Virus record (IMG/VR): IMGVR_UViG_3300044642_000803
Location: 2,887 to 66,886 of that record
Source of the DNA: a virus
Strand: one strand, 5' to 3'
DNA: 64,000 nucleotides
Part shown: in pieces, positions 1-64,000 of the stretch
Numbering within the stretch: the first letter of the stretch is position 1
How the letters are laid out: each line of letters opens with the position of its first letter
Program-made: the position numbers and the translations under genes
The notes under the pieces: generated by a model
What the model saw: the letters and a program-made list of their open reading frames with translations, nothing else
What the model was told of the DNA's origin: nothing
Database searches by the model: none

Positions 1-259
1 GGCCTTCATCATCTGATCGCCCCGGCTCGTTCTCAGGCGAACCCATCAGGAAGCTGCCGGCAGGAATAAACGCCAGCGGGATTAGGTCTGCTACTGGGGG
101 CTTGGCTGCTGCAGTTGCTTGGGGCTGATAATCGGCGTCAATTTTCACCAGCTCGGTCAGTGCGGCGGTAGCGCTAGCAAATAGGGCCAGATCGTTTTGA
201 GCGCGGACAAACTTCACAGCAAACTCAAAGCCGGCGCGGCTAGAATCAAAGGTGCTCAT
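1..259 (-). CDS. FGE-sulfatase/SUMF1 (C-type-lectin fold) domain protein, runs off the left edge
   Basis: Not in ORF track. Manual translation from ATG at 259 gives MSTFDSSRAG...LIPLAFIPAGSFLMGSPENEPGRSDDEG, the typical FGE-sulfatase domain N-terminus. Confidence 0.8.
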   Translation of the reverse strand, partial: MSTFDSSRAGFEFAVKFVRAQNDLALFASATAALTELVKIDADYQPQATAAAKPPVADLIPLAFIPAGSFLMGSPENEPGRSDDEG

Positions 260-745
260 GATTGTCCTCGGTGGTGAGTTGATCGCGTTTTATGTGATCG
301 GGCAGGGGCGGCAGGGGCCCGGTCATGCCGTTGTCGGTGGCCCAGAGGTAGACACCCCTCACCACCTCGCCCTCGTATGGGCTGTAACGCACCAACCGCC
401 GCAGCGCCTCCCTGGCCGTCGCCAGTTCCCCCGCAGTTCCCGCACGCACTCTGGGCAGCCCCAGGCGTTAGATGGTTGCTGCCCGTGTGTGGGGCATTTC
501 CGGAGGCGATAGGCCGGGCCAGCTAGGGCTTCAATTTTTAACCGCCTTGATTCCGCCAGAATGGACAACTCTTGATTGATCGCGGCCTTTACAACGACCT
601 GCTCTCGCAGTCGCCGATTTTCCGCCTCCAGCCTGCGGATCGTCCGCCAGGGGCTCAGCCAGCGAGTGAGGGCCTGGAAGGTTGGCGCTGGTTGGGGGTT
701 GCCGGGTGGTCTGGGTGGGCGGGGAAAGCAGAAGGGTCGGGTCAT
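246..745 (-). pseudogene. Phage hypothetical protein apparently split by a 1-nt frameshift
   Basis: ORF 359-745 (...GCPECVRELR) joins ORF 246-449 (GELATAREALRR...) if the C5 run at 428-432 had one more base. Confidence 0.45.
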
Positions 746-1530
746 GGTTCAGTTGCAGTGGGTTGATTTGATGGTGTCACCTGGCGAAACTCCACAACCC
801 ATACATACGGGTTAACGTCCCAAGATCCGGGGCCGTTGATTTTTTCCCAGAGCTTGCGATATGCGCAGACAGCGGTTTTGCCCGCAATGTCAAGGTTTTT
901 GGGGTCAGCCGTCCACCATGCGCCAGGTTCACCCTGCTGCAATGACAACTCGCAGACCCCCTCTGCCCGTGCGTCTGCTTCGCTGATGTCCTGCAGCCGC
1001 TCCACCCGCACGGCGGTGATCTCTAGGGTGATCCGGCTTGCCCAGCGGGGCATGAAGATTGATGGGCGCCACTTAGTTGGCTCAATGTCTAGCCCAATGT
1101 CTTCAGGGGTAAAAAGTTGACAGACTTCTTCCCACTCAACAGGCAATTCAACTAAAAAGTTGTCTGCCTTGTATCTACATCTGCAAGGATATGCCCCTGG
1201 GTCAATCCAGTCGGGAAACCAGTAACGATGAGTCTCCCGAACCCATAACTGATCCGCAGGCAGATCGAAGGGTGCAAAGGCGGGTTTGCCGTATGGGCAT
1301 TTGATGTTGATTATGGTGCTTAGACTATCCCCAAATCCTGCAACATAATGATTGCAATCATCTATTGAATGATTAAATTCGATAAAATGCCAGCCTTTAC
1401 TGTTTAGCTGCCAGGGTTGCAAGGGGGGCAGCTTAACGATGCGCCGCGTCTGCGTTTTCTGGCCGGCCTGAATGGCGCGGACCATTGCGCCCTGGAACAA
1501 GATCGGGCGCTCCCTGCCGGGGCCGGTCAT
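742..1530 (-). CDS. ASCH/PUA-like phage protein
   Basis: RERPILF..AMVRAI..GQKTQTRR, LWVRET, WRPSIFMPRWASRITLEIT.VRVERLQDISE.DARAEG and NPYVWVVEF motifs. Confidence 0.8.
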   Translation of the reverse strand: MTGPGRERPILFQGAMVRAIQAGQKTQTRRIVKLPPLQPWQLNSKGWHFIEFNHSIDDCNHYVAGFGDSLSTIINIKCPYGKPAFAPFDLPADQLWVRETHRYWFPDWIDPGAYPCRCRYKADNFLVELPVEWEEVCQLFTPEDIGLDIEPTKWRPSIFMPRWASRITLEITAVRVERLQDISEADARAEGVCELSLQQGEPGAWWTADPKNLDIAGKTAVCAYRKLWEKINGPGSWDVNPYVWVVEFRQVTPSNQPTATEP

Positions 1531-1862
1531 AGCTCCACCCCCAGCGCCCGCAGGATCGCGGTGCGCTCGTCTGCGCGGCCAAGGGCGTAGATGGCGCGGC
1601 GTGCGTCATCAGCCCAAAAAATGCGATCCCAAACCTTCAGCAGATCTCCATCCGTCGCCACCGGCTCGGCAAAGGCCAGCAGGGCGGCCGTGCGCCAGAC
1701 GTGCTCGCCGTCGTTCAGGTACTTAGCAATCGCAGCCCGCTTCCATCGCTCCATCAGCTCGTCGCTCGGCATCTCAGCCGGGGCCGCCGGCTCGCTGCCT
1801 GGCGCGGGAGGATTGGAGCTACGGCGGCCCAGCCCCTTGATCAACCGTTGCAACCAGTTCAC
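1527..1862 (-). CDS. Hypothetical protein
   Basis: GTG start overlaps the upstream stop; its own stop overlaps the next ATG. Confidence 0.55.
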   Translation of the reverse strand: MNWLQRLIKGLGRRSSNPPAPGSEPAAPAEMPSDELMERWKRAAIAKYLNDGEHVWRTAALLAFAEPVATDGDLLKVWDRIFWADDARRAIYALGRADERTAILRALGVEL

Positions 1863-2128
1863 GCTGCCACCCCCAGACCGCGTGTGCGGGCGAAGTGCAG
1901 CGTCCACTCGACGACATCGGCGCCGGGATTGACCCGCTTCCAGGCGTCGTACTCGGCCCGTAGGACCACGGTGCTGAGCTGATCGGCGGTGGGCTGGTCG
2001 TCAGCGGCCAACAGGCGATCCTCCAGGGCGCTGACGCGGTTCAGGAGGTCGTCCCATGCCTGGGCGGCGGGAGGCTGCTCTAGGAGCCCCTGCTCAAGGT
2101 GTGCGATGCGATCAGCAAGTGCTGTCAT
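1859..2128 (-). CDS. Hypothetical protein
   Basis: ORF translationally coupled in the leftward operon. Confidence 0.55.
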   Translation of the reverse strand: MTALADRIAHLEQGLLEQPPAAQAWDDLLNRVSALEDRLLAADDQPTADQLSTVVLRAEYDAWKRVNPGADVVEWTLHFARTRGLGVAA

Positions 2129-2220
2129 TTTGATTGAGGCGGTGGTGGTCGGCTGCTGCCGTCTCCAGATCGTAAGCCATGGATACCGCTTTTGTAAAGC
2201 CGTGGGGCGATTGCGCAGGG

Positions 2221-2958
2221 TCAGCGCCCACCCACAAACTCGGCTACCACTCGATCGGGTGCAACCGGCTTGAGTTCACCGCCACGGGCCAGCGCGATCA
2301 GATCATCCGCCCAAGCGGGGTTGCGCACGGCCCATGCAACGGCAAGCACCGCACCATCGGTCTCCATGGTCCAGAAGCCTTGAAGGGCCTTCTCGAACCA
2401 CCATCTACCAACCTTGAGTTGCGCCGGGGTCCAAACGCAATCGTCAATCCCTTGCGCACGCAACCTGTCAACGGTCTGCGCAATGCGCTCAACGTGGGCC
2501 TGGCGCTGCGTTGCGCTCATCTGCCATGGCTGGTTACCTTCGGCGACGCCGGGAGGCAGCCTACGCACCTCAACCGGGGTGTGCTCTGGCCGCTGATCAA
2601 CCAGCTCATGGAACCGCGATGGATCCGCCATCCTGCTGGCCAAGTCACGCCGCAGACCCCGCTCAAACATCGGCAGATCGGTCACCACCTCCTGGCCACG
2701 CTCGGTGCGAGTGGTGCGCTTCACCGGGTACAAGTACCGCAGTAGGGCGATATGCGGCGGTGTTTCCCTGGGAAAATTGGGGTCCAGCGTTCGCTGCTGA
2801 GCTGCGTACAGCAGCATCTCGCTGTCAAGGTCGAGCTTTGCTCGATCTGGGAATGTGTCCCAAGCGGTGACAAGCGCGGCTGGGGTAAGGGTCTTGGCCA
2901 TGGGGAATAGCTGCTGCATCCCTGACATGACCGCCTGAAACTCTTCGGCCTCGATCAC
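2221..2958 (-). CDS. Hypothetical protein, possibly helicase loader/replication accessory by position
   Basis: GTGA overlap with the initiator gene stop; lambda O-P-like position. Confidence 0.55.
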   Translation of the reverse strand: MIEAEEFQAVMSGMQQLFPMAKTLTPAALVTAWDTFPDRAKLDLDSEMLLYAAQQRTLDPNFPRETPPHIALLRYLYPVKRTTRTERGQEVVTDLPMFERGLRRDLASRMADPSRFHELVDQRPEHTPVEVRRLPPGVAEGNQPWQMSATQRQAHVERIAQTVDRLRAQGIDDCVWTPAQLKVGRWWFEKALQGFWTMETDGAVLAVAWAVRNPAWADDLIALARGGELKPVAPDRVVAEFVGGR

Positions 2959-3995
2959 TGGATCACCTCGCACAGCACGGTCTGTTGAGATGCAATGCCG
3001 GCTGCGGCGGCGGCCTTGCGGGCGTCACGGGCCTTGATGTAGGCCACGGCCTGCGCAGCGGCTTCGTCCTGCGTCTGGCGGCGGTTGTTGCTGGCTTTGG
3101 TCATGCCGCCGTACTTGGTTCCGTAGAGCTGCCAGTTGCTGTACTTCAGCGACTGCCAGGGCTTGCCGTCAATGCTGGCGTTGATGCCGTCCTGCAGTTG
3201 CCCTCGCAGGATTTGGGTGCCACCTAGGGGGTCTTGCTGGATTTGTCGAGCCTGTCCCAGCATCCGGGTCCAGGCTTCTGGGGTCTTCTGGCCTGATCGT
3301 GTTGGCCAGAAGGCCAGCAGATCGGTGGTAACGGCGGCGAGGTCTTGCGGCACGTCATCCGCTGACGGCTTGAACCTGGGTTTACGGGGCTTCACGGGTT
3401 TGGGCGGTGGTGGTGGCTCGGCAACGATACCGCCTTCCTGGGTGCTGGGAACCGCAGCGATCTGGGTCAAGGGCTCAGCCGGGAGCGCTTCCTGGTGGTC
3501 CTCCCGTGCGCTCCCCCCGTTGGGGGGTAAGGGGGGTTCTAACTCTTGTTCAGTTCCTCTTGTTAAATCCCTCTTGTTAGGGTCCCCCTTTTGGGGGAGG
3601 GGGGGGATCCCCCTTTTGGGGGAGGGGAGGGGTCCCCTTTTTGGGGGGTCCCCTTTTTGGGGGAGGGGTCCCCCTTTTGAGGGAGGGGCCTGCTCGTATC
3701 TCACATGAAAAAGCGCCGTCTGCCCCACGCGATCAACACGACTGATCCAGCCGTTTTCCACAAGCCACCGCAGGCTTGATCGAACGTGGTCCTCCTTCAT
3801 GCGGCACTCCATAGCCAGCCGAGCGATTGATGGGAACGCCTGGTCGTTCTGGCCGGCGTAGTGCCACAGCCAGGAGTAAACAAAGAGGGTCCCCTTGCGA
3901 TCTGCGCAGGTTTCGAGCAATGCGATCGGCACCTGGGCAAAGCGCGGCCGCGTGATACGTGCTGCCGGCTCAACAGCGCCTGAGGCTTGTGTCAT
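2955..3995 (-). CDS. Phage replication initiator with N-terminal winged HTH
   Basis: LFVYSWLWHYAGQNDQAFPSIARLAMECRMKEDHVRSSLRWLVENGWI is an HTH_36-like motif, followed by PQKGDP repeats that reflect DNA iterons. Confidence 0.8.
   Translation of the reverse strand: MTQASGAVEPAARITRPRFAQVPIALLETCADRKGTLFVYSWLWHYAGQNDQAFPSIARLAMECRMKEDHVRSSLRWLVENGWISRVDRVGQTALFHVRYEQAPPSKGGPLPQKGDPPKRGPLPSPKRGIPPLPQKGDPNKRDLTRGTEQELEPPLPPNGGSAREDHQEALPAEPLTQIAAVPSTQEGGIVAEPPPPPKPVKPRKPRFKPSADDVPQDLAAVTTDLLAFWPTRSGQKTPEAWTRMLGQARQIQQDPLGGTQILRGQLQDGINASIDGKPWQSLKYSNWQLYGTKYGGMTKASNNRRQTQDEAAAQAVAYIKARDARKAAAAAGIASQQTVLCEVIQ
3580..3690. repeat. Five iteron-like repeats, putative replication origin
   Basis: TCCCC(C)TTTT(T)GGGGG-type palindromic units at about 3581, 3608, 3631, 3647 and 3667 (last copy degenerate) inside the initiator gene. 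Confidence 0.7.
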
Positions 3996-4022
3996 GTAGA
4001 ATTTTGCCGAAGTGGTTTGATC

Positions 4023-4060
4023 AAAGCCTCATGCGCCCTGGCAGGCCGTGAGGCTTTTTT
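4023..4060 (+). terminator. Intrinsic terminator-like hairpin
   Basis: AAAGCCTCA...TGAGGCTTT followed by more T. Confidence 0.5.
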
Positions 4061-4145
4061 ATGCCTGGCGCCGGGTCAAGCCCTGGCCAGCACGGTCCCA
4101 CCATAGGTCAGCCGCAGCGATCCGCTACCCTGCGGGACTAGGCGG

Positions 4146-4385
4146 TTAGAGTGCTGCGGGGCCTGGTTCAGAGGCGGCGTCACCCTGGAAACACCCACGC
4201 GGCACCCTTGTCCGCGATGGCAGTCCTTTGTCGTGCCGGATCATCAAAAACAAAAAGCTCCCGCCCTGCCAGACCTCGGCCACGTCGATGGCGGTTTGCT
4301 GGCAGAACATCAGCCAGACCTGGCTTGCCTCTATGTTGCTGGTGACGAAAATGCGGATAGGCGTGGGTGTGGGTGTGGTCGGCAT
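4146..4385 (-). CDS. Hypothetical protein
   Basis: First ORF of the leftward unit, divergent from 4514. Confidence 0.4.
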   Translation of the reverse strand: MPTTPTPTPIRIFVTSNIEASQVWLMFCQQTAIDVAEVWQGGSFLFLMIRHDKGLPSRTRVPRGCFQGDAASEPGPAAL

Positions 4386-4513
4386 GGGGGTGTTTCGGTT
4401 TGTGAGGCACCTTAGGCGCTACGCTCGACAGACGGCTTAGGGGGATGGTAGAATTGCAAAGCCAGGGGAAATCCCCACGGCTGTCACCCTGGCGTCACCA
4501 CCACTAGGCCCCT

Positions 4514-4885
4514 ATGGCACACCAAGATTTTCCAGAGCTGACGTACGAGGCCAACCGCGTTTTGATGAGTACCTTGAAGGGTATTGATGTTTCCAGGCCT
4601 TATTGGGATCGCCGCTTTGCCGCTGCCGTGATCCGTGAAGCGATGGCGCAAGCTGGCTTTTGGAATATTAGCGAAGAATTCCCAAAGGTCGTACGCGCCA
4701 CAGAACTGGAGGCCATCGCCGACAACCTGCACGCCCTGCCCCCACCCCCGCCGACGCGGGAGCAGATGGAAGAAGCGCTGCGCTCCCTGCTTGATAGCCT
4801 TGATTGCCACCCAGAAAGCCAATTAGCCCAGGAAGCAGCAATCCTTGCAGCCGGCATCGCTCACCACTGCAAGGTGCAGCCATGA
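4514..4885 (+). CDS. Hypothetical protein
   Basis: ATG start, TAGAAT -10-like box upstream, ATGA overlap with the next gene. Confidence 0.6.
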   Translation: MAHQDFPELTYEANRVLMSTLKGIDVSRPYWDRRFAAAVIREAMAQAGFWNISEEFPKVVRATELEAIADNLHALPPPPPTREQMEEALRSLLDSLDCHPESQLAQEAAILAAGIAHHCKVQP

Positions 4886-5805
4886 GTGACACAACACCCG
4901 CCCACCGTGCCGGTTTTTCGGCTGAGCAGATTGCAGCCCTGGCGGCACCGCTTGATCGCGCCAACGTCAAGCAGCGCGAGCAGTCTGGCCAGAAACTCAG
5001 CTACATTGAAGGCTGGGTTGTAATTGCAGAAGCCAACCGCATCTTTGGCTTTGATGGCTGGCAGCGTGAAACTGTCACGCTTAAGTGTGTCTCTCAGCTA
5101 GAGCGACCAGTCGGCAAACAACAAAGACCCGGATGGGGTGTCACCTACAGCGCCCGCGTGCGCATCACCGTCACCGCTGGCGGGCTGCAGCCAATCATCC
5201 GCGAAGGCAGCGGCGCTGGTCACGGTATCGACGTGGATCTAGGACAGGCCCATGAATCCGCGCTCAAGGAGGCAGAGACCGACGCGATGAAGCGGGCCCT
5301 GATGACTTTCGGCAACCCGTTTGGCCTGGCTCTTTACGACAAGCTGCAGCGGGAAGTAGAGGGTGATGCCCCGCCTGCGTCAAGTTCCCAGCGACCGTCT
5401 TCGCAGCGAACCCAACAAGCGGCCTCTTCTGCTCAGCGCCATTCAGCTGCAGCCGTTGTTCGACGGGGGACCCCTGCTGGCCAGCCAGCCTCTGCCACCC
5501 AGGCACCCAGCAGCGCCGCGCCACCCAGCACCACCACCCAGCCCCTTAGCGGCCCTGCGGCCACCACTGCGGCGGCTATCACAGCGTGCCAGGAGGCGGG
5601 GCTTACCGGGCTTGGTATCGCCGCCATGTGCCACGAACTGAGCGCCGGGGAATGTGGGGCTGTTGCAGGCTTGCCACTGAAAACTCAGGAGAAGCTGATC
5701 AAAAACGGGGTATCTGCCGCATCTACTGCTAAGTGGAACGCCGCCGGGGCTAATGCCGCAGACTCTACCGCCGAAGCCGAAGATTCTGATCCTCCGATGA
5801 CGTAA
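4882..5805 (+). CDS. Rad52/Rad22 (Sak)-family single-strand annealing protein
   Basis: LSYIEGWVVIAEANRIFGFDGW, REGSGAG, HESALKEAETDAMKRALMTFGNPFGLALYDK; start at ATG 4882. Confidence 0.93.
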   Translation: MSDTTPAHRAGFSAEQIAALAAPLDRANVKQREQSGQKLSYIEGWVVIAEANRIFGFDGWQRETVTLKCVSQLERPVGKQQRPGWGVTYSARVRITVTAGGLQPIIREGSGAGHGIDVDLGQAHESALKEAETDAMKRALMTFGNPFGLALYDKLQREVEGDAPPASSSQRPSSQRTQQAASSAQRHSAAAVVRRGTPAGQPASATQAPSSAAPPSTTTQPLSGPAATTAAAITACQEAGLTGLGIAAMCHELSAGECGAVAGLPLKTQEKLIKNGVSAASTAKWNAAGANAADSTAEAEDSDPPMT

Positions 5806-6009
5806 GGCGCTCCCGTCGCCGCTTGATTAATCCTTAGCGCTGGCCCTAGCCGTGATGCGGCACGAAATTGAACAAAAGGCAGCGGCTGATATACTCAAGA
5901 TCGACCAACAGATTGCCGCCCTGCAGGAAAGCGGCGCCGAGCCTACTTGATCAATGGCCCGCCGGGGCCAACCCGGCAACCTATCCCATCAACTACCGTC
6001 CATCCTCCA

Positions 6010-6297
6010 ATGAACCTCTACAAAATTAGTCAAGACGCGAATAGCGGCTACGACACTTTTGACAGTGCCGTAGTGTGTGCTGAAAATGAAGAAATAGCAA
6101 GAAATATGGACCCTGCAGGTTCACCCGATGAAGATCTGCCAAACTTAATGGATTGGCATAATCACCCTGGGCGTCTTTGGTGTGAAAGCCCTGACCTCGT
6201 TAAAGTAGAATTGATTGGCAGCGCTGCGCCTGAACTGCCTCAAGGTGTTATTTGCGCAAGTTTTGGTGTTATTTGCGCAAGTTTTAACGCAGGCTGA
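6010..6297 (+). CDS. Phage hypothetical protein
   Basis: MNLYKISQ..GYDTFDSAVVCAE; carries a 21-bp tandem duplication at 6244-6285. Confidence 0.65.
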   Translation: MNLYKISQDANSGYDTFDSAVVCAENEEIARNMDPAGSPDEDLPNLMDWHNHPGRLWCESPDLVKVELIGSAAPELPQGVICASFGVICASFNAG

Positions 6298-6344
6298 TTG
6301 TTACTTTCTTAAGACACACCCGACAACCTTCGTTAATCCCAATC

Positions 6345-6725
6345 ATGGCATCCCTCAACGTCTGCAGCTTCACCGGTCGCGCTGGTAAAGATCCTGAAGT
6401 CCGTTACTTCGAGTCCGGTAAAATGGTTGCCGAGTTCGGCATCGCCGTTGAAGGCTGGAAGCGCGACGAAAAACCCCTTTGGCTTAACCTCAAAATCTGG
6501 GGCAAGATCGCCGACGTGGCAGCCAACTACGTGCGCAAGGGCAGCATGGTTGCCGTTTCTGGCAAGCTTGAAAACGAAACCTGGACCGATAGGGTATCGG
6601 GAGAAGAAAGGAGTAAGCCTGTCCTTAATGTCAAGGATCTCACCTTGCTGGATAGCAAGAAAGACTCAGATGCCAGCGGCTTCGGCGGGCCCGCCCCCGA
6701 TGATGACGACGACATCCCATTCTGA
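6345..6725 (+). CDS. ssb: Single-stranded DNA-binding protein
   Basis: GRAGKDPEVRYFESGK OB fold (cyanobacterial type) and acidic DDDDDIPF tail. Confidence 0.95.
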   Translation: MASLNVCSFTGRAGKDPEVRYFESGKMVAEFGIAVEGWKRDEKPLWLNLKIWGKIADVAANYVRKGSMVAVSGKLENETWTDRVSGEERSKPVLNVKDLTLLDSKKDSDASGFGGPAPDDDDDIPF

Positions 6726-7378
6726 TGGAGCCCATCACCTTCCTAATTGAGGACATGGCGCCCGCACCCCAGGGCAGCAAGCGTCATGTTGGCAAGGGGG
6801 TGATGGTCGAATCTTGCAAGAACGTCAAGCCATGGCGGTTGTTGGTTGCCAAGACCGCCATAACCTTGTGCCAGCCTGCCTGTAACACCTGGGCGGACTG
6901 GCGATGGGTCGCGTGGTTGGCGTTGCGCCAAGCCCCCGATCTCACGGCGGCCGAACTGCTCAAGGTGGTTGGCCCTCGCCGGTATCAGATCACCTTGGCG
7001 GCCGTGAGCGAATTTCTTCCAGACCTCAGATCCTGCATGGCCCAACAGCATGCCTACGTGCTCCAAGGGCCAGTGCTTATGTCTGCGGTCTTTCGGTTCC
7101 AGCGGCCCGCCAATCACTACCGCAGAGATGGCACCCTAAAGCCATTGAATGAGGCTCTGAGCAGTGCAACCAGCCAAGAGGCGCCGCTGTATCACTGCGT
7201 TCAGCCTGACTGGAGCAAGCTGCAGCGATCCACTGAAGACGCGCTTACTGACGAGCTTTACCAAGATGACGCCCGGCTTGTTGGCGGCGCCTGTGAAAAA
7301 CGCTGGTGCGTTGGCGACGAACGACCAGGGGCGCTGATCACGTTGATTCCCCTTAGCCGCCAACAGCGAAGCCCCTAA
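6725..7378 (+). CDS. rusA: RusA-family Holliday junction resolvase with internal insertion
   Basis: PAPQGSKR, KPWR, F.FQRP..H, PDWSKLQRSTEDAL..LYQDDA motifs. Confidence 0.85.
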   Translation: MEPITFLIEDMAPAPQGSKRHVGKGVMVESCKNVKPWRLLVAKTAITLCQPACNTWADWRWVAWLALRQAPDLTAAELLKVVGPRRYQITLAAVSEFLPDLRSCMAQQHAYVLQGPVLMSAVFRFQRPANHYRRDGTLKPLNEALSSATSQEAPLYHCVQPDWSKLQRSTEDALTDELYQDDARLVGGACEKRWCVGDERPGALITLIPLSRQQRSP

Positions 7379-7613
7379 CGAACAACGCCAGGGGCCCCGC
7401 CTACCACCACCGAGCTGCCTCGGTGCGCAACAGGAACCACCCCGCTGCTCCGCAATTGTAGCAGCAGCAAGTCCTACGGATTGTTGCTGCCGCACTCGCA
7501 GTCGCGCAACCGATGGGGTATGGTTTGAAGGTCGAAGCGATTCGACGCACCATTTACAACCACCCGGCGAGGACCCTGAGCGGCCCCGGTTGGTGATCCA
7601 CACCCCAAAATCA

Positions 7614-7982
7614 ATGAACACCACCATCAAGGCTGCGCTTCGGGCTGACTGGGCCCCTGCAATCGAATCCACTGCGCGTGCCATTGGCGTTGCGATTGCC
7701 TGCGTGATCGTCGCCGCCGACTGGCTGCGCTTCACCTGGCAGCACCCATGGGCAGGGTTGCGAGCGCTGGAGCTTCCCAACGCCGCTGCCAGCTCCCCTC
7801 AATCCGCTGCCAGCTCTCCTCGATCGGCGCTTAGCTCCCCTCAATCCGAGCGCGTGGCGCCCTTGTTGCTTCTCCCTGCCCCCGCGTTCCTGCTACTGGC
7901 CCCGGCACAGGAGCCGATCGCTCCGGCCCCAGCACCCCGCAAACGCGGACATCGCGCCACCCGGCAACCGAAGGTGGCGTAA
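7614..7982 (+). CDS. Hypothetical protein with short Ser/Pro-rich repeats
   Basis: ATG at 7614; AASSPQS-like repeats. Confidence 0.5.
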   Translation: MNTTIKAALRADWAPAIESTARAIGVAIACVIVAADWLRFTWQHPWAGLRALELPNAAASSPQSAASSPRSALSSPQSERVAPLLLLPAPAFLLLAPAQEPIAPAPAPRKRGHRATRQPKVA

Positions 7983-7986
7983 GGGC

Positions 7987-8017
7987 AAAAAAAGGGGGCC
8001 CATCCCGGCCCCCCCCC
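7987..8017 (-). terminator. Terminator closing the RAMP cassette
   Basis: On the minus strand, GGGGGCC-loop-GGCCCCC followed by T7. Confidence 0.7.
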
Positions 8018-8035
8018 TCGTCCTCTTGGGTATTT

Positions 8036-8593
8036 TTACCCAACCTCTTGCGGTTCACGCTCCCATGTGCTTGAGAGCTGACCGTTTGTGAGCGCTTCAT
8101 GAGCCTCTTCCAGCAGCCCAAACGCCACCCCCAACGCAATCATTGAACGGCGATCACCCATTCGCTGGGTGCGCAGCTTCAACGCTTCGATACTGCGCCG
8201 CGCTTCCGTCACCAGTCCTACCGCCTGCTGTACCTCACGGGTTATTGGGCTGTACTGCTCAACTACAGGAGGGGCCACCGTGGTTACGGGTCGCACCGAT
8301 GTCACGCGAGGCTCCTGCGAAGCGTTTGGCACCACCCGCACCACCTTGATCAGCTTGCTGGCCTGGTGCTCTCGCCATTGCTCGGCCGCCACCGGATCAC
8401 GCCATTCAAACGCCGGGTGCAGTGGCGCATCTTCGGGGCGGGCTTCATCGACTACCGCCGCAGGCTTGATCGTGCCATCACGGCGGCGAATGCGGTCTAG
8501 TTCGCTGCCAGCCGTCTGGGCATCAATGCCTAGCACCTCATCGCCATCTTCGATCCTGAAAGTGAATTCGGGTTCATCTTTGGTGAAATTCAT
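8036..8593 (-). CDS. Conserved phage protein, accessory gene of the RAMP/pentamer-array cassette
   Basis: ELDRIRRRDGTIKPAAVVDEARPEDAPLHPAFEWRD..AAEQWR..QA..LI; ATG at 8593 follows the array's 3' hairpin. Confidence 0.75.
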   Translation of the reverse strand: MNFTKDEPEFTFRIEDGDEVLGIDAQTAGSELDRIRRRDGTIKPAAVVDEARPEDAPLHPAFEWRDPVAAEQWREHQASKLIKVVRVVPNASQEPRVTSVRPVTTVAPPVVEQYSPITREVQQAVGLVTEARRSIEALKLRTQRMGDRRSMIALGVAFGLLEEAHEALTNGQLSSTWEREPQEVG

Positions 8594-8611
8594 CTGATCA
8601 GTGGGTAAAGG

Positions 8612-9407
8612 GAATGAGGGGGCCCATTCAAGCCCCCATTCTGCTGCCATTTGGCATCTGCAACAACGCCGGCAATACCTTGCGGTGCCTTGCGCCGTCA
8701 ATCCAGGCCACGCCTGCCGCGCAATGCCGTGCAACACCGTGGGCCGTCAAGCCAGGCCACGCCTGCCTCTCCTCTCCTTTCCTTGCCATGCCTTGCAAAC
8801 CAGTCCTAGCCACGCCTGCAATGCCATATCTCTCCAGGCCACGCCGTGCCTTGCCGGTCCTGCGGGGCCAATTCCGGCCTACCGAGCCATGCCTGCCTCG
8901 CGTTACCAAGCCCATCGGTGCCCACCGGTCCACGCCACGCCTGCATCGCGCTGCCAAGCGCTGCCTTGCCTAACCATGCCTGCCGTGCCTCGAACGCACC
9001 TGGCCTCGCCACGCCGTGCCTGCAGTGCCGAGCAGAACCATGCCGGTCCACGCCACGCCTGCCAATCCGATCCTGGCCCATCCATCGCTGCCTCACCTGC
9101 CGCGCCTGACCTGGCAACGCCATGCCTCGCCTGCCGCGCCTGTTCGTGGCTCTCCGGGCCTTGCCTGCATCGCCGTACCTTGCACTATCCCGACCACGCC
9201 TAGCCAGCCGTGTCTGAACAGGCCGTACCTTGCGAAGCCATGCCTGCCATTCCGGGCCAACCTGACCGTGCCACTCCTGCCAATCCATACCACGCCCTTT
9301 CGTGCGGAGCCTTGCCTAACCGGCCGTGCCAGCAAAACCTTGGGACGCCGCGCCTTGCCTATCCGGCCATGCCAGGCCCTGGCTGCCGTAAAACAATCGC
9401 CAGGGCC
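8612..9407 (-). ncRNA. Putative guide-RNA array: GG(C/T/A)NN pentamers grouped into ~16 units by NGCA tetramers, flanked by hairpins
   Basis: Minus strand parses as e.g. GGCA|GGCGT GGCGT GGACC GGCAT GGTTC TGCTC GGCAC TGCA|GGCAC GGCGT GGCGA GGCCA. The 5-nt period is not codon-like. 5' hairpin at 9375-9407 and 3' hairpin at about 8612-8641. Confidence 0.7.
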
Positions 9408-9418
9408 ACGATCAATCA

Positions 9419-10066
9419 TCAAACAATCTCAAACAGCCCAAACCCAAGCCCTGCGCTGTTTTTGCTGTCGGGTCGTCCTTCGCCGATACCAACCTGAAGC
9501 CCCACTCGGCTGATCAAGTTGACCATGCTGGTTGCGGTAAACATCCCAGCGTCGTACCGGATTCGTAAATTTGCTGCCCACTCTCTATACATCGGACGGC
9601 AACGTAGATCAATTACACCCGTGGCATTACGAGTAGGAGCTGTCCACTCTTCTGCTTCGCCCTCCGTCAGCCTGACCAAGGGGGCTCCGTCAACCCGGTC
9701 AAAGCCATCGGCGTACACACTGAACGCCAATTTGGCGTGGGTCATTTTGACCTGCACGGTACGACAGGCGGAAATGGCGCCGTTCCTGAATGCGGCGGCA
9801 TGGATCCCTTCCCATCCTTCCCCGGAGACGTGCTTGGCGCTCTCAAAAAGAGCGGTAAAATCCTTTGCCTCGCGCACCTTCTTGCCTCGGGCGGTGCTGC
9901 CCGCTTCCTGCGTGGCTCGCATCTGTTCCATAGCTTTTGCGCTGAAGCGATTGATGACCAATGGGCTGGTGCCCCTAATCTTGATCTCAATGAGCCTGAA
10001 GTCAGGGGCCTGAATAGTGATGGCCTCTTCTGGTGCCTGGGATTTGGCCTTGGTGGTGGTTGCCAT
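9419..10066 (-). CDS. RAMP (Cas7-like RRM-fold) protein
   Basis: 215 aa from ATG 10066: IKIRGTSPLVIN first strand, GIHAAAFRNG, RPMYREW, and a C-terminal glycine-rich loop VGIGEGRP...GLGFGLFEIV. Confidence 0.75.
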   Translation of the reverse strand: MATTTKAKSQAPEEAITIQAPDFRLIEIKIRGTSPLVINRFSAKAMEQMRATQEAGSTARGKKVREAKDFTALFESAKHVSGEGWEGIHAAAFRNGAISACRTVQVKMTHAKLAFSVYADGFDRVDGAPLVRLTEGEAEEWTAPTRNATGVIDLRCRPMYREWAANLRIRYDAGMFTATSMVNLISRVGLQVGIGEGRPDSKNSAGLGFGLFEIV

Positions 10067-10178
10067 GGTGGCGTTCTGAATGATGGAGTTTGAAGATTGG
10101 TGCCATGCCTGCCGCTGGCTGTAAGCCGTTGCGGTCTTGAAATGGTATCGTACGTAGGGCAATACGAAACCACCACCG

Positions 10179-11456
10179 ATGACCACCGCTAAGGCCACGG
10201 CAAAAGCCAGCACCAAGGCCAAAGCCGCCGCAATCGCCAATGCCGCAGAGGCGATGCAAGACCACTACGCAGCTAGTGACACCAGCGAGGGCCTCTTCCA
10301 GGGCGCAACTGCTGCTGATTTCTTGGGCATCGGCACTGCCGCTGACGCTGCCACCACCGACGCCACTACCACTGCCCGGGACGGCGCCATCGTTCCAGCC
10401 GGTGAAGCCACCGCGATTTCTCGGTGGGAAGCCCTGGCTTTCAGGATCGCAGAAGCCGAAGAGAAGGCGCCCGCTAAGAAGTTCGACTACCGGGACGAAT
10501 GGGGCAACAAGGCAGCCCGTTCCTGGGTCCACGATTTGCGGGGTATCAAGGGTTCAATAGAGCGCCACAGGAAGGAGGCCAAGGCCGTTCACTTGGAGCG
10601 TGGTAGGGCTGTAGACGACAGCGCCAAGCTGCTGGAGGCCGCCGTTCAAGGGCTGATCGAGCCCCACGAAACCGCCATCAAGGCGATCGAAGCCGAAGAG
10701 CAGTCCCGCATCGACGCCCACCGCGCCGTGCTCGACCGCATCGCCGCACTGGCTGATGCCGCTGGGGCAGAAGGGGGAGACGGCATCATTGATGTTGACG
10801 CCCGATTGGCAGAACTTGCGGCGATCGATACCAGCACCCTTGAAGAGTTTGCGCAGGCCGGTCTGAACCGCCAGGCCGAAGCCATTGAGCAGCTGGGGCT
10901 GTTGCGGGACAAACTGGAAGCCCAGGAGTCCCAGCGTATTGAACTAGAGGCCCTGCATGCGCAGGCCGCCGCCCGTGAGGACGCCGACCGCATTGCGAGA
11001 CTGCAGCGGGAGGCGGTAGAGGCCGACCGGCTGGCCCGTGAGGCGGAAGCGGCAGCCCGTGTTGCCGAAGCGGAAGATCGGGCACGCAAGGAACGGGAGG
11101 ATGCCGCTACCAGGGAAGCTCAGGCGCTGGCCCAGGTGGAAGCATCACGCATTGCGCAGGAGGCTGCCGAGCGCCGACTTGCGGAAGAGGTTGCAGCCAG
11201 GAAAGCGCAGGCTGCCGCAGAAGCTGAACGGTTGGAGCGTGAGGCTAAAGAGGCCATGGATGCCGCTGCCCTGCGAGACGCTGCCATTGCCAAGCAGCGC
11301 GAACTACGCGAAAGCCTCGTGGTCGAGCTGGCCGAGGCGCTGGCCACCATGATTCCCGAAACCGCTGCTACTGCCATTGTCGATGGCACGCTGCACCCAG
11401 CGGTTCAAATTGATTGGGCACTGGTTTTTCCATCAGATGACTTCTGTCCGTTTTGA
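10179..11456 (+). CDS. Long coiled-coil phage protein
   Basis: Ala/Glu/Arg-rich helical 425 aa ORF. Confidence 0.75.
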   Translation: MTTAKATAKASTKAKAAAIANAAEAMQDHYAASDTSEGLFQGATAADFLGIGTAADAATTDATTTARDGAIVPAGEATAISRWEALAFRIAEAEEKAPAKKFDYRDEWGNKAARSWVHDLRGIKGSIERHRKEAKAVHLERGRAVDDSAKLLEAAVQGLIEPHETAIKAIEAEEQSRIDAHRAVLDRIAALADAAGAEGGDGIIDVDARLAELAAIDTSTLEEFAQAGLNRQAEAIEQLGLLRDKLEAQESQRIELEALHAQAAAREDADRIARLQREAVEADRLAREAEAAARVAEAEDRARKEREDAATREAQALAQVEASRIAQEAAERRLAEEVAARKAQAAAEAERLEREAKEAMDAAALRDAAIAKQRELRESLVVELAEALATMIPETAATAIVDGTLHPAVQIDWALVFPSDDFCPF

Positions 11457-11871
11457 CCCAGGGACCCAAGTACCACCACCATCGCCCGTCATGCTCACCT
11501 GCCCCCACTGCGGCATCGCAATCCGCGATCAACCGCGCACCAGTCCTGACGACCAACCACTAGACGGCGAATCCGCCCGCCAGTTGCAGCGCATTGAGGC
11601 CGAACTGGCGCGGGTGAGGGCTGTGATGGAGCCGCATCCTGCCCCGGTGCCAATCGAGGATCTGAAGCTATCGACGCGGGCTAACAACGCGCTGAAGCGC
11701 AAAGGGGTTGACACCTTGGCCACGTTGCTCACCTACAGCAACTTCGACCTTCTGGACATTCGCAACTTCGGCCCCAACTCACTAGGCGAAGTGCAGCTGG
11801 CCTTGCATTTGCGAGGCTTGAGGTTGCGGAAAGAGCGATTGCTGCCACGGATTGGACGGGCTCGCAGTTGA
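11437..11871 (+). CDS. RNA polymerase alpha-CTD domain protein
   Basis: PIEDLKLSTRANNALKRKGV.TL..LL...DLLDIRNFGPNSLGEV at the C-terminus; CPHC at the N-terminus. Confidence 0.85.
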   Translation: MTSVRFDPGTQVPPPSPVMLTCPHCGIAIRDQPRTSPDDQPLDGESARQLQRIEAELARVRAVMEPHPAPVPIEDLKLSTRANNALKRKGVDTLATLLTYSNFDLLDIRNFGPNSLGEVQLALHLRGLRLRKERLLPRIGRARS

Positions 11872-11906
11872 TTAAACTCAGTCCACAATTCCCATCCAAT
11901 ACCACC

Positions 11907-12215
11907 ATGGAAATCACTGAAGACCCAATTGCAATGGAAGCCATTGCATTCCTGCAAGAAAAAGGCTACTCGATTGAGCGGGTTTTACTTGCAATGGACG
12001 CTAAGCCGGTAGCAGAAGTGAAGGCCGAGGATCTTCCACCGTGGCCCGTTGGAACGGTGGTCAGAGACATGAAAACCAAATGCAGGATTGTCTTGAGGCA
12101 TCCTCTTGTACGCAGTGATGCCTACGAATTTGTATGCGAAAATGCGCATGGAGAAAAGCCGCATCCTGACTATTCTTATATCTGCAACGAGCCCTGGTGC
12201 CGATGCCGGAGTTGA
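11907..12215 (+). CDS. Hypothetical protein
   Basis: ATG at 11907 in the rightward operon. Confidence 0.5.
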   Translation: MEITEDPIAMEAIAFLQEKGYSIERVLLAMDAKPVAEVKAEDLPPWPVGTVVRDMKTKCRIVLRHPLVRSDAYEFVCENAHGEKPHPDYSYICNEPWCRCRS

Positions 12216-12278
12216 TCGGCGTCGAGTAGCCGGTAGCCTGATGCTGCCGAGTCCATCCACACACTAAAGGAACTAACA

Positions 12279-12518
12279 ATGGAAACCTGCAAAACCTGCA
12301 AACATTGGATGCCGTATTCCGATAAGTACCCAAAAGGACACGCAAGCGAGGCCAAAAAAGCTGGCGGGCTATGCCAAAGCGAGAAGCTGGTTGAAGACTT
12401 GGGAGATGATTATGGCGCGGATATGTTGATCTATGAATATTTAGAAGGCGGCGGGTTCTGGACCGGCCCTGATTTTGGTTGCGTGCATCACCAGTCAGCT
12501 GCTGCCAACGACGAATAA
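12279..12518 (+). CDS. Cys-rich phage hypothetical protein
   Basis: CKTCKHW...TGPDFGCVH, with an AAGGA RBS. Confidence 0.7.
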   Translation: METCKTCKHWMPYSDKYPKGHASEAKKAGGLCQSEKLVEDLGDDYGADMLIYEYLEGGGFWTGPDFGCVHHQSAAANDE

Positions 12519-12584
12519 CCCCACGGCATCACGGGGCTTACGGCCCCCTGCTGCCCTGCAGCTACCACCCTTTCACCACTAGAC

Positions 12585-13016
12585 ATGTTTGATCCAAACA
12601 GCATCACGCCACCCACCGAACTGATGGCTGAGCGTATGAACAACATTCACGCACATTGTTATGTCGACTACACTTTCTTCGCCCGCTGGGGCGCCGCCCA
12701 GGCCGTCGAGGCGCTGCGGCATCAGTGGCCGGAGCCGATTACGGATAGGCCGCCGACGGAGGCGGATGGGAATGAAAGTGGGTTCGTGCAATTCCTGGGT
12801 TCCAGTGGATGGCAACTTACGCACTGGCATGATGCTCGCCGGACAAAAAGGGGGTGGCTCCACATCCCCGACTGGCACCCAAGGCCCGAGCCCACGCGGA
12901 AGCAGAAGGCGCGGGCTCTACTGGACGCAGTCAGCATTCACTCTGAGCCCTTCACAGCGGAACAAGTCGAGCTGCTCCGTCAGGTTGTGGAGTCGGCGCC
13001 GGAAGCCACGCCATGA
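12585..13016 (+). CDS. Hypothetical protein
   Basis: ORF with the PITDRPPTEADG motif. Confidence 0.6.
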   Translation: MFDPNSITPPTELMAERMNNIHAHCYVDYTFFARWGAAQAVEALRHQWPEPITDRPPTEADGNESGFVQFLGSSGWQLTHWHDARRTKRGWLHIPDWHPRPEPTRKQKARALLDAVSIHSEPFTAEQVELLRQVVESAPEATP

Positions 13017-13150
13017 CCGCCCCAAGCCACTAAGCCCCGATTGCGACGGTTCGCTAAGTGCTTTGCCTTTTTGGCTTTACGAAAGCGGGGGATGCGGTTT
13101 ATGATTTGTGGACCGGGGCGAACCCGGTAGCCACCACCGCCAGCCAGCCC

Positions 13151-13438
13151 GTGACCAACGCCTTAGCCAACGCCCTGACCACCATCAATCGCCATCCCCT
13201 CTGCACTGATACGCAGATCGAGCAGGGTGACACCAACGACCTGCACTTCTTCATTGAAAACGACAAGGTTGGGGACCCCTCCTGGTCTGCTGACCTTGAG
13301 GCCGACCTAGCCAGCTACGACCAAGACGGTCGCCCTTACACGGTCACCGTCTACCTGCCCCAGGAGCAGGACGACAGCGAGTCCGACGATCAGGGCCCCA
13401 CGGCTGCGGAGCGCAACCCCAGCATGTTGCGCGTTTGA
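13151..13438 (+). CDS. Acidic hypothetical protein
   Basis: GTG start after a TATGAT -10-like box. Confidence 0.5.
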   Translation: MTNALANALTTINRHPLCTDTQIEQGDTNDLHFFIENDKVGDPSWSADLEADLASYDQDGRPYTVTVYLPQEQDDSESDDQGPTAAERNPSMLRV

Positions 13439-13473
13439 TTGCTGCGCTTTCCGATCCACTTTGCCTTTTTAAA

Positions 13474-14247
13474 ATGACAACTATTACACCCAAAACTGTT
13501 GACGAGCTTCTTGATTATTGGCCTGGAAATATACCTTTCAAGGGCGACCTTGTCTCTGAAGATGGGTCCTGCATGTGCGCACAGGGTCAGGCGCTGCATT
13601 TCTTGGATGGCGTAACTTCAGCAGCTTTGCGCCACTACACGCAGACAACTGCCGACAAGCGAGTGGCTGAGCTTTTTGGTATCAGTCGAGCTCATTCTGT
13701 TTTGCTGCGCATCGTGAACGACCGCCAAGATGGTGCGCCGACTAGCGTTATTCGCAATCCCCAACAAGTATTGGGTGACCAAGCGCAGTGCGTACTTGCG
13801 TTTTGGCGGCACCTTGACCGCATGACAGCAGCGGCCTGGGAAGCGGCCGGGGAAGCGGCCGGGGAAGAGGCCAGGGCAGCGGCCGGGGCAGCGGCCGGGG
13901 AAGCGGCCTGGGAAGCGGCCTGGGAAGCGGCCGGGGAAGCGGCCAGGGCAGCGGCCGGGGCAGCGGCCGGGGAAACGGCCTGGGAAGCGGCCGGGGAAGC
14001 GGCCAGGGCAGCGGCCGGGGCAGCGGCCGGGGAAACGGCCTGGGAAGCGGCCGGGGCAGCGGCCAGGGAAGCGGCCAGGGCAGCGGCCGGGGCAGCGGCC
14101 GGGGCAGCGGCCTGGGCAACCAATGAAATCCAAGGTGCCGCCGTCATGCGTGCCAAGGGTCTGCCGTTCTTTTTTCTACCGCTTTTTGGGTTTGCGGACC
14201 CAGAAGCCGTGATGGCAGCAGACAGCAATTTGAGTCGCACCGCCTAA
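13474..14247 (+). CDS. Phage protein with AA(W/G/R)(E/A) tetrapeptide repeat tract
   Basis: ATG at 13474; globular ends flank the repeat. Confidence 0.7.
13831..14118 (+). repeat. 24 x 12-bp in-frame tandem repeat GCGGCC(T/G/A)GGG(A/C)A
   Basis: Directly visible; 288 nt. Confidence 0.9.
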
Positions 14248-14276
14248 CTGTCTTTTCCCAATCCACACCGCTCCCC

Positions 14277-14534
14277 ATGAAAAACTCAGAGATTATTGCA
14301 TCAGCTATTGCAATCGTGCTTAGCGAAAATCGAATACTTTCCCCTGGTGATATTGTCGCACACGCCAGCGACCCAATTTCTTATGAATTTTACAAATACG
14401 AAAACGGTATGGCCGTTGTTGGTTTTAACGGTGTTACTAAATCTTTCCCGATGGGAGAGGTTTTTGATCCGAATATTGTAAATAAAGTTGCTCAAAAAAT
14501 TAAGTCTAATTCCCTTGTGCCATTCATGAACTAA
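14277..14534 (+). CDS. Hypothetical protein, AT-rich
   Basis: ORF coupled to the next gene (TAATG). Confidence 0.6.
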   Translation: MKNSEIIASAIAIVLSENRILSPGDIVAHASDPISYEFYKYENGMAVVGFNGVTKSFPMGEVFDPNIVNKVAQKIKSNSLVPFMN

Positions 14535-14797
14535 TGCCACCCACACCCCACACCCCCCGCCAGGCCCCGGTAGCCGCCGTTATGGCCTTCCTTCTGGACC
14601 AGTCGGAGGCGACAGCCCGCGCCATTGAAATCAACGCGGCTGAAGACGGGGCGCCGCTAAATGACGCAGCAGCTCGCGACTGGATCAACCGTCTGGACAT
14701 GATTGCTGGCGTGATTACCCGCGCTTCCAAAACGCAGCGGCGCCAGCCCTCTTACTTGCCGGCTTACCCGTCGTTCACCAGCAAAGAGTTGCAATAG
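14534..14797 (+). CDS. Hypothetical protein
   Basis: Coupled ORF. Confidence 0.55.
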   Translation: MPPTPHTPRQAPVAAVMAFLLDQSEATARAIEINAAEDGAPLNDAAARDWINRLDMIAGVITRASKTQRRQPSYLPAYPSFTSKELQ

Positions 14798-14800
14798 TCC

Positions 14801-14974
14801 ATGGCCTACCTCATCACCTACCACCCCGATTCCCGTGACCCACTCACTACCAGCCAGCCGCCCATCCAATCGGAATGGATCACCCCAAAAGGGTGGTCGG
14901 CCGAGCGGGCAAAAACCACCTTCGAGTTGCAACACCCTGGATCTACCGTCCTTCGGTGCGACCCGATCCCGTAA
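14801..14974 (+). CDS. Small hypothetical protein (57 aa)
   Basis: Manual translation MAYLITYHP...WITPKGWSAERAK...LRCDPIP. Confidence 0.5.
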   Translation: MAYLITYHPDSRDPLTTSQPPIQSEWITPKGWSAERAKTTFELQHPGSTVLRCDPIP

Positions 14975-15011
14975 GGCACCAATGCCCTGCCGGCAGCTTG
15001 ATAACAGCAAG

Positions 15012-15179
15012 ATGGATTCTGCTGTCGTTGCTATCCTCCTGCTGTTTGGCAATCACCTGTTGCTGTGGCTTTTAGTTGCAGGCGGGGCGTTGCTGTTCTC
15101 GCAGGTGCTGTCGATGCGCGATGCCGTGCAGATTCTGCAGTATCAACGCTCAGTCGCCCCGGTGCTCCGCAATGACTGA
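15012..15179 (+). CDS. Small membrane protein
   Basis: Hydrophobic MDSAVVAILLLFGNHLLLWLLVAGG. Confidence 0.45.
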   Translation: MDSAVVAILLLFGNHLLLWLLVAGGALLFSQVLSMRDAVQILQYQRSVAPVLRND

Positions 15180-15519
15180 AGCCACCGCATCGGCGCCGTG
15201 CTGCGGAAACTGCCGCTACAGCGTGGTAAACGGTCAACTGGAGTGTCACCGCTACGCGCCCAAGCCAATCATGACCGGTGGTCGGTGTTGGGCGGAATGG
15301 CCTTTAGTTGAATCCTCCGACTGGTGCGGGGAGTGGGCATTGCCTCCTGAAGTTGACTTGGCGCCGCCAACCCTGCAGGAAATACAGGCTTTGACCGACC
15401 TTATGGCCATGACCGGCCTCTCGTCCCACGGCGATACCACACCGTTTCCTGCCAGCGACCAGCAGAAAGCCCCGACCACCTACGACCAATTCGACCAATA
15501 CGAGGACCCACTTGCATGA
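15172..15519 (+). CDS. Cys-rich phage protein
   Basis: CGNCRY..ECHRYAP..WPLV..DWCGEW motif. Confidence 0.7.
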   Translation: MTEATASAPCCGNCRYSVVNGQLECHRYAPKPIMTGGRCWAEWPLVESSDWCGEWALPPEVDLAPPTLQEIQALTDLMAMTGLSSHGDTTPFPASDQQKAPTTYDQFDQYEDPLA

Positions 15520-15698
15520 CCGACCACGCCACCACCTACCAGCTCGGCTGGTATTTCAAGCGCACGCCAGGCCCCGGCCGCCGCGCTCTCGTTGGCGTTG
15601 AGGTGTTTGACACCATCGCCGATGCTTTTGCCAAGGCCGAGACCCTGTTGGGCGAGGGGTTTGAAGTGCGGATCCTGCCAACCCAGGGGAAGACATGA
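15516..15698 (+). CDS. Hypothetical protein
   Basis: ATGA-coupled at both ends. Confidence 0.55.
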   Translation: MTDHATTYQLGWYFKRTPGPGRRALVGVEVFDTIADAFAKAETLLGEGFEVRILPTQGKT

Positions 15699-16054
15699 GC
15701 GGCATATTCAACGCCGACTTCTACCCCACGCCCCCCGAAGTGGCGGCAACGCAGCATGAGCACCTTCTACACCCACCTTTCGCTATGACCACCCAAACCG
15801 CCTACGACGGCCTTACCGACGACGACTGGCACCTAATACTCACCGCCAGACCCGCGCTAGGCCGATGGGCCCTCAGGTTCGCATTCTCAACCTTTGGCGG
15901 TCGCGCCAAGGAACGACACGCCGCATGGAATGGCCGTGGATGGGTTGAGGGGTTGTGGCGCCCCATGCCCGATAGCCGGACCCACGCCATTGCGGTGGCC
16001 TGGCTGAAGGCCAATCCCGTGCCAGTGCCTGGTGTTGCGGGAGGTAAGCCATGA
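15695..16054 (+). CDS. Hypothetical protein; first ~19 aa resemble a methyltransferase N-terminus
   Basis: FNADFYPTPPEVA, then unrelated sequence; alternative ATG at 15785. Confidence 0.5.
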   Translation: MSGIFNADFYPTPPEVAATQHEHLLHPPFAMTTQTAYDGLTDDDWHLILTARPALGRWALRFAFSTFGGRAKERHAAWNGRGWVEGLWRPMPDSRTHAIAVAWLKANPVPVPGVAGGKP

Positions 16055-16335
16055 GCACACTTGAGCAAACCATCTATACCGACCCGTCTATCGGCCTTAC
16101 TGTCACCGCCTGGGCCTATGCCACCCTTAACGGGGAGTGGATAGTGCGGTTTCGCCGGCGCATTGATCAGCGCGTTCTCTTTGACCAAAACTGCTCTTGG
16201 AGCACCCGAAGGGAAGGTGGCTGGAGTCGCTGGCTCTGGCTTCCCGTCGGTAGCCACCTGATTCCTCCGCCAGCACTGGCTGCCGTGGAAGAGTGGTTGG
16301 CTGGACAAACGCTCGCGTTGGGGGGGAGGCCATGA
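16051..16335 (+). CDS. Hypothetical protein
   Basis: Coupled ORF. Confidence 0.55.
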   Translation: MSTLEQTIYTDPSIGLTVTAWAYATLNGEWIVRFRRRIDQRVLFDQNCSWSTRREGGWSRWLWLPVGSHLIPPPALAAVEEWLAGQTLALGGRP

Positions 16336-16854
16336 GCATCGGTCCCCGCATCCCCCTGGCCGAAGCCCTGGCTATCTGCGCAGACACCGTGGCAGACCTA
16401 CGCCCGCATTGCCTGAAAATCGACGAGGCAGGGTCAGTCCGACGCCGCCGCCCAACCATCGGCGATCTGGAGATCGTATGTTTGCCCGACCGCGACCCCC
16501 CTTGAATCGACGCCGCTGTTTGCCGGTGGCTTTGCAATGGCTGTGGAGCAGTGGCCCGGCGTCGTGGGTAATCCTGACGGTCGGTACACCCAACGGATGC
16601 TCCCCTGCGGGTTGAAGTTGGATTTGTTCATGCCGCATCCCGATGGTTACGGCCTGATTCTGGCCATCCGAACCGGGTCAGCCGACTGGTCGCACAAGGT
16701 TTTGGCCACTGGCTGGAGGCGAGCCGGCTTCCATTCATACAAGGGCCTGCTGCGCCGCGAGGATGGATCGGTGGTTCCGTGCCGCACCGAGATGGAACTG
16801 TTCGACACTATCGGGCTGCGATGGGTTGAGCCGGTGGACCGGGAGGTTGGGTGA
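16332..16854 (+). pseudogene. Minimal family X DNA polymerase (palm + thumb), frameshifted
   Basis: AGSVRRRRPTIGDLEIV in one frame; KLDLF, IRTGS and EMELF..IGL.WVEP..RE in the +1 frame; shift at the C6 run 16496-16501. Confidence 0.8.
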
Positions 16855-16964
16855 TGGCTGCCAACAACGATTGGGACCACCCCAAACGGCCAACCTGCTA
16901 CACACCACTACACCCCGCTGCCGCCCGCCCCGGTGGCGCCGATCCAATTACCCAACGAGGCCCC

Positions 16965-17192
16965 ATGAACAACCCTAACCCCCTAAGTTCCGCCGCGCAG
17001 GCGGTGTTGGATGCGGCCAACGGAGCCAGCTCCTACAGCCCGGATGATTGTCTCAACGATGCGCCCCAGGTTGCTGTTGCCACTCTCCGCGCCCTGGTGG
17101 CCAACCACGGCATCCCAACCAAGGGCGGCAGCATCATCCTGAACGGGGATGACGTGCTTGACATCGCCACAGAATTGGAGCAACAAGCATGA
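16965..17192 (+). CDS. Hypothetical protein (IATELE family)
   Basis: LSSAAQAVLDAA...DIATELE. Confidence 0.6.
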   Translation: MNNPNPLSSAAQAVLDAANGASSYSPDDCLNDAPQVAVATLRALVANHGIPTKGGSIILNGDDVLDIATELEQQA

Positions 17193-17488
17193 GTAACACC
17201 CTGACCCCACTTCCCGAAGTCGAAGCCGACCCCGATCACGCCAAAGCCCTGGCCCGTGCGATCTGTCTAGAGCGATACCCACGGGAACGATCCGATGGCT
17301 GGAAGGGCTGCCCGGACATTTGCGCAACGTGCCGCGCTGGTGCCGCTGCTGTAGTCCGGCTGCTGGCTGACCAGGTGGCTCCTATGCCTCTGCTAACGCG
17401 ATTGGCAACGCCGATGTCTGGGGAGTGCATGCGGATTCGCGCCGAAATGCTCGCCATTGCCACCGAGCTGGAGGGGGCCAATGGCTGA
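17189..17488 (+). CDS. Hypothetical protein (IATELE family)
   Basis: ...IRAEMLAIATELE. Confidence 0.6.
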   Translation: MSNTLTPLPEVEADPDHAKALARAICLERYPRERSDGWKGCPDICATCRAGAAAVVRLLADQVAPMPLLTRLATPMSGECMRIRAEMLAIATELEGANG

Positions 17489-17571
17489 CCTCACCCTCTC
17501 TGACTGCATCGCCCTGGCGGTGTGGTCCGTATCAATGGCTCAATCGAACCCCACACACAACTGCCACCCCA

Positions 17572-17952
17572 ATGTCAAACTCTAAACCGCCCGAATGGGA
17601 TGAATTAAGCCAAGACACTCTTGACGTGATGAAAGATCTTGGCGAATTTCAGCCGACTTTGGATCCTGTTAAAAAAATGGTTAAAGGCTATACATACGAC
17701 GCCGAATGTGAGCATGTCATAAAAACCTACTGGGACAGCAATTACTTGCGTGCTATAGCAGCGGCATGTGTTCAAGTTGCCGACTGGCTTGATGGGGTTG
17801 GTTGCCACCAGCCCGACGCCGAGCCGTCTATCCAGGATGGATGGAGAGCCCTGGAGCGCAGGCAGGACCCGCGAATGTGGCCGCCGATTGACCCAGGGAA
17901 GGAGACGGCCGCGCTTGCTATTGCCCGTGAGCTAAGGGGGCCCGATGCCTGA
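17572..17952 (+). CDS. Hypothetical protein
   Basis: ATG at 17572; ends LAIARELR. Confidence 0.55.
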   Translation: MSNSKPPEWDELSQDTLDVMKDLGEFQPTLDPVKKMVKGYTYDAECEHVIKTYWDSNYLRAIAAACVQVADWLDGVGCHQPDAEPSIQDGWRALERRQDPRMWPPIDPGKETAALAIARELRGPDA

Positions 17953-18340
17953 TCCCGTTTTAAACGATGAGCTTGACTGGCTGATCTGGCTGTCTTTGCG
18001 GGATAGCGACGTGCATCCGTTTTCTGACCCCAATTTGACGCCTCCTGGCGGGGATTGGGGCGGATCAAAGGCGGCTCGAATTGACTGCAGACTCCAGGCT
18101 ATGCGCCATGACGGTCGCATCCGGTTTCATCGCCATAGCCCCCAAAGACCCGCCCACGTCCGCGCCCACGGCTGGGAGGTGCTGGGCTGCCCCGGCAATG
18201 GCTACAGCGAGGATGGCCGCTGGGCCTGGCGCGAGGGCTGCGAGGATTGCCTCCGCAGAACCCGGCCAGACCCAGCTGATGGGGTGATCGAACCGCCGCC
18301 GATCATTGCTTTTGAATGTGAATTGAGGATTGAACCATGA
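17945..18340 (+). CDS. Hypothetical protein with Cys-rich C-terminus
   Basis: Coupled ORF. Confidence 0.55.
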   Translation: MPDPVLNDELDWLIWLSLRDSDVHPFSDPNLTPPGGDWGGSKAARIDCRLQAMRHDGRIRFHRHSPQRPAHVRAHGWEVLGCPGNGYSEDGRWAWREGCEDCLRRTRPDPADGVIEPPPIIAFECELRIEP

Positions 18341-18630
18341 CCACCCCCGCGCTTTGCTTCCAAGCTCGCCCCGTTGGGGATGAGTACGTCGGCTATGTGT
18401 TTACGGAAACCAGGGGCAAGGCCAAAGCGTTGGCCATGCAATCCGATCCCGGCAACTCACCGCCTTACCTGGCCGAAGACTTTACGCAATGGTCAGTTCG
18501 CCGCTACCGGCAACTAGACGGACGGCTGCCGGTAGACGCCGCCTTGTGGTGCCCGCAGGACGTGCCAGATGGCAGCGGTATTGATCCGGTTGCCTTGTGG
18601 ACTGACTTTTCATTTTCCCTTGAAGATTAA
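18337..18630 (+). CDS. Hypothetical protein
   Basis: Coupled ORF containing VFTETRGKAK. Confidence 0.6.
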   Translation: MTTPALCFQARPVGDEYVGYVFTETRGKAKALAMQSDPGNSPPYLAEDFTQWSVRRYRQLDGRLPVDAALWCPQDVPDGSGIDPVALWTDFSFSLED

Positions 18631-18633
18631 ACC

Positions 18634-18891
18634 ATGCTGACCCCTGACCGGTTAATGAACCCCACAACCGAAACCCCACCCCCTGCCGACCGTTTCCGCC
18701 TTGGCGACGTTTGGCGATCACCGCGACTGAAAGATTGGACGGTGGACAAGATTGAACCCAGCGGGCTTGCCAGGCTGCGCAGTGTGGCCAAGCCCAAGAA
18801 CACCCAATGGCGTGGTGTGCGTGATACCGGGCGAAGCATGATGACCGCTTGGTATTGCGTCAGCCCACCCGACCAATTACCTCAGCCATGA
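18634..18891 (+). CDS. Hypothetical protein
   Basis: ORF in the operon. Confidence 0.5.
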   Translation: MLTPDRLMNPTTETPPPADRFRLGDVWRSPRLKDWTVDKIEPSGLARLRSVAKPKNTQWRGVRDTGRSMMTAWYCVSPPDQLPQP

Positions 18892-19070
18892 CCATTACCA
18901 AAACCCCCGGATGGGGCCTCCGCATCCTCAGGGTGCGCAACACCACCGGCATCCCCGAGGCGTTGATACTGCCCCCCGATCACGAAGCGCCCTACTGGAC
19001 GGACCTCCGCCAGATCGCCAAGCACCAATCCCGCACCATCTACGAACCCATCACCCCCAGCACCAAGTGA
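18888..19070 (+). CDS. Hypothetical protein
   Basis: ATGA/GTGA coupling. Confidence 0.5.
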   Translation: MTITKTPGWGLRILRVRNTTGIPEALILPPDHEAPYWTDLRQIAKHQSRTIYEPITPSTK

Positions 19071-19750
19071 CCGCCACACCCGAGCAACAAGAAACCATCC
19101 TCCCAAACCACGGCCCGATCCACATTCCCAGCCCAGCCGGCCCGATCCCTGATTGGCGCATCCGCCAGCTTGCGGAGCAGGGCATGATCAGCCCGTTTTG
19201 CCCGGGGAAGATCCGGCAGGTGGAGGCGCATTTTCCCGGCGCCCCGTGGGACACCTACAAGCGCCCGGTCATTAGCTTCGGCTGCTCCTCCTACGGCTGC
19301 GATCTCACGCTCTCGCCTAAGGAATTCCGCATCTTCCGGCACGTTCCTGGCCTGATCGTTGACCCCAAGGCCTTTGATGACCGCTGCTTGGCTCACGCAG
19401 ATCTGCACCACCATGAGCAGGATGGCGACTACTTCATCCTTCCCGGTCACACCTATGCCCTTGGGGTGGTGATCGAGCGACTGAAGCTCCCGCCCAACGT
19501 CACTGCCCAGTTTATCGGCAAGAGCACCTACGCCCGTTGTGGGATCATCGTGAACCTCACACCTGGTGAAGCTGGCTGGGAAGGTTACCTGACCCTGGAA
19601 ATCAGCAACTCATCTGGGGCTGACTGCCGCATCTACGCCAACGAAGGCATCTGCCAGGCGCTGTTCTACGAAGGGCTGCCATGTGACAACGCTTACGGCG
19701 AGGGCAAGTACCAAAAGCAGGCGGCTGGTGTGACCTTGGCGAAGGTTTGA
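19067..19750 (+). CDS. dcd: dCTP deaminase
   Basis: MISPF, ISFGCSSYG.D, GKSTYARCGIIVN.TP.EAGWEGYLTLE, YANEGICQ, GKYQ.Q.GVT. Confidence 0.93.
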   Translation: MTATPEQQETILPNHGPIHIPSPAGPIPDWRIRQLAEQGMISPFCPGKIRQVEAHFPGAPWDTYKRPVISFGCSSYGCDLTLSPKEFRIFRHVPGLIVDPKAFDDRCLAHADLHHHEQDGDYFILPGHTYALGVVIERLKLPPNVTAQFIGKSTYARCGIIVNLTPGEAGWEGYLTLEISNSSGADCRIYANEGICQALFYEGLPCDNAYGEGKYQKQAAGVTLAKV

Positions 19751-19852
19751 CGGTTTGCTGCCTTTCGTAGACGGCAGGAATGGCTTATGATATGGGAGCC
19801 GGGTTTCTTCTATCGGGCCCGATAGCTGAATCGGCAGGCGGGGTAACCCGAC

Positions 19853-20395
19853 TTGTCCCCCGGCAACCATTCGCCACCGCTACAACCCGTGCCCGCTGGT
19901 CGCCCAAGCAAGCTCACAACCGAGCTGGTAACAAAAGCCAGGCAGGAAGCGGCGCATGGGCTCCCTTTGGCATTGATCGCTGACCGGCTTGGGATCGGCC
20001 GAAGGACCGCTCAGACCTGGATTCGTGATGCTGAAGTCAAAGGCGAAGAAAGCCTTGAATACCAATTTCGGCGTGCCATCTTTATAGCGGATGCGGAAGA
20101 GTGCAAAAACCTTGTCACTTGCTTGCGCGATGCAGCGTTGCCGCCTAAGCCATCGGAAGGGGAGGAAAAGAAATCTCCGAACCTCTGGGCAGCAACCTGG
20201 CTCCTGACCCATCACCCCAGGCTGCGCGATCATTTCAGCGATGCCGCCGCCGAACGTCGCACCGAGCGCAAGACCATCGCCGCCGTGGTTGATGCCATCG
20301 CCGCCGCTGGCCTGACGCCGGAGGCTGAGCGTCGGGTGATGCTGCAGATCAATGCCCGTGGACTGGAAACACCTGAGGGTGAGAGGGAAGGATGA
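19853..20395 (+). CDS. Terminase small subunit (HTH)
   Basis: GRPSKLT, HTH IADRLGIGRRTAQTW, AATWLL; upstream of TerL. Confidence 0.7.
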   Translation: MSPGNHSPPLQPVPAGRPSKLTTELVTKARQEAAHGLPLALIADRLGIGRRTAQTWIRDAEVKGEESLEYQFRRAIFIADAEECKNLVTCLRDAALPPKPSEGEEKKSPNLWAATWLLTHHPRLRDHFSDAAAERRTERKTIAAVVDAIAAAGLTPEAERRVMLQINARGLETPEGEREG

Positions 20396-20610
20396 ACGAT
20401 CACGCAAACCGGATCACAAAAGCTGCGCAAGCCCGTAAGTTCATCGGGCAAGTGGTTAGGTGGTGGCCACTCCGTTGGGGCAGTGCATGGGCCGCAAATG
20501 GCACCTTGCGGGAAGTGGCAGGAAAAAACGTCTTGATTGATCACGATTGGAAATGGCTGCCTGACATTTATATGGAGCCACTGCCGCAATCTGTGGAGGG
20601 GGAGGGATGA
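20392..20610 (+). CDS. Hypothetical protein
   Basis: Coupled ORF. Confidence 0.55.
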   Translation: MNDHANRITKAAQARKFIGQVVRWWPLRWGSAWAANGTLREVAGKNVLIDHDWKWLPDIYMEPLPQSVEGEG

Positions 20611-21263
20611 CCAGCCCAACCCCACCACGTGGCCGCTTCATCGTGCTGGAGGGGATCGACGGCTGCGGCAAGACCACCCAGCTGGAGGCCCTGCGCCAAT
20701 GGCTGCCCACCAGCGGCCTGCTGCCCCCTGGCGCCCGCGTGATCGTGAGCCGAGAGCCTGGGGGCACCGCCCTGGGCAAGGCACTGCGGGAGCTGCTGCT
20801 GCGCCCTCCTGGGGAAGCGGCCCCGGTGCCCCGTGCAGAGCTGCTGCTCTATGCCGCCGATCGTGCCCAGCATGTCGAAACGGTCCTGCTGCCGGCGTTG
20901 GAACGGGGGGATTGGGTGTTATGTGATCGCTTTACTGGATCGACAGCCGCGTATCAGGGCTATGGCAGGGGCCTGGACTTGGGCCTGATTGGAGCACTGG
21001 AATACCTGGCTACGGGCGGTTTGCAGGCTGATCTCACCCTCTGGCTGGATGCGTCCGTGGCCGAGTCGATCCGGCGCCGTGGCGGGCAAATGGCCGACCG
21101 CATTGAGGCGGAAGGGGAATCCTTCCTGGGCCACGTGAGGGTAGGTTTTAGCTACCTGGCTGAACAGCGTGGATGGACCCGCATCGATGCAAACCAGCCC
21201 GTAGCTGCCGCGACGGAGGACTGTTGCCGCGCCATGGTCCGCCAGTTTGAGGGAAGGGCATGA
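20607..21263 (+). CDS. tmk: Thymidylate kinase
   Basis: FIVLEGIDGCGKTTQ P-loop, REPGGT, LLYAADRAQH, CDRF..ST.AYQGYGRG. Confidence 0.95.
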   Translation: MTSPTPPRGRFIVLEGIDGCGKTTQLEALRQWLPTSGLLPPGARVIVSREPGGTALGKALRELLLRPPGEAAPVPRAELLLYAADRAQHVETVLLPALERGDWVLCDRFTGSTAAYQGYGRGLDLGLIGALEYLATGGLQADLTLWLDASVAESIRRRGGQMADRIEAEGESFLGHVRVGFSYLAEQRGWTRIDANQPVAAATEDCCRAMVRQFEGRA

Positions 21264-21541
21264 CCCCCGACCTGGTGCGCACCGTCCTAGCCCGCCGCCC
21301 ATGGGTGCCAGCAAACACCCTGCTCGATTGCCTGGAGCTGGCCACCTGGTTGGCCCCGCGTATTGCCGCCGGCCTGACACTACACGTCACCATGTCGGAA
21401 TTGACAACCCGCTGGGGCTGTCCGCAGTTTGAGGCAAGCCGGCGGATGGCGGATCTGTTGGGTGCCCAGTTGATTGACGCCAGCCATCACCCAGGGCAAT
21501 CTGCCTACTGGGCTGTGCATCGCGTGGGGCCGGTGGCGTGA
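21260..21541 (+). CDS. Hypothetical protein, possible wHTH
   Basis: Coupled ORF. Confidence 0.5.
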   Translation: MTPDLVRTVLARRPWVPANTLLDCLELATWLAPRIAAGLTLHVTMSELTTRWGCPQFEASRRMADLLGAQLIDASHHPGQSAYWAVHRVGPVA

Positions 21542-23106
21542 TCGTCCGCGCCCCCACCGCCGCCGCACGCCTTGCGGTGCTGGAGTTGGAGCGCGAAGCT
21601 AACGCCAGTACAAACACACCACAGGAGCCCTACACCCGGTCCTTCGGTGATCACATCGCAGCGGTTTACCCCAAGTTCCCCTTCACCCGGCACAACACCC
21701 GCCTCGTAGAGATTGGCCAGCGGGTTGGCGCTGGCGAGATCCCCAGACTGCTTTTGATGCTGCCGCCACGGCATTTCAAGTCAACCATTTTCAGCCGTTT
21801 CCTGCCGTCCTGGTTTATCCGTCGCTACCCCGATCGCACATGGGGCCAGGGTGCCCATAGCCAGCCACTAGCCGAAGAGTTTGGGCAGGCGGCCCGTGAT
21901 TACTTCACCGCATCTGGTGGCATCCTTGATCCCAGTAGCTCAGGCAAAGGCCGATGGAAGGTTGCTGGCCAGCTTGGTGGCTTCTGGGGCGCTGGCGTCG
22001 GCAAAGGCACCGGCCTGCCCGCTCATTTCATCAATGTTGACGACCCGATCAAAAACCGGCAGGAAGCCGAATCTGCCGCATATCGCCGCCAGCTTTACGA
22101 CTGGTGGTCCACGGTGCTCAATACCCGTGAAGAACCCGGCTGTCTCAAGTTGATCACCCATACTCGATGGGCCGATGCCGACCTGATCGGCTGGTTGATC
22201 ACACAGGTTGAGGAACTGGAGCGCGACGGCAACGCAGACGCGGCCGAGCCGTGGCATGTAATTCAGATGTCGATCATCGCCGAGCCGGTGCAGGTTGCGG
22301 TGCCGGCAACACTCACACTGGAGCCTGACCATCGCCAGCCCGGTGAAGCGCTGGACCCCGATAGGTACGATGCCGAGTGGGCACGAAAAAAGCAGCTGAA
22401 CACCCCAGATCGAGACTGGGCAGCCCTTTACCAGCAGCGCCCGCAGCCGGCAGGTGGCACGGTGTTCAATGCGGGGATGTTCCGCTTCTATGGCACCCGC
22501 GAACGCCCTGGACTGGAAGGTGACGCGATACTGCCCGATCGCTTTGTACGCAAACTGGCGAGCCTTGATTGCACCTTCAAGGACACCGCTGGCAGCGACA
22601 TGGTGGCCATGCAGCTATGGGGCCAGGACAGTTCTGGGGCGTGGCTGGTTGACCTGCTGGATCAGCGGATGGACTTCGCTAAAACCGAAGAAACCGTTGG
22701 GGCAATGTGGCCGACATGGAACTTTGGCGAGTTGTTTGTTGAGGACAAGGCAAATGGCAGCGCCGTTATCAGCTCCCTGAAGCGTGCCGCCGCTGGCTTT
22801 ATTGTTCATGCCGTCGATCCGGTAGGTGGGAAGGTGGCCAGGGCTAATGCCGCTACGCCTGAGTTCAATAAGGGCCGAGTGTTCCTGCCTCGATGGCACC
22901 CGCTGACCGAGCTGCTTAAGTCGCAGCTGTTGAAGTTCCCTGGCGATACCTTTGACGACCAGGTGGACGCCTTGAGCCAGGCGATCAATGCGATGCAGGG
23001 CACCGGCCCGATGCGCATCACCACCGCCACCTACGGCCATGGCGCCGCCGCCCCGTCCCCACGGGAGCCGGTGCCTAGGCGATCGACTATCCCCGGCTTT
23101 CGATGA
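21538..23106 (+). CDS. terL: Terminase large subunit
   Basis: PPRHFKS Walker A, NVDDPIK Walker B, ALYQQRP, VEDKANG, DDQVDA nuclease motifs. Confidence 0.95.
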   Translation: MIVRAPTAAARLAVLELEREANASTNTPQEPYTRSFGDHIAAVYPKFPFTRHNTRLVEIGQRVGAGEIPRLLLMLPPRHFKSTIFSRFLPSWFIRRYPDRTWGQGAHSQPLAEEFGQAARDYFTASGGILDPSSSGKGRWKVAGQLGGFWGAGVGKGTGLPAHFINVDDPIKNRQEAESAAYRRQLYDWWSTVLNTREEPGCLKLITHTRWADADLIGWLITQVEELERDGNADAAEPWHVIQMSIIAEPVQVAVPATLTLEPDHRQPGEALDPDRYDAEWARKKQLNTPDRDWAALYQQRPQPAGGTVFNAGMFRFYGTRERPGLEGDAILPDRFVRKLASLDCTFKDTAGSDMVAMQLWGQDSSGAWLVDLLDQRMDFAKTEETVGAMWPTWNFGELFVEDKANGSAVISSLKRAAAGFIVHAVDPVGGKVARANAATPEFNKGRVFLPRWHPLTELLKSQLLKFPGDTFDDQVDALSQAINAMQGTGPMRITTATYGHGAAAPSPREPVPRRSTIPGFR

Positions 23107-23486
23107 CCACCCAACCCACCCAGGACACACCCATGGACACCCCTGCACCGATCAACATCGTTTTCGACGGTCCGCCGGGACCAAAGGGCCCCCGATTTAT
23201 TGAGGTTGAAACCGACGACGGGCGCAGTATCCGCATTGGTGAATGGCAGCAACGACAAGACGGGAACTGGGGGCTGAGAATTGCCGCTTTGCCGCCTGTG
23301 ACCCCAAATCCTGAGCAGGATGCTGACCCAGACCCGGAAGAAGATCTGATGCAAAGGATTTTGGCGCAATGCCTGGAAACTGATATTTCTGCGGTACACG
23401 CTGCTGGTGCGTGTAACGCTGTTAGCGTATTACTTTTGGCGCAAGCCTATAACTTGACCAACCATCCTGAGCAGGAAAGCAAATGA
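23103..23486 (+). CDS. Hypothetical protein
   Basis: INIVFDGPPGP..PRFIEVETDDGRSI..GEW. Confidence 0.6.
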   Translation: MTTQPTQDTPMDTPAPINIVFDGPPGPKGPRFIEVETDDGRSIRIGEWQQRQDGNWGLRIAALPPVTPNPEQDADPDPEEDLMQRILAQCLETDISAVHAAGACNAVSVLLLAQAYNLTNHPEQESK

Positions 23487-23857
23487 TCACCCAACCCACC
23501 CAACCGATGGACACCCCCCGCGACCCGCACCTTCCGCCCCCTGCGGTCGTTGATTGGCTGCTGGAACAGAACTGGTCGGAGATGATCCCCGTAACCTTGA
23601 TTCAATATCACGGCTCTTTACCTCATGGGATGAGTCAAAGTAGGTTATATGAGTACCAGTTAGCCCTTTGCAAAATCGGCGCTGATACAAGTGGCCGCGT
23701 CTCCCTCCCGATTGAGGCGCTGGACGCTTTGCGCAAAGACCGGGACGCTCGCCAATCCGCCTTGGAGCGGAAACGGCAGGATTGCGAAGCTGATGAGTTG
23801 GCAATCAAGGCAAAACGATGGTCAATCCGCATCGGTCCATTTAGCCGCCAGCCATGA
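23483..23857 (+). CDS. Hypothetical protein
   Basis: Coupled ORF. Confidence 0.55.
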   Translation: MITQPTQPMDTPRDPHLPPPAVVDWLLEQNWSEMIPVTLIQYHGSLPHGMSQSRLYEYQLALCKIGADTSGRVSLPIEALDALRKDRDARQSALERKRQDCEADELAIKAKRWSIRIGPFSRQP

Positions 23858-24945
23858 CCACCATCCCCAACCCGCAACCACAGCCCACCGATGGCAACCC
23901 TGAAGCTACCGAAGGCACCGCTGTCCCAACTGGTCGGCAAGCCGGTGGCGGGGACGTGGCGCCTTCGCCAGTCGTCGCAGGGGAGCCACCTGGAGCTGTT
24001 CCGGTTCGGGGGGAGCTGGACGCCACCATCGCCAGCGGTGAAGATCTACCTGACGCCAAGCCACGTCTTACTACTCGATCGCGGCGAGCTGTTCGTGCAG
24101 GAGAACCCCTTGAACAGCCGACCAAACCCGGCAGCCCGCCACGCACCGAGCTATCAGAGCGACTGATCGTCGAAAACCAGGGGCTTGCCCGCAAGGCCGC
24201 CAACAAATGGTCGAGGCTGTGCGGTCGGCCCTATGACGACTTCATTGGCCCTGCAATGGAGGGGCTGGTGAACGGCTGCCGTCGTTACGATCCCGAGCGC
24301 CTCAACCCTGGTACCGGTCGCCCGTATGCCATCTCTACCTGCGTCTGCCAATACATTGAGGGGCAGATCAAACATCACATTAGGGATCATGGCTACGATA
24401 TAAAGATGCCGTCAAAGTGGCGTGAGCACTACCCCAAGGTGCGCCGGTTGCTGGCCGAAGGCTTGAGCCTGGCCCAGATAGTAGAGGCCATTCCCGCCTT
24501 CACCGAGGCTGAGATCACCGAAATGATGGGTGCCATGATCGGCACTGTTGAGCTAGAAGACGAGATCACCCTGTTCAGCGATCACCAGCCCCAGGTCATG
24601 GATGAGAGCGTAGCGGCGGCGCTGTTCCGCCTCACTGAACAGGCATTTAACAACCTGCGGCCCGCTGATCGTGGCTTGCTGGAGCGATGGTCCGCCGATC
24701 CGTTCAAGCGACCCTACCCTTATGGGTCGATGGCTCAATTCCACAACCGACTGAAGATCCAACTGCGCGGTAAGACCCTACAGCAGTTCCGCCAGGGGAT
24801 GCTCGGCCTTGACGTGGCAACCGCACCACCAGCACCCAAGGCCCGCAGCCCGCGTCAGCCCCGGCCCGCCGTTACCTCGGCAGTTCAGCCGTCGCTGTTC
24901 GGCCGCAACCAGCGCAAGCCGCACCCTAGGGCGGTAAAGCTATAG
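23854..24945 (+). CDS. Phage sigma-70 family sigma factor (SigB/SigF-like region 2)
   Basis: ERLIVENQGLARKAA, YDDF...EGL....RYDP, ST....YIEGQIKHHIRDHG..IKMP. Confidence 0.8.
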   Translation: MTTIPNPQPQPTDGNPEATEGTAVPTGRQAGGGDVAPSPVVAGEPPGAVPVRGELDATIASGEDLPDAKPRLTTRSRRAVRAGEPLEQPTKPGSPPRTELSERLIVENQGLARKAANKWSRLCGRPYDDFIGPAMEGLVNGCRRYDPERLNPGTGRPYAISTCVCQYIEGQIKHHIRDHGYDIKMPSKWREHYPKVRRLLAEGLSLAQIVEAIPAFTEAEITEMMGAMIGTVELEDEITLFSDHQPQVMDESVAAALFRLTEQAFNNLRPADRGLLERWSADPFKRPYPYGSMAQFHNRLKIQLRGKTLQQFRQGMLGLDVATAPPAPKARSPRQPRPAVTSAVQPSLFGRNQRKPHPRAVKL

Positions 24946-24987
24946 CCCAGCAGGAAAGCTCCAGTAGCAGGCTAATGGTGGGCGCTG

Positions 24988-26484
24988 GTGCAGTCGAGTC
25001 ATCCTGGAACTGACCCCAAGCTGCCGAGTTTTCAGCACCCGGTACTGCGGGAGCATAAGGAAGATCTGGAGCGTGCCTATGACGCCTGGTATTGCCTCAA
25101 GGGCGATGAGGTAAAGCGCAAGTACCTACCGCCCGAACCAGCCGAGCCAGCCGAAGCCTATCAGGGCCGGCTAGGCCGTGCTGTGTTTCCCGATTTTTTC
25201 AGGGCTGGTCTAGAGGGTTTTGCCGGGGTGTTATCGCGCTCCGAGTTGAAAGATCCGCCGCCAATATTTGAGGCGAACAGGGATAACGTAGACCTAGAGG
25301 GCAATTCACTTGAGGCCTTCTGGCTCACCGTGGATCCCCTGTGTCTGCGCGATGGCGCCGTCCCGATCCTGGTCGAGATGCCAGACGGCCAACCCACCAA
25401 TGGTGCCAGTGAAGCAGCAGCAAAGCGGCGCCCGTACCTGGTCAGCCGCACCCGTGCTACCTGCCTGAATTGGAAGACCGCCGTAGTCGGATCTGTAGAG
25501 GTGGTGACCCGCTGCACGTTCCTGGAATGGGCGGAAGTTGATAGCGAGGATGGTGATTTTGGGGTGAAATATGAGGAGCGCTATCGGGTGATTGAACCGG
25601 GGAAATGGACGCTCTACCGGCTGATCAAGCGTGCCGATGGTTCCATGGTCATGGAGGTGGTGGACGAGGGGCAGTACCTAGACTCACGGCAGCAACCGCT
25701 CACCATTTGCCCGGTGGTCTGGTACTCGGCCGAGAAAGCCGGCTTCGGTCATGGTGCGCTGCCATTGCGGCAGGTGGTCGAGCACTGCTTCCAGCATTTC
25801 CGCAAGTCAAGCGATCTAGAGGAGAAAACCCACAAGTGCGCCATGCCGGTGCCGGTGCGCAAGGGTGCCTTACCACCAATGCCTGGCCAAGCAGTCACAC
25901 CGCTGGTGATTGGTCCTAACACGGCTGTCGATGTGGACAAAGACGGGGACTTCTTTTTCTCCGAGCCATCGGCCACGTCCTTGGTTGAGCAGCGGGCTCA
26001 AATCAAGGAAGTGAAGGAGCTGATTGATCAGCAGTTGCTCGGCTTCCTGACCGGTGAAAGCAAAATCACCAAAACCGCCACCCAGTCCCAGCTCGAAGGC
26101 GGCCGAACCCAGGTAAGCATCAGAGCGATGAGTGAACGCAAGAAGTCGGTAATGCAGTCCATATTTGACATCTGGTGCCGCTACACCGGGGAGCAGTTGG
26201 CCGTAGGCGCTGGCTTGACGGTTGACGAAAATGCCTTCGCCGCGCCACTGGATTCGCAGGCCGCCAAGGCTTTGATGGACTTGGCCGGTGGCGAGCCGCT
26301 GATCAGCCAGCAGAGCGCGGTCGAGATGTTGCAGGTGGGCGGTTTCAATCGGATCACCACCAGCGCAGAGGATGAGATGGAGCGGATCAACCGGGAGCGG
26401 CCGATGCTGGGGGCACCGACGCCGGAGCGGGACGACCTGACCATGCCACTGGATGAGGAGCTACCGGGCGAGGATGAAGACTAA
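24988..26484 (+). CDS. Portal protein (DUF4055-like)
   Basis: KYLP.EP.E...AYQ.RL.RA.F, DNVDLEGNSL, SSDLEE, KTATQ; 498 aa after TerL. Confidence 0.85.
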   Translation: MQSSHPGTDPKLPSFQHPVLREHKEDLERAYDAWYCLKGDEVKRKYLPPEPAEPAEAYQGRLGRAVFPDFFRAGLEGFAGVLSRSELKDPPPIFEANRDNVDLEGNSLEAFWLTVDPLCLRDGAVPILVEMPDGQPTNGASEAAAKRRPYLVSRTRATCLNWKTAVVGSVEVVTRCTFLEWAEVDSEDGDFGVKYEERYRVIEPGKWTLYRLIKRADGSMVMEVVDEGQYLDSRQQPLTICPVVWYSAEKAGFGHGALPLRQVVEHCFQHFRKSSDLEEKTHKCAMPVPVRKGALPPMPGQAVTPLVIGPNTAVDVDKDGDFFFSEPSATSLVEQRAQIKEVKELIDQQLLGFLTGESKITKTATQSQLEGGRTQVSIRAMSERKKSVMQSIFDIWCRYTGEQLAVGAGLTVDENAFAAPLDSQAAKALMDLAGGEPLISQQSAVEMLQVGGFNRITTSAEDEMERINRERPMLGAPTPERDDLTMPLDEELPGEDED

Positions 26485-26603
26485 GGGATTGTGACGGATT
26501 GCTAAGTGTGCGGGCGGGTTGCTGCTGAGCTGTAACGCGCCGGCTACTATGTGGAGACAGGGCAAGTCCCTGGCCACCGCCACCGAACCGCCGCCTTCCG
26601 GTC

Positions 26604-27002
26604 ATGCAAACTCAAACAATCTTCATCCGTGACGGGTTTTGGAATAGCTGCTACGAACCATACGATCTACCTGGTGCATATTGCAGAACACGCTATGCAA
26701 TTACCCCAACCGATGGAAGTAGTTTGCCGAGCAATGGGGAATACAAAGGATTCGTACTAGTTGACAATCTACTGCGACTAGTAAGTGGTGGTGAGTATTT
26801 TGGCGGCTCAATGATCAATCAATTATGTCGAGACTTCACTATTGTTTTCGATGAAGCGTTTCACGATGAATATCGCGCTGGGATTGAGCGTGGCTACAAA
26901 GGCAAGAGAGGCGTGCATTGGAACTATTTTTGCAAGTGCTCTGAGGCCTGGAGAGATGGCTATCGGGAGGGTCGCAAGGCGCGGGAGCGTTTGGCAAGCT
27001 GA
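26604..27002 (+). CDS. Hypothetical protein
   Basis: Follows repeated promoter 1. Confidence 0.6.
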   Translation: MQTQTIFIRDGFWNSCYEPYDLPGAYCRTRYAITPTDGSSLPSNGEYKGFVLVDNLLRLVSGGEYFGGSMINQLCRDFTIVFDEAFHDEYRAGIERGYKGKRGVHWNYFCKCSEAWRDGYREGRKARERLAS

Positions 27003-27119
27003 CCGGTCCCCCAATCACAACAATCTGTGAACTGTCCCGCCCCTCCCCTCCTGACCCGTAACGCACCGGCTACATTATGAGGACAGGGGACGGCCCCGCT
27101 CGGCAGCCCAGAGGCTGCG

Positions 27120-27434
27120 ATGAACATGACCACCACCGACACCAAGCTGGTGTATGCCGATGAAGTCGGCGGCAGAATTGCTGGCTTCACGGTTCGCAGC
27201 GCTGCTGGCGTTGAGCTTTGCCGCACGGTTGAGCAACTGGAGGCGATCGGCGCCACTGCCTGGGCCACCAGTATTGAGCTGTTGATCTGGCTGAGCCGCA
27301 CTCCCGAATTCTGGGGCCACGGCACCGCCAGCGCCAAGTTCAAGGTCTGGGATCAGCAGACCGAGGAAGTGCGGGATGTGACAGTTCCGCGTAAGGGGTG
27401 TGAGGAACCGCTATACCGCGATCAACTGCAGTGA
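27120..27434 (+). CDS. Hypothetical protein
   Basis: Follows repeated promoter 2. Confidence 0.6.
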   Translation: MNMTTTDTKLVYADEVGGRIAGFTVRSAAGVELCRTVEQLEAIGATAWATSIELLIWLSRTPEFWGHGTASAKFKVWDQQTEEVRDVTVPRKGCEEPLYRDQLQ

Positions 27435-27659
27435 TCGGCAAGCATCGCCCCGGTCACACGGGGCTTTTCCATGCCCGGCCCACATTGCGACAATATGTGA
27501 ACTGTCACCCCTTCCCCCGCATGTTGCGTAACGCACCGGCTACCATATGAAGACCGGGGGAGAGATCCACCGATCGCCAGCCGGCCATAGGCGTAAAACC
27601 GGGCCGAATCGCCCCCAGTGGTCCGGGGGCAACCAACCACCACCCTCCGTCAGCCAGCC

Positions 27660-27962
27660 ATGACCGTCACCACCTTTCGCAGCAACTACGGTTCTTACAA
27701 TGTCACCCGTGCCGTGCTGGCATGTAAGCCAGAAATCAACAACGAAGGCACTACAACTCAAGATGTAGTGATCTTTGAAACTACCGATCAACAAGAAGCT
27801 GTAAGTATTGTTGGCAAAACTTTGTTTCTGCTGGCCAATGGCCGCACCTTTGAATCCAGCTATGACGGTCAGCGCCGCACATCGCTCAAGCCATGTGCCC
27901 GCAAGCAATACGCAAGCATACTCAAGCAGGGTTACAGCCCAGATATTGAGCTGATCTACTGA
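27660..27962 (+). CDS. Hypothetical protein
   Basis: Follows repeated promoter 3. Confidence 0.6.
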   Translation: MTVTTFRSNYGSYNVTRAVLACKPEINNEGTTTQDVVIFETTDQQEAVSIVGKTLFLLANGRTFESSYDGQRRTSLKPCARKQYASILKQGYSPDIELIY

Positions 27963-28053
27963 TCTCCCCCCTGCGAATCGCCGGGAGCCTATCCCGGCAA
28001 CCCATCACCTTTCCCGCCACCAGCTAACCAGCCAACAACCCAGCACCCTGGCA

Positions 28054-28230
28054 ATGAATCACCTAGTCATCGTTCCCGCCCACGAAGTAACCAGCCTGGC
28101 CCACGGCGTCACCGCAGCCGACGATATGGAGGCATCGCAGGACTGGGAGAGGGATGCTGCGAAGCGACGCAGCCACGATCTGGGGCGCTGGCAGCGGGAG
28201 GCCGAAGCGCGAGTCGGGTTCCGCATCTGA
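28054..28230 (+). CDS. Small hypothetical protein (58 aa)
   Basis: Manual translation MNHLVIVPAHEV...RVGFRI. Confidence 0.45.
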   Translation: MNHLVIVPAHEVTSLAHGVTAADDMEASQDWERDAAKRRSHDLGRWQREAEARVGFRI

Positions 28231-28348
28231 CCGATTGCGACAATCCGTGAACCGGCCCCTCATCCCCTCGCCATCCCGTAACGGACCGGCTACAGTATGA
28301 AGACAGGCAAGGGGGAACCCGAGCCGCCACCACCTTGCACCGCCAGCC

Positions 28349-28507
28349 ATGACAATGACCCGCCAAGAAAAAGCCGACGCACTTGATGATCTTTTTCAGG
28401 GATGGCAGCGGCTTTTCGCTGACATTAAGGAATGCCACCCCAACTGGTCTGACAACCAAATCAACAAAGTCGCGGTTGAAGTTGTTCTCAATAAATTACA
28501 TGCCTGA
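28349..28507 (+). CDS. Small hypothetical protein (52 aa)
   Basis: Manual translation MTMTRQEKADALDDLFQGW...; follows promoter 4. Confidence 0.55.
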   Translation: MTMTRQEKADALDDLFQGWQRLFADIKECHPNWSDNQINKVAVEVVLNKLHA

Positions 28508-28565
28508 CCCCCAGCCTGCCGGGAGCTTATCCCGGCAACCAATCCAATCCTCTCAGCAGCCAGTC

Positions 28566-28745
28566 ATGCCTGAAAAACGCTTCTTCCCCATCTCCTGCCG
28601 CTCTCTCTACTGCGGTGAGACGAACTGTCCCGCTACCTGCCCCAACCTGCCCGACTTGACCGCGTTCAACGCCTGGAAGCAGCGCACTGGGGCAACCCAG
28701 CCAGACCCGATCTGGAGCCCCACCTGCTGGCAAGCCGCCGCTTGA
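28566..28745 (+). CDS. Small Cys-rich protein
   Basis: MPEKRFFPISCRSLYCG...C..CP. Confidence 0.55.
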   Translation: MPEKRFFPISCRSLYCGETNCPATCPNLPDLTAFNAWKQRTGATQPDPIWSPTCWQAAA

Positions 28746-28822
28746 CCCCTGCCCGCTGGCCCTGACACCTCGGCCAGCCTGCAGCGCTCAGCTGCTATCC
28801 ACCATCGACACCATCAAACGCC

Positions 28823-29164
28823 ATGACCACCACCACCCTCCAAGTGACCACTCTTGACAAAATCATTCAAGCCGCTAATGCTGCCGTAGCGCTTCGGGGC
28901 ATTGGCCAGCTAGCCACAAAGAAATACGCAAAAATGATCGACACCCATTGGGCGGCGTACATGTTTGCCAGCGGCAAATATGATTCTGTCGATCTTTATT
29001 TAGAGTTGAGAGCAATTACATCAGCGCGACCATTAGAACATTTTTCGCAGCTTGGGAGCTGCGACTGGCCGGTGCTGGCCGCTTTCATAGGCGGCCAGCA
29101 CCAACCGACAGGCGTCAAGCCGGTCAAAATGCGCCGATTAAACCACCATGCAAGCTCGCTCTAG
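28823..29164 (+). CDS. Hypothetical protein
   Basis: ORF. Confidence 0.55.
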   Translation: MTTTTLQVTTLDKIIQAANAAVALRGIGQLATKKYAKMIDTHWAAYMFASGKYDSVDLYLELRAITSARPLEHFSQLGSCDWPVLAAFIGGQHQPTGVKPVKMRRLNHHASSL

Positions 29165-29210
29165 CCCGCCGGGGCTTCCCGGCAACAATCCATCACATCG
29201 CGCCCTTGCT

Positions 29211-29465
29211 ATGGCCTACCCATTTTTTAAACAAAACCGAACCATTTACTGGAACGAAAGCCTTGCCGTTGTTGAAGCGACACACGCACAGATGACAGCA
29301 GACAACCCGCCTCGATTTGACAAAGATGGGACCGAGTTAACCAGCAACCCGCCAGGCCCGATCCAATGGAGCGATGAGCATCCAAGCCGTTTGACCAGCA
29401 ACAGATGGCGAGATCAGGACCTGAGGCTAGGCGACTGCCCGCATGCTTGGCGCATCAATGCCTGA
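29211..29465 (+). CDS. Hypothetical protein
   Basis: ATG at 29211. Confidence 0.5.
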   Translation: MAYPFFKQNRTIYWNESLAVVEATHAQMTADNPPRFDKDGTELTSNPPGPIQWSDEHPSRLTSNRWRDQDLRLGDCPHAWRINA

Positions 29466-29643
29466 CCTCACCATGAACGCATCCGACTGGGAAAACATCG
29501 CCCGTTGCGCCGCAGAGCGTTCACAAGCGGCCTATCAAGAGGCAATGGAAACCGGCGAGGGATTCCCCCTTGCTTGGCGTGAACTAGACACCTGTCTCAT
29601 GGCGGAAAAGATGGCATCCCAGCTCAAGTGCTCCAATGCCTGA
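29458..29643 (+). CDS. Hypothetical protein
   Basis: Coupled ORF. Confidence 0.5.
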   Translation: MPDLTMNASDWENIARCAAERSQAAYQEAMETGEGFPLAWRELDTCLMAEKMASQLKCSNA

Positions 29644-29872
29644 CCCCACCGGAGCCGACCGCCAGCGCCGCTTCCGCGACCGTCAGGCCGGCCTGCTGCC
29701 CCCTGCAGAGCTACGGCCCTGCACCTGCTGCCCCCGCCAGCACACCGGCACCCACGGTGATCACTGCTGGGAGTGCTGGCGACTGCACACCGACGCGGGG
29801 CGTGCCGATCGGGCGGACCGGGTTGCTCGATCCAGGATGCGTAGACGACGGGAGCAGGAAGCGGTAGACTAA
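29636..29872 (+). CDS. Small basic Cys/His protein, possible DNA binder
   Basis: TGADRQRRFRDRQ, CTCC...CWECW. Confidence 0.55.
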   Translation: MPDPTGADRQRRFRDRQAGLLPPAELRPCTCCPRQHTGTHGDHCWECWRLHTDAGRADRADRVARSRMRRRREQEAVD

Positions 29873-29893
29873 GGCGCACCGCAAGCCACCCCC

Positions 29894-30112
29894 ATGTCCG
29901 AACTCATCACCCCTGCCGAAGCTCTACACGAGGCCGTTACCGACCTGATTGAGGTGTCGGAATGCAGCCTGTTCGAGGTTGTTGGCGTACTCGAAGTGGT
30001 CAAGTCCGAGCTGACCTTGGAATCCCTAGCTGCCGATGAAGATGAATCCGACGACTTCGCGTCCGAGGAAGTTGTCGGCGAGTTTGAAAGCGACGGCGTG
30101 GTGGGTGAATGA
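29894..30112 (+). CDS. Small acidic protein
   Basis: Asp/Glu-rich ORF. Confidence 0.55.
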   Translation: MSELITPAEALHEAVTDLIEVSECSLFEVVGVLEVVKSELTLESLAADEDESDDFASEEVVGEFESDGVVGE

Positions 30113-30264
30113 CCGCCCCGGTCGTTACCGCCATTGGTCGCCGGATTCGGCCTGACGGCGTCCGCAAGGTGATCAACGGCCCCAGCGTCAAGGGCACGAT
30201 CAAGAAGCCGTAGCGGCGCAATACAGCGGAAAGCTCAGTCGGTACCCTCTGGCTGGGCTTTTTT

Positions 30265-30987
30265 GTGGCACGGAAATACTCCAGGGATAATGCCGGACGG
30301 TTTGCCAGCGCCGGCACCGGAGCGACGGCACGCGGGGGACGGCTGCGGACCGCAAGCGGCGGCAAGCGGGCCACGCAGACCAAGAAAATAGCGCGGACGC
30401 CTATGGATGGCACCGTAGGAAAAAGCGGCAAGGCTCGCCAGGTCGTTGCATCCCCAAAACCTATCAACGCAAGGAATAATGTCCGACCTTTAAGCAGAGC
30501 GAAAAAGTCACCATCAAACAATATCAAGCCATATAATGCAGCTACCACAAAGGCAAAATTTAAGCAGATTGACAGAAGAATAGATACCTCGCTTAAAGAT
30601 GTCACAAATTCTATTACCAGCTTTAATGATAGAATAAAAAAGGTACAACCTAAGCTTGATAAAGCGCGTCGAAGCTTTGAGCGCAGCAATGCAAAATCAA
30701 TTATCAATCGATTCTCCAAGGACCCAACCGATCGCCTAATATCTCAAGCTGAAATGGGAACAATCGGCAGCAGATATGGCGCCAAGGCGATTCGGCGTCG
30801 CATGGAGCGAGCTACAGCGGCAGCAGAAAAGGGTAGCAAGCCTGCGGCCAGAGCCCGTGTGACCTATGGCAACCAGCTGGCATTTACGGGGCCTGGTAAA
30901 CCGTCAAGAGGGAAGAACAATCTGCGCCCAGGGCCACGAAACACTGTTGGGGCACCAAAGAAAGGGCGTCGCAACAAGAAAGGTTGA
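30265..30987 (+). CDS. Highly basic protein, paralogue A
   Basis: ARKYSRDNAGRFASAGTGATARGGRLRTA; K/R-rich. Confidence 0.7.
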   Translation: MARKYSRDNAGRFASAGTGATARGGRLRTASGGKRATQTKKIARTPMDGTVGKSGKARQVVASPKPINARNNVRPLSRAKKSPSNNIKPYNAATTKAKFKQIDRRIDTSLKDVTNSITSFNDRIKKVQPKLDKARRSFERSNAKSIINRFSKDPTDRLISQAEMGTIGSRYGAKAIRRRMERATAAAEKGSKPAARARVTYGNQLAFTGPGKPSRGKNNLRPGPRNTVGAPKKGRRNKKG

Positions 30988-31019
30988 CAGGAAAGCTTGG
31001 GTAGAATTGGCTGATCGGC

Positions 31020-31964
31020 ATGGCCAGGAAATACTCCAGGGATAACCGTGGCAGGTTTGCCAGTAGTGGCACCGGAGCTACTGCGCGGGGCGGCAGGCTG
31101 CGTACCGCAACCGGGAACAAGCGAGCGACGCAGACCAGTCAGATGACGGCAGCGCCTAGGGCTGGCACCGTGGGAAAGGGTGGTAAGGCGAGGGGATCGG
31201 CCAAACCTGCCGCTACCGTCAAGCCGACTCAGGCCCCAGGCTCCAGAATCAAGGCGCCCAAGGTTGGCGGTGTTTCCCGTGCTCGGTTATCGGGCCAGAA
31301 AATGAACGAAGGCGCCGGCAAGCGTGGCAAGGCGCGGCAGCAACGGCAGCAAACGATGGCAATTCAGCGGCAGATGCTTGGCCGCATCAAGCCTGGTAAG
31401 AGCGCAGAACCGCTTAGCACTGGGGGGACGCTGGCGGCACGGGCCAGCCTCAGGCGTGCCAGGGCGAAGGCGGGTCCTGGGGCATCACCAGCCCAGCGTG
31501 GGGCGGTCACGCGGGCTGGTACTTACCTGAAGGCCAGCAAGGAGCGGAATCGTGCGGCGGTGAAAGGTGCGGCATCAAGGGGCACCGTGGCCAAGCCCAA
31601 GGGGTTGAAGCAAGGGGCGGTGACGGCGAGGGTGAAAGCGAGGGCTGTAGCAGCTAAGCCGGTGAAGAAGGTTGATACAAGCATGAACGCTGTTAAAGAC
31701 AGAAGGCAGCGTGCCCTTGCCCCGAAGAACTCAACCTATTTAAGTAACAAGCTGAACGCAAGAAGCGCCGTGGTTCGCAGTGCTGCAAACGCTATCTACA
31801 ACCGTCAAAGAGCAGTAGGAAAAGCTATAGGACTAAGCCCTGCAGTTGTACGCCGGCCGATTGGTATAATGACCGGTCTTTCAGGAAGTAATCGAAATAG
31901 GGCAGAGGCAAATCTGGAAAACGCAAGAAAACGAGTCATAAAAGGTCGAAAGGGTCGCCGCTAA
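31020..31964 (+). CDS. Highly basic protein, paralogue B
   Basis: MARKYSRDNRGRFASSGTGATARGGRLRTA; K/R/A-rich. Confidence 0.7.
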   Translation: MARKYSRDNRGRFASSGTGATARGGRLRTATGNKRATQTSQMTAAPRAGTVGKGGKARGSAKPAATVKPTQAPGSRIKAPKVGGVSRARLSGQKMNEGAGKRGKARQQRQQTMAIQRQMLGRIKPGKSAEPLSTGGTLAARASLRRARAKAGPGASPAQRGAVTRAGTYLKASKERNRAAVKGAASRGTVAKPKGLKQGAVTARVKARAVAAKPVKKVDTSMNAVKDRRQRALAPKNSTYLSNKLNARSAVVRSAANAIYNRQRAVGKAIGLSPAVVRRPIGIMTGLSGSNRNRAEANLENARKRVIKGRKGRR

Positions 31965-31967
31965 CCG

Positions 31968-33101
31968 ATGACCACCCGCATCGTCGGAGTCGTTGACGAC
32001 TACGCCGCCATCCTTGACCAGTTGGAAGCACGCACGCTGGCCAACACCACCGCCATGCTGCGCACCGCCCTGGATCGCGTGCTAGGTGACATGAAGCGGC
32101 ACTATGCGGCCTACCTCAACGCCGTGGGCCCCTCCGATCTTGACCCTGAGGGCAATCCCATCAGGGCCCCCGGCGCCTACAGCTCCGCCGAAGCAACCGC
32201 CAAGTACCAGGCCATCCTACGGGACGCTCAGCAGTTCCTGCCGCCAGAAGAGATCGCCGGCTGGCAGCGCCAGTTCACCACCGATCTAGTCGAGGCTCTG
32301 GCCATCGGCGGTGAAGCTGCGGCCGCGCTGCAGACGATCGTCACCGGTACCAGCGCCGCCTTCGCCGGGGCCAATCCGTTGGCGATCCGTGCCGCCGTTC
32401 AGACCGCTACTGCCTTCATGTCGGGTGAATCCGCACGGTTCCGTGATCAGATCGCGCAAATCGTCGGCGAAGGGGTCGCCCGTGGCTGGGGCCCCAAGCG
32501 GCTTGAACGGCAGATCGTTGGGGCGCTAGAGGGCACAACCGACCCCACGGGCAAGACCTCACGGATGGGGCTCCGCCAGCGTGCCGAGGTGATCGCCCGG
32601 TCAGAACTGGCCAATGCCTATGTCCGTGGGGCCATTGATCACAACCTGGCCGAGGGCTTCAGCTTTATCCGCTGGGTGGCCGCCACCGATGAGCGCACCT
32701 GCCGCTGGTGCCTCAGCCGCCATGGGCGCATCTACCCATCTGATCAGGTGGTCATCCCAGCCCATCCACAATGCCGATGTACGCCGGTCCCGTTGCCGGC
32801 TGATGAGGTGCTGGAAGCTGACCCGGTGATTCGTGACACCCTGCTCGATAACGCTTTCTGGCGGGAGGAGCAAGCGGCAGGAGTCAGGGCCCTGGCCAAA
32901 GCGGAGGGGATCAGCGAGGAACGGGCCAGGGGGCTGCTGCAGCGTGCCCTGACCGCACCAACAGCCAGCGAGCGATACCTATTCCCCGATCGCACCCGCA
33001 GCCTGCAGCCATCGGCGCCGTTGGATGCTCCGGCAGGTGGGCGGACGTTCAGCGAGGTGGTAGGGGAATTGGCGGCTAGGAGGGGTGTTGCTGGGGGGTA
33101 A
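31968..33101 (+). CDS. Minor head morphogenesis protein (Mu gpF/SPP1 gp7 family)
   Basis: RAEVIARSELANAY, WVAATDERTCRWC..RHG, PAHPQCRC. Confidence 0.9.
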   Translation: MTTRIVGVVDDYAAILDQLEARTLANTTAMLRTALDRVLGDMKRHYAAYLNAVGPSDLDPEGNPIRAPGAYSSAEATAKYQAILRDAQQFLPPEEIAGWQRQFTTDLVEALAIGGEAAAALQTIVTGTSAAFAGANPLAIRAAVQTATAFMSGESARFRDQIAQIVGEGVARGWGPKRLERQIVGALEGTTDPTGKTSRMGLRQRAEVIARSELANAYVRGAIDHNLAEGFSFIRWVAATDERTCRWCLSRHGRIYPSDQVVIPAHPQCRCTPVPLPADEVLEADPVIRDTLLDNAFWREEQAAGVRALAKAEGISEERARGLLQRALTAPTASERYLFPDRTRSLQPSAPLDAPAGGRTFSEVVGELAARRGVAGG

Positions 33102-33324
33102 TACTTTGCCGCCTTTCGAGCCAATCTTTCATCACAGCCCAACTCACTTCGCATCTGGCTGCCAGTTTTAGAGCAGCAATCAACTGTTCATGCGTCATCT
33201 GCGCCACTGGTAACCCCACGGGAATGTCACCCGCAGCGGTCCACAGAACGGTGGCGCCACCTTCGACGGCGTTGATTAGTTCTTCCAACTTGTCCAGAGT
33301 TAGCCGTGGTGAGTTGTTGTACAT
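33076..33324 (-). CDS. Hypothetical protein
   Basis: Last gene of a minus-strand insert. Confidence 0.5.
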   Translation of the reverse strand: MYNNSPRLTLDKLEELINAVEGGATVLWTAAGDIPVGLPVAQMTHEQLIAALKLAARCEVSWAVMKDWLERRQSITPQQHPS

Positions 33325-33360
33325 GGGTGATGGTTGACAATGTGGTTGACAAAGCGCGGC

Positions 33361-33591
33361 TCAGTGGTTGTCAAACCCGATGTGGAGCCACTGGCAAGGC
33401 TCAATCGTCAGAGGGGCAGGCCAACGCTCGTGGGTTTCCACTCTCCCACCTTCGGTCATGGTGCCCTTGATCACCTCCCCCGTGTCTGGGTCACAGGCCA
33501 GCACGCCAAACAACAAACGCCCGAGGCGGTCGCGGACTATGGCCCCGTTGGGGTACTGCTGGCGGAAGGTGGGGGAGTTGGCGTCAATCAT
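33361..33591 (-). CDS. Hypothetical protein
   Basis: Coupled ORF. Confidence 0.55.
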   Translation of the reverse strand: MIDANSPTFRQQYPNGAIVRDRLGRLLFGVLACDPDTGEVIKGTMTEGGRVETHERWPAPLTIEPCQWLHIGFDNH

Positions 33592-34348
33592 GGGGGATGC
33601 CCTTCAAGAGTTCGGCGATACGGATAAGCTGCTTGTCGGTCAACTGCATCAGATCAGGTTGCTCGGCTGCCACGCACTCCGCGGCAGCTTCCAGCGCTGC
33701 CACCAGTTCAGCCACCTCCCCCTGCGCTGGCAGGGCCACGGGACCATCGTGGCAGCCGCTGAACCCAGGATGCGCCAGGATCGCCTCAGCCAGGGCTGCA
33801 GCGCCTAATACAAAGGTGTTGCGATCGCTTTTGAGGTCCACTTCCATGATGATCTCGGCCAGTCGCAGGACATGACCTACGCGGGGAGGGAGCCCAGGCG
33901 AGGCCGTGGCAGCAGCCCGAGGATCTGCTCCACCATGCAGCACATCAAGGTGCTGGCTTGGCGTCAGGCCGCCAGAGAAATCGGGGTCATGCAGCTCGGC
34001 CAGGTTCACCGTCTGGGCTGCGGGCTGGGCAACCGGAGCACGCCAGCGGGTGATGGCGGAGGTGATCATGTCGCGCAGGATTGAAAGGCTCGTGGCGTCG
34101 TCGCTGTCAAGAGGAAACCCAAACTCTTGACACAGCTCGACAACGTCGTCAACGCTCGGCCCTTCTGCGTGGTCTGCGGCTGCGGAAGGGCTGGCCTGGG
34201 GCTGCGCATAAAGCGCCATGTCGCAGTCGGGGTGGGGCTCACGCCAGCCACTGAAAGACTGCACCTTCTGGAGGGCAGCGCTGAAGTCATCGGATCGGCA
34301 CCACGCGACTGGAGTAGCTGGCTGGGGTGCTGGGGTGGGGTTGGTCAT
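33584..34348 (-). CDS. Mosaic phage hypothetical protein
   Basis: PVAW..ALYAQP and EGPS..V.EL...ITRW modules. Confidence 0.6.
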   Translation of the reverse strand: MTNPTPAPQPATPVAWCRSDDFSAALQKVQSFSGWREPHPDCDMALYAQPQASPSAAADHAEGPSVDDVVELCQEFGFPLDSDDATSLSILRDMITSAITRWRAPVAQPAAQTVNLAELHDPDFSGGLTPSQHLDVLHGGADPRAAATASPGLPPRVGHVLRLAEIIMEVDLKSDRNTFVLGAAALAEAILAHPGFSGCHDGPVALPAQGEVAELVAALEAAAECVAAEQPDLMQLTDKQLIRIAELLKGIPHD

Positions 34349-34383
34349 TGGAATGGTGGTGGGTGGGGTGGTTGCGGGACGAT

Positions 34384-34800
34384 TTAATACTCTGGATGTA
34401 GCATGATCACGCTTTCCTGTCCCATGTAATTGTCCGGAACAAAATCGGGAAAGGCTTGAATGGCGTTAATTGTGTGCCGTTCGTACTTCACGGGCCACCG
34501 ACGCTGAGTCCATGAGCCTAAGTAGCCACGTCGATAAGCGTTTTCCTTCCAATGCTCAAACCAATTCGCCGGATACTGAACAATAAACGCTTCGAGGGTT
34601 TTTCCGAAAAGGAAAGCTGCTAGGCTGTACCGCATTAGATGCCCGCACTCCTCTTCTCTTTTCTGAATTTCAGTTCGATCCATCATCGACAGGTAAAGAT
34701 CACGCTTATCAATAAATCTGGTAGAGCCAAAATCGTAACGATTTAACGTCAAGGTTTCAAGTCTGAAACCGAGGAACCCAGAGGGGTGTGATGATTGCAT
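34384..34800 (-). CDS. Hypothetical protein
   Basis: AT-rich ORF. Confidence 0.55.
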   Translation of the reverse strand: MQSSHPSGFLGFRLETLTLNRYDFGSTRFIDKRDLYLSMMDRTEIQKREEECGHLMRYSLAAFLFGKTLEAFIVQYPANWFEHWKENAYRRGYLGSWTQRRWPVKYERHTINAIQAFPDFVPDNYMGQESVIMLHPEY

Positions 34801-34835
34801 TGTACCGAGAAGGTAGAGTAGGTAGTTGGTGGTGA

Positions 34836-35057
34836 TCAGTTGAATTTTTCAATGAACTCGCGCACCTGCCCGCTTGTGGTCAGGTCGCCAAATGCCATCC
34901 TGCCCAGGGCAAGCGCAATGCCTGGGTGATCTGCGGTCTTAGGGTGCTTCCTAAGGTCACTGATTATCGAACTCAGCGCCTGCTGCAAATACCCCTGATC
35001 CACGTAGGCCAGTGCTCGTTTCTTGCACCATTCAAGGTGCTGTGCGCGTGGTTGCAT
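34836..35057 (-). CDS. Hypothetical protein
   Basis: RAQHLEWCKKRALAYVD.G. Confidence 0.6.
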   Translation of the reverse strand: MQPRAQHLEWCKKRALAYVDQGYLQQALSSIISDLRKHPKTADHPGIALALGRMAFGDLTTSGQVREFIEKFN

Positions 35058-35161
35058 GGGTTGATCGGTGGTGGTGAATAAAAACGGGAGGGGCACCCCC
35101 TCCCTGAATCAGTGCCTTATCGCTAAAGGGAGAGGGAAACTTGCAAAAAAATGGTTGACGC

Positions 35162-35578
35162 TCATTTGCTCCGATCGCGAATATCTAAAGTTGGTACAGG
35201 CAAACCGCCTTCAGTGGGGATGTAGATGGTTTTGTTGCCTTTTTCAGCCCCCTCGGCTAGCTCGGTGATGTAGAGGTACTGGAGGTAGCGGGGATTGTTT
35301 TCTAGCGAAGCGCCGATGATCTTGTTTGCTTCGGCGACGCCCTTGGCTCGCTCAATCTCAGCGCTGGCCAGCATTACGGCAGAATCGCGCTTAGCCGTAG
35401 CCTCAAGGACCGAAACTCGGCGGGTGGACTCGGCCTCGCGAAGCAATGCTTCGCCGCCCATACCCTTGGTCCAAACGTTATAGACGGGCCAACCAAAAAA
35501 GACCAGGGCAAAAGCGCCAATTACGGCAATAGCCGTGACAGACCAAAAAACAACATCATTGTTGCTGCGGGATTGCAT
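35162..35578 (-). CDS. Membrane-anchored SPFH/band-7 C-terminal-like protein
   Basis: TM helix, then AEIERAKGVAEANKIIG.SL..YLQYLYI..IYIPTE. Confidence 0.7.
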   Translation of the reverse strand: MQSRSNNDVVFWSVTAIAVIGAFALVFFGWPVYNVWTKGMGGEALLREAESTRRVSVLEATAKRDSAVMLASAEIERAKGVAEANKIIGASLENNPRYLQYLYITELAEGAEKGNKTIYIPTEGGLPVPTLDIRDRSK

Positions 35579-35708
35579 GAGTTTTTCCTGCGGTGGTGAA
35601 TAGGTGCCGGGGCGTCAGCCCCACTCCCATGAGGACCCCGGCCCGCCCATCCTAAGCCATTGCCATTCCCTAAGCCACCCTGGCAAGCTGAGGAAACGCC
35701 ACGCACCG

Positions 35709-35921
35709 ATGCCCCTCGCTACGGCCGCACCGATGCCCCCCGAACTGCGGGCCTTCCTGACCCTTCATGCCACGGTAGGGGCCAGGGATGAAGAGGCTAC
35801 GCGGCAGGTGCTGCGTGAAGTTGCCGTGGCCATGCCGCCACGCAGTGGGCACAAGGTCGTCGCCATGTTGCAACGATCCATCGGCTTGAGCGCCCGAGCC
35901 TGGCTGCAGAAGCTCGCCTAA
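35709..35921 (+). CDS. Hypothetical protein
   Basis: ATG at 35709. Confidence 0.5.
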   Translation: MPLATAAPMPPELRAFLTLHATVGARDEEATRQVLREVAVAMPPRSGHKVVAMLQRSIGLSARAWLQKLA

Positions 35922-36230
35922 GTGGCGTCCCACATCGAGGGGACAGTGCTGGTGACCAAGCGGCTCACAAAGAGCAGCTTCCGGCGCGAGATCATTGACG
36001 CCTGGAATGGAGCCTGCGCCTACTGCGGGTGCCAGCCCGAGAAGGTCACGCTCGATCATGTGATCCCCAAGGCCAAGGGGGGAACCACTGACCGCGCCAA
36101 CCTAGTCCCGGCCTGTGCTGGTTGCAATGTGTCGAAAAACCACTGCGATGTCTGGGCCTGGTACCAAGCGCAGCCGTTCTTCTGCTCTGACAGGGCGGCA
36201 AGAATCAGGCAGTGGCACGCCCCAGGCTGA
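35922..36230 (+). CDS. HNH endonuclease
   Basis: CAYCG, TLDHVIPKAKGG, NLVPACAGCN. Confidence 0.92.
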   Translation: MASHIEGTVLVTKRLTKSSFRREIIDAWNGACAYCGCQPEKVTLDHVIPKAKGGTTDRANLVPACAGCNVSKNHCDVWAWYQAQPFFCSDRAARIRQWHAPG

Positions 36231-36368
36231 TTACTTGGCCTTTGAGCGGGCAGACTTGGCGGGCTTGGCGGGCTTGGCTTTTTTGGGCATCGCCATGGAC
36301 ATTGAGCTGCCACCCTTCTTGCCCTTGCCCATCGCCATTGCGTCTTTGCCTGCGCCCTTGCTTGCCAT
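36231..36368 (-). CDS. Small Lys-rich basic protein (45 aa)
   Basis: Manual translation MASKGAGKDAMAMGKGKKGGSSMSMAMPKKAKPAKPAKSARSKAK; GGAAAGCT motif upstream. Confidence 0.55.
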   Translation of the reverse strand: MASKGAGKDAMAMGKGKKGGSSMSMAMPKKAKPAKPAKSARSKAK

Positions 36369-36439
36369 TTTGCCGTACACGGGAATCTCCGATTACTACC
36401 GCAGCTTTCCCGGAAACCTGCAGCAGATCGCATAGCCCC

Positions 36440-36934
36440 ATGACCATCCCAACCCTAAACGCCGCCTGGCGGGTGACGCCACGGGATGACCGTGAGCTGA
36501 TTCGAGGGTATGCCGGCTGGCCATTATCGGTGACCAACCTGACCGAGCTGACCGCAATCCTCAACCGGGTGGCGATCACCTCCGCTGCCGCCGTCACCCA
36601 GGTGCAACGATGGATCGACGAAATCGAGAACCTGGAGGCGGATTACGCCGAACGGGTGGAGAACAACACGGCGCATCTGGGCAATGCGGGGAGCTACGAA
36701 GGCCCGGTCCCCGGCACCACCCTGACCCGCGAGGACTTAGAGAGCAAAGCCGACGTACTGGAGTGGGATACCAGCCTGTTGCGGGTGAAGTACGACTCAG
36801 GTGGTTCCGGTGGGACGGCCGGCGCCGTGCTCGCCGCTCGTTTGGCCGACTTAAAAGTCCGGATCTTCCAGTCCCTGGGGATCAAGCCGGTCGTCGGCGG
36901 CAGCGGCGGAATGGCGCAACTGGTGCGTAGCTGA
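36440..36934 (+). CDS. Putative head-tail connector
   Basis: Position and size; coupled to the next gene. Confidence 0.55.
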   Translation: MTIPTLNAAWRVTPRDDRELIRGYAGWPLSVTNLTELTAILNRVAITSAAAVTQVQRWIDEIENLEADYAERVENNTAHLGNAGSYEGPVPGTTLTREDLESKADVLEWDTSLLRVKYDSGGSGGTAGAVLAARLADLKVRIFQSLGIKPVVGGSGGMAQLVRS

Positions 36935-37401
36935 TGGCCACTAACTTTGCCGAATATGCCAACCTGAGGATGATCTGGACGCCGCCTGGCGCGATTGCCA
37001 ACTTCCGCGCCGGGGTGCCTGCTGCTGGCCCTGCGGTGGTGGTCGAGGCCTTTGCCAAAAGCCAGGGCCGTAGTGAGCAGGATCTGCCGGGGGTGGTTGC
37101 GGGCTCGTTGATCCTGGAGGGCTACCTCACCCGTTGGGCGCTGCTGGGCTCCGCAAGTTGGCTGGTTGCCGGGTCGTCGCTGAGCTGGAATGAGACCGGC
37201 TACAGGCCGGCTGGGATGCTGCCAGGCGCAGAAGGCAAGGCAGTGCTGACCGATCTCACCGTGCTACCCACGCTGGCTGATGGTGCCGAACAGGGGCAGC
37301 TGCGGATCCTGGAGTTCCCGTTCGGAGTCGGCGGGATTGGCAGCAAGCTACGCAAGGTCCTGGGGGACAAGTTCAAGGCGGCCTTATCCACTGCAGTGTG
37401 A
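36934..37401 (+). CDS. Putative head closure/structural protein
   Basis: Position. Confidence 0.55.
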   Translation: MATNFAEYANLRMIWTPPGAIANFRAGVPAAGPAVVVEAFAKSQGRSEQDLPGVVAGSLILEGYLTRWALLGSASWLVAGSSLSWNETGYRPAGMLPGAEGKAVLTDLTVLPTLADGAEQGQLRILEFPFGVGGIGSKLRKVLGDKFKAALSTAV

Positions 37402-37404
37402 GCT

Positions 37405-37845
37405 ATGTCCATCCGCGTTGAAACCACGGTCACAGGCCCTGGGCCTGGGGAAATGGATCGGATGCTGCAGGAGATTGCCCGCAATACCCTGATCGAACTG
37501 TTCGGCCGGTATCAGGCCAGCTTCAACCCTGCGGCGTGGAACTGGCCACGGGAAACACGGCGCCGGGTCGGAGTGGTCGGCAGCCCGCGCAACATCGTTG
37601 ACACCGGCTCCCTGCGACAAAGCGGGACCTACAGCTTTATTGGTCCCTACACCTTGGAGGCCCGTTGGAGCGCCGGCTACGCCACTGCCGTGCATGAAGG
37701 TGCCCGCCTGCGCAACGGCACCATCCTGCCCGCCAGGCCCTGGACAGATGCGGTGAGTGGCGCGGTGCAAGCTCCAGGGATCCCCGTCTATCCACTGGGG
37801 CAGCGGCTGCAGCAACGGATACAGGTGGCGGTAGCGCGGGGCTAG
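37405..37845 (+). CDS. HK97 gp10-like tail completion/neck protein
   Basis: NIVDTGSLRQS...YATAVHEG...PARPW. Confidence 0.7.
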   Translation: MSIRVETTVTGPGPGEMDRMLQEIARNTLIELFGRYQASFNPAAWNWPRETRRRVGVVGSPRNIVDTGSLRQSGTYSFIGPYTLEARWSAGYATAVHEGARLRNGTILPARPWTDAVSGAVQAPGIPVYPLGQRLQQRIQVAVARG

Positions 37846-38660
37846 GTGGATTTTTTCGCCCCTGACTGAGGTCGCGCAATGGCCCAGTGCGGGAGGCAAT
37901 GGGCCTCGGTCCCTAACATTCCCCAGTCCTGCTCAGGGTCAGGCGGGAGTTGATAGTTCCATCTACCTATGGAGCAGGCATAACAAAACCAGCAGCGACC
38001 TTGAGTGTCACGCCACCCGTCCCGCTCTTACGGCCGTTCGCTCACCGGGATGGGCTTCGGCGCGGGGGCTGCAGAGTTGCCCCAGCGGGCAAGAACGGCG
38101 TGGGCATCGGCAATCCGAGCAGCCCTGGCCTTGGCTCCGTCAAAATCGGGACAACCAAAAGCCGATTCACTCTCCATTCGCGCTCTGTGTCGATCAGCCA
38201 GGAACCTCTCTAGTTCCTGATCACTCGGCCCCTCCATCTCCGGCTCGTCCAAAGCGGCCCAGATCCGGTCGCAATCACGATCAGAAAGCCCTGTCATGCT
38301 TTGCAGGTCGTGCCGCTGAACGCCGTCTAGCAGCTGTGCCAGGGCCCATGCCGCTTCACTCGGTGCTGACGCGGCAGGCCGGCCCCAACGGGCAAGAACG
38401 TCCGTCATCAAATCACTCAGTTCACAATGAGCTGATTCCAGGCAGCCACCAATCTTCAGCCAGGTTGCCCAAGGCTCCCGGCCATAGGCAAAGGCGATCA
38501 GGCTTGCATGGTCCGGCCCCTCCCCTTCCGGCTCGTCCAGGGCGGCTCGGGCGCGTTGCAGTATTCCCGATTTCCGACCAGCCCAGTAGGCAGTATCGGT
38601 GGGTGGGTAGGTCTGAATCAGTGAAGCAAGTTCTTGGCACAAGGCACGAAAGTCGGTCAT
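37842..38660 (-). pseudogene. Modular phage protein with an in-frame TAA at 38028-38030
   Basis: Frame continues past the stop: IPVSERP*ERDGWRDTQGRCWF...HCLPHWAI to TAG at 37842. Confidence 0.6.
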
Positions 38661-38813
38661 GGTCGGTGGTGGTGAATGGGTGCTAGGGCATGGGCAGCGG
38701 TCGTAGCGTCAGACGCTCGCCCACGCCAGCGCAAAGCCCCAGCTCCCCCATCGTAAGCCATCCCCACTCCCTAAGCCACTACGGCAAACTGAGAAAACAG
38801 CACCGCCGGCACC

Positions 38814-39515
38814 GTGCCCCTACCGTTTGTCACCGCGCTAGATGTCCAGGTCCAGGACGTGGGGGACGCAACCACGGGCATCCTGCAATTCCCTGTCTTC
38901 CATGCTCTGCTGGTCGGGGAGCGCTTGCTGATGGAAGAGATCGAAGACCAGTCCACGCTGACCGACCAGTTGCAGCGCTTGGCTCAGGTCATCCAGCACA
39001 TGGACAACCTGCCCGAGCCGACCGCCAATCTTGTCGCACTACGGGTGATGTCCGCGCACAACGGCATTCCCGTGGTGCTGGAGCCACTGGAAACCATGAT
39101 TCGCAAGCGCGAGCACCGGTTGATCCATGAAATTGAAAAGTGCCAAACCGCAAAATTTCAGGCAAGGGTCACGCGGATGGTTACTGCTGCAATCCGTTAC
39201 CGACTGGGGGAAGTAGATCCTGACTGCGCCAACTGGACCGATGATGAAACCCTGAAGATGACCGAAGGGCTGCGAGATGCCATCTACAACTTTATGCTGA
39301 GAGAGCAACGCGGGGGCAAAGATCAGGAAGCGCCCGACTTGCAAGCAATGGCCGAAAACCTGGGAAAGCCCGACCTGCCCCAACCGACTGGGGCGCAATC
39401 TTCTGGAGGGTCAACGACCTCTGGCCCAACCATCAATTCTTCTCCTGTGAGCGATTCGCCTACTGCCCCGAAACGGTCGTCTGGGAAGCAATCGAAACAG
39501 GCACCCGAATACTGA
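38814..39515 (+). CDS. Tail assembly chaperone (gpG-like)
   Basis: In-frame slippery G GGA AAG at 39362-39368. Confidence 0.75.
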   Translation: MPLPFVTALDVQVQDVGDATTGILQFPVFHALLVGERLLMEEIEDQSTLTDQLQRLAQVIQHMDNLPEPTANLVALRVMSAHNGIPVVLEPLETMIRKREHRLIHEIEKCQTAKFQARVTRMVTAAIRYRLGEVDPDCANWTDDETLKMTEGLRDAIYNFMLREQRGGKDQEAPDLQAMAENLGKPDLPQPTGAQSSGGSTTSGPTINSSPVSDSPTAPKRSSGKQSKQAPEY

Positions 39516-40144
39516 GGGAACGGCAGCACGCGGCAGAACGGCCGATCGCTAATTTTCACGCCTGGTACGCCAGCGCACACCGGGACACCGATAAGCGCAG
39601 CGAGCCGTTCAACATGGAGGACTTCTGCTGGCACTTGCCGCCGACTGCGGCTGGCGATGCACCACAGGGCCCGCCGGCAGAAGCTGGTGCGGCGATGCTT
39701 GCCCTATGCGAGGCCCAGCAGGTTCCAGGGTTTGCGATGGCCTTCTACGATGCCCTTGCTACCGCCGGAGAGGGAATAACCCCACCCACTCTGCTGGCCC
39801 TGCTGGCAGATGATGCTCTGTTACTGGCCCCAGCTGAGCAGCAGGACGGCTGGCGGGGGTTGCTGCTGGCTGAAGATACGGCCGCCGGCCAGGTGCGCAC
39901 CTTCAGGATGGCGGGGGATCCGCAGCGGGTGGTGAGCTTGCTTGTGCCAGACGCTCCCGATGCTGTGACGCCAGCATGGGCGGCGGCAGGAGCATGGCTG
40001 CCCATCGCTCAATCTGCTGGTAGCACGCCTCAACCTCCTGCGCTGCCGCCTGGATTGACGGGAAGTAGCCAAGCGACCAACGGCGACCATCCCACCACAC
40101 CCGAGCCTGATACGGGCGATGGTTGTTATGAGGGCAGTGGCTGA
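39362..40144 (+). CDS. -1 frameshift extension of the tail chaperone (gpGT-like)
   Basis: The -1 frame is open from 39362 (ARPAPTDWGAIFWRVNDLWP...) into ORF 39614-40144. Confidence 0.75.
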   Translation, partial: GKARPAPTDWGAIFWRVNDLWPNHQFFSCERFAYCPETVVWEAIETGTRILRERQHAAERPIANFHAWYASAHRDTDKRSEPFNMEDFCWHLPPTAAGDAPQGPPAEAGAAMLALCEAQQVPGFAMAFYDALATAGEGITPPTLLALLADDALLLAPAEQQDGWRGLLLAEDTAAGQVRTFRMAGDPQRVVSLLVPDAPDAVTPAWAAAGAWLPIAQSAGSTPQPPALPPGLTGSSQATNGDHPTTPEPDTGDGCYEGSG

Positions 40145-40166
40145 CGCCGCGAGGATAGGAGGCCAT
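39903..40166 (-). CDS. AP2-domain DNA-binding protein
   Basis: YPRGVS...PYQARVWWDGRRWSLGYFPSIQAAA. Confidence 0.65.
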   Translation of the reverse strand: MASYPRGVSHCPHNNHRPYQARVWWDGRRWSLGYFPSIQAAAQEVEACYQQIERWAAMLLPPPMLASQHRERLAQASSPPAADPPPS

Positions 40167-40253
40167 GCCCCAGCTTTCCAGTCTAAGCCGCTGATAAGGC
40201 TTAAGCCATGGCGGCACCCTGAGAGGTAACGCCCCGGCGATGCCGGCACGAAA

Positions 40254-41087
40254 ATGTCTACGGAATGGCAGCAGAGTTTTGGCTACCGGTTCTTTTTTAC
40301 CCCAATCAAGTCTTCGGCGGCTGACCTGACCCGCATCAACCTTGGCGGGCTTGGCGCCGGCAAGTTTATCAACAACGCCACTCTGCAAAACGCGACTGCC
40401 AAGATTATCACTGCTGGCACGGGTGATACTTTCGCCTTTGGCGTTGGCGCCCATGCGATTACGAATGCCGTCACCACTACCTCTCTCGCAACCCTGACCT
40501 TCGACGCTGCCCACGGCATTGCAGTAGGCCGGAGGATCGTTGTCAAAGATCTCCCCGCCCCGTTCGCCAGTCTGAACGGTTCGTTTGTGGTGACATCGGT
40601 GACCACCACAAGCCCGCACACCCTCTCCTACGCCCTGACTGGTTCTGCGATCACCACGGCCGCCGTTGCCGCTGGTGTAGTGGCCCCCTCGCTGCTGCTT
40701 GATGGCACCGATCCCCCGTTCCGGCTGATGGGGCTGACCAATGCCCAGCCAGCCAACGCCACCACCAAAGAATCCGTCACCACCTACGATGAGGAAGCGG
40801 GTGGTTACGCCACGCCGATCCCGACCGCCAAGGACAAGACATGGGCGCTATCTGGGGTCACATCCTTTGCTGCTTCTGCGTGGCGTGCCATGCGGCTATG
40901 CGAAGAGCTGAACCTATCCGAGAAGTTGATGATCCAGTACGCCTTGATCGGCCCTTACAACGGCAACCAGGTGGAGTATGGGTATGGCATGTTCGAGTCC
41001 TACCAGCCGGAGCAGGCCGCCGGCACGGTGCTCAAGTATCAGGTGAGCTTGGCTGGCTACGGCAAGCCGGGGCTTGAACTGCTCTGA
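40254..41087 (+). CDS. Major tail (tube) protein with an inserted beta domain
   Basis: LTNAQP..TTKESVTTYD..GYAT.IPT.KDKTW...G...YQ..L.GYG.P; position. Confidence 0.75.
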   Translation: MSTEWQQSFGYRFFFTPIKSSAADLTRINLGGLGAGKFINNATLQNATAKIITAGTGDTFAFGVGAHAITNAVTTTSLATLTFDAAHGIAVGRRIVVKDLPAPFASLNGSFVVTSVTTTSPHTLSYALTGSAITTAAVAAGVVAPSLLLDGTDPPFRLMGLTNAQPANATTKESVTTYDEEAGGYATPIPTAKDKTWALSGVTSFAASAWRAMRLCEELNLSEKLMIQYALIGPYNGNQVEYGYGMFESYQPEQAAGTVLKYQVSLAGYGKPGLELL

Positions 41088-41089
41088 TC

Positions 41090-41235
41090 ATGGCGATCAC
41101 CGTTCGGGGGGAGAAGTTCGAGGGCTACAACAAGCCCAAGCGGACCCCCGTGCGAGCTTCAAGGCCCGCCATGCCGAGAACATCGCCAAGGGCACGATGA
41201 GTGCCGCCTACTGGGCTGACAAGGTGAAGTGGTAG
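41090..41235 (+). pseudogene. Internally deleted remnant of a conserved small phage gene
   Basis: MAITVRGEKFEGYNKPKRTP in one frame, RASFKARHAENIAKGTMSAAYWADKVKW in another. Confidence 0.6.
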
Positions 41236-41275
41236 GTCTAATCAGGTATCCGGAAATTCCGGACAACTGAATTGA

Positions 41276-41635
41276 TAGGCCCCGGCGATGCTGGGGCTTT
41301 TTAGTGCCCTTTATAGCTCAGCGTTAATCGGGAATCATTGCCGCAAGCCGTTTAGACTTACGATAAGCGGCGATCTCCTCGTTTATCTCCTGCTGAGTCA
41401 TTTCTTTTGATTGATTATTCGCAAGAGCAATTCTTGCCCTTTGCCAGGCATTCCGCAAGCGAGTAATGCGCTCGGACCTTTCAGGATCAAAAACAGGCAT
41501 CAGACGCCTCAGGTAGCGGGGCAATAGATACCCGCCATTCTACTGTGACCTTGATTGTTCCTAGGCCCCGGCGATGCTGGGGCTTTTTAGTGCCCTTTAT
41601 GGCTCAGCGTTAATCGGGAATCATCGCCGCAAGCC
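41276..41635. repeat. 74-bp direct repeat (41276-41349 / 41562-41635) containing a terminator
   Basis: 2 mismatches; includes GCCCCGGCGATGCTGGGGC-TTTTT and the RLAAMIPD* gene end. Confidence 0.9.
41324..41524 (-). CDS. Hypothetical protein
   Basis: Between the repeats; MTQQEINEEIAAYR. Confidence 0.5.
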   Translation of the reverse strand: MPRYLRRLMPVFDPERSERITRLRNAWQRARIALANNQSKEMTQQEINEEIAAYRKSKRLAAMIPD

Positions 41636-41954
41636 TTTCGCCTTCGTCAAGGTCTGGCGGATCGACAAACTCTCCCCGTTGCGCTTGCCCTAGGCCGCGC
41701 ATGACAGAAGCGTGGGCCTCTTTGTTCTTGAATAGCCATGCTTCAGACAGCGGACAAGGCAGCAGGGACAACGGATCTCCCGTATAACTTCCTGCGCTGG
41801 CATCAGACAACGCATCAAGCACGTCTGCCGGCGCATCAAGAGCGCCGCAAACTTGATAAACTGCGGCACAGAGGTCACGCAGTTTTTGTACTTCTACTAA
41901 GGCTGCGGCACCACGCCAGCGGCTGGAAAACAGGAAAGCGAGTAGGCGTTTCAT
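41610..41954 (-). CDS. Hypothetical protein
   Basis: EAWLFKN..A..SV.RGL.QA motif. Confidence 0.6.
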   Translation of the reverse strand: MKRLLAFLFSSRWRGAAALVEVQKLRDLCAAVYQVCGALDAPADVLDALSDASAGSYTGDPLSLLPCPLSEAWLFKNKEAHASVMRGLGQAQRGEFVDPPDLDEGERLAAMIPD

Positions 41955-42280
41955 GGTTGGGTGGTGTCAGGGGTGGGGTGGTTGCTTTGCTTGGATTTAG
42001 CCAAGACGAACGGCGTCAGCCATTCTACTACGCCTTCCTCGCAAAGGGCTGCGATGAATTCAGGGTTGTTTTCTAACAATTCCGTTAACTTGGGCGCGCA
42101 AAAAGCTACTGCTGTTTTGCCTCTGGCGCTGGCTTCAGCGTGTTGCTCGGCCAAATGAAGCCCAATACCAAAAGCATGTGGCCAATCACTAAGCTTCAGT
42201 AATGCCGCAATTCGTTCAGCGCGTTTTCTTTCTTTATGCGGAAAATTTATGCTGTCATGTGAATCCTTGTCTTTGCTCAT
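41951..42280 (-). CDS. Hypothetical protein
   Basis: Coupled ORF. Confidence 0.55.
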   Translation of the reverse strand: MSKDKDSHDSINFPHKERKRAERIAALLKLSDWPHAFGIGLHLAEQHAEASARGKTAVAFCAPKLTELLENNPEFIAALCEEGVVEWLTPFVLAKSKQSNHPTPDTTQP

Positions 42281-42453
42281 GGTGTGGTTGGGGGTGGTGG
42301 TGTTGAATCAGTGGAAAGGGCTTGGCGGATCAGCTCCCGCGCCCATACCGTTACCGGTGTGTCCTGTCGCTTGCAATGCTCACGCACGGCTGCGTAAAGG
42401 TCTGGCGCCATGGTGAGCTGAATCATGCAACGACCGTCTTTGCGGATGCTCAT
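42277..42453 (-). CDS. Small ribbon-helix-helix-like protein (58 aa)
   Basis: Manual translation MSIRKDGRCMIQLTMAPDLYAAVREHCKRQDTPVTVWARELIRQAL; ATGA-coupled on both sides. Confidence 0.55.
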   Translation of the reverse strand: MSIRKDGRCMIQLTMAPDLYAAVREHCKRQDTPVTVWARELIRQALSTDSTPPPPTTP

Positions 42454-43268
42454 AGCGCTTCACTTAAAGCAACAAACCTAAGCAGGCTCTCTTTTACGTA
42501 CTCAGATGAAGAGATTCGACGATCAGTGTCAACTTGAATCTTGCTGACACTGGCCTTACTAGGATTAAAGACAACCAGCGCACGCGCATAAACATCTTGT
42601 CTGTGATGAGTATGCAAGCCATTTCCGGTCGTTACCTGACGAGTCAAGGCTTTAGAAGCGGCGGTCATTTTATCGTAATTTGCAGATACCAAGGCCCGAT
42701 ACTGAGAGTAAACAAAATCAGTATCAGTGTTATTGATGATTTGCACTACAGCGCATAGCTTGAAAGATGCAGAGCTAAAATAGGCAACCTTTGAAGGACA
42801 GTACTGAATTAGCGCTTCTACCATGTCTTTTAATCCCGCATTTATTAACGGATCAATTTCGCGTCGCGTTGGCCGGCTGCTTCCGGTAATTATCTGCCCA
42901 GCAAGTCGAAGCACTTCAGCTACGGGCTTGGCGCAATCAAGAATATCGTGATAGCTACGTGAAATACCCCTATCCGTAACTTGATAGGCATCTTGTGGTA
43001 GACCCCATACAACAGTGGTTTCAAAAGGCGTGTCAGCAAGGACGCAAGCGTTCAGCCTGTGATGTGCGTCTCTCAACCTGCCTTGATTGTCTATGCCAAC
43101 TCCCTGGCTGGTTACCAACCAGTCTCCGCGTTTCATGGCAACCGCGAGAAGCTTGACGTAATGGGAGCGAATTGTTCTGTTACCTGGGCTGGTCGCTAAC
43201 AGTTCTTTCGCAATAGCTGGCGTAATGGTCACCACTGCGCTCTGCGGGACCTGGCTGAGGAAATTCAT
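42450..43268 (-). CDS. ParB/Srx-like N-terminal domain phage protein
   Basis: TITPAIAKELL..N.R.I..V..LA..MKRGDW..QG...GRLRDAHHRL.A. Confidence 0.7.
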   Translation of the reverse strand: MNFLSQVPQSAVVTITPAIAKELLATSPGNRTIRSHYVKLLAVAMKRGDWLVTSQGVGIDNQGRLRDAHHRLNACVLADTPFETTVVWGLPQDAYQVTDRGISRSYHDILDCAKPVAEVLRLAGQIITGSSRPTRREIDPLINAGLKDMVEALIQYCPSKVAYFSSASFKLCAVVQIINNTDTDFVYSQYRALVSANYDKMTAASKALTRQVTTGNGLHTHHRQDVYARALVVFNPSKASVSKIQVDTDRRISSSEYVKESLLRFVALSEAL

Positions 43269-43452
43269 GGGACAATACCGGCGGCAAGCCGGGTGATGGG
43301 TTATTAGGCCCGGCCATTGGCCAGGAGCGGGCGGGGGTGCAACCCCGCTTGTTCCGCATGATCGGATCATACCCCATCCCTAAGCCGTTCGCCAAGGGCA
43401 GCGCCACCCGCCCAGCAAGCCGCCCGCCCCAGCCTGTTGGGAAAGCTGCAGC

Positions 43453-43899
43453 ATGACCCTGCCCACCACTGCACAGGAGCTATACGACCTGCTAGCGGCC
43501 GATGCCGTGGTCAGCGCAGCACTGGGCACCTACACCCCCCGCAGCGGCACCACCATCCCCGCCATCGCAGTAGTGCGGCGCAATGAAGCCCTGCCCGAGG
43601 GGGTGGCCGTGGCTGGCCTGGAAGTGGTGATCCTCGCCAACCCCGACTACGCCACCGAAGCATTCGCCACGGGTGAAACGGCGCTCAATCCGCAGTTCCG
43701 GCTTTACGTGTCCGAGTGGTCGCCAGCGGGTGACTTCACGGCCCTGCAGTTGCTCACGCAGCGGATCATCGGCCTGCTCCCCGGCTGCCGTGCGGTGCCG
43801 ATCGGTGGCGATCCCCCAGGCCGTGGTATCGGGGTGCTCGATCAGTACGCCCTGAGCTGGACCAACCCCACCCAGTACGTCGTCACCCCAGGAAGCTGA
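43453..43899 (+). CDS. Putative tail terminator
   Basis: Size and position before the tape measure; LYDLLAAD..V..ALG.Y. Confidence 0.55.
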   Translation: MTLPTTAQELYDLLAADAVVSAALGTYTPRSGTTIPAIAVVRRNEALPEGVAVAGLEVVILANPDYATEAFATGETALNPQFRLYVSEWSPAGDFTALQLLTQRIIGLLPGCRAVPIGGDPPGRGIGVLDQYALSWTNPTQYVVTPGS

Positions 43900-43900
43900 C

Positions 43901-46900
43901 ATGGCAAACGAGTGGGTTGTCAAGGTAACGGCCGATGTCAAGGGGGTACTCGATGCGTCGCGGCAAATCGGGCAGCAAGGCAAGCAGGCGGGGGAGCAGT
44001 TCAAGCAGGGATTCGCCGGCAGCGACCAGACGATCGAAGGGCTGCGTGGCCGGCTGAATGAGTTAACCCAGTCCCTAAACAAAGCGGCTATCGGATCAAA
44101 GGAGTTTGCGGCTGCGCAAAAAGAAATCGCCAAAACACAGCAGGAAATCAACAATGCGCTAAAGGGGGTTGCTGCAGGGGAGGCGACTATTACCGGGCTG
44201 CGCAACAAGATGGCGGCGCTGAACGAAACCCTAGGCCAAAGCGTAATTGGTTCCAAGGAGTTTGTAGCAGCGCAAAAAGAAATCGCCCAAACTCAAGACA
44301 AGTTAAACGCAGCGATAAAGGGATTTGGCGGCAATCAAAACAGCATTGAAGGGTTAAACAACAGGCTAGCCGAGTACAATAGCATACTGCAAAAAGCTGA
44401 AATTGGCTCTAAAGACTTTGTGGCGGCACAAAGGGGAATTGCAGCAACGCAAAAGCAAGTAAATGATGCATTGAAAGGATTTAGCGCAAGCGAAAACACG
44501 ATCAACGGGTTGCGCAGTAAAATATCGGCCCTTAATGAAACCCTAGGCCAAAGCGTGGTTGGGTCGAAAGAATTTGTCGCAACACAAAAGGAAATCACTC
44601 AAACCCAGGAAAGGTTAAATGCGGCGCTAAAAGGATTCAGCGGAAGCCAAAATAGTATTGAAGGGTTAAACAATAAACTAACCGAACTTAACGGAGTATT
44701 GCAAAAAGCTGAGATTAGCTCTAAAGAGTTTGTGGCGGCACAAAGAGAAATTGCTCAAACTCAAGACAGGCTCAATGCAGCACTAAAAGGGTTTACTGGC
44801 AGTCAAAACAGCATTGAAGGGTTAAATAATAAACTAGCCCAGTATAATAGCGCTTTGCAAAAAGCAGAAATTGGTTCCAGGGAGTTTGTCGCGGCACAAA
44901 AAGGAATCGCGACAACACAAAGAGAAATCAATAATGCGTTAAATGGATTCAGCGGTAAAGAGCAAACAATTAGCGGGCTACGCAATCGCTTGTCGGAGCT
45001 AAACCAAGCCTTAGACAAAACAGCGATTGGATCACGGGCATTCAAGGAAACACAGTCGGAAATTGCACGCACACAGCTACAAGTTGATCAAGCTCTTGGC
45101 AAAACTAGCGTAGCGGTTGGTGTGCTTGGCAACGCCTTGAATGCACTGGGCTTTGTTGGGGTTACCTATTCGGTGGTTGGGTTTCTGAAGGGATCCATTC
45201 AGGGAGCGGCAGAGCTTGAAACGACCACCCGCAAGCTCTCCGCCACCCTTGGCGCCCAGGGGGCTGCTGGGGCTCTCAGCTTCGCTCGTGAAACCGCCGA
45301 TGCGTTGGGGTTGTCTTACAGAAGCCTGTCTAGTACCTTCGGCAGTTTTACCGCAGCAGCAACAGCTTCCGGCGTGCCACTGCAGCAGCAGAAAGATCTG
45401 TTTGCGTCAGTAGCAAAGGCCGGCCAAGTATTGGGGTTGACCAATGATGGAATCAACGGAACCTTTGTGGCGCTGCAGCAAATTGCCTCAAAGGGAGTGG
45501 TCTCTATGGAAGAGCTACGCCAACAGCTTGGGGAAAGGCTGCCAATCGCTCTAGCTGCGACCGCCAATGGTCTAGGCATTAGCCAGCAGGCGCTGATTAA
45601 GCTGGTGGAAACTGGCAAGCTCACATCGGCTGAGTTTTTCCCAGCAATCACCAAAGGATTAAATGATCTGACTGCTAATGCTGGCGGAACACTTACCGCA
45701 GCACAGAACTTTGCCAAGCTGCAAAACGCCTGGGAAGATCTGCAGGACAGCTTCGGAACGAGCCTACTGCCAACGGTTACGCAGCAGGTAGTAAAACTGG
45801 CCGGGGCGCTGGAAGGGTTAAAGGTTGACGTATCGGCAAGAGACTTGCGTCAGTCATTTGGCGTAACGGCCGATGAAGCAACCCAGCTTGTTGGCATCCT
45901 AAAAAACATCACCAAGGAATACGGACTTAGCGACCAGCAAGCCAAGAACCTGCTAAGTGACGCTATTGCAAACACTGGGGCCAGTCGTGATTGGTTTGGT
46001 GAACTGAACTTAGGGGGTAATCGGTTTGCTCAGGTTCAAACAGAGATTGGCGACCTAGCCAAAGATTTTGCCAGCAAACAGCGCGACATACTAGGCGAAA
46101 CCAATGCTGCCGTCGCTGCCGAATCTCAGCGACTCGCGATTGCAAAGAAGCAAAACGAAGAAAAAGTCAAAGAATTAGCAAGTCAAGCTCAGTTAGCGGA
46201 AGCAGTTGGCAGGACACTTCAGGCCGAAAATGCCGGTCGCGCAGAAGTTCAGCAGGCCGGTATCAACCTTGGCCAAGCGCTTATAGGACTAGAGGATTCG
46301 CGTTTCAGTATTATCCGCAATCGCAATAACTATGAACTACAAGAAGCGCAAAAGCGTGGTGCAAGTGAGGGTGAAATCAATGCAATCAGGCAACAAGGAG
46401 ACGAGATTGATCGAGCCGCTTTAACTTTTAAGTTTAACGCTTTACTAGCACAGCAGGACCTACAAAGGCAGATACTTGCCTTGCAGCAAGAACAAGCCAG
46501 GCTAGATGCTGGGCTTGCGTCAGACTCGGCAAGGCTAGAAGTAGAGAAAGCAAAGCTAGGACTCGAACAGGCCTCGCTGTCAAGCAATGCACAAGCCATC
46601 CAGCAAGCCGAACTCGCGCTGAGAATTGCTGAGCTTGGCACGCAATCCGCTGACTCCAAGCTCCAGATCCTCAGCAAGACCCAGGCCATCGAGTCGCTGA
46701 TTGCTGGCGTTACCAACGAAACCGCGCAAAACCAGATTAAGGCCGAAGCTGCCGCCAAGAACCTAGCGCTGTTTGCCGATGGCACCTTTCAGGCCACTAA
46801 GGGCACTAGGGACCAGTTCAACAGCTTTCAGGACTTGCTGTACCTCAATCTGGACCAGCAAAAAACCTTCCAGGGGCTGGTCAGGGACACGGGGCTGGAG

Positions 46901-47470
46901 GTCAAGAACACCGGCAAGGGCTACTTCGAAATCAGCGGCTTCATCGACGGTGCCGCCAAGGCTACGGGTGCCGCCAGAAGTCAAACCGCTGGACTTGCCA
47001 GCAACATGAGCAATGCTGCCGATGCGGCCAGGTCGTTCTACAACAGCCTGAACGCCGCCGCCGGCCTACCCCCTGCACGGTTCACGGGTGGCCCGGTGGA
47101 TGCCGGCCAGACCTACCGCATCAATGACGGCCCGAGCGGGATGAGCCTGGGGCAGGAATCGTTCTTGTCGGCATCCGGGGCGCTGAGCCTGATCAACCGA
47201 CCCGCAAACAGCCTCTGGATGGCGCCATCGAAGGGCACGGTCATCCCTGCTGCCGTGACCAGCCGACTAAAGGAGTCCGGGGCCCTGGGTGGTGGCGCTG
47301 GCGTGATGCGGGTGGGATCCGATCCGGCAATGGCCCATCTGGCGGCGGCGGTTGGAAACCTGAGCCAGGAGGTAGCTGAGCTGAGGCGTAAAGCGTGGAA
47401 CGTGGGGGTCAGTGTGCGAGGCGATGGATCTGGCCTGAAGCTGCAGCAGACCATGGCGCGGATTCGTTGA
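43901..47470 (+). CDS. Tape measure protein
   Basis: 1189 aa helical; ALQQIASKGVVSMEELRQQLGERLP motif; C-terminal RFTGGPV..GQTYRIND. Confidence 0.93.
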   Translation: MANEWVVKVTADVKGVLDASRQIGQQGKQAGEQFKQGFAGSDQTIEGLRGRLNELTQSLNKAAIGSKEFAAAQKEIAKTQQEINNALKGVAAGEATITGLRNKMAALNETLGQSVIGSKEFVAAQKEIAQTQDKLNAAIKGFGGNQNSIEGLNNRLAEYNSILQKAEIGSKDFVAAQRGIAATQKQVNDALKGFSASENTINGLRSKISALNETLGQSVVGSKEFVATQKEITQTQERLNAALKGFSGSQNSIEGLNNKLTELNGVLQKAEISSKEFVAAQREIAQTQDRLNAALKGFTGSQNSIEGLNNKLAQYNSALQKAEIGSREFVAAQKGIATTQREINNALNGFSGKEQTISGLRNRLSELNQALDKTAIGSRAFKETQSEIARTQLQVDQALGKTSVAVGVLGNALNALGFVGVTYSVVGFLKGSIQGAAELETTTRKLSATLGAQGAAGALSFARETADALGLSYRSLSSTFGSFTAAATASGVPLQQQKDLFASVAKAGQVLGLTNDGINGTFVALQQIASKGVVSMEELRQQLGERLPIALAATANGLGISQQALIKLVETGKLTSAEFFPAITKGLNDLTANAGGTLTAAQNFAKLQNAWEDLQDSFGTSLLPTVTQQVVKLAGALEGLKVDVSARDLRQSFGVTADEATQLVGILKNITKEYGLSDQQAKNLLSDAIANTGASRDWFGELNLGGNRFAQVQTEIGDLAKDFASKQRDILGETNAAVAAESQRLAIAKKQNEEKVKELASQAQLAEAVGRTLQAENAGRAEVQQAGINLGQALIGLEDSRFSIIRNRNNYELQEAQKRGASEGEINAIRQQGDEIDRAALTFKFNALLAQQDLQRQILALQQEQARLDAGLASDSARLEVEKAKLGLEQASLSSNAQAIQQAELALRIAELGTQSADSKLQILSKTQAIESLIAGVTNETAQNQIKAEAAAKNLALFADGTFQATKGTRDQFNSFQDLLYLNLDQQKTFQGLVRDTGLEVKNTGKGYFEISGFIDGAAKATGAARSQTAGLASNMSNAADAARSFYNSLNAAAGLPPARFTGGPVDAGQTYRINDGPSGMSLGQESFLSASGALSLINRPANSLWMAPSKGTVIPAAVTSRLKESGALGGGAGVMRVGSDPAMAHLAAAVGNLSQEVAELRRKAWNVGVSVRGDGSGLKLQQTMARIR

Positions 47471-47480
47471 GGGTGACCTG

Positions 47481-48245
47481 ATGAGCATTCAGCTCACCTA
47501 CGGCGCATCGACCCTGACACTGCGCTACCTGCAGGCGCAGCCGATCGGTTACGCCGAAGCGGAAACTGAGCAGGGGCTGACGGCGCGGCGCTTCACCGTG
47601 GCGGGGCTTTGCACGCCAGCGCAGTGGGTGACGTGCTGCAGCATCTTTGATGCCTGGCAGGCGGCCAAGATCCTGGAAGCGCCCACCATCACCAGCCGAG
47701 CAGTAGGGGCCACCGTGGCGCTGACCTGCTCCGCTCATGGCCGCAGTGTCACCGGCCTGAGTTGCTGGTTCACCGGGGCGCCAGCGGGCGAAACGACCGG
47801 GGCATGGGTCAAGGTAGGTTTCACGCTGATTGACGCGGCGCAGCAGCTGGCGGTAGTGCTGCGGCAGAACGAGAAGGCTCGCCTAGGGGGTGATGCCTTC
47901 CTGCCCGCCTACGGAACATTCTCGCTGGGGGCCACCAGCCTAGCGCTGTTGGAGCAGCCAGAGGCTTTTGAAGACGGCCCCAGCCTGGAGCCCACGTCTA
48001 CCGGTGGGTTCGTGACACGGGGCCCGTTGGTGGCGAGCGAAGTGCTCAACATCAGGGGGGTCACCAATGCCGCCGGGTGGACGGCGATCAAGGCATGGTT
48101 TATCAGCACCATCGCCAGCCGGCCTGGCCCGACCGACTACTGGCCGGTGGATGGCCTCTCCCTTGAGCGGGATCGGATCGTCAGCGGCGGGGTAGTGGTC
48201 GAGCGTTACATCGTCAGCGTCAAGCTCAAGCGGAGGGCTGCCTGA
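47481..48245 (+). CDS. Putative distal tail protein
   Basis: Directly after the tape measure gene. Confidence 0.55.
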   Translation: MSIQLTYGASTLTLRYLQAQPIGYAEAETEQGLTARRFTVAGLCTPAQWVTCCSIFDAWQAAKILEAPTITSRAVGATVALTCSAHGRSVTGLSCWFTGAPAGETTGAWVKVGFTLIDAAQQLAVVLRQNEKARLGGDAFLPAYGTFSLGATSLALLEQPEAFEDGPSLEPTSTGGFVTRGPLVASEVLNIRGVTNAAGWTAIKAWFISTIASRPGPTDYWPVDGLSLERDRIVSGGVVVERYIVSVKLKRRAA

Positions 48246-51200
48246 TGCCCGCCGCGCTGATCGATGTCTGCGCCCAGGTGTTCAGCAACCTGGGGCCCGT
48301 TGTAGGGGGGCAGTTATCCACCGACCCGCTGCAGCCTGGGGTTGGCCTGCTGCGCACGCAAGGGGAGGTGGTGATCAGCGGCCTCATCCAGCCGGCCAAG
48401 GGCGCCGAGTTTCTGCTGGGGGTGCGGTTGCCTGGTAACACTCTGACCCGGTTCCCGAGGCGTTTGCGGGTGCTCAAGGCCGAGAGTAACCCGATCAAAA
48501 ACGAGACCACCCTGATCGTTGGGTGCCTACTGGCTCTGAAGTGGGACCTAGTGAAGGCGGAAATCTTCTATGCCGACGAGAACCCGCAATGGACGCCGGT
48601 TGAGCCAACAGCAGCAGGATCCACTCCAAACATCTGCCACCTGAGCAGCGTGGTAGCCACCTGCCTGACCCGTTGCGGGATCACCCAGGCGGGCGGCAAC
48701 CCTGTCATCACGGGCGCCAAGGCGGTGGACAGCATCGACCTATCCGATGGCTATTTGGAAGTGGCCAGCCGGATACTTGGCGAGGCCGGTCTGTATGGCT
48801 TCATTGATGCAGCGGAGACGCTGCGGTTGCGACGGGTGCTAGCCCCGGCCGCTACGGGGCCATTGCTGGCGATGAGTGATCTGATCACGATGGAGCCAAT
48901 CGGTGATCCTGCGGCACCTGATGAAATCCTGGTTGAGTACACGGCGGTCGAGGCACCACCGAATTACAAGCCCAAGAACCCGGATGACAAAGCGGTTACC
49001 TGGAACACTGATGATCAGAATGGGCCAAGTTACGCAAGGAATTGGACATATCAAAAGACCATCAGCCCTGTACAGAAATACGAGATTGAATATCAACGCA
49101 CAGTTGGCAACGCCAAGGTAACTTTTCAGGATTCTGTTAGTTTTGTTTCTGAGTCGGTAAACCAGAGCTTTTACAGTACAATCAAGTACAAGGACAAGGA
49201 CGGCAAGATCCAAAAACAAGACGTACTTTTTAGGTCAACATCAGACACAACTACCTGCAGTGCTGCCGTAAATCCAACTGAATGGAAATCAAAGCGAGAG
49301 GGTGGCAGCGGTTACACCCCCCTTGCGTTGCAGGTCAAAGCAACCAAGGTTTTTAAATCTTACAAGATTACAGAAGATGGCCCGGTAGAAACACGGCAGG
49401 TAACAGAAGAATACGAGCCACTGATTGCCTTTGCGGGCGGGCTTGCCATTGAAAACTACAACGGTGTCAACATCGCCCAGGGCAACTTCCTGGTAAGAAA
49501 AACTGTAGTTGAGAAAACAGAGAATAAAGCATCTGATATAACGCTACAAAAAACCACCGTCTACCAAGCGTGGGGAGCAACGTCATCAGGTAAGACGATT
49601 GCTTCCGCAACAATGAAAATAGCTAGCAAATTCAATGATACCGCCAGGATTGCAAGCACCATAGCGCTGTTTGATCGGATGAGTGCGCTAGTTTGCAGCG
49701 GCAGCGAAACGGTGATCAATATAGGGCGCGGGCAAATTCCCGACCCACCCAAAGAAGTTGACGAGCAAAACAACAAGCTAGACAACATTCAAAGCGACGT
49801 AACAACTAACAGCAGCCTAGATAAAACAGATCCAAGGGGCGAGTCAGTACCTCAATCAGTAACTTTACAGTTTGGCCAGGGCGAAGCTAGTAGCACGGGC
49901 AAGTACGACATGCAGTACGCCCCAGACAGCTACCTCAGGCCCGCTGATGGCGCCGGGGACAATGGCACCGGCATGACGTTTGTCAATGGTGCCAGCAGCG
50001 CTGCCGCCTACACCTACGGCAAGGTGTTGCACGCGATCCTGTCGGGGATGGCCAACGGCAAATCCATCACCACCGAGTTTCGCAATATCCCTAGCGAGCC
50101 GCTGGCGGGGATCTTCATTGAGGCTTCGGGAACCATTGGCAAGTTCCGCGCCAATGGCATTACCTATGCGTTTGATGCACAGGGGCTGGTTGCCGGCTGT
50201 GACGCCATGCTTGACGGTGGGGCGGGGTTGGTGGCCGGCGGTAGCGGGGCGGATTGGTTCCCCATGGCGGTACCAGCCACCAACCTGTCAACCCTGACCC
50301 CAGCGGTGAACAGCACCCCAGCCCTAGCGAACACAATCGCGGCGCCTGGAGGGTTTGACCCTGCGGCACCGGGCAACATCTGGAGCAGCCTGGGGACTGC
50401 GGGCGCCGTGAATGACGTGTATGCGGCGGCGGTTACCAAGGCTGCTGTAGTGGGTTCGGTGGCGGAAACGGTCCGACGCGAGAGCGTAAGCCGATCGCTG
50501 AGCTGGCTGCTGACAGCGGACTATGACATGACGCCGCAGACGCTTTCGTTGGTGAGCGTAACGACGAATTACGGGACGCTGCAAACCTTCACGGTGGCTG
50601 AGAATCCTGGTGTTACGTGGGTCACAAATGTCACCACGTTTGAACCTGGAGCGCGGACCGACGGCCAGGGGTATAACGAGGGCGTGGCATGGGTGACACC
50701 TACTACCACGTTTACGCCAGGCGGTGCAAACAATGGACCCAACCCAGGGGTGGCATGGGTCACACCGGCTACCACGTTCACGCCGGGGGCAAGAACCGAT
50801 GGGGTTGGGTTTAACCCTGGCGTGGCATGGGTGACGACTGCTACGACGTTTACACCAGGAGCGAGAAGTGACGGCAGGACTGTTCTTCTGTTGGCGCACA
50901 TGGATGGGGCTGATAATGGCACAACCTTTACTGATTCAAGTTCATACGCCAAAACAATTACGCGTAGCGGGTCGGTAGTAACAAGAACAAACGTTAAGAA
51001 GTTTGGCACCGCAAGCCTTCGCGGAGAGGCTAATGGTTATTTAAGATTCTCACCGGCTATCATGCTTTCTGGAGACTTTACAATAGCGGCTTGGTTTAGT
51101 GCTGATGATATAATGCGTGACCAGACGTTATTTGGCTCTACTATTGGCGACGTACATATCATGCGGCTAAACGGATATGGCGCTGGCAGTGTTAGATCCT

Positions 51201-51493
51201 TTATCTCCTTTGGTGGTAGTTCCGTCTTGATGGGAAGCGCAAATAATCTCTCAGGCATCAGCTCTGGTGTTCTTAATTACTATGCTTTGACAAGGCAGGG
51301 AGCAACCCTAAGGGACTTTTTGAATGGCAACCTGCTATCGACAACAACGTTTAGCGGTAGCGTTCCGATAGATACCATAGGAGCCGGGTTTGAGGGTACC
51401 TCTAATCAGTTCTTCGGGAACATCGATGAAGCCATCATTAGTAAAGAATGCCTCTATACGACTAGCTTCACTCCACCTACGCAACCTTTCTAG
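48245..51493 (+). CDS. Tail tip/hub protein with C-terminal LamG/ConA-like domain
   Basis: LLAHMDGADNGTTFTDSS, GDFTIAAWF, F.GNIDE..ISK..LYT..FTPPT. Confidence 0.75.
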   Translation: MPAALIDVCAQVFSNLGPVVGGQLSTDPLQPGVGLLRTQGEVVISGLIQPAKGAEFLLGVRLPGNTLTRFPRRLRVLKAESNPIKNETTLIVGCLLALKWDLVKAEIFYADENPQWTPVEPTAAGSTPNICHLSSVVATCLTRCGITQAGGNPVITGAKAVDSIDLSDGYLEVASRILGEAGLYGFIDAAETLRLRRVLAPAATGPLLAMSDLITMEPIGDPAAPDEILVEYTAVEAPPNYKPKNPDDKAVTWNTDDQNGPSYARNWTYQKTISPVQKYEIEYQRTVGNAKVTFQDSVSFVSESVNQSFYSTIKYKDKDGKIQKQDVLFRSTSDTTTCSAAVNPTEWKSKREGGSGYTPLALQVKATKVFKSYKITEDGPVETRQVTEEYEPLIAFAGGLAIENYNGVNIAQGNFLVRKTVVEKTENKASDITLQKTTVYQAWGATSSGKTIASATMKIASKFNDTARIASTIALFDRMSALVCSGSETVINIGRGQIPDPPKEVDEQNNKLDNIQSDVTTNSSLDKTDPRGESVPQSVTLQFGQGEASSTGKYDMQYAPDSYLRPADGAGDNGTGMTFVNGASSAAAYTYGKVLHAILSGMANGKSITTEFRNIPSEPLAGIFIEASGTIGKFRANGITYAFDAQGLVAGCDAMLDGGAGLVAGGSGADWFPMAVPATNLSTLTPAVNSTPALANTIAAPGGFDPAAPGNIWSSLGTAGAVNDVYAAAVTKAAVVGSVAETVRRESVSRSLSWLLTADYDMTPQTLSLVSVTTNYGTLQTFTVAENPGVTWVTNVTTFEPGARTDGQGYNEGVAWVTPTTTFTPGGANNGPNPGVAWVTPATTFTPGARTDGVGFNPGVAWVTTATTFTPGARSDGRTVLLLAHMDGADNGTTFTDSSSYAKTITRSGSVVTRTNVKKFGTASLRGEANGYLRFSPAIMLSGDFTIAAWFSADDIMRDQTLFGSTIGDVHIMRLNGYGAGSVRSFISFGGSSVLMGSANNLSGISSGVLNYYALTRQGATLRDFLNGNLLSTTTFSGSVPIDTIGAGFEGTSNQFFGNIDEAIISKECLYTTSFTPPTQPF

Positions 51494-51539
51494 GTTGCAT
51501 AGGTAAGCCGGAAAGCTAAGGCGAACTGACCCGGTAGCC

Positions 51540-51971
51540 ATGGCGTCAATCGTTTTCAGCAGTTTCCCGCTAGACGTTTTGAGCGGGAACTGCAACACCA
51601 CGCATACATACAAGGCGATGCTGACTACTTCGGGTTACACCGAAGACCGCAATGCCCACACCAAACGCAGCAACGTCACCAATGAGGTAACGGGTACCGG
51701 TTACACCGCCGGGGGCGTCACCGTAACCTTGACCGCGAGCCTTGACACCGCTTCAACACCTCCAAGGTTAACGGTCACGACCAGCGCTGCCATCTGGCCG
51801 GCTAGCACGATCACGGCGCGTAGACTGGTGGTCTACCGCTCGCGCGGCGGGGCGTCTTCAGTTGACGAGCTGGTGTGCTGCGTAGACAACGGCGTTGATC
51901 TGGTAAGCAGCGCCAGCACGATGACATGGGCCGCCAGAACCTGGGAGATCCCGCTACCTGCTGCGGCTTGA
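51540..51971 (+). CDS. Virion structural protein
   Basis: NEVTGTGYTAGG..L...W.ASTITAR..VVY. Confidence 0.7.
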   Translation: MASIVFSSFPLDVLSGNCNTTHTYKAMLTTSGYTEDRNAHTKRSNVTNEVTGTGYTAGGVTVTLTASLDTASTPPRLTVTTSAAIWPASTITARRLVVYRSRGGASSVDELVCCVDNGVDLVSSASTMTWAARTWEIPLPAAA

Positions 51972-52004
51972 TGGGGTGGAAAGCTCCGGTAAGCGGGGGC
52001 ACCT

Positions 52005-52406
52005 ATGGATGTTTTGATCTCACCTGACGCGCTAGCCAAGCAGGCTCAGCTCACCTACGAAAGCAAGACCTTCAGGATGTTCCTGGCGCTGCGTGGCGGC
52101 ACGGTGTTAACCCAGGCCAGCTTAATCAGTGCCTGGGATGCAGTGAAGCTTGCGGCGGGCAATGGATACGCGGAGATAACGGGCACGATCGGGACCGGCA
52201 CGTTTAACTCTGGCAACGCGAGGTACGAGTTACCAGCGTTTGCCACCATGCCGCTAACCCCGACCGGTAGCGGAATTACCTACGATGCGATTGTGTTGCA
52301 GGTTGATAGCCGCACCTATCCCGACCGGGTGGTTTTACTGCCGACGCCAGAGACGCTGCAGGCGGGGCAGCCGAAGACCTTTCAGATACTGGTAGCGCTG
52401 GGATGA
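52005..52406 (+). CDS. Virion structural protein
   Basis: ORF in the tail operon. Confidence 0.6.
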   Translation: MDVLISPDALAKQAQLTYESKTFRMFLALRGGTVLTQASLISAWDAVKLAAGNGYAEITGTIGTGTFNSGNARYELPAFATMPLTPTGSGITYDAIVLQVDSRTYPDRVVLLPTPETLQAGQPKTFQILVALG

Positions 52407-53584
52407 GCCTGATTGTTGACATCAATCCGGTGCCGTGGGAGATCCTGGAACAGGTAAAGGCGCGGATCCTGAGGAACCGGGCAAAGAAACAAAAGCGGCA
52501 GCCGGAAAAGGGCAAGGAACTGCGTCGGGTGATGCAGGTTGATAATGGGATACTGGCAAAGCAGCGGTGGGAGGAGCCGAGCTTTGTTTTGGGACTGGAG
52601 AATCGCGTACCCTATGTCGTTGTTGTGGTTGGAGGCGGCCTTAGCCGTAAAGTCATCAAAAGTCGCCCTAGGCTACAATTTTACGATATATTTGTTTGGG
52701 ACGGACTTAACGCCCCCTACTACTATGCAGCCGATGGCACCGGTGAAGGTGGATGGTACTTTGGAATGTGGTATTATAACCAAAAAAAATATTACTACAG
52801 CATAGTTCAGAACTACACGTACTTGGGATCGCCGGTCTACGAAGCAATAGAAGATATTGCGGTTCAGTTAAATGAATTAACGATAGGAATTATCACTCCA
52901 CCAAGTTTAGATACTTTTGTAGCCTATTTATTTACCTGGTCAACGAATCTTGATACGCAGAACAGAATAAAAGAAATTGTAGCAAACCGTCTTTACGAAA
53001 ACAAGTCTGCAACAACAGAGTTTACAATAACAACCATTCCTCCCACTCGTAGCACCGGCCCTGAAGACGTGCTAAGCCCGGAACCTAGATTTTACCCTAT
53101 AACTCTTAATTGGAAAACGATTGTAATTGATGATTTAACCATAAAAGAACCCGAAGTTGGCGATCAAATACAATTAAAATTTGTGCCTACCAGTCTTGAT
53201 GGCCGGAAATACGGTGATAGCGAAAGCATTTTTAATGCGGCGATTCATTACGGCTTGGTTGATTCCTTTGGACGGGCGGTGACCATTGACCCGTCTGCTA
53301 ATATTTTTACAGCAACTGAACATGACTTTGCCGCCAATGATGCAATCGCTTTTTTTGCTACACAAGGGACTTTACCATCACCTTTAACCGAGGGTAGGTC
53401 TTATTTCGTGCGCGGCGAAGGTTTAACGTTAAACACTTTTGCGATTTCTTTAGAATACGGCGGCAATATTCTTGACATCACAGGTCCCGCAAATGGTGCT
53501 TACTTTGTCAATCACAGTCCAAACACTTTTAGCACTTCTACGGCTATTAGCTCAATACAAAAGCACGATCTAAAATTCTTATAA
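52403..53584 (+). CDS. Putative tail/receptor-binding protein, AT-rich body
   Basis: C-terminal FTATEHDF...GTLPSPL..GRSYFV...NTFAIS domain. Confidence 0.6.
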   Translation: MSLIVDINPVPWEILEQVKARILRNRAKKQKRQPEKGKELRRVMQVDNGILAKQRWEEPSFVLGLENRVPYVVVVVGGGLSRKVIKSRPRLQFYDIFVWDGLNAPYYYAADGTGEGGWYFGMWYYNQKKYYYSIVQNYTYLGSPVYEAIEDIAVQLNELTIGIITPPSLDTFVAYLFTWSTNLDTQNRIKEIVANRLYENKSATTEFTITTIPPTRSTGPEDVLSPEPRFYPITLNWKTIVIDDLTIKEPEVGDQIQLKFVPTSLDGRKYGDSESIFNAAIHYGLVDSFGRAVTIDPSANIFTATEHDFAANDAIAFFATQGTLPSPLTEGRSYFVRGEGLTLNTFAISLEYGGNILDITGPANGAYFVNHSPNTFSTSTAISSIQKHDLKFL

Positions 53585-53596
53585 AATAAACAATCG

Positions 53597-53731
53597 ATGC
53601 AAGCCCCCCAACCCGACTCCATCGAAACCCTGGTCGAAACCGTCCAGACCCGGCAGCTCGCCAACCGCATTGCCGCCGCCGAACGGGAGCAGGAGCGCCG
53701 CCAGCGGCCTAAGCCATCGCGCAACCGCTAA
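53597..53731 (+). CDS. Small hypothetical protein (44 aa)
   Basis: Manual translation MQAPQPDSIETLVETVQTRQLANRIAAAERE... Confidence 0.4.
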   Translation: MQAPQPDSIETLVETVQTRQLANRIAAAEREQERRQRPKPSRNR

Positions 53732-53780
53732 GCCGGAAAGCTGATGACGTAGTTGCTCGCGGGCGTGAAGCCCCGATCAC

Positions 53781-54596
53781 ATGAAGAAACGTTGGATTGA
53801 TCAGTTCACCCTCCAGGGCCCTGAAGGTGGCAGCGAGGGTGGCGCGGGTGGCGCGGGTGGCGCTGGTGGCGGTGCGGGTGGTGCGGGTGGTGCCGCAGGG
53901 ACTGCCGATCCCGCCCCTGGCGGTGGCGAGGGGGAGGGCGAAGGGGATGACCTCTTCCGCGTCAAACATGCCCTGCAGCGTGAGCGCGAGGTCAACCGCG
54001 AAAAAGATCGCCGTATGGGTGCCCTGGAAGCCCAGCTACGGGAGCTGTCCACCACCAACCCTGAGGCGGTGCGGGCGGCTGAGGCCAAGGCCAAGGAGGA
54101 ACAGGCGCGGAGGGAGCTGATCGAGCAGCAGGCACGGATTACGCAGGAGCAGATTGAGGCCAAATACAGCGCCCAGCTGCAGCAGTCAAACAAAGAGCTG
54201 ATCGAAGAACGCGAGGCACGCGAGCGGCAGCTTGTGAAGCAGCAAGCCGAGAAAGCTTTCCTCAATGCCAAGGGCCGGGTGGAGATCAGCCCCCTCGACG
54301 GATCCACACCGTTTGATGGCGTCTGGGGTCGGTTTGGCCCCAACTTCCGGATTGAAGACGGCGCACTGGTGATCGTTGACGCCAAGGGCAACCCTGAAAT
54401 CGACTCCGAAACCGGCATGCGGTACGAGCCGACTAAATGGCTCAAGCGGCTGCAGACGGATCCGTACTGGGGTCTTCACTTCGAGCCCTCCATGGGTAGC
54501 GGTGGCGGGGCACGCACCGGGCGCGATGGCCGTGTATCCAACAGCAAGGACCTGATGTCCATGCCTGTGAGCGCGGCGATTGCGGAGGCTTTTTAG
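53781..54596 (+). CDS. Capsid scaffolding protein
   Basis: Gly-rich N-terminus, coiled coil, F.PS.GSGGG; directly before the capsid gene. Confidence 0.8.
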   Translation: MKKRWIDQFTLQGPEGGSEGGAGGAGGAGGGAGGAGGAAGTADPAPGGGEGEGEGDDLFRVKHALQREREVNREKDRRMGALEAQLRELSTTNPEAVRAAEAKAKEEQARRELIEQQARITQEQIEAKYSAQLQQSNKELIEEREARERQLVKQQAEKAFLNAKGRVEISPLDGSTPFDGVWGRFGPNFRIEDGALVIVDAKGNPEIDSETGMRYEPTKWLKRLQTDPYWGLHFEPSMGSGGGARTGRDGRVSNSKDLMSMPVSAAIAEAF

Positions 54597-54761
54597 TTAA
54601 TCCCCGCTGACGGCTTAGGGGCCTGGGAAACATCAAACAACAGGGATCGACTGATGGCGTGATGCCTGAGGCGGTCCCAATCCAAACAGCTCGGCGTGAT
54701 GCCCTGCGATGTCTTCCCGGCGTGATGCCACCCCCTTTGACCTTCACCTGAACTCCCCAAA

Positions 54762-55676
54762 ATGGGACTAACACTTCTGGAGGCCGCCAAAGTTGACACT
54801 AATCAACAACGGGTGGCCGTTATTCGCGCTCTTGCTGAATCCGAGGTAATCCGCCTCGTACCCTTTGTCAACGTGCAAGGTGGCATTGACTACCTCACCG
54901 AAGCCGAACTGCCTGGCGTTGGGTTTCGTGGTATCAACGAAACCTTTGAGGCTACCTACGGCGTGCTTAATCCTGAGTACGAACGCCTCAAGCCGTTTGG
55001 CGGCGACATTGATGTAGACATGCACCTCATCAAGAACAATGGGCCTCAAGTAAGGGCTCAGCAAATCGAAGCGAAGCTGCGATCCATGCGGCTAACGCTT
55101 GAGGATTACATGTTCAACGGCGATGAGTCGGTTGATCCTCGCAGCTTTGATGGCCTCAGGAAGCGGATTGGCACCGACAGCTCTCAAGCCTTTAATGCCA
55201 GCGGTGCATTTTCGCTTGGCTTGCTGGATGAGCTGATTGACGCCGTAGATGGCGACAACAAGGTTGTCCACATGGGCAAGTCGATGCGTCGGCGCCTCAC
55301 CGCTGCTAGTCGTAATTCCACTATCGGTGGATTCCTGACTACCACGCGAGACGAGTTTGGCAAGCTCGTCACCACTTATGGCGACACTCGGATTGTCGTC
55401 ACTGACACCAACGCCCAAAACGTGACCATCCAAGGCTTTACCGAGGCTGGCAGCACCACCAGTGTTTACTGCGTCGCCTACGGCGATCAGCAGGTCACCG
55501 GCATCCAAGGCCCTGATTCGGCTGGTGGGTATGGGGTTGACGTAAAGGCATTCGGAGAAGTATCCGATGCCCCAGTGGATCGCACCCGGATCGAATGGTC
55601 TGTTGGCCTTGCAATTATGAATGGTCGCAGCGCTGCCCGCGTTTACGGCATCACTAATGCCGCAATGACCGCCTGA
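54762..55676 (+). CDS. Major capsid protein
   Basis: LTLLEAAK, LPGVGFRGINE, GGDIDVD, FNGD...FDGLRKR, RIEW.VGLA. Confidence 0.9.
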   Translation: MGLTLLEAAKVDTNQQRVAVIRALAESEVIRLVPFVNVQGGIDYLTEAELPGVGFRGINETFEATYGVLNPEYERLKPFGGDIDVDMHLIKNNGPQVRAQQIEAKLRSMRLTLEDYMFNGDESVDPRSFDGLRKRIGTDSSQAFNASGAFSLGLLDELIDAVDGDNKVVHMGKSMRRRLTAASRNSTIGGFLTTTRDEFGKLVTTYGDTRIVVTDTNAQNVTIQGFTEAGSTTSVYCVAYGDQQVTGIQGPDSAGGYGVDVKAFGEVSDAPVDRTRIEWSVGLAIMNGRSAARVYGITNAAMTA

Positions 55677-55726
55677 TTATTGCCCTATTTATCTATCCAT
55701 CCCCTGATTCCTTGAGGTATTGATTC

Positions 55727-56416
55727 ATGGCACGCGCAACAGGACTGGCTCCCCGAAGGGGCTATCTACTGGATGCAATGACCGTATTGGTCGGTAACGT
55801 GTTGGCCGGCGCCCGTGGCCGTCCCGCCGAAACTCGCACCGGGGCCGCTCGGCTGCTCACTACCAACCTGGCAGCCCAGAATAACTGGAAGCTGGTGGTC
55901 TACGGCCAGTCCAGTAACTCCGCTGGGGGCTACATCCTGCAGGCCGCTCACGTTGCCGAGGGTGCCGCCCTTAGCTCCGCTTCGGCCTACGCCAACATCG
56001 GCGTGATTGCGATTGGGACTGGGCAATCCAACCCCAACGAGGTCGTTGTCGGCGGCAAGCAGATCCGTGATGCCGTCAAGGCTGCCGGTTCGGTGACTGG
56101 TGATGTTCGGGTGGCTGCGGTCCGGGTGCGCCCTGGCACTGGCAACCTGGCCATCAGCAACGTGGCGCTTGCTTCCAACGTGGTGACCATCACCCTGTCG
56201 GCCGCCCACACCATGCTGGTCGGCGAGGTTGTGACCGTGGGTTGCTCCAACCCGCTGGTGAATGGCACCTTCACCATTACGGAGGTGACTTCCACCACCT
56301 TCAAGTACGCCAGCGTTCAGTCCAACATCACCAGCGCATCGGCAACCGGAACTGTTACCAACGGCGCCGCTGTGCCGGTTGGAACCAACACCGTGGCACT
56401 CGTTCCCGCTGAATGA
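55727..56416 (+). CDS. Capsid decoration/auxiliary protein
   Basis: Follows the capsid gene; C-terminal beta domain VVTITLSAAHTM.VG..V.V...NGTFTIT. Confidence 0.65.
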   Translation: MARATGLAPRRGYLLDAMTVLVGNVLAGARGRPAETRTGAARLLTTNLAAQNNWKLVVYGQSSNSAGGYILQAAHVAEGAALSSASAYANIGVIAIGTGQSNPNEVVVGGKQIRDAVKAAGSVTGDVRVAAVRVRPGTGNLAISNVALASNVVTITLSAAHTMLVGEVVTVGCSNPLVNGTFTITEVTSTTFKYASVQSNITSASATGTVTNGAAVPVGTNTVALVPAE

Positions 56417-56440
56417 CCCATTAGCCGGTCGATTATCCCT

Positions 56441-56462
56441 AGGGCCCTGCGGGGCCCTTTCT
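56441..56462 (+). terminator. Intrinsic terminator
   Basis: AGGGCCC-TGCG-GGGCCCT followed by TT. Confidence 0.6.
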
Positions 56463-56475
56463 GCTATCTATCACC

Positions 56476-56685
56476 ATGAATTTCCCTATCGGCTACGGCC
56501 ACGATGTAAAGCTACAACAGCCAGCAGCCGAGCCCCAGGCCCAGGAACCCGCTGCAGATCCCTTGACTGCATTCCAGTCGGGGCTGACCGGCTCCGCTAA
56601 GCGCAGGCGAGCACGGGTGACCGGTGGGCGGTTTGCTGCCGACGATCCGGCCACCGTGGCAGATGAGGCGTGGGTGGAAAGCTAA
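56476..56685 (+). CDS. Small hypothetical protein
   Basis: RRARVTGGRFAADDPAT..DEAW. Confidence 0.55.
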   Translation: MNFPIGYGHDVKLQQPAAEPQAQEPAADPLTAFQSGLTGSAKRRRARVTGGRFAADDPATVADEAWVES

Positions 56686-56722
56686 GTCAGCGATCTTTGC
56701 CGCTGAACAAAGGAGACTCCCC

Positions 56723-57124
56723 ATGGCTTTTCAGTTTTCGGTACCAGCGCGTAACGCTGCGCTGGACGCAATCGAAACGGCAGCAGGTACGGCCCCGACG
56801 CTGACAATTCGCACGGGCGCTGTTCCCGCCAACTGCGCAGCGGCAAGGGCTGGTACGGTGCTGGCAACACTGGTACTCCCGTCTGATTGGATGGCGGCGG
56901 CATCTGGTGGCACCAAAGCGCTGTCTGGTACGTGGCAAGACGTAGCAGCGGACGCAGCTGGTACGGCAGCGCACTTCAGTATTGACCAAGGCGCCACCTG
57001 CCATATCCAAGGGACCGTAACTGCCACTGGTGGCGGCGGTGATATGACAATCGACAACACGTCGATTGCTGCAGGCCAACAAGTGACGATTACATCATTC
57101 AATCTGACCGCTGGCGGTGCCTGA
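56723..57124 (+). CDS. Virion structural protein
   Basis: ARNAALDAIE...IRTG..PA...ADAAGTAAHF...CHIQG.V; AAGGAG RBS. Confidence 0.75.
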   Translation: MAFQFSVPARNAALDAIETAAGTAPTLTIRTGAVPANCAAARAGTVLATLVLPSDWMAAASGGTKALSGTWQDVAADAAGTAAHFSIDQGATCHIQGTVTATGGGGDMTIDNTSIAAGQQVTITSFNLTAGGA

Positions 57125-57126
57125 AG

Positions 57127-57801
57127 ATGACAACGCTCATTGAACGCCTCCAACAATCAGACATGATCGGGCTGGACGCTGCGCAGGTGGTGGCCGCTTT
57201 GAACACCCCAGACCCGACCCTGCCTGCTGTTCGGGTGCCGTTTTCGTGCCCAGAAATTGCGATCCCGGCGGCGCTATCCGGCGAGCTGGCCACACTGAGG
57301 ATCGTGGCGGCGCGAGGGGAGATACCGGCAGACCTAACACCGAACAACACGGCTATTTCATTATCGACTCAAGCGATTGCCGTCATACTGACCATGCTTG
57401 ACGCTGTAGATCGAAACCAGCAGGTTCGCCCAGAAATGGATGCAGGCCAGGTTGCAGCGATGTTTGATAACGTCGAAGCGATGGGACTGCTTTCACCAGC
57501 GACGAAGGCAGCGATCCTCTCCCAGACCTTCCGATCTCCGTCTTGGGCCGAGGTACACGGCGTGAAGGTAACACTGGAATCCGTTGGCTTGGCGCGGGCC
57601 GTTTTGCAATCCGTCACCTTACTGGGGTGGGTCTACGCTGGTCCTGCACCGGGTGGTGGCGTAATGGAACAGGCGCGGATTCGGCTGCCAGACGGGACGG
57701 AATCCGCCCCGATATTTAAGCTGCCGATGGCCGAAAATGAAATGTTGCGTACCGCCGCCCTAAGTCAATGGCTAAATAACAATGCCGATATTCTTTATTG
57801 A
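57127..57801 (+). CDS. Hypothetical virion-associated protein
   Basis: ORF in the operon. Confidence 0.6.
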   Translation: MTTLIERLQQSDMIGLDAAQVVAALNTPDPTLPAVRVPFSCPEIAIPAALSGELATLRIVAARGEIPADLTPNNTAISLSTQAIAVILTMLDAVDRNQQVRPEMDAGQVAAMFDNVEAMGLLSPATKAAILSQTFRSPSWAEVHGVKVTLESVGLARAVLQSVTLLGWVYAGPAPGGGVMEQARIRLPDGTESAPIFKLPMAENEMLRTAALSQWLNNNADILY

Positions 57802-59764
57802 CCCAATCGGGGGGAACGATGCCAACAACGGGCTATCGTTTGTCAACCGTTGGCGCACGATCAACAGCGGGCCGACGGCGGCACGGGTGGCACCGGGCGA
57901 CGAAATTCGGTTCATTGAAAGTCCTGCCCCGACCCTGATCGGCAACTGCACCTGGACCACCGGGGCAAGTGCGCGGTCGATCACGGTGCCTGCAGGCGTG
58001 GTGAAGTTGATCGACGCCCTGACGGCGAACACGGGCTGGGTCGCGGCTGCGCATGTGACACTCAATGCAGCGTCCGGCACCCGGTTGATCGGCGCGGCAG
58101 CGGTGAATTTTACAGTTGGTACGGCATTTACCACCGGCAAGCTGGCGCACAAGCCGTTGACGATGGACCTGACCGGGTTTCAGCAGGTCAACGTCTGGTT
58201 TCGGACATCGGTTGCGCTGACTGCGGGGACAGTGTTTTTGGACCTGTGTTCGGACGCGAACGGCGACGTGCCGATTGTGTCGGTGCCGTTCACAGACGGC
58301 TTGAACAACGTCTGGTTTGCGGGCCTGATCGCGCACATTGGCAGCATCGGCACCATCAGTTCCATTGCCCTGCGCACCACGGCAGACCCCGGCACCCCGA
58401 CCATTTCGATCAACTGCCTGTGGGCATCCAAGGCCCCCGGCAGTGCCGACGAAGTCACGCTGGCAACGATGGTCAGTAAGACCGCCTACACCACGGCCCC
58501 GCCATTGCGCGGCAATGGTACCGGAGATGAGCCGTTGCTGGGGGTAATGGGTGTCACGTCGGACACAGCCGTTGTCCTGAACCGCAGCGGCACGCAGGAA
58601 AACGGCATTGAAAGCGCAGGACGGGGATATGACGGTGCAGCTGAAACGGTGGCCACCTATGCGCACCAGTGTTTCCCGTTTACCGAACCCCGCACCTGGT
58701 CAACCAACGAGCCTGGGACTGCGACGAATCAATTCGTGTGGACGGGCGGCTGGTCGGCGGCGGACATGGCAAGCCGCACGGGCATGACCCGGTACATGCT
58801 GTCATCGCGCGCTTATCAGGCTGGAGGTGGGCAGTTCACCACGTTCCAGAACTTCGTCATGAACACGTCGCTTGGCGGAAACACTTTGCCCGGCAGTGAC
58901 GGGTGCCGAGTGGAAAACTGCCTCCTTACCTCCTGCGGCTTTGCAATCAACGGCTTCGCCCACAGTGGTCTGAGTGCTGCCGATGTTTGTTATTCGGCGG
59001 GCGGTGGCCCTTCGCTCGGCGGATCGAACCAGCCGAACGGCAGCGTTCTGGAAAACATCTACTCATACCTGAGCGCGGTGACCTATAACGGGGGCCGCAA
59101 TCCTGTGCGGGGCCTCACCATTCGGAATAGCGGGGGGTACGGCCTGACTTTTCAGGGTAACCCCGGAAACGAGTCTATCTGTGTTGATGATCTGGTGACG
59201 CTCAATAATCAGTCGGGCGGAATTTTCGTTGCTTTAGGGGTCAATGCGCGTATTGCGAACGCGGACCCGAGAGAGGCTACTGACATCTTTTTCGTCTCCA
59301 ACGGCAACGACGGGCTGTTGTCAGTTGAAAGTCTGGGCAAAATCGCGGGCAATGACACGCTGCGCCACACGTATGGCCGGATGACCCGGCAGACCGCCGT
59401 GGTGGACACGCAAGCCTCGTCCTGGCGCGTGCAGGTCACAAGCGGCAACGCCGTGGCCCGTGGACCGCTGCGCCTGCCGCTGGGGCAGTTCGAGGTCACG
59501 CGCGGGGTGACGACAACGATTGCCATGCGGATGCGGCGCGACAATACCGGGCTGTCAATGGGCCTGTCCTACATGCCAACGGAAGGCTTGCCGGGGATCA
59601 CGACCGAGCAGCGGGCGCTGATGACGGCGGCGGCAAACACATGGGAGACGGTGACGCTTTCGCTGTCCCCGACCGGCAGCGGGACGCAGATCCTCAGCCT
59701 TGATCTGATCGCCTGGGGTGGCACCACGTTCAACGGGTACGTCGAAGCCATCACGGTGACCTGA
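57782..59764 (+). CDS. Large fibre/spike-like protein with probable beta-helix
   Basis: FFIDPIGGNDANNG.S....W.TI N-terminus; Gly/Asn-rich repeats. Confidence 0.7.
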   Translation: MPIFFIDPIGGNDANNGLSFVNRWRTINSGPTAARVAPGDEIRFIESPAPTLIGNCTWTTGASARSITVPAGVVKLIDALTANTGWVAAAHVTLNAASGTRLIGAAAVNFTVGTAFTTGKLAHKPLTMDLTGFQQVNVWFRTSVALTAGTVFLDLCSDANGDVPIVSVPFTDGLNNVWFAGLIAHIGSIGTISSIALRTTADPGTPTISINCLWASKAPGSADEVTLATMVSKTAYTTAPPLRGNGTGDEPLLGVMGVTSDTAVVLNRSGTQENGIESAGRGYDGAAETVATYAHQCFPFTEPRTWSTNEPGTATNQFVWTGGWSAADMASRTGMTRYMLSSRAYQAGGGQFTTFQNFVMNTSLGGNTLPGSDGCRVENCLLTSCGFAINGFAHSGLSAADVCYSAGGGPSLGGSNQPNGSVLENIYSYLSAVTYNGGRNPVRGLTIRNSGGYGLTFQGNPGNESICVDDLVTLNNQSGGIFVALGVNARIANADPREATDIFFVSNGNDGLLSVESLGKIAGNDTLRHTYGRMTRQTAVVDTQASSWRVQVTSGNAVARGPLRLPLGQFEVTRGVTTTIAMRMRRDNTGLSMGLSYMPTEGLPGITTEQRALMTAAANTWETVTLSLSPTGSGTQILSLDLIAWGGTTFNGYVEAITVT

Positions 59765-60615
59765 TGACGTTAGACGTCCAGAAGGGTTACGGCGGACGGT
59801 TATTCGTTTCAACCCTGACCGGCTCGCTGTCGGCCCAGAAGGGTTACGGCGGACGGGTTGCGATCTGGTCGCCTGTGGTTGCGGGCGGTGGCGGAATTTC
59901 AGGCACGGCATCTGGCACGATCAGCTTCACCGGGGACTCCACCGGGACCGTCTTGATCTCCGGCGCAGCCAGCGGCACGCTGCCACTAACTGGAGACGCG
60001 GTAGGCGTCATTGGCAACGCCCCTGCTACTGCTACTGCCGCTGGCACCCTGCCCCTTGGAGGGGGCGCTACCGGGGCCGTCGCCGTATCTGCGGTGGGCA
60101 ATGGCACGCTGCCCCTGTTTGGCACCGCTACGGGCGTCATCGGCACCGCTCCGATTACTGCCACCGCTTCGGGGACACTGCCGATTACCGGGGACGCCAC
60201 GGGCAGGGTCAGCGTCAATGGCGCGGCTAACGGGACGTTGCAGCTCGATGGTGAAGCGATCGCATCTGTCCGCGTGTCTGTCGTTGCGGACGGCATCTTG
60301 CCGCTTGGCGGGACCGGCGCCGCAACGGCCCAAATCAGCGCGATTGCCAGCGGCACCTTACCGCTCACCGGTAACGCGACGGGCACGGTAGCTACGGCAA
60401 TTATATCCGGGTCAGCAGCGGGAGACCTGCCTCTTGGCGGGTCGGCAACAGGCGCAGTCCGAGTTATCGGCGTAGCGGATGGAGTCTTTGTGATCACCGG
60501 CACGTCAACGGCAATCGGGCCAGTTCAATTTGCCACTCGGTTTGCCTTCCCTGGCGATCCAGCCAATGGCGGCAAACTGAGTATATCACGCCGTGGCGGG
60601 CGCATCGTTAGGTGA
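59764..60615 (+). CDS. Repeat-rich virion protein
   Basis: About 10 repeats of A.GTLPL.G.ATG.V. Confidence 0.7.
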   Translation: MTLDVQKGYGGRLFVSTLTGSLSAQKGYGGRVAIWSPVVAGGGGISGTASGTISFTGDSTGTVLISGAASGTLPLTGDAVGVIGNAPATATAAGTLPLGGGATGAVAVSAVGNGTLPLFGTATGVIGTAPITATASGTLPITGDATGRVSVNGAANGTLQLDGEAIASVRVSVVADGILPLGGTGAATAQISAIASGTLPLTGNATGTVATAIISGSAAGDLPLGGSATGAVRVIGVADGVFVITGTSTAIGPVQFATRFAFPGDPANGGKLSISRRGGRIVR

Positions 60616-60622
60616 GGATTCG

Positions 60623-60958
60623 ATGAGCACTTTTTACATCAAAACTGGCGATACATCACCCGCCATCCGATACGCACTAGATCCGGCATCGGTGGTGCTG
60701 ACCGGTGCGACGGTGCGGTTTCAGATGCGGCAGCGACGGTCAAGGGGCGGGGCCACCGTGATTGACGCTGCGGCGGTGGTGGTGACTGCAACTGGTACGC
60801 CAACGGTGGAATACCAGTGGCAAACGGGCGAAATCGCCAATGCTGGCATCTTTGAAGCCGAGTTCCGGGTGACCTATGCCGATGGCAGGGTTGAAACGTT
60901 CCCCAATGATGAGTTCATCTCGGTCAAGGTTTCTGAAGATGTCCCGCCAGCGAGTTAG
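60623..60958 (+). CDS. BppU-N-like baseplate domain protein
   Basis: FYIKTGDTSP...LTGATVRFQM...YQW...AEFRVTYADG.VETFP. Confidence 0.7.
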   Translation: MSTFYIKTGDTSPAIRYALDPASVVLTGATVRFQMRQRRSRGGATVIDAAAVVVTATGTPTVEYQWQTGEIANAGIFEAEFRVTYADGRVETFPNDEFISVKVSEDVPPAS

Positions 60959-61039
60959 CTCTTGATAGCAACGCTTCGGCATCTGGAAAGCTAGGCCAGA
61001 GCGTAAACCCTTGTAACGCATGGCTGGGACCATCAACGG

Positions 61040-61168
61040 ATGACACTAATACCTGACGATCTGCTCTCGATGACGCTGTGGCACCTGGCGTTGTTTCTGC
61101 CTGCCTGGGGTGTTCTGACGGCGGTGCCGGGTGTGCGGCGCTGGATGCGGGGGAGGTTGGAGCCGTGA
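61040..61168 (+). CDS. Small membrane protein (42 aa)
   Basis: Manual translation MTLIPDDLLSMTLWHLALFLPAWGVLTAVPGVRRW...; GTGA-coupled. Confidence 0.45.
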   Translation: MTLIPDDLLSMTLWHLALFLPAWGVLTAVPGVRRWMRGRLEP

Positions 61169-61647
61169 GCGGAGAACAACAGACTTTTGAATCAGTTGCG
61201 CAGCCAGGATCGCAGAGCGAAATAGCCGCTTTTCTAGGAATACTAAAAACGGCCTGTGATCGCTTACATGGTCTTGAAGGCAAACTTGAAACTATTGCTA
61301 AAATAGGTTTTAGGCTTGAGGCTGTAGAAAAAGGGCAAGAACAAATTGCAGATAAAATTGACAGATCAGCGCAAGCGCATCAATCCTTACAGGAAAAATA
61401 CCTAGACCAATCGCATAAACACGAAATTGAAATATTAGCGATCAATGGACGAATAAAAGACTATGAAGAAGTCGCTAAAACGGTTGCTAGGTTAGACAAA
61501 AACGTTTCCGCCTATGTGTTGCTAGCCGTTGTTGGGGGGGGCATACTGGGAGCTTTGTTTGCTGGACTTCCTGCTTGGCTGGATCGCATGAAGCATTCTA
61601 AAACAGGCACCATGACCCCCCCAGCACTGGTGAGGTGGAGGGGGTGA
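61165..61647 (+). CDS. Coiled-coil protein with C-terminal TM, lysis region
   Basis: Heptads followed by VLLAVVGGGILGALFAGL. Confidence 0.6.
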   Translation: MSGEQQTFESVAQPGSQSEIAAFLGILKTACDRLHGLEGKLETIAKIGFRLEAVEKGQEQIADKIDRSAQAHQSLQEKYLDQSHKHEIEILAINGRIKDYEEVAKTVARLDKNVSAYVLLAVVGGGILGALFAGLPAWLDRMKHSKTGTMTPPALVRWRG

Positions 61648-61853
61648 CCCGCTACATAAGCTGGTGTCTTGGGTTTGCCGGCTTCTGCTTACTGGCTAGC
61701 GCAGGAGTCGGGGTTCTTGACTGGTGGAATTGCATGAAACATGCTGGCGGCAAAGCCTGTGCTGAAAGCCGCACCGTTGCAATCGTTGCCCTTTCCGGTG
61801 CAGCCACCACAGCGCTAGGCATTGCCGTGCCAAACCGCACCCCCGGCCCGTAA
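61644..61853 (+). CDS. Two-TM holin-like protein
   Basis: Two hydrophobic segments; near the putative endolysin. Confidence 0.5.
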   Translation: MTRYISWCLGFAGFCLLASAGVGVLDWWNCMKHAGGKACAESRTVAIVALSGAATTALGIAVPNRTPGP

Positions 61854-61861
61854 AGATGATC

Positions 61862-62152
61862 CTAGGCGGGCTGAAGCTGAAACGACCGTAGTAACTCTTC
61901 CTGCCATGGCACAAGGTCTCTGGGTGACGTGTCCTCCCTAGTCATAATCACCGGCTCAGAATTGATAATTTGCGTCTTGGTGTCGCTGAGCATCTTTACC
62001 GTCACCCCAACAACCCCTCGATGGATGCACGGGGCGTTGAGCATCGTGCCACCAGGCAGAAGATCAAAGGCACGGCCCATGATGCCAACATCAGACCTCC
62101 CTGGCACAGTAAACACCCGCTGAACATCCCAAGAAAAAGTAGCGGTGGGCAC
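61862..62152 (-). CDS. Hypothetical protein
   Basis: Minus-strand ORF. Confidence 0.45.
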   Translation of the reverse strand: MPTATFSWDVQRVFTVPGRSDVGIMGRAFDLLPGGTMLNAPCIHRGVVGVTVKMLSDTKTQIINSEPVIMTREDTSPRDLVPWQEELLRSFQLQPA

Positions 62153-62209
62153 TACTGCCGTCTGGCGTCTGGCTCAGTTTACCGGGAAAGCTGCGCCAGG
62201 TGCTAAGCA

Positions 62210-62365
62210 ATGATGACGTGCGGGTTGATCCGTTTGATCTGCGAAGAGCCGCAGGATCCCCCGACGCGGGCGCTGTTTGTTGACGTGCCGCCGTGGCGGG
62301 CTGGCATTGCGACGGCGCTGCTGCGAATCCGGGGCTGGCGTGTTGTGTCTCGGTGGCCGCTGTGA
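62210..62365 (+). CDS. Small hypothetical protein (51 aa)
   Basis: Manual translation; GGAAAGCT upstream; GTGA-coupled to the next gene. Confidence 0.45.
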   Translation: MMTCGLIRLICEEPQDPPTRALFVDVPPWRAGIATALLRIRGWRVVSRWPL

Positions 62366-62901
62366 AGACACCGGTCTGGCCGCCAGGGATGGTGGGCCCC
62401 AAGGTCCGTCCCACCCTGCGGCCTGGCGATCACCACATGATTGCCAACGACATCGCCGAAACCATGACAGGGTGGACGCATGATGGGCGGCGGTTGTGGC
62501 AGATCCCATGCCTTTGCCGTGGCCAAGGGGCGGATGCTGAATGGCGTCGGACCGGTGAGGACACCCCTCCGGGGCTTTACCTGATCGGCAAGATTTACCG
62601 GGACTACGAAGAGGATCCACGCCCAAGGTTTGCCGCCGATCGTCGCGCCTACGGCTGGTACAGCTTTGATATGGAAGGACAAGAGGGCCAGGAGGGGCCA
62701 ACAAGCAAGCCGTATCGAGACGGCATCATGGTGCATGGTGGTGGCAGCGCCTGCGGCTGGCCTGGGGCGTGGGCGCCAAGGCAGGACCTGCACCCAACCC
62801 TTGGCTGCATCCGGCTGCATAACATTGACCTGCGCGACCGCATCCTTCCGTTAACGCAGCTGGGTCGGATCTGGGTATCGGTGCTGCAGGAGGCGGGCTA
62901 G
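62362..62901 (+). CDS. L,D-transpeptidase (YkuD)-family peptidoglycan enzyme, candidate endolysin
   Basis: TPPGLY.IG, GIMVHGGG...PTLGCIRLHN.DL catalytic His/Cys motif. Confidence 0.85.
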   Translation: MKTPVWPPGMVGPKVRPTLRPGDHHMIANDIAETMTGWTHDGRRLWQIPCLCRGQGADAEWRRTGEDTPPGLYLIGKIYRDYEEDPRPRFAADRRAYGWYSFDMEGQEGQEGPTSKPYRDGIMVHGGGSACGWPGAWAPRQDLHPTLGCIRLHNIDLRDRILPLTQLGRIWVSVLQEAG

Positions 62902-63116
62902 ACGCCAGGATCTGGCAGCGGAGGGGGCCCTACGGCTGGCTCGGTAACACCAGTGGTCGCCAGGGTGATCCCGTGCTCTCGGCATAGATGCCGCATCTTG
63001 TGCCAGGCGTCGGCGCCGGAGAACGCCTCAACGCAGTGGACGCCAGCGCAAATGCGCCAGACCAAACGCTCGCCGATTTGGATGACCTCCTGAACTGGAA
63101 CCACTGGGGTGATCAT
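62898..63116 (-). CDS. Hypothetical protein
   Basis: ATG at 63116. Confidence 0.5.
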   Translation of the reverse strand: MITPVVPVQEVIQIGERLVWRICAGVHCVEAFSGADAWHKMRHLCREHGITLATTGVTEPAVGPPPLPDPGV

Positions 63117-63185
63117 CTGGGAGCATTGCGCCTGTGCTCCAGGTTTCCAGAGTGGCAACGTAAACCGCTAACAACCTCCTCCCTG

Positions 63186-63860
63186 CTACGCCTCCGACGT
63201 GTCAGTAATAGTAATAATATGAGGCGGAAGTGTTCCATCTGTGACCAATTGCCTAAAAGCAGCAATAAACCGGCATTGAGCGGCAGCGTATGCAGAAGTC
63301 CATGCTGTTGTTAATGCCACAGCACCCTCTTGAGCTGCTTCTGCGCTAGCTGCTGCCTTGAACGCCATGGCGGCAGCTTTCCAGGCCGCTGGCCTAGTAG
63401 TTGCCCAAACAGCTTCCGTTCTAGCCATTTCCGCCCTTGTGCAGCCATCTGCAAGTTCATTATAAGCGTTTTCAGCAATTTTCCAAGCTGTTACTAGATT
63501 CGCAAGTGATGCCGCACCCTCCGCATATTGCTCGGCAACATTCAAAATTTGTAAACTACGAGCATCAGTTGGTTGAATTTTCCGTCTTGCGCACCAAACA
63601 GCAAATCGGCGCCAGTGATTACTGTATTCTGGTGCTGACTTCAAGCACAAAAGCAAGTCAAAAGCAAAAAACTGTAAACCGCAAAATTCGACTTTGTCTG
63701 CTATTTCCAAAAACGTAATTAATTCATCATCGGCTTGCGTTTTACCTAGTGCCTTTAGTGTTCGTTGCCAAAACCCTTCAAAGTTGTGTTGCGAGTGAGT
63801 ATGTGAATAAATGTGATTAAGCGTGGTTGTCAGTGGGTAATCAGCGGTAGATGCAGTCAC
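63186..63860 (-). CDS. Phage protein with Ala/Trp-rich helical region
   Basis: RRFAVWCARR..DARSL..L.VAE.YAEG. Confidence 0.65.
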   Translation of the reverse strand: MTASTADYPLTTTLNHIYSHTHSQHNFEGFWQRTLKALGKTQADDELITFLEIADKVEFCGLQFFAFDLLLCLKSAPEYSNHWRRFAVWCARRKIQPTDARSLQILNVAEQYAEGAASLANLVTAWKIAENAYNELADGCTRAEMARTEAVWATTRPAAWKAAAMAFKAAASAEAAQEGAVALTTAWTSAYAAAQCRFIAAFRQLVTDGTLPPHIITITDTSEA

Positions 63861-64000
63861 GGGTCTAGCTCGTCAGCGATGCGGAACAGCCGATCCGGCG
63901 CGAGGGGTTCGTCCGACTTAAGCAGCGCCAGGGCCCTGAAGGATTGAGCGACGGCCTCGTTGAGGGTTGGGCTGTCTCTGAAGGCGGCCAGGATTGCCAG
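63857..64000 (-). CDS. Partial hypothetical protein entering from the right edge
   Basis: LAILAAFRDSP...RIADELDP*, GTGA-coupled. Confidence 0.45.
   Translation of the reverse strand: MAILAAFRDSPTLNEAVAQSFRALALLKSDEPLAPDRLFRIADELDP

What the first reader, a model, noticed from the sequence alone, without database searches (positions are those of the whole stretch)
7987..10150. Candidate RNA-guided system: stand-alone RAMP/Cas7-like gene + GGN-NN pentamer RNA array + accessory gene
Seen: a 2.1 kb minus-strand cassette opposite to the surrounding operons. In order: a TACGAT -10-like box at 10147-10152, a 215 aa gene (10066-9419), a 9-bp hairpin (9407-9375), about 730 nt of GG(C/T/A)NN pentamers, a second hairpin (about 8641-8612), a 185 aa gene (8593-8036) and a terminator (8017-7987). 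Established: the protein has RAMP hallmarks (I.G.SPL first strand, C-terminal G-rich loop GIGEGRP..GLGFG.F), and RAMP/Cas7 proteins polymerise along guide RNAs with a fixed step. No cas1/2/3/5/6 or CRISPR repeat-spacer array is present in the window. Inference: each subunit grips a constant GGY triplet and displays the variable NN dinucleotide, so each unit encodes a discontinuous target, possibly against competing phages or host genes. I recall a recently described phage RAMP system with GGY/NN repeat RNAs (VIPR) of similar architecture; that recollection needs checking.
Basis: partly seen in the sequence, partly recalled or inferred. Interest (0 to 1): 0.97.

Follow-up and report, generated by a model that had tools for sequence, protein, structure and literature searches.

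The report
Phage VIPR RNA-guided silencing system
A lake-water phage carries a small Cas7-like protein, a long run of five-letter GGY/NN RNA repeats and a partner gene, which together match the recently published VIPR systems that phages use to silence rival genetic elements, so this is a real but already known kind of system.

Summary
The 215-aa gene (10066-9419, minus strand) encodes a single-domain RAMP. Its AlphaFold2 model (pLDDT 94.4) matches Csm3/Cas7 subunits at Z up to 11.8. A family profile finds one solved structure only, "SUSP1 Vipr protein" (E 2.1e-6), and aligns almost full length to the phiSUSP1 Vipr gene product (hhalign 95.5%, E 1.5e-8).

Directly downstream lie about 730 nt of GGYNN pentamers: 69 GG-to-GG distances of 5, against 19.7 +/- 4.1 in shuffles. 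The pentamer frame slips by -1 at GGCA junctions, which looks like the "staggered" vrRNA arrays of the VIPR preprint.

A 185-aa gene with no known family follows. It accompanies the Vipr homologue in all 33 phage records that hold either gene. A strong terminator closes the cassette.

Homologous loci show the same array: 14 of 15 IMG/VR loci, cyanophage Cy-LDV1, Mycobacterium phage Quico and Gordonia phage UmaThurman.

No cas genes, CRISPR array or Rfam family were found. Targets could not be identified, and expression evidence is weak.

Verdict: a new member of the published VIPR kind. The array is not the type II form, and the accessory gene is unlike SUSP1 vap1.

The parts
9419..10066 (-). 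vipr: 215-aa single-RRM RAMP protein, a Vipr homologue. G-rich loop G189-P199 (GLQVGIGEGRP). R157 and R198 align with the SUSP1 RNA-contact residues R138 and R179.
   Evidence: PHROG 4652, no Pfam family. AF2 pLDDT 94.4. Foldseek and VIA hits to Csm3/Cmr4/Cas7, Z up to 11.8. Profile versus PDB: only hit SUSP1 Vipr, E 2.1e-6. hhalign to the phiSUSP1 gene product: 95.5%, E 1.5e-8, 173 columns.
9375..9407 (-). 9-bp G+C-rich hairpin between the vipr stop and the first pentamers. Its 3' arm overlaps the start of the array.
   Evidence: -22.8 kcal/mol, z -3.07, with 2 of 200 shuffles as stable. The stem is conserved in 4 relatives without covariation.
8651..9384 (-). Candidate vrRNA array: about 730 nt of GGYNN pentamers in about 25-30 frame-coherent blocks of 1-9 pentamers, joined mostly by 4-nt GGCA units that shift the frame by -1 (staggered-array signature).
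   Evidence: 69 GG/GG pairs at distance 5 against 19.7 +/- 4.05 in shuffles. Phase segmentation. GG columns vary about half as often as NN columns among 5 relatives. Whole-block indels of 43-53 nt. No ORF spans the array. No Rfam match.
8612..8641 (-). Short hairpin GGGGGC..GCCCCC at the 3' end of the array, before the accessory gene.
   Evidence: Present and invariant in relatives, but no more stable than shuffles, z -0.48. Its function is open.
8036..8593 (-). Vipr-associated accessory gene (vap-like), 185 aa. It has a conserved N-terminal domain (about residues 25-90, motif RP..APLHP.FEW.D..AAE..R..QA), a variable linker and a C-terminal helical hairpin.
   Evidence: PHROG 15946. Found in the same 33 phage records as vipr, always next to it. 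Alignment A3. No Pfam family in 39 members and no meaningful PDB hit. AF2 pLDDT 67.9. No similarity to SUSP1 vap1 (hhalign 0.6%).
7987..8017 (-). Intrinsic terminator closing the cassette.
   Evidence: 13-bp stem plus U7, -22.5 kcal/mol, z -3.25, with 0 of 200 shuffles as stable.

Best explanation
This is a phage-encoded VIPR (Viral Interference Programmable Repeat) system.

Proposed working:
1. The minus-strand cassette is transcribed from the divergent intergenic region upstream of 10066 (inferred).
2. The 730-nt pentamer tract gives rise to vrRNAs (inferred). Units probably end at the GGCA junctions and are roughly 34-49 nt long.
3. Vipr protomers polymerise along each vrRNA, one per pentamer. 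They hold each GGY and expose each NN. This is shown for SUSP1 Vipr and inferred here by homology.
4. The filament binds double-stranded DNA whose sequence reads NNxNNx... (the 1-nt skip rule) and blocks transcription. The likely targets are competing phages, prophages or satellites of the same host (inferred; no target was found).
5. The 185-aa accessory protein is an obligate genomic partner in this clade. It probably assists at the DNA target or in RNP assembly (speculative).

The system belongs to a Vipr clade that also includes lake phages, cyanophage Cy-LDV1, Cheoctovirus mycobacteriophages and Gordonia phages. This clade uses tail-less, head-to-tail staggered arrays rather than the tailed vrRNAs of the type II SUSP1 system.
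For: Protein:
- RAMP fold with high confidence.
- The only solved structure found by the family profile is SUSP1 Vipr.
- Near full-length profile alignment to the phiSUSP1 Vipr gene product.
- R138 and R179 of SUSP1 are kept as R157 (over 90% conserved) and R198 (invariant), and D177 is E196.

Array:
- GGYNN periodicity far above chance.
- Same strand, directly after the vipr stop codon.
- Arrays occur in 14 of 15 IMG/VR homologous loci, in Cy-LDV1 (two arrays), in Quico (upstream of vipr) and in UmaThurman.
- Frame shifts of -1: 24 of 29 in the window. Among the junctions between the ordered units printed: 4 of 4 in Quico, 6 of 6 in UmaThurman, and 4 of 4 plus 3 of 3 in Cy-LDV1. The whole-region counts, which include the edges of the arrays, are 5 of 7, 6 of 8, 6 of 8 and 4 of 6.
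- Relatives at 76-80% identity have regular units of 39-59 nt, mostly 5n+4.
- GG positions change less than NN positions among 5 close relatives: 13 of 183 against 29 of 184 columns, Fisher p 0.013.
- Indels of 43, 44, 48, 49 and 53 nt remove whole blocks.

Context:
- The genome is a 66.9-kb single-contig phage with terminase, portal, major head protein, tape measure, SSB, RusA and a replication initiator.
- No PADLOC model matched any of 18 ORFs. No Rfam family and no CRISPR-like repeat were found.

Published mechanism.
Against: - Nothing here shows that the array is transcribed, processed or bound. The RNA evidence is four lake metatranscriptome assemblies with short, low-depth contigs of relatives. 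They lie over the accessory gene (4 of 4 runs), over vipr (1 run) and over 180 nt of the array (1 run), without strand information, and such libraries can contain DNA.
- No target was found. Exact NNx patterns from three window guides gave 3, 9 and 26 IMG/VR hits. That is about the number I estimated for chance from an assumed size of the collection (no tool gave an expectation), and the hits lie in unrelated low-GC contigs. Three long guides from relatives gave 0 hits. None of 103 guides scanned against the genome and 18 loci exceeded shuffled guides.
- The window's blocks are short (1-9 pentamers, against 9-16 in SUSP1) and many pentamers are degenerate.
- W178 of SUSP1, which stacks on G2, is an invariant Gly here. 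H17 is Asn. K33 aligns with Glu in a poorly aligned stretch.
- The excess of NN over GG substitutions rests on five closely related sequences, and the pentamers were chosen on the window itself.
Confidence: 0.85

Rival explanations
1. It is a VIPR-family system that acts differently from type II. For example, it might target RNA (as its nearest structural neighbours Csm3/Cmr4 do), or it might recruit the accessory protein for something other than transcriptional silencing.
For: - The nearest solved folds in the library searched are RNA-targeting type III and type VII backbone subunits.
- The accessory gene is unrelated to SUSP1 vap1 and has no known family.
- One G2-contact residue differs: W178 is Gly here.
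- The array architecture differs from type II.
Against: - The preprint states that all seven VIPR types use GGY/NN or related vrRNAs and that the vap genes appear to be DNA-related.
- No nuclease motif or family was detected in either protein.
- The fold library searched ends on 2026-04-08 and does not contain the Vipr structures, so the ranking of Csm3 says nothing about the type of target.
Confidence: 0.1
2. It is a decaying or inert locus. The protein is a Vipr homologue, but the window's array is a degenerate remnant that no longer yields working guides.
For: - Blocks are short, and only 66 clean pentamers were parsed in about 730 nt.
- Relatives at 76-80% identity have much more regular units.
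- No targets were found.
Against: - The array is kept at similar length in at least four close relatives from other samples, with 83% mean column identity and with GG positions preferentially conserved.
- Both genes are intact.
- The vipr family is under strong conservation.
- The terminator and flanking hairpins are intact.
Confidence: 0.04
3. The pentamer tract is not an RNA guide array. It would instead be protein-coding sequence (as annotated for the equivalent tract of Gordonia phage UmaThurman, gp40) or a DNA-level repeat.
For: - Open frames of 109-160 aa overlap the tract.
- The UmaThurman tract is annotated as a CDS.
Against: - The periodicity is 5, not 3.
- The frame slips every few pentamers.
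- No single ORF spans the tract.
- Most indels among close relatives are not multiples of 3: 5, 10, 43, 44, 49, 53.
- The position of the tract varies in homologues (before vipr, after it, or on both sides of the accessory gene), but its strand and its link to vipr are constant.
Confidence: 0.01

Closest known systems
VIPR type II systems (Escherichia phage SUSP1, Pseudomonas fulva prophage): bioRxiv 10.64898/2026.04.26.720920 and 10.64898/2026.04.26.720927
   Same: - Phage-borne, minimal two-gene locus.
- Small single-RRM RAMP that is homologous along almost its whole length.
- G-loop GxGxxRP with the Arg kept, and the thumb Arg kept.
- GGY/NN pentamer RNA genes on the same strand.
- No cas genes and no CRISPR array.
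   Different: - SUSP1 has four separate vrRNAs of about 100 nt. Each has about 11-12 pentamers plus a structured 3' tail, and they sit on both sides of vipr-vap1.
- The window has one contiguous array of about 730 nt between vipr and the accessory gene, with no repeated tail and with GGCA frame-slip junctions.
- The accessory proteins are unrelated.
- Protein identity is about 21% over the hhalign alignment.
- W178 is Gly here.
Staggered vrRNA arrays of other VIPR types (legend of fig. S18 of the same preprint)
   Same: The legend describes arrays in which successive vrRNAs come from positions that overlap by 1 nt, so that the end of one marks the start of the next. A 4-nt GGCA unit followed by GG is a 1-nt frame overlap. 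It recurs at 24 of 29 junctions in the window and at every junction between ordered units in Quico, UmaThurman and Cy-LDV1.
   Different: I could not see the figure or the supplementary tables, so the identity of the architectures and the VIPR type number are unconfirmed. The window's blocks are shorter and more degenerate than those of its relatives.
Class 1 CRISPR backbone RAMPs (Csm3, Cmr4, Cas7 of types III and VII)
   Same: RRM core, G-rich loop and thumb. VIA-align Z is 11.8 down to 9.7 over about 135-150 residues spanning 20-215. These proteins polymerise along a guide with a fixed step (from the preprints).
   Different: No repeat-spacer array, no Cas5, Cas6, Cas10 or Cas1/Cas2, 10-17% identity, a 5-nt rather than a 6-nt step, and a non-contiguous guide code.
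TIGR-Tas tandem guide arrays (known to me only from passages of bioRxiv 10.64898/2026.10.21.760802)
   Same: Guide information is stored in short tandem repeats next to its effector gene.
   Different: The period is 18 nt and the effector family is different (Tas). There is no RAMP and no GGY/NN unit.

Membership tests
VIPR | Vipr protein: a small RAMP with a single RRM core, a glycine-rich loop and a thumb | tested here: met
   AF2 pLDDT 94.4. Foldseek found 18 hits at E <= 0.001, led by Cmr and Csm subunits. VIA Z up to 11.8, with 48 of the 50 listed entries titled as CRISPR effector or RAMP structures. The G-loop G189-P199 has G189, G197 and R198 invariant in 93 sequences.
VIPR | Sequence homology to an experimentally characterised Vipr | tested here: met
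   Profile of 93 sequences versus PDB: the single hit is 36pp_D 'SUSP1 Vipr protein', E 2.1e-6. hhalign to the phiSUSP1 product of 28474-29061: probability 95.5%, E 1.5e-8, 173 columns. The single sequence alone reaches only E 0.034.
VIPR | Residues that hold GGY in SUSP1 Vipr (H17, R138, D177, W178, R179) | tested here: inconclusive
   R138 aligns with R157 and R179 with R198 (kept). D177 aligns with E196 (conservative). W178 aligns with G197 and H17 with N39 (changed) (residue roles).
VIPR | Adjacent vrRNA genes made of tandem GGY/NN (YNNGG) pentamers, at least 4 units | tested here: met
   Eleven runs of 4-6 exact NNNGG units lie within 9367-8766. The first letter is C or T in 52 of 66 clean pentamers.
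VIPR | GGY conserved and NN variable among related loci | tested here: met
   Variable columns: G1 6 of 91, G2 7 of 92, Y3 24 of 92, N4 13 of 92, N5 16 of 92. GG versus NN gives p 0.013. This is weak, because it rests on five close relatives and the pentamers were chosen on the window.
VIPR | No cas genes and no CRISPR array at the locus | tested here: met
   PADLOC: 0 families for 18 ORFs, including both cassette genes and their neighbours. PHROGs on 90 ORFs: no cas-like name. Rfam gathering on the whole window: 0 matches. No CRISPR-like tandem repeat.
VIPR | A vipr-accessory (vap) gene in the operon | tested here: met
   The 185-aa gene lies next to vipr in all 33 phage records that hold either gene and in Cy-LDV1, Quico and UmaThurman. 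It is not vap1.
VIPR | Viral or proviral context | tested here: met
   A 66.9-kb single contig with terminase, portal, major head protein and tape measure. Relatives are in IMG/VR viral contigs and in isolated phages.
VIPR | vrRNAs are expressed and co-purify with Vipr | not testable with these tools
   Only short metatranscriptome contigs of relatives were found, one of them over 9157-9336. There is no strand or end information.
VIPR | dsDNA recognition by the NN code with a 1-nt skip, with natural targets in competing elements | tested here: inconclusive
   Exact-pattern scans of IMG/VR for 3 window guides gave 3, 9 and 26 hits, about my own estimate for chance. Scans for 3 guides of relatives gave 0 hits. 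A local scan of 103 guides gave nothing above shuffled guides. Only exact matches could be searched in the collection.
VIPR type II (SUSP1-like) | Separate vrRNAs of 9-16 repeats, each capped by a conserved structured 3' tail, with vap1 | tested here: not met
   No repeated tail-like element was found; the direct-repeat families are all pentamer tracts. The array is contiguous with GGCA junctions. The accessory protein is unrelated to vap1.
CRISPR-Cas class 1 | Repeat-spacer array plus Cas5, Cas6, a large subunit or adaptation genes | tested here: not met
   Only the RAMP fold is shared.

The most novel reading that the evidence does not exclude
The window's clade may be a distinct VIPR lineage. 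The clade comprises lake phages, cyanophage Cy-LDV1, Cheoctovirus mycobacteriophages and Gordonia phages.

- Its guides are written head to tail with a programmed -1 frame slip (GGCA) in place of tails or ribozymes.
- Its obligate partner is a protein family with no detectable relative among solved structures, in Pfam or in SUSP1 vap1.
- In the window the slips come every 1-9 pentamers. The 730-nt tract may therefore be read as many cooperating mini-guides or as multi-frame composite guides, which would be a different way to build specificity from the 9-16-repeat guides described so far.

If the seven published types and vap1-6 do not already cover this, it would be a new type.
Probability: 0.2. 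Interest if true: 0.6.

Novelty: new member of a known kind. Interest (0 to 1): 0.4.

Why it matters
- It confirms that a reader working from raw sequence alone can recognise a VIPR locus.
- It adds a well-delimited natural example from a freshwater phage. This example has a non-type-II architecture: a 730-nt staggered array placed between vipr and an accessory gene of unknown fold.
- The searches suggest the Vipr family is large and unannotated in metagenomes. There are 4499 proteins at 90% clustering and 2335 cluster representatives at 50% identity with E <= 0.001, and none of the 120 listed carries a Pfam domain.
- Close cousins sit in easily handled Mycobacterium smegmatis and Gordonia terrae phages, next to the immunity and excision genes. 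The staggered-array processing and the accessory protein could be tested at the bench in those phages.

Tried and rejected
**Target hunting**
- NNx patterns from three window guides were scanned in IMG/VR. They gave 3, 9 and 26 hits. That is about what I estimated for chance for 17, 17 and 16 specified bases, using an assumed size of the collection; no tool gave an expectation.
- The 3 hits of the first guide are one gene family in low-GC contigs, one of which carries a GVMAG label. The other hits have 19-68% GC and no similarity to this phage.
- Long guides from Quico, L009 and L015 (20-22 specified bases) gave 0 hits.
- A local scan of 103 guides of at least 7 pentamers against the genome and 18 loci found no match above shuffled guides.
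- Only exact matches can be searched in the collection, so targets matching at 80-95% would be missed.

**Accessory protein**
- Pfam gave only DUF7586 at E 0.1, below its cutoff, and no family in 39 members.
- The PDB profile search gave only coiled-coil-like noise, best E 0.0079.
- Foldseek gave nothing at E <= 0.001.
- VIA-wide matched only the C-terminal helical hairpin to generic hairpins, Z 8-10. The N-terminal domain is modelled at low confidence.
- The Atlas gave unnamed viral clusters only.

**Complex prediction.** The Vipr plus accessory-protein job returned 'no answer' (score 0.00). It is not evidence either way.

**Host and lifestyle**
- The species-genome scan gave one distant hit, 38% identity over 62 residues, in a Terriglobia MAG.
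- No integrase or repressor family was found among the 90 ORFs scanned with PHROGs. Lifestyle and host remain open.
- One 86%-identical protein is labelled as coming from a Burkholderiaceae MAG.

**RNA families and signals**
- Rfam gave no hit at E <= 1 on 7800-10400 and none at gathering score on the window. No hammerhead ribozyme was detected.
- The promoter scan found no minus-strand site.

Full report
**What is there**

On the minus strand of the window, the elements come in this order:
- a 215-aa ORF (10066-9419);
- a 9-bp G+C hairpin (9407-9375);
- about 730 nt without a spanning ORF (9384-8651);
- a short hairpin (8641-8612);
- a 185-aa ORF (8593-8036);
- a hairpin followed by seven U (8017-7987).

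The cassette points against the flanking genes. These are SSB and a RusA-like resolvase on one side and a 425-aa coiled-coil ORF on the other.

The window is 64 kb of a 66.9-kb single-contig genome. That genome encodes a large terminase, portal, major head protein, tape measure, replication initiator, dCTP deaminase and thymidylate kinase. It is therefore a tailed phage.

The DNA is held by lake-water metagenome runs. Four runs from four studies hold 73-94% of the sampled words, in addition to two runs marked as possible sources.

**The periodic tract is far beyond chance**

- The 734-nt tract holds 69 GG pairs exactly 5 nt apart. One thousand dinucleotide-preserving shuffles give 19.7 +/- 4.05, with a maximum of 31. 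Only 3 of 1266 equal-sized windows on either strand reach 60.
- Distances of 10, 9 and 4 nt are also enriched (53, 35 and 18), which is what a 5-nt repeat with occasional 4-nt units produces.
- Parsing gives 66 clean YNNGG pentamers. The first letter is a pyrimidine in 52 of 66, and the last N is almost never G (2 of 66).
- A phase-tracking segmentation shows the tract is a chain of frame-coherent blocks of 1-9 pentamers. The frame changes 29 times, 24 of them by -1, nearly always at a 4-nt 'GGCA' followed by GG. On my hand count (24 of 28), the binomial probability at p 0.25 is 2.4e-11.
- Period 5, the frequent slips and the lack of any spanning ORF exclude a coding reading.

**The protein is a Vipr**

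- Pfam finds nothing. PHROGs gives family 4652, of unknown function.
- The family is very large and unannotated. There are 4499 proteins at E <= 0.001 in the 90%-clustered collection, and none of the 120 listed carries a Pfam domain. There are 2335 representatives at 50% clustering.
- An AlphaFold2 model built from 93 diverse members is confident: pLDDT 94.4, pTM 0.86.
- Foldseek against the PDB gives 18 hits at E <= 0.001, led by Cmr and Csm subunits.
- VIA-align gives Z 11.8 down to 9.7 over residues 20-215. Of the 50 listed entries, 48 are titled as CRISPR effector or RAMP structures.
- A profile of the 93 sequences finds exactly one solved structure in the 2026 PDB sequence copy: 36pp, 'SUSP1 Vipr protein', E 2.1e-6. 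The single sequence alone gave E 0.034.
- I fetched the phiSUSP1 record using a recalled accession, which the record description confirmed. The profile aligns to the product of 28474-29061 over 173 columns, with hhalign probability 95.5% and E 1.5e-8.
- I compared the residues that the cryo-EM preprint names as holding GGY. R138 corresponds to R157 and R179 to R198; both are kept, and they are nearly invariant and invariant in the family. D177 is E196. W178 is an invariant Gly. H17 is Asn.

**The system is published**

- bioRxiv 10.64898/2026.04.26.720920 (Results, Discussion and methods sections 18 and 20 read, plus searched passages) defines VIPR. A VIPR system is a phage-borne stand-alone RAMP (Vipr), vrRNAs of alternating GGY/NN pentamers, and an accessory vap gene.
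  - The NN dinucleotides pair with dsDNA, skipping one target base per repeat, and silence transcription.
  - Natural targets are competing satellites and prophages.
  - Seven types and six vap families are described, including 'staggered arrays with overlapping vrRNAs'.
- The companion preprint 10.64898/2026.04.26.720927 (sections 5 and 6 read) shows one protomer per pentamer.
- Two later preprints extend the work. For 10.64898/2026.10.15.759431 I saw the abstract and outline only. For 10.64898/2026.10.21.760802 I saw searched passages only.

**Comparative evidence that gene, array and partner belong together**

- Of 15 IMG/VR loci encoding 62-95% identical proteins, 14 have a GGNNNGG-dense tract starting right after the stop codon on the same strand. 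Density there is 9-19 per 100 nt, against a background of 0-5. The 62% homologue, L016, does not show it. Three pairs of loci carry identical arrays, so about 11 arrays are distinct.
- Cyanophage Cy-LDV1 (54% identity) has two arrays, one on each side of the partner gene.
- Mycobacterium phage Quico (35% identity) has its array just upstream of the gene.
- Gordonia phage UmaThurman has its array between the two genes, where it is annotated as CDS gp40.
- In these three phages, every junction between the ordered units printed is a -1 GGCA slip: 4 of 4, 6 of 6, and 4 of 4 plus 3 of 3. The units there are about 5-16 pentamers long, with one unresolved block of 23 in UmaThurman. The whole-region counts, which include the array edges, are 5 of 7, 6 of 8, 6 of 8 and 4 of 6.
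- Lake relatives at 76-80% identity have regular units of 39-59 nt, mostly of length 5n+4.
- The legend of fig. S18 describes staggered arrays as vrRNAs that overlap by 1 nt. A 4-nt unit before the next GG is exactly such an overlap. I could not see the figure.
- Among the window and four relatives at 93-95% protein identity, the array is 83% identical. It differs by whole-block indels of 43, 44, 48, 49 and 53 nt plus smaller ones. Its GG columns vary about half as often as its NN columns, 13 of 183 against 29 of 184, p 0.013. The Y position varies most. This last test is weak, because it uses five close sequences and the pentamers were picked on the window.

**The accessory gene**

- The 185-aa protein (PHROG 15946, unknown function) has 136 relatives in the word-indexed search.
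- A tblastn search finds it in exactly the same 33 phage records as the Vipr homologue: 27 Mycobacterium, 5 Gordonia and 1 cyanophage. Many of these are RefSeq/GenBank duplicates. The two genes are adjacent in every case.
- It has a strongly conserved N-terminal domain with invariant R52-P53, L58-H59, F62-E63-W64, D66, A69-A70, R74 and Q77-A78. This is followed by a variable linker and a confident helical hairpin.
- No Pfam, PDB or fold match is informative.
- It shows no similarity to SUSP1 vap1: hhalign 0.6%.
- I therefore call it vap-like.

**What could not be shown**

- Transcription and processing. Four lake metatranscriptome assemblies contain short, low-depth contigs of relatives. They lie over the accessory gene (4 of 4 runs), over vipr (1 run) and over 9157-9336 of the array (1 run). 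These contigs carry no strand or end information, and DNA carry-over is possible.
- Targets. The window's longest frame-coherent blocks give only 14-17 specified bases. Exact scans of IMG/VR returned 3, 9 and 26 hits, which is about what I estimated for chance from an assumed collection size. The hits are in unrelated contigs. Longer guides from relatives gave none. Nothing in the phage's own genome or in 18 related loci beats shuffled guides. The absence of self-targeting agrees with the preprint's report for its own systems.
- Host and lifestyle are undetermined.

**Verdict**

This is a VIPR system and a new member of a kind that is already in print.

It is not the characterised type II form:
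- the array is contiguous, tail-less and frame-slipping;
- the accessory protein is a different family, of unknown fold;
- the window's blocks are unusually short.

The mechanism is shown for SUSP1 and inferred here: a Vipr filament on GGY, NN read-out of DNA with a 1-nt skip, and silencing of rival elements.

Noticed in passing
L018 3086-3425 (Gordonia phage UmaThurman, NC_031249.1, about 33353-33692): The CDS annotated as gp40 'hypothetical protein' (locus 3095-3418) is a GGYNN pentamer array with -1 GGCA junctions, lying between the Vipr homologue gp39 and the vap-like gp41. It is probably a vrRNA array mis-annotated as a gene.
   Followed up: partly
L017 2108-2357 (Mycobacterium phage Quico, NC_028751.1, about 37305-37554): The 396-nt gap between gp56 and gp57 holds a very regular GGYNN array upstream of the Vipr homologue gp57. 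The vap-like gp58 follows, and the locus sits between Cro/Ant and the Xis-domain gene. Twenty-seven Mycobacterium phage records carry the gene pair, so these phages of M. smegmatis would be a convenient bench model.
   Followed up: partly
L001 4646-4836 and 5454-5591 (Cyanophage Cy-LDV1, BK059895.1): There are two pentamer arrays, one between the Vipr homologue g34 and the vap-like g33, and one after g33 just before the excisionase gene. The position of the array relative to the two genes therefore varies within the clade.
   Followed up: partly
window 13830-14116: A 12-nt unit (AGCGGCCGGGGA) is repeated about 24 times at 88% match, inside the ORF 13435-14247 (270 aa, no PHROG). The period is a multiple of 3, so this is probably a repetitive protein segment.
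   Followed up: no
window 3579-3688: Iteron-like tandem repeats (GGGGTCCCCTTTTTGG, period 16-25 nt) lie inside the replication-initiator-like ORF 2955-3995. This is a candidate phage origin.
   Followed up: no
window 23854-24945: An ORF matching phage RNA polymerase sigma-factor families (PHROG 36098, E 5.8e-18) lies between the terminase and portal genes.
   Followed up: no
L019-L021 (IMG/VR contigs, 37-39% GC; L021 carries a GVMAG label): The only exact matches to one window guide lie in one conserved gene of low-GC contigs, with the skipped base at codon position 3 (peptide PNTVLDIM). I judged this to be a chance hit. It shows that an in-frame NNx match can persist across diverged homologues.
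   Followed up: partly
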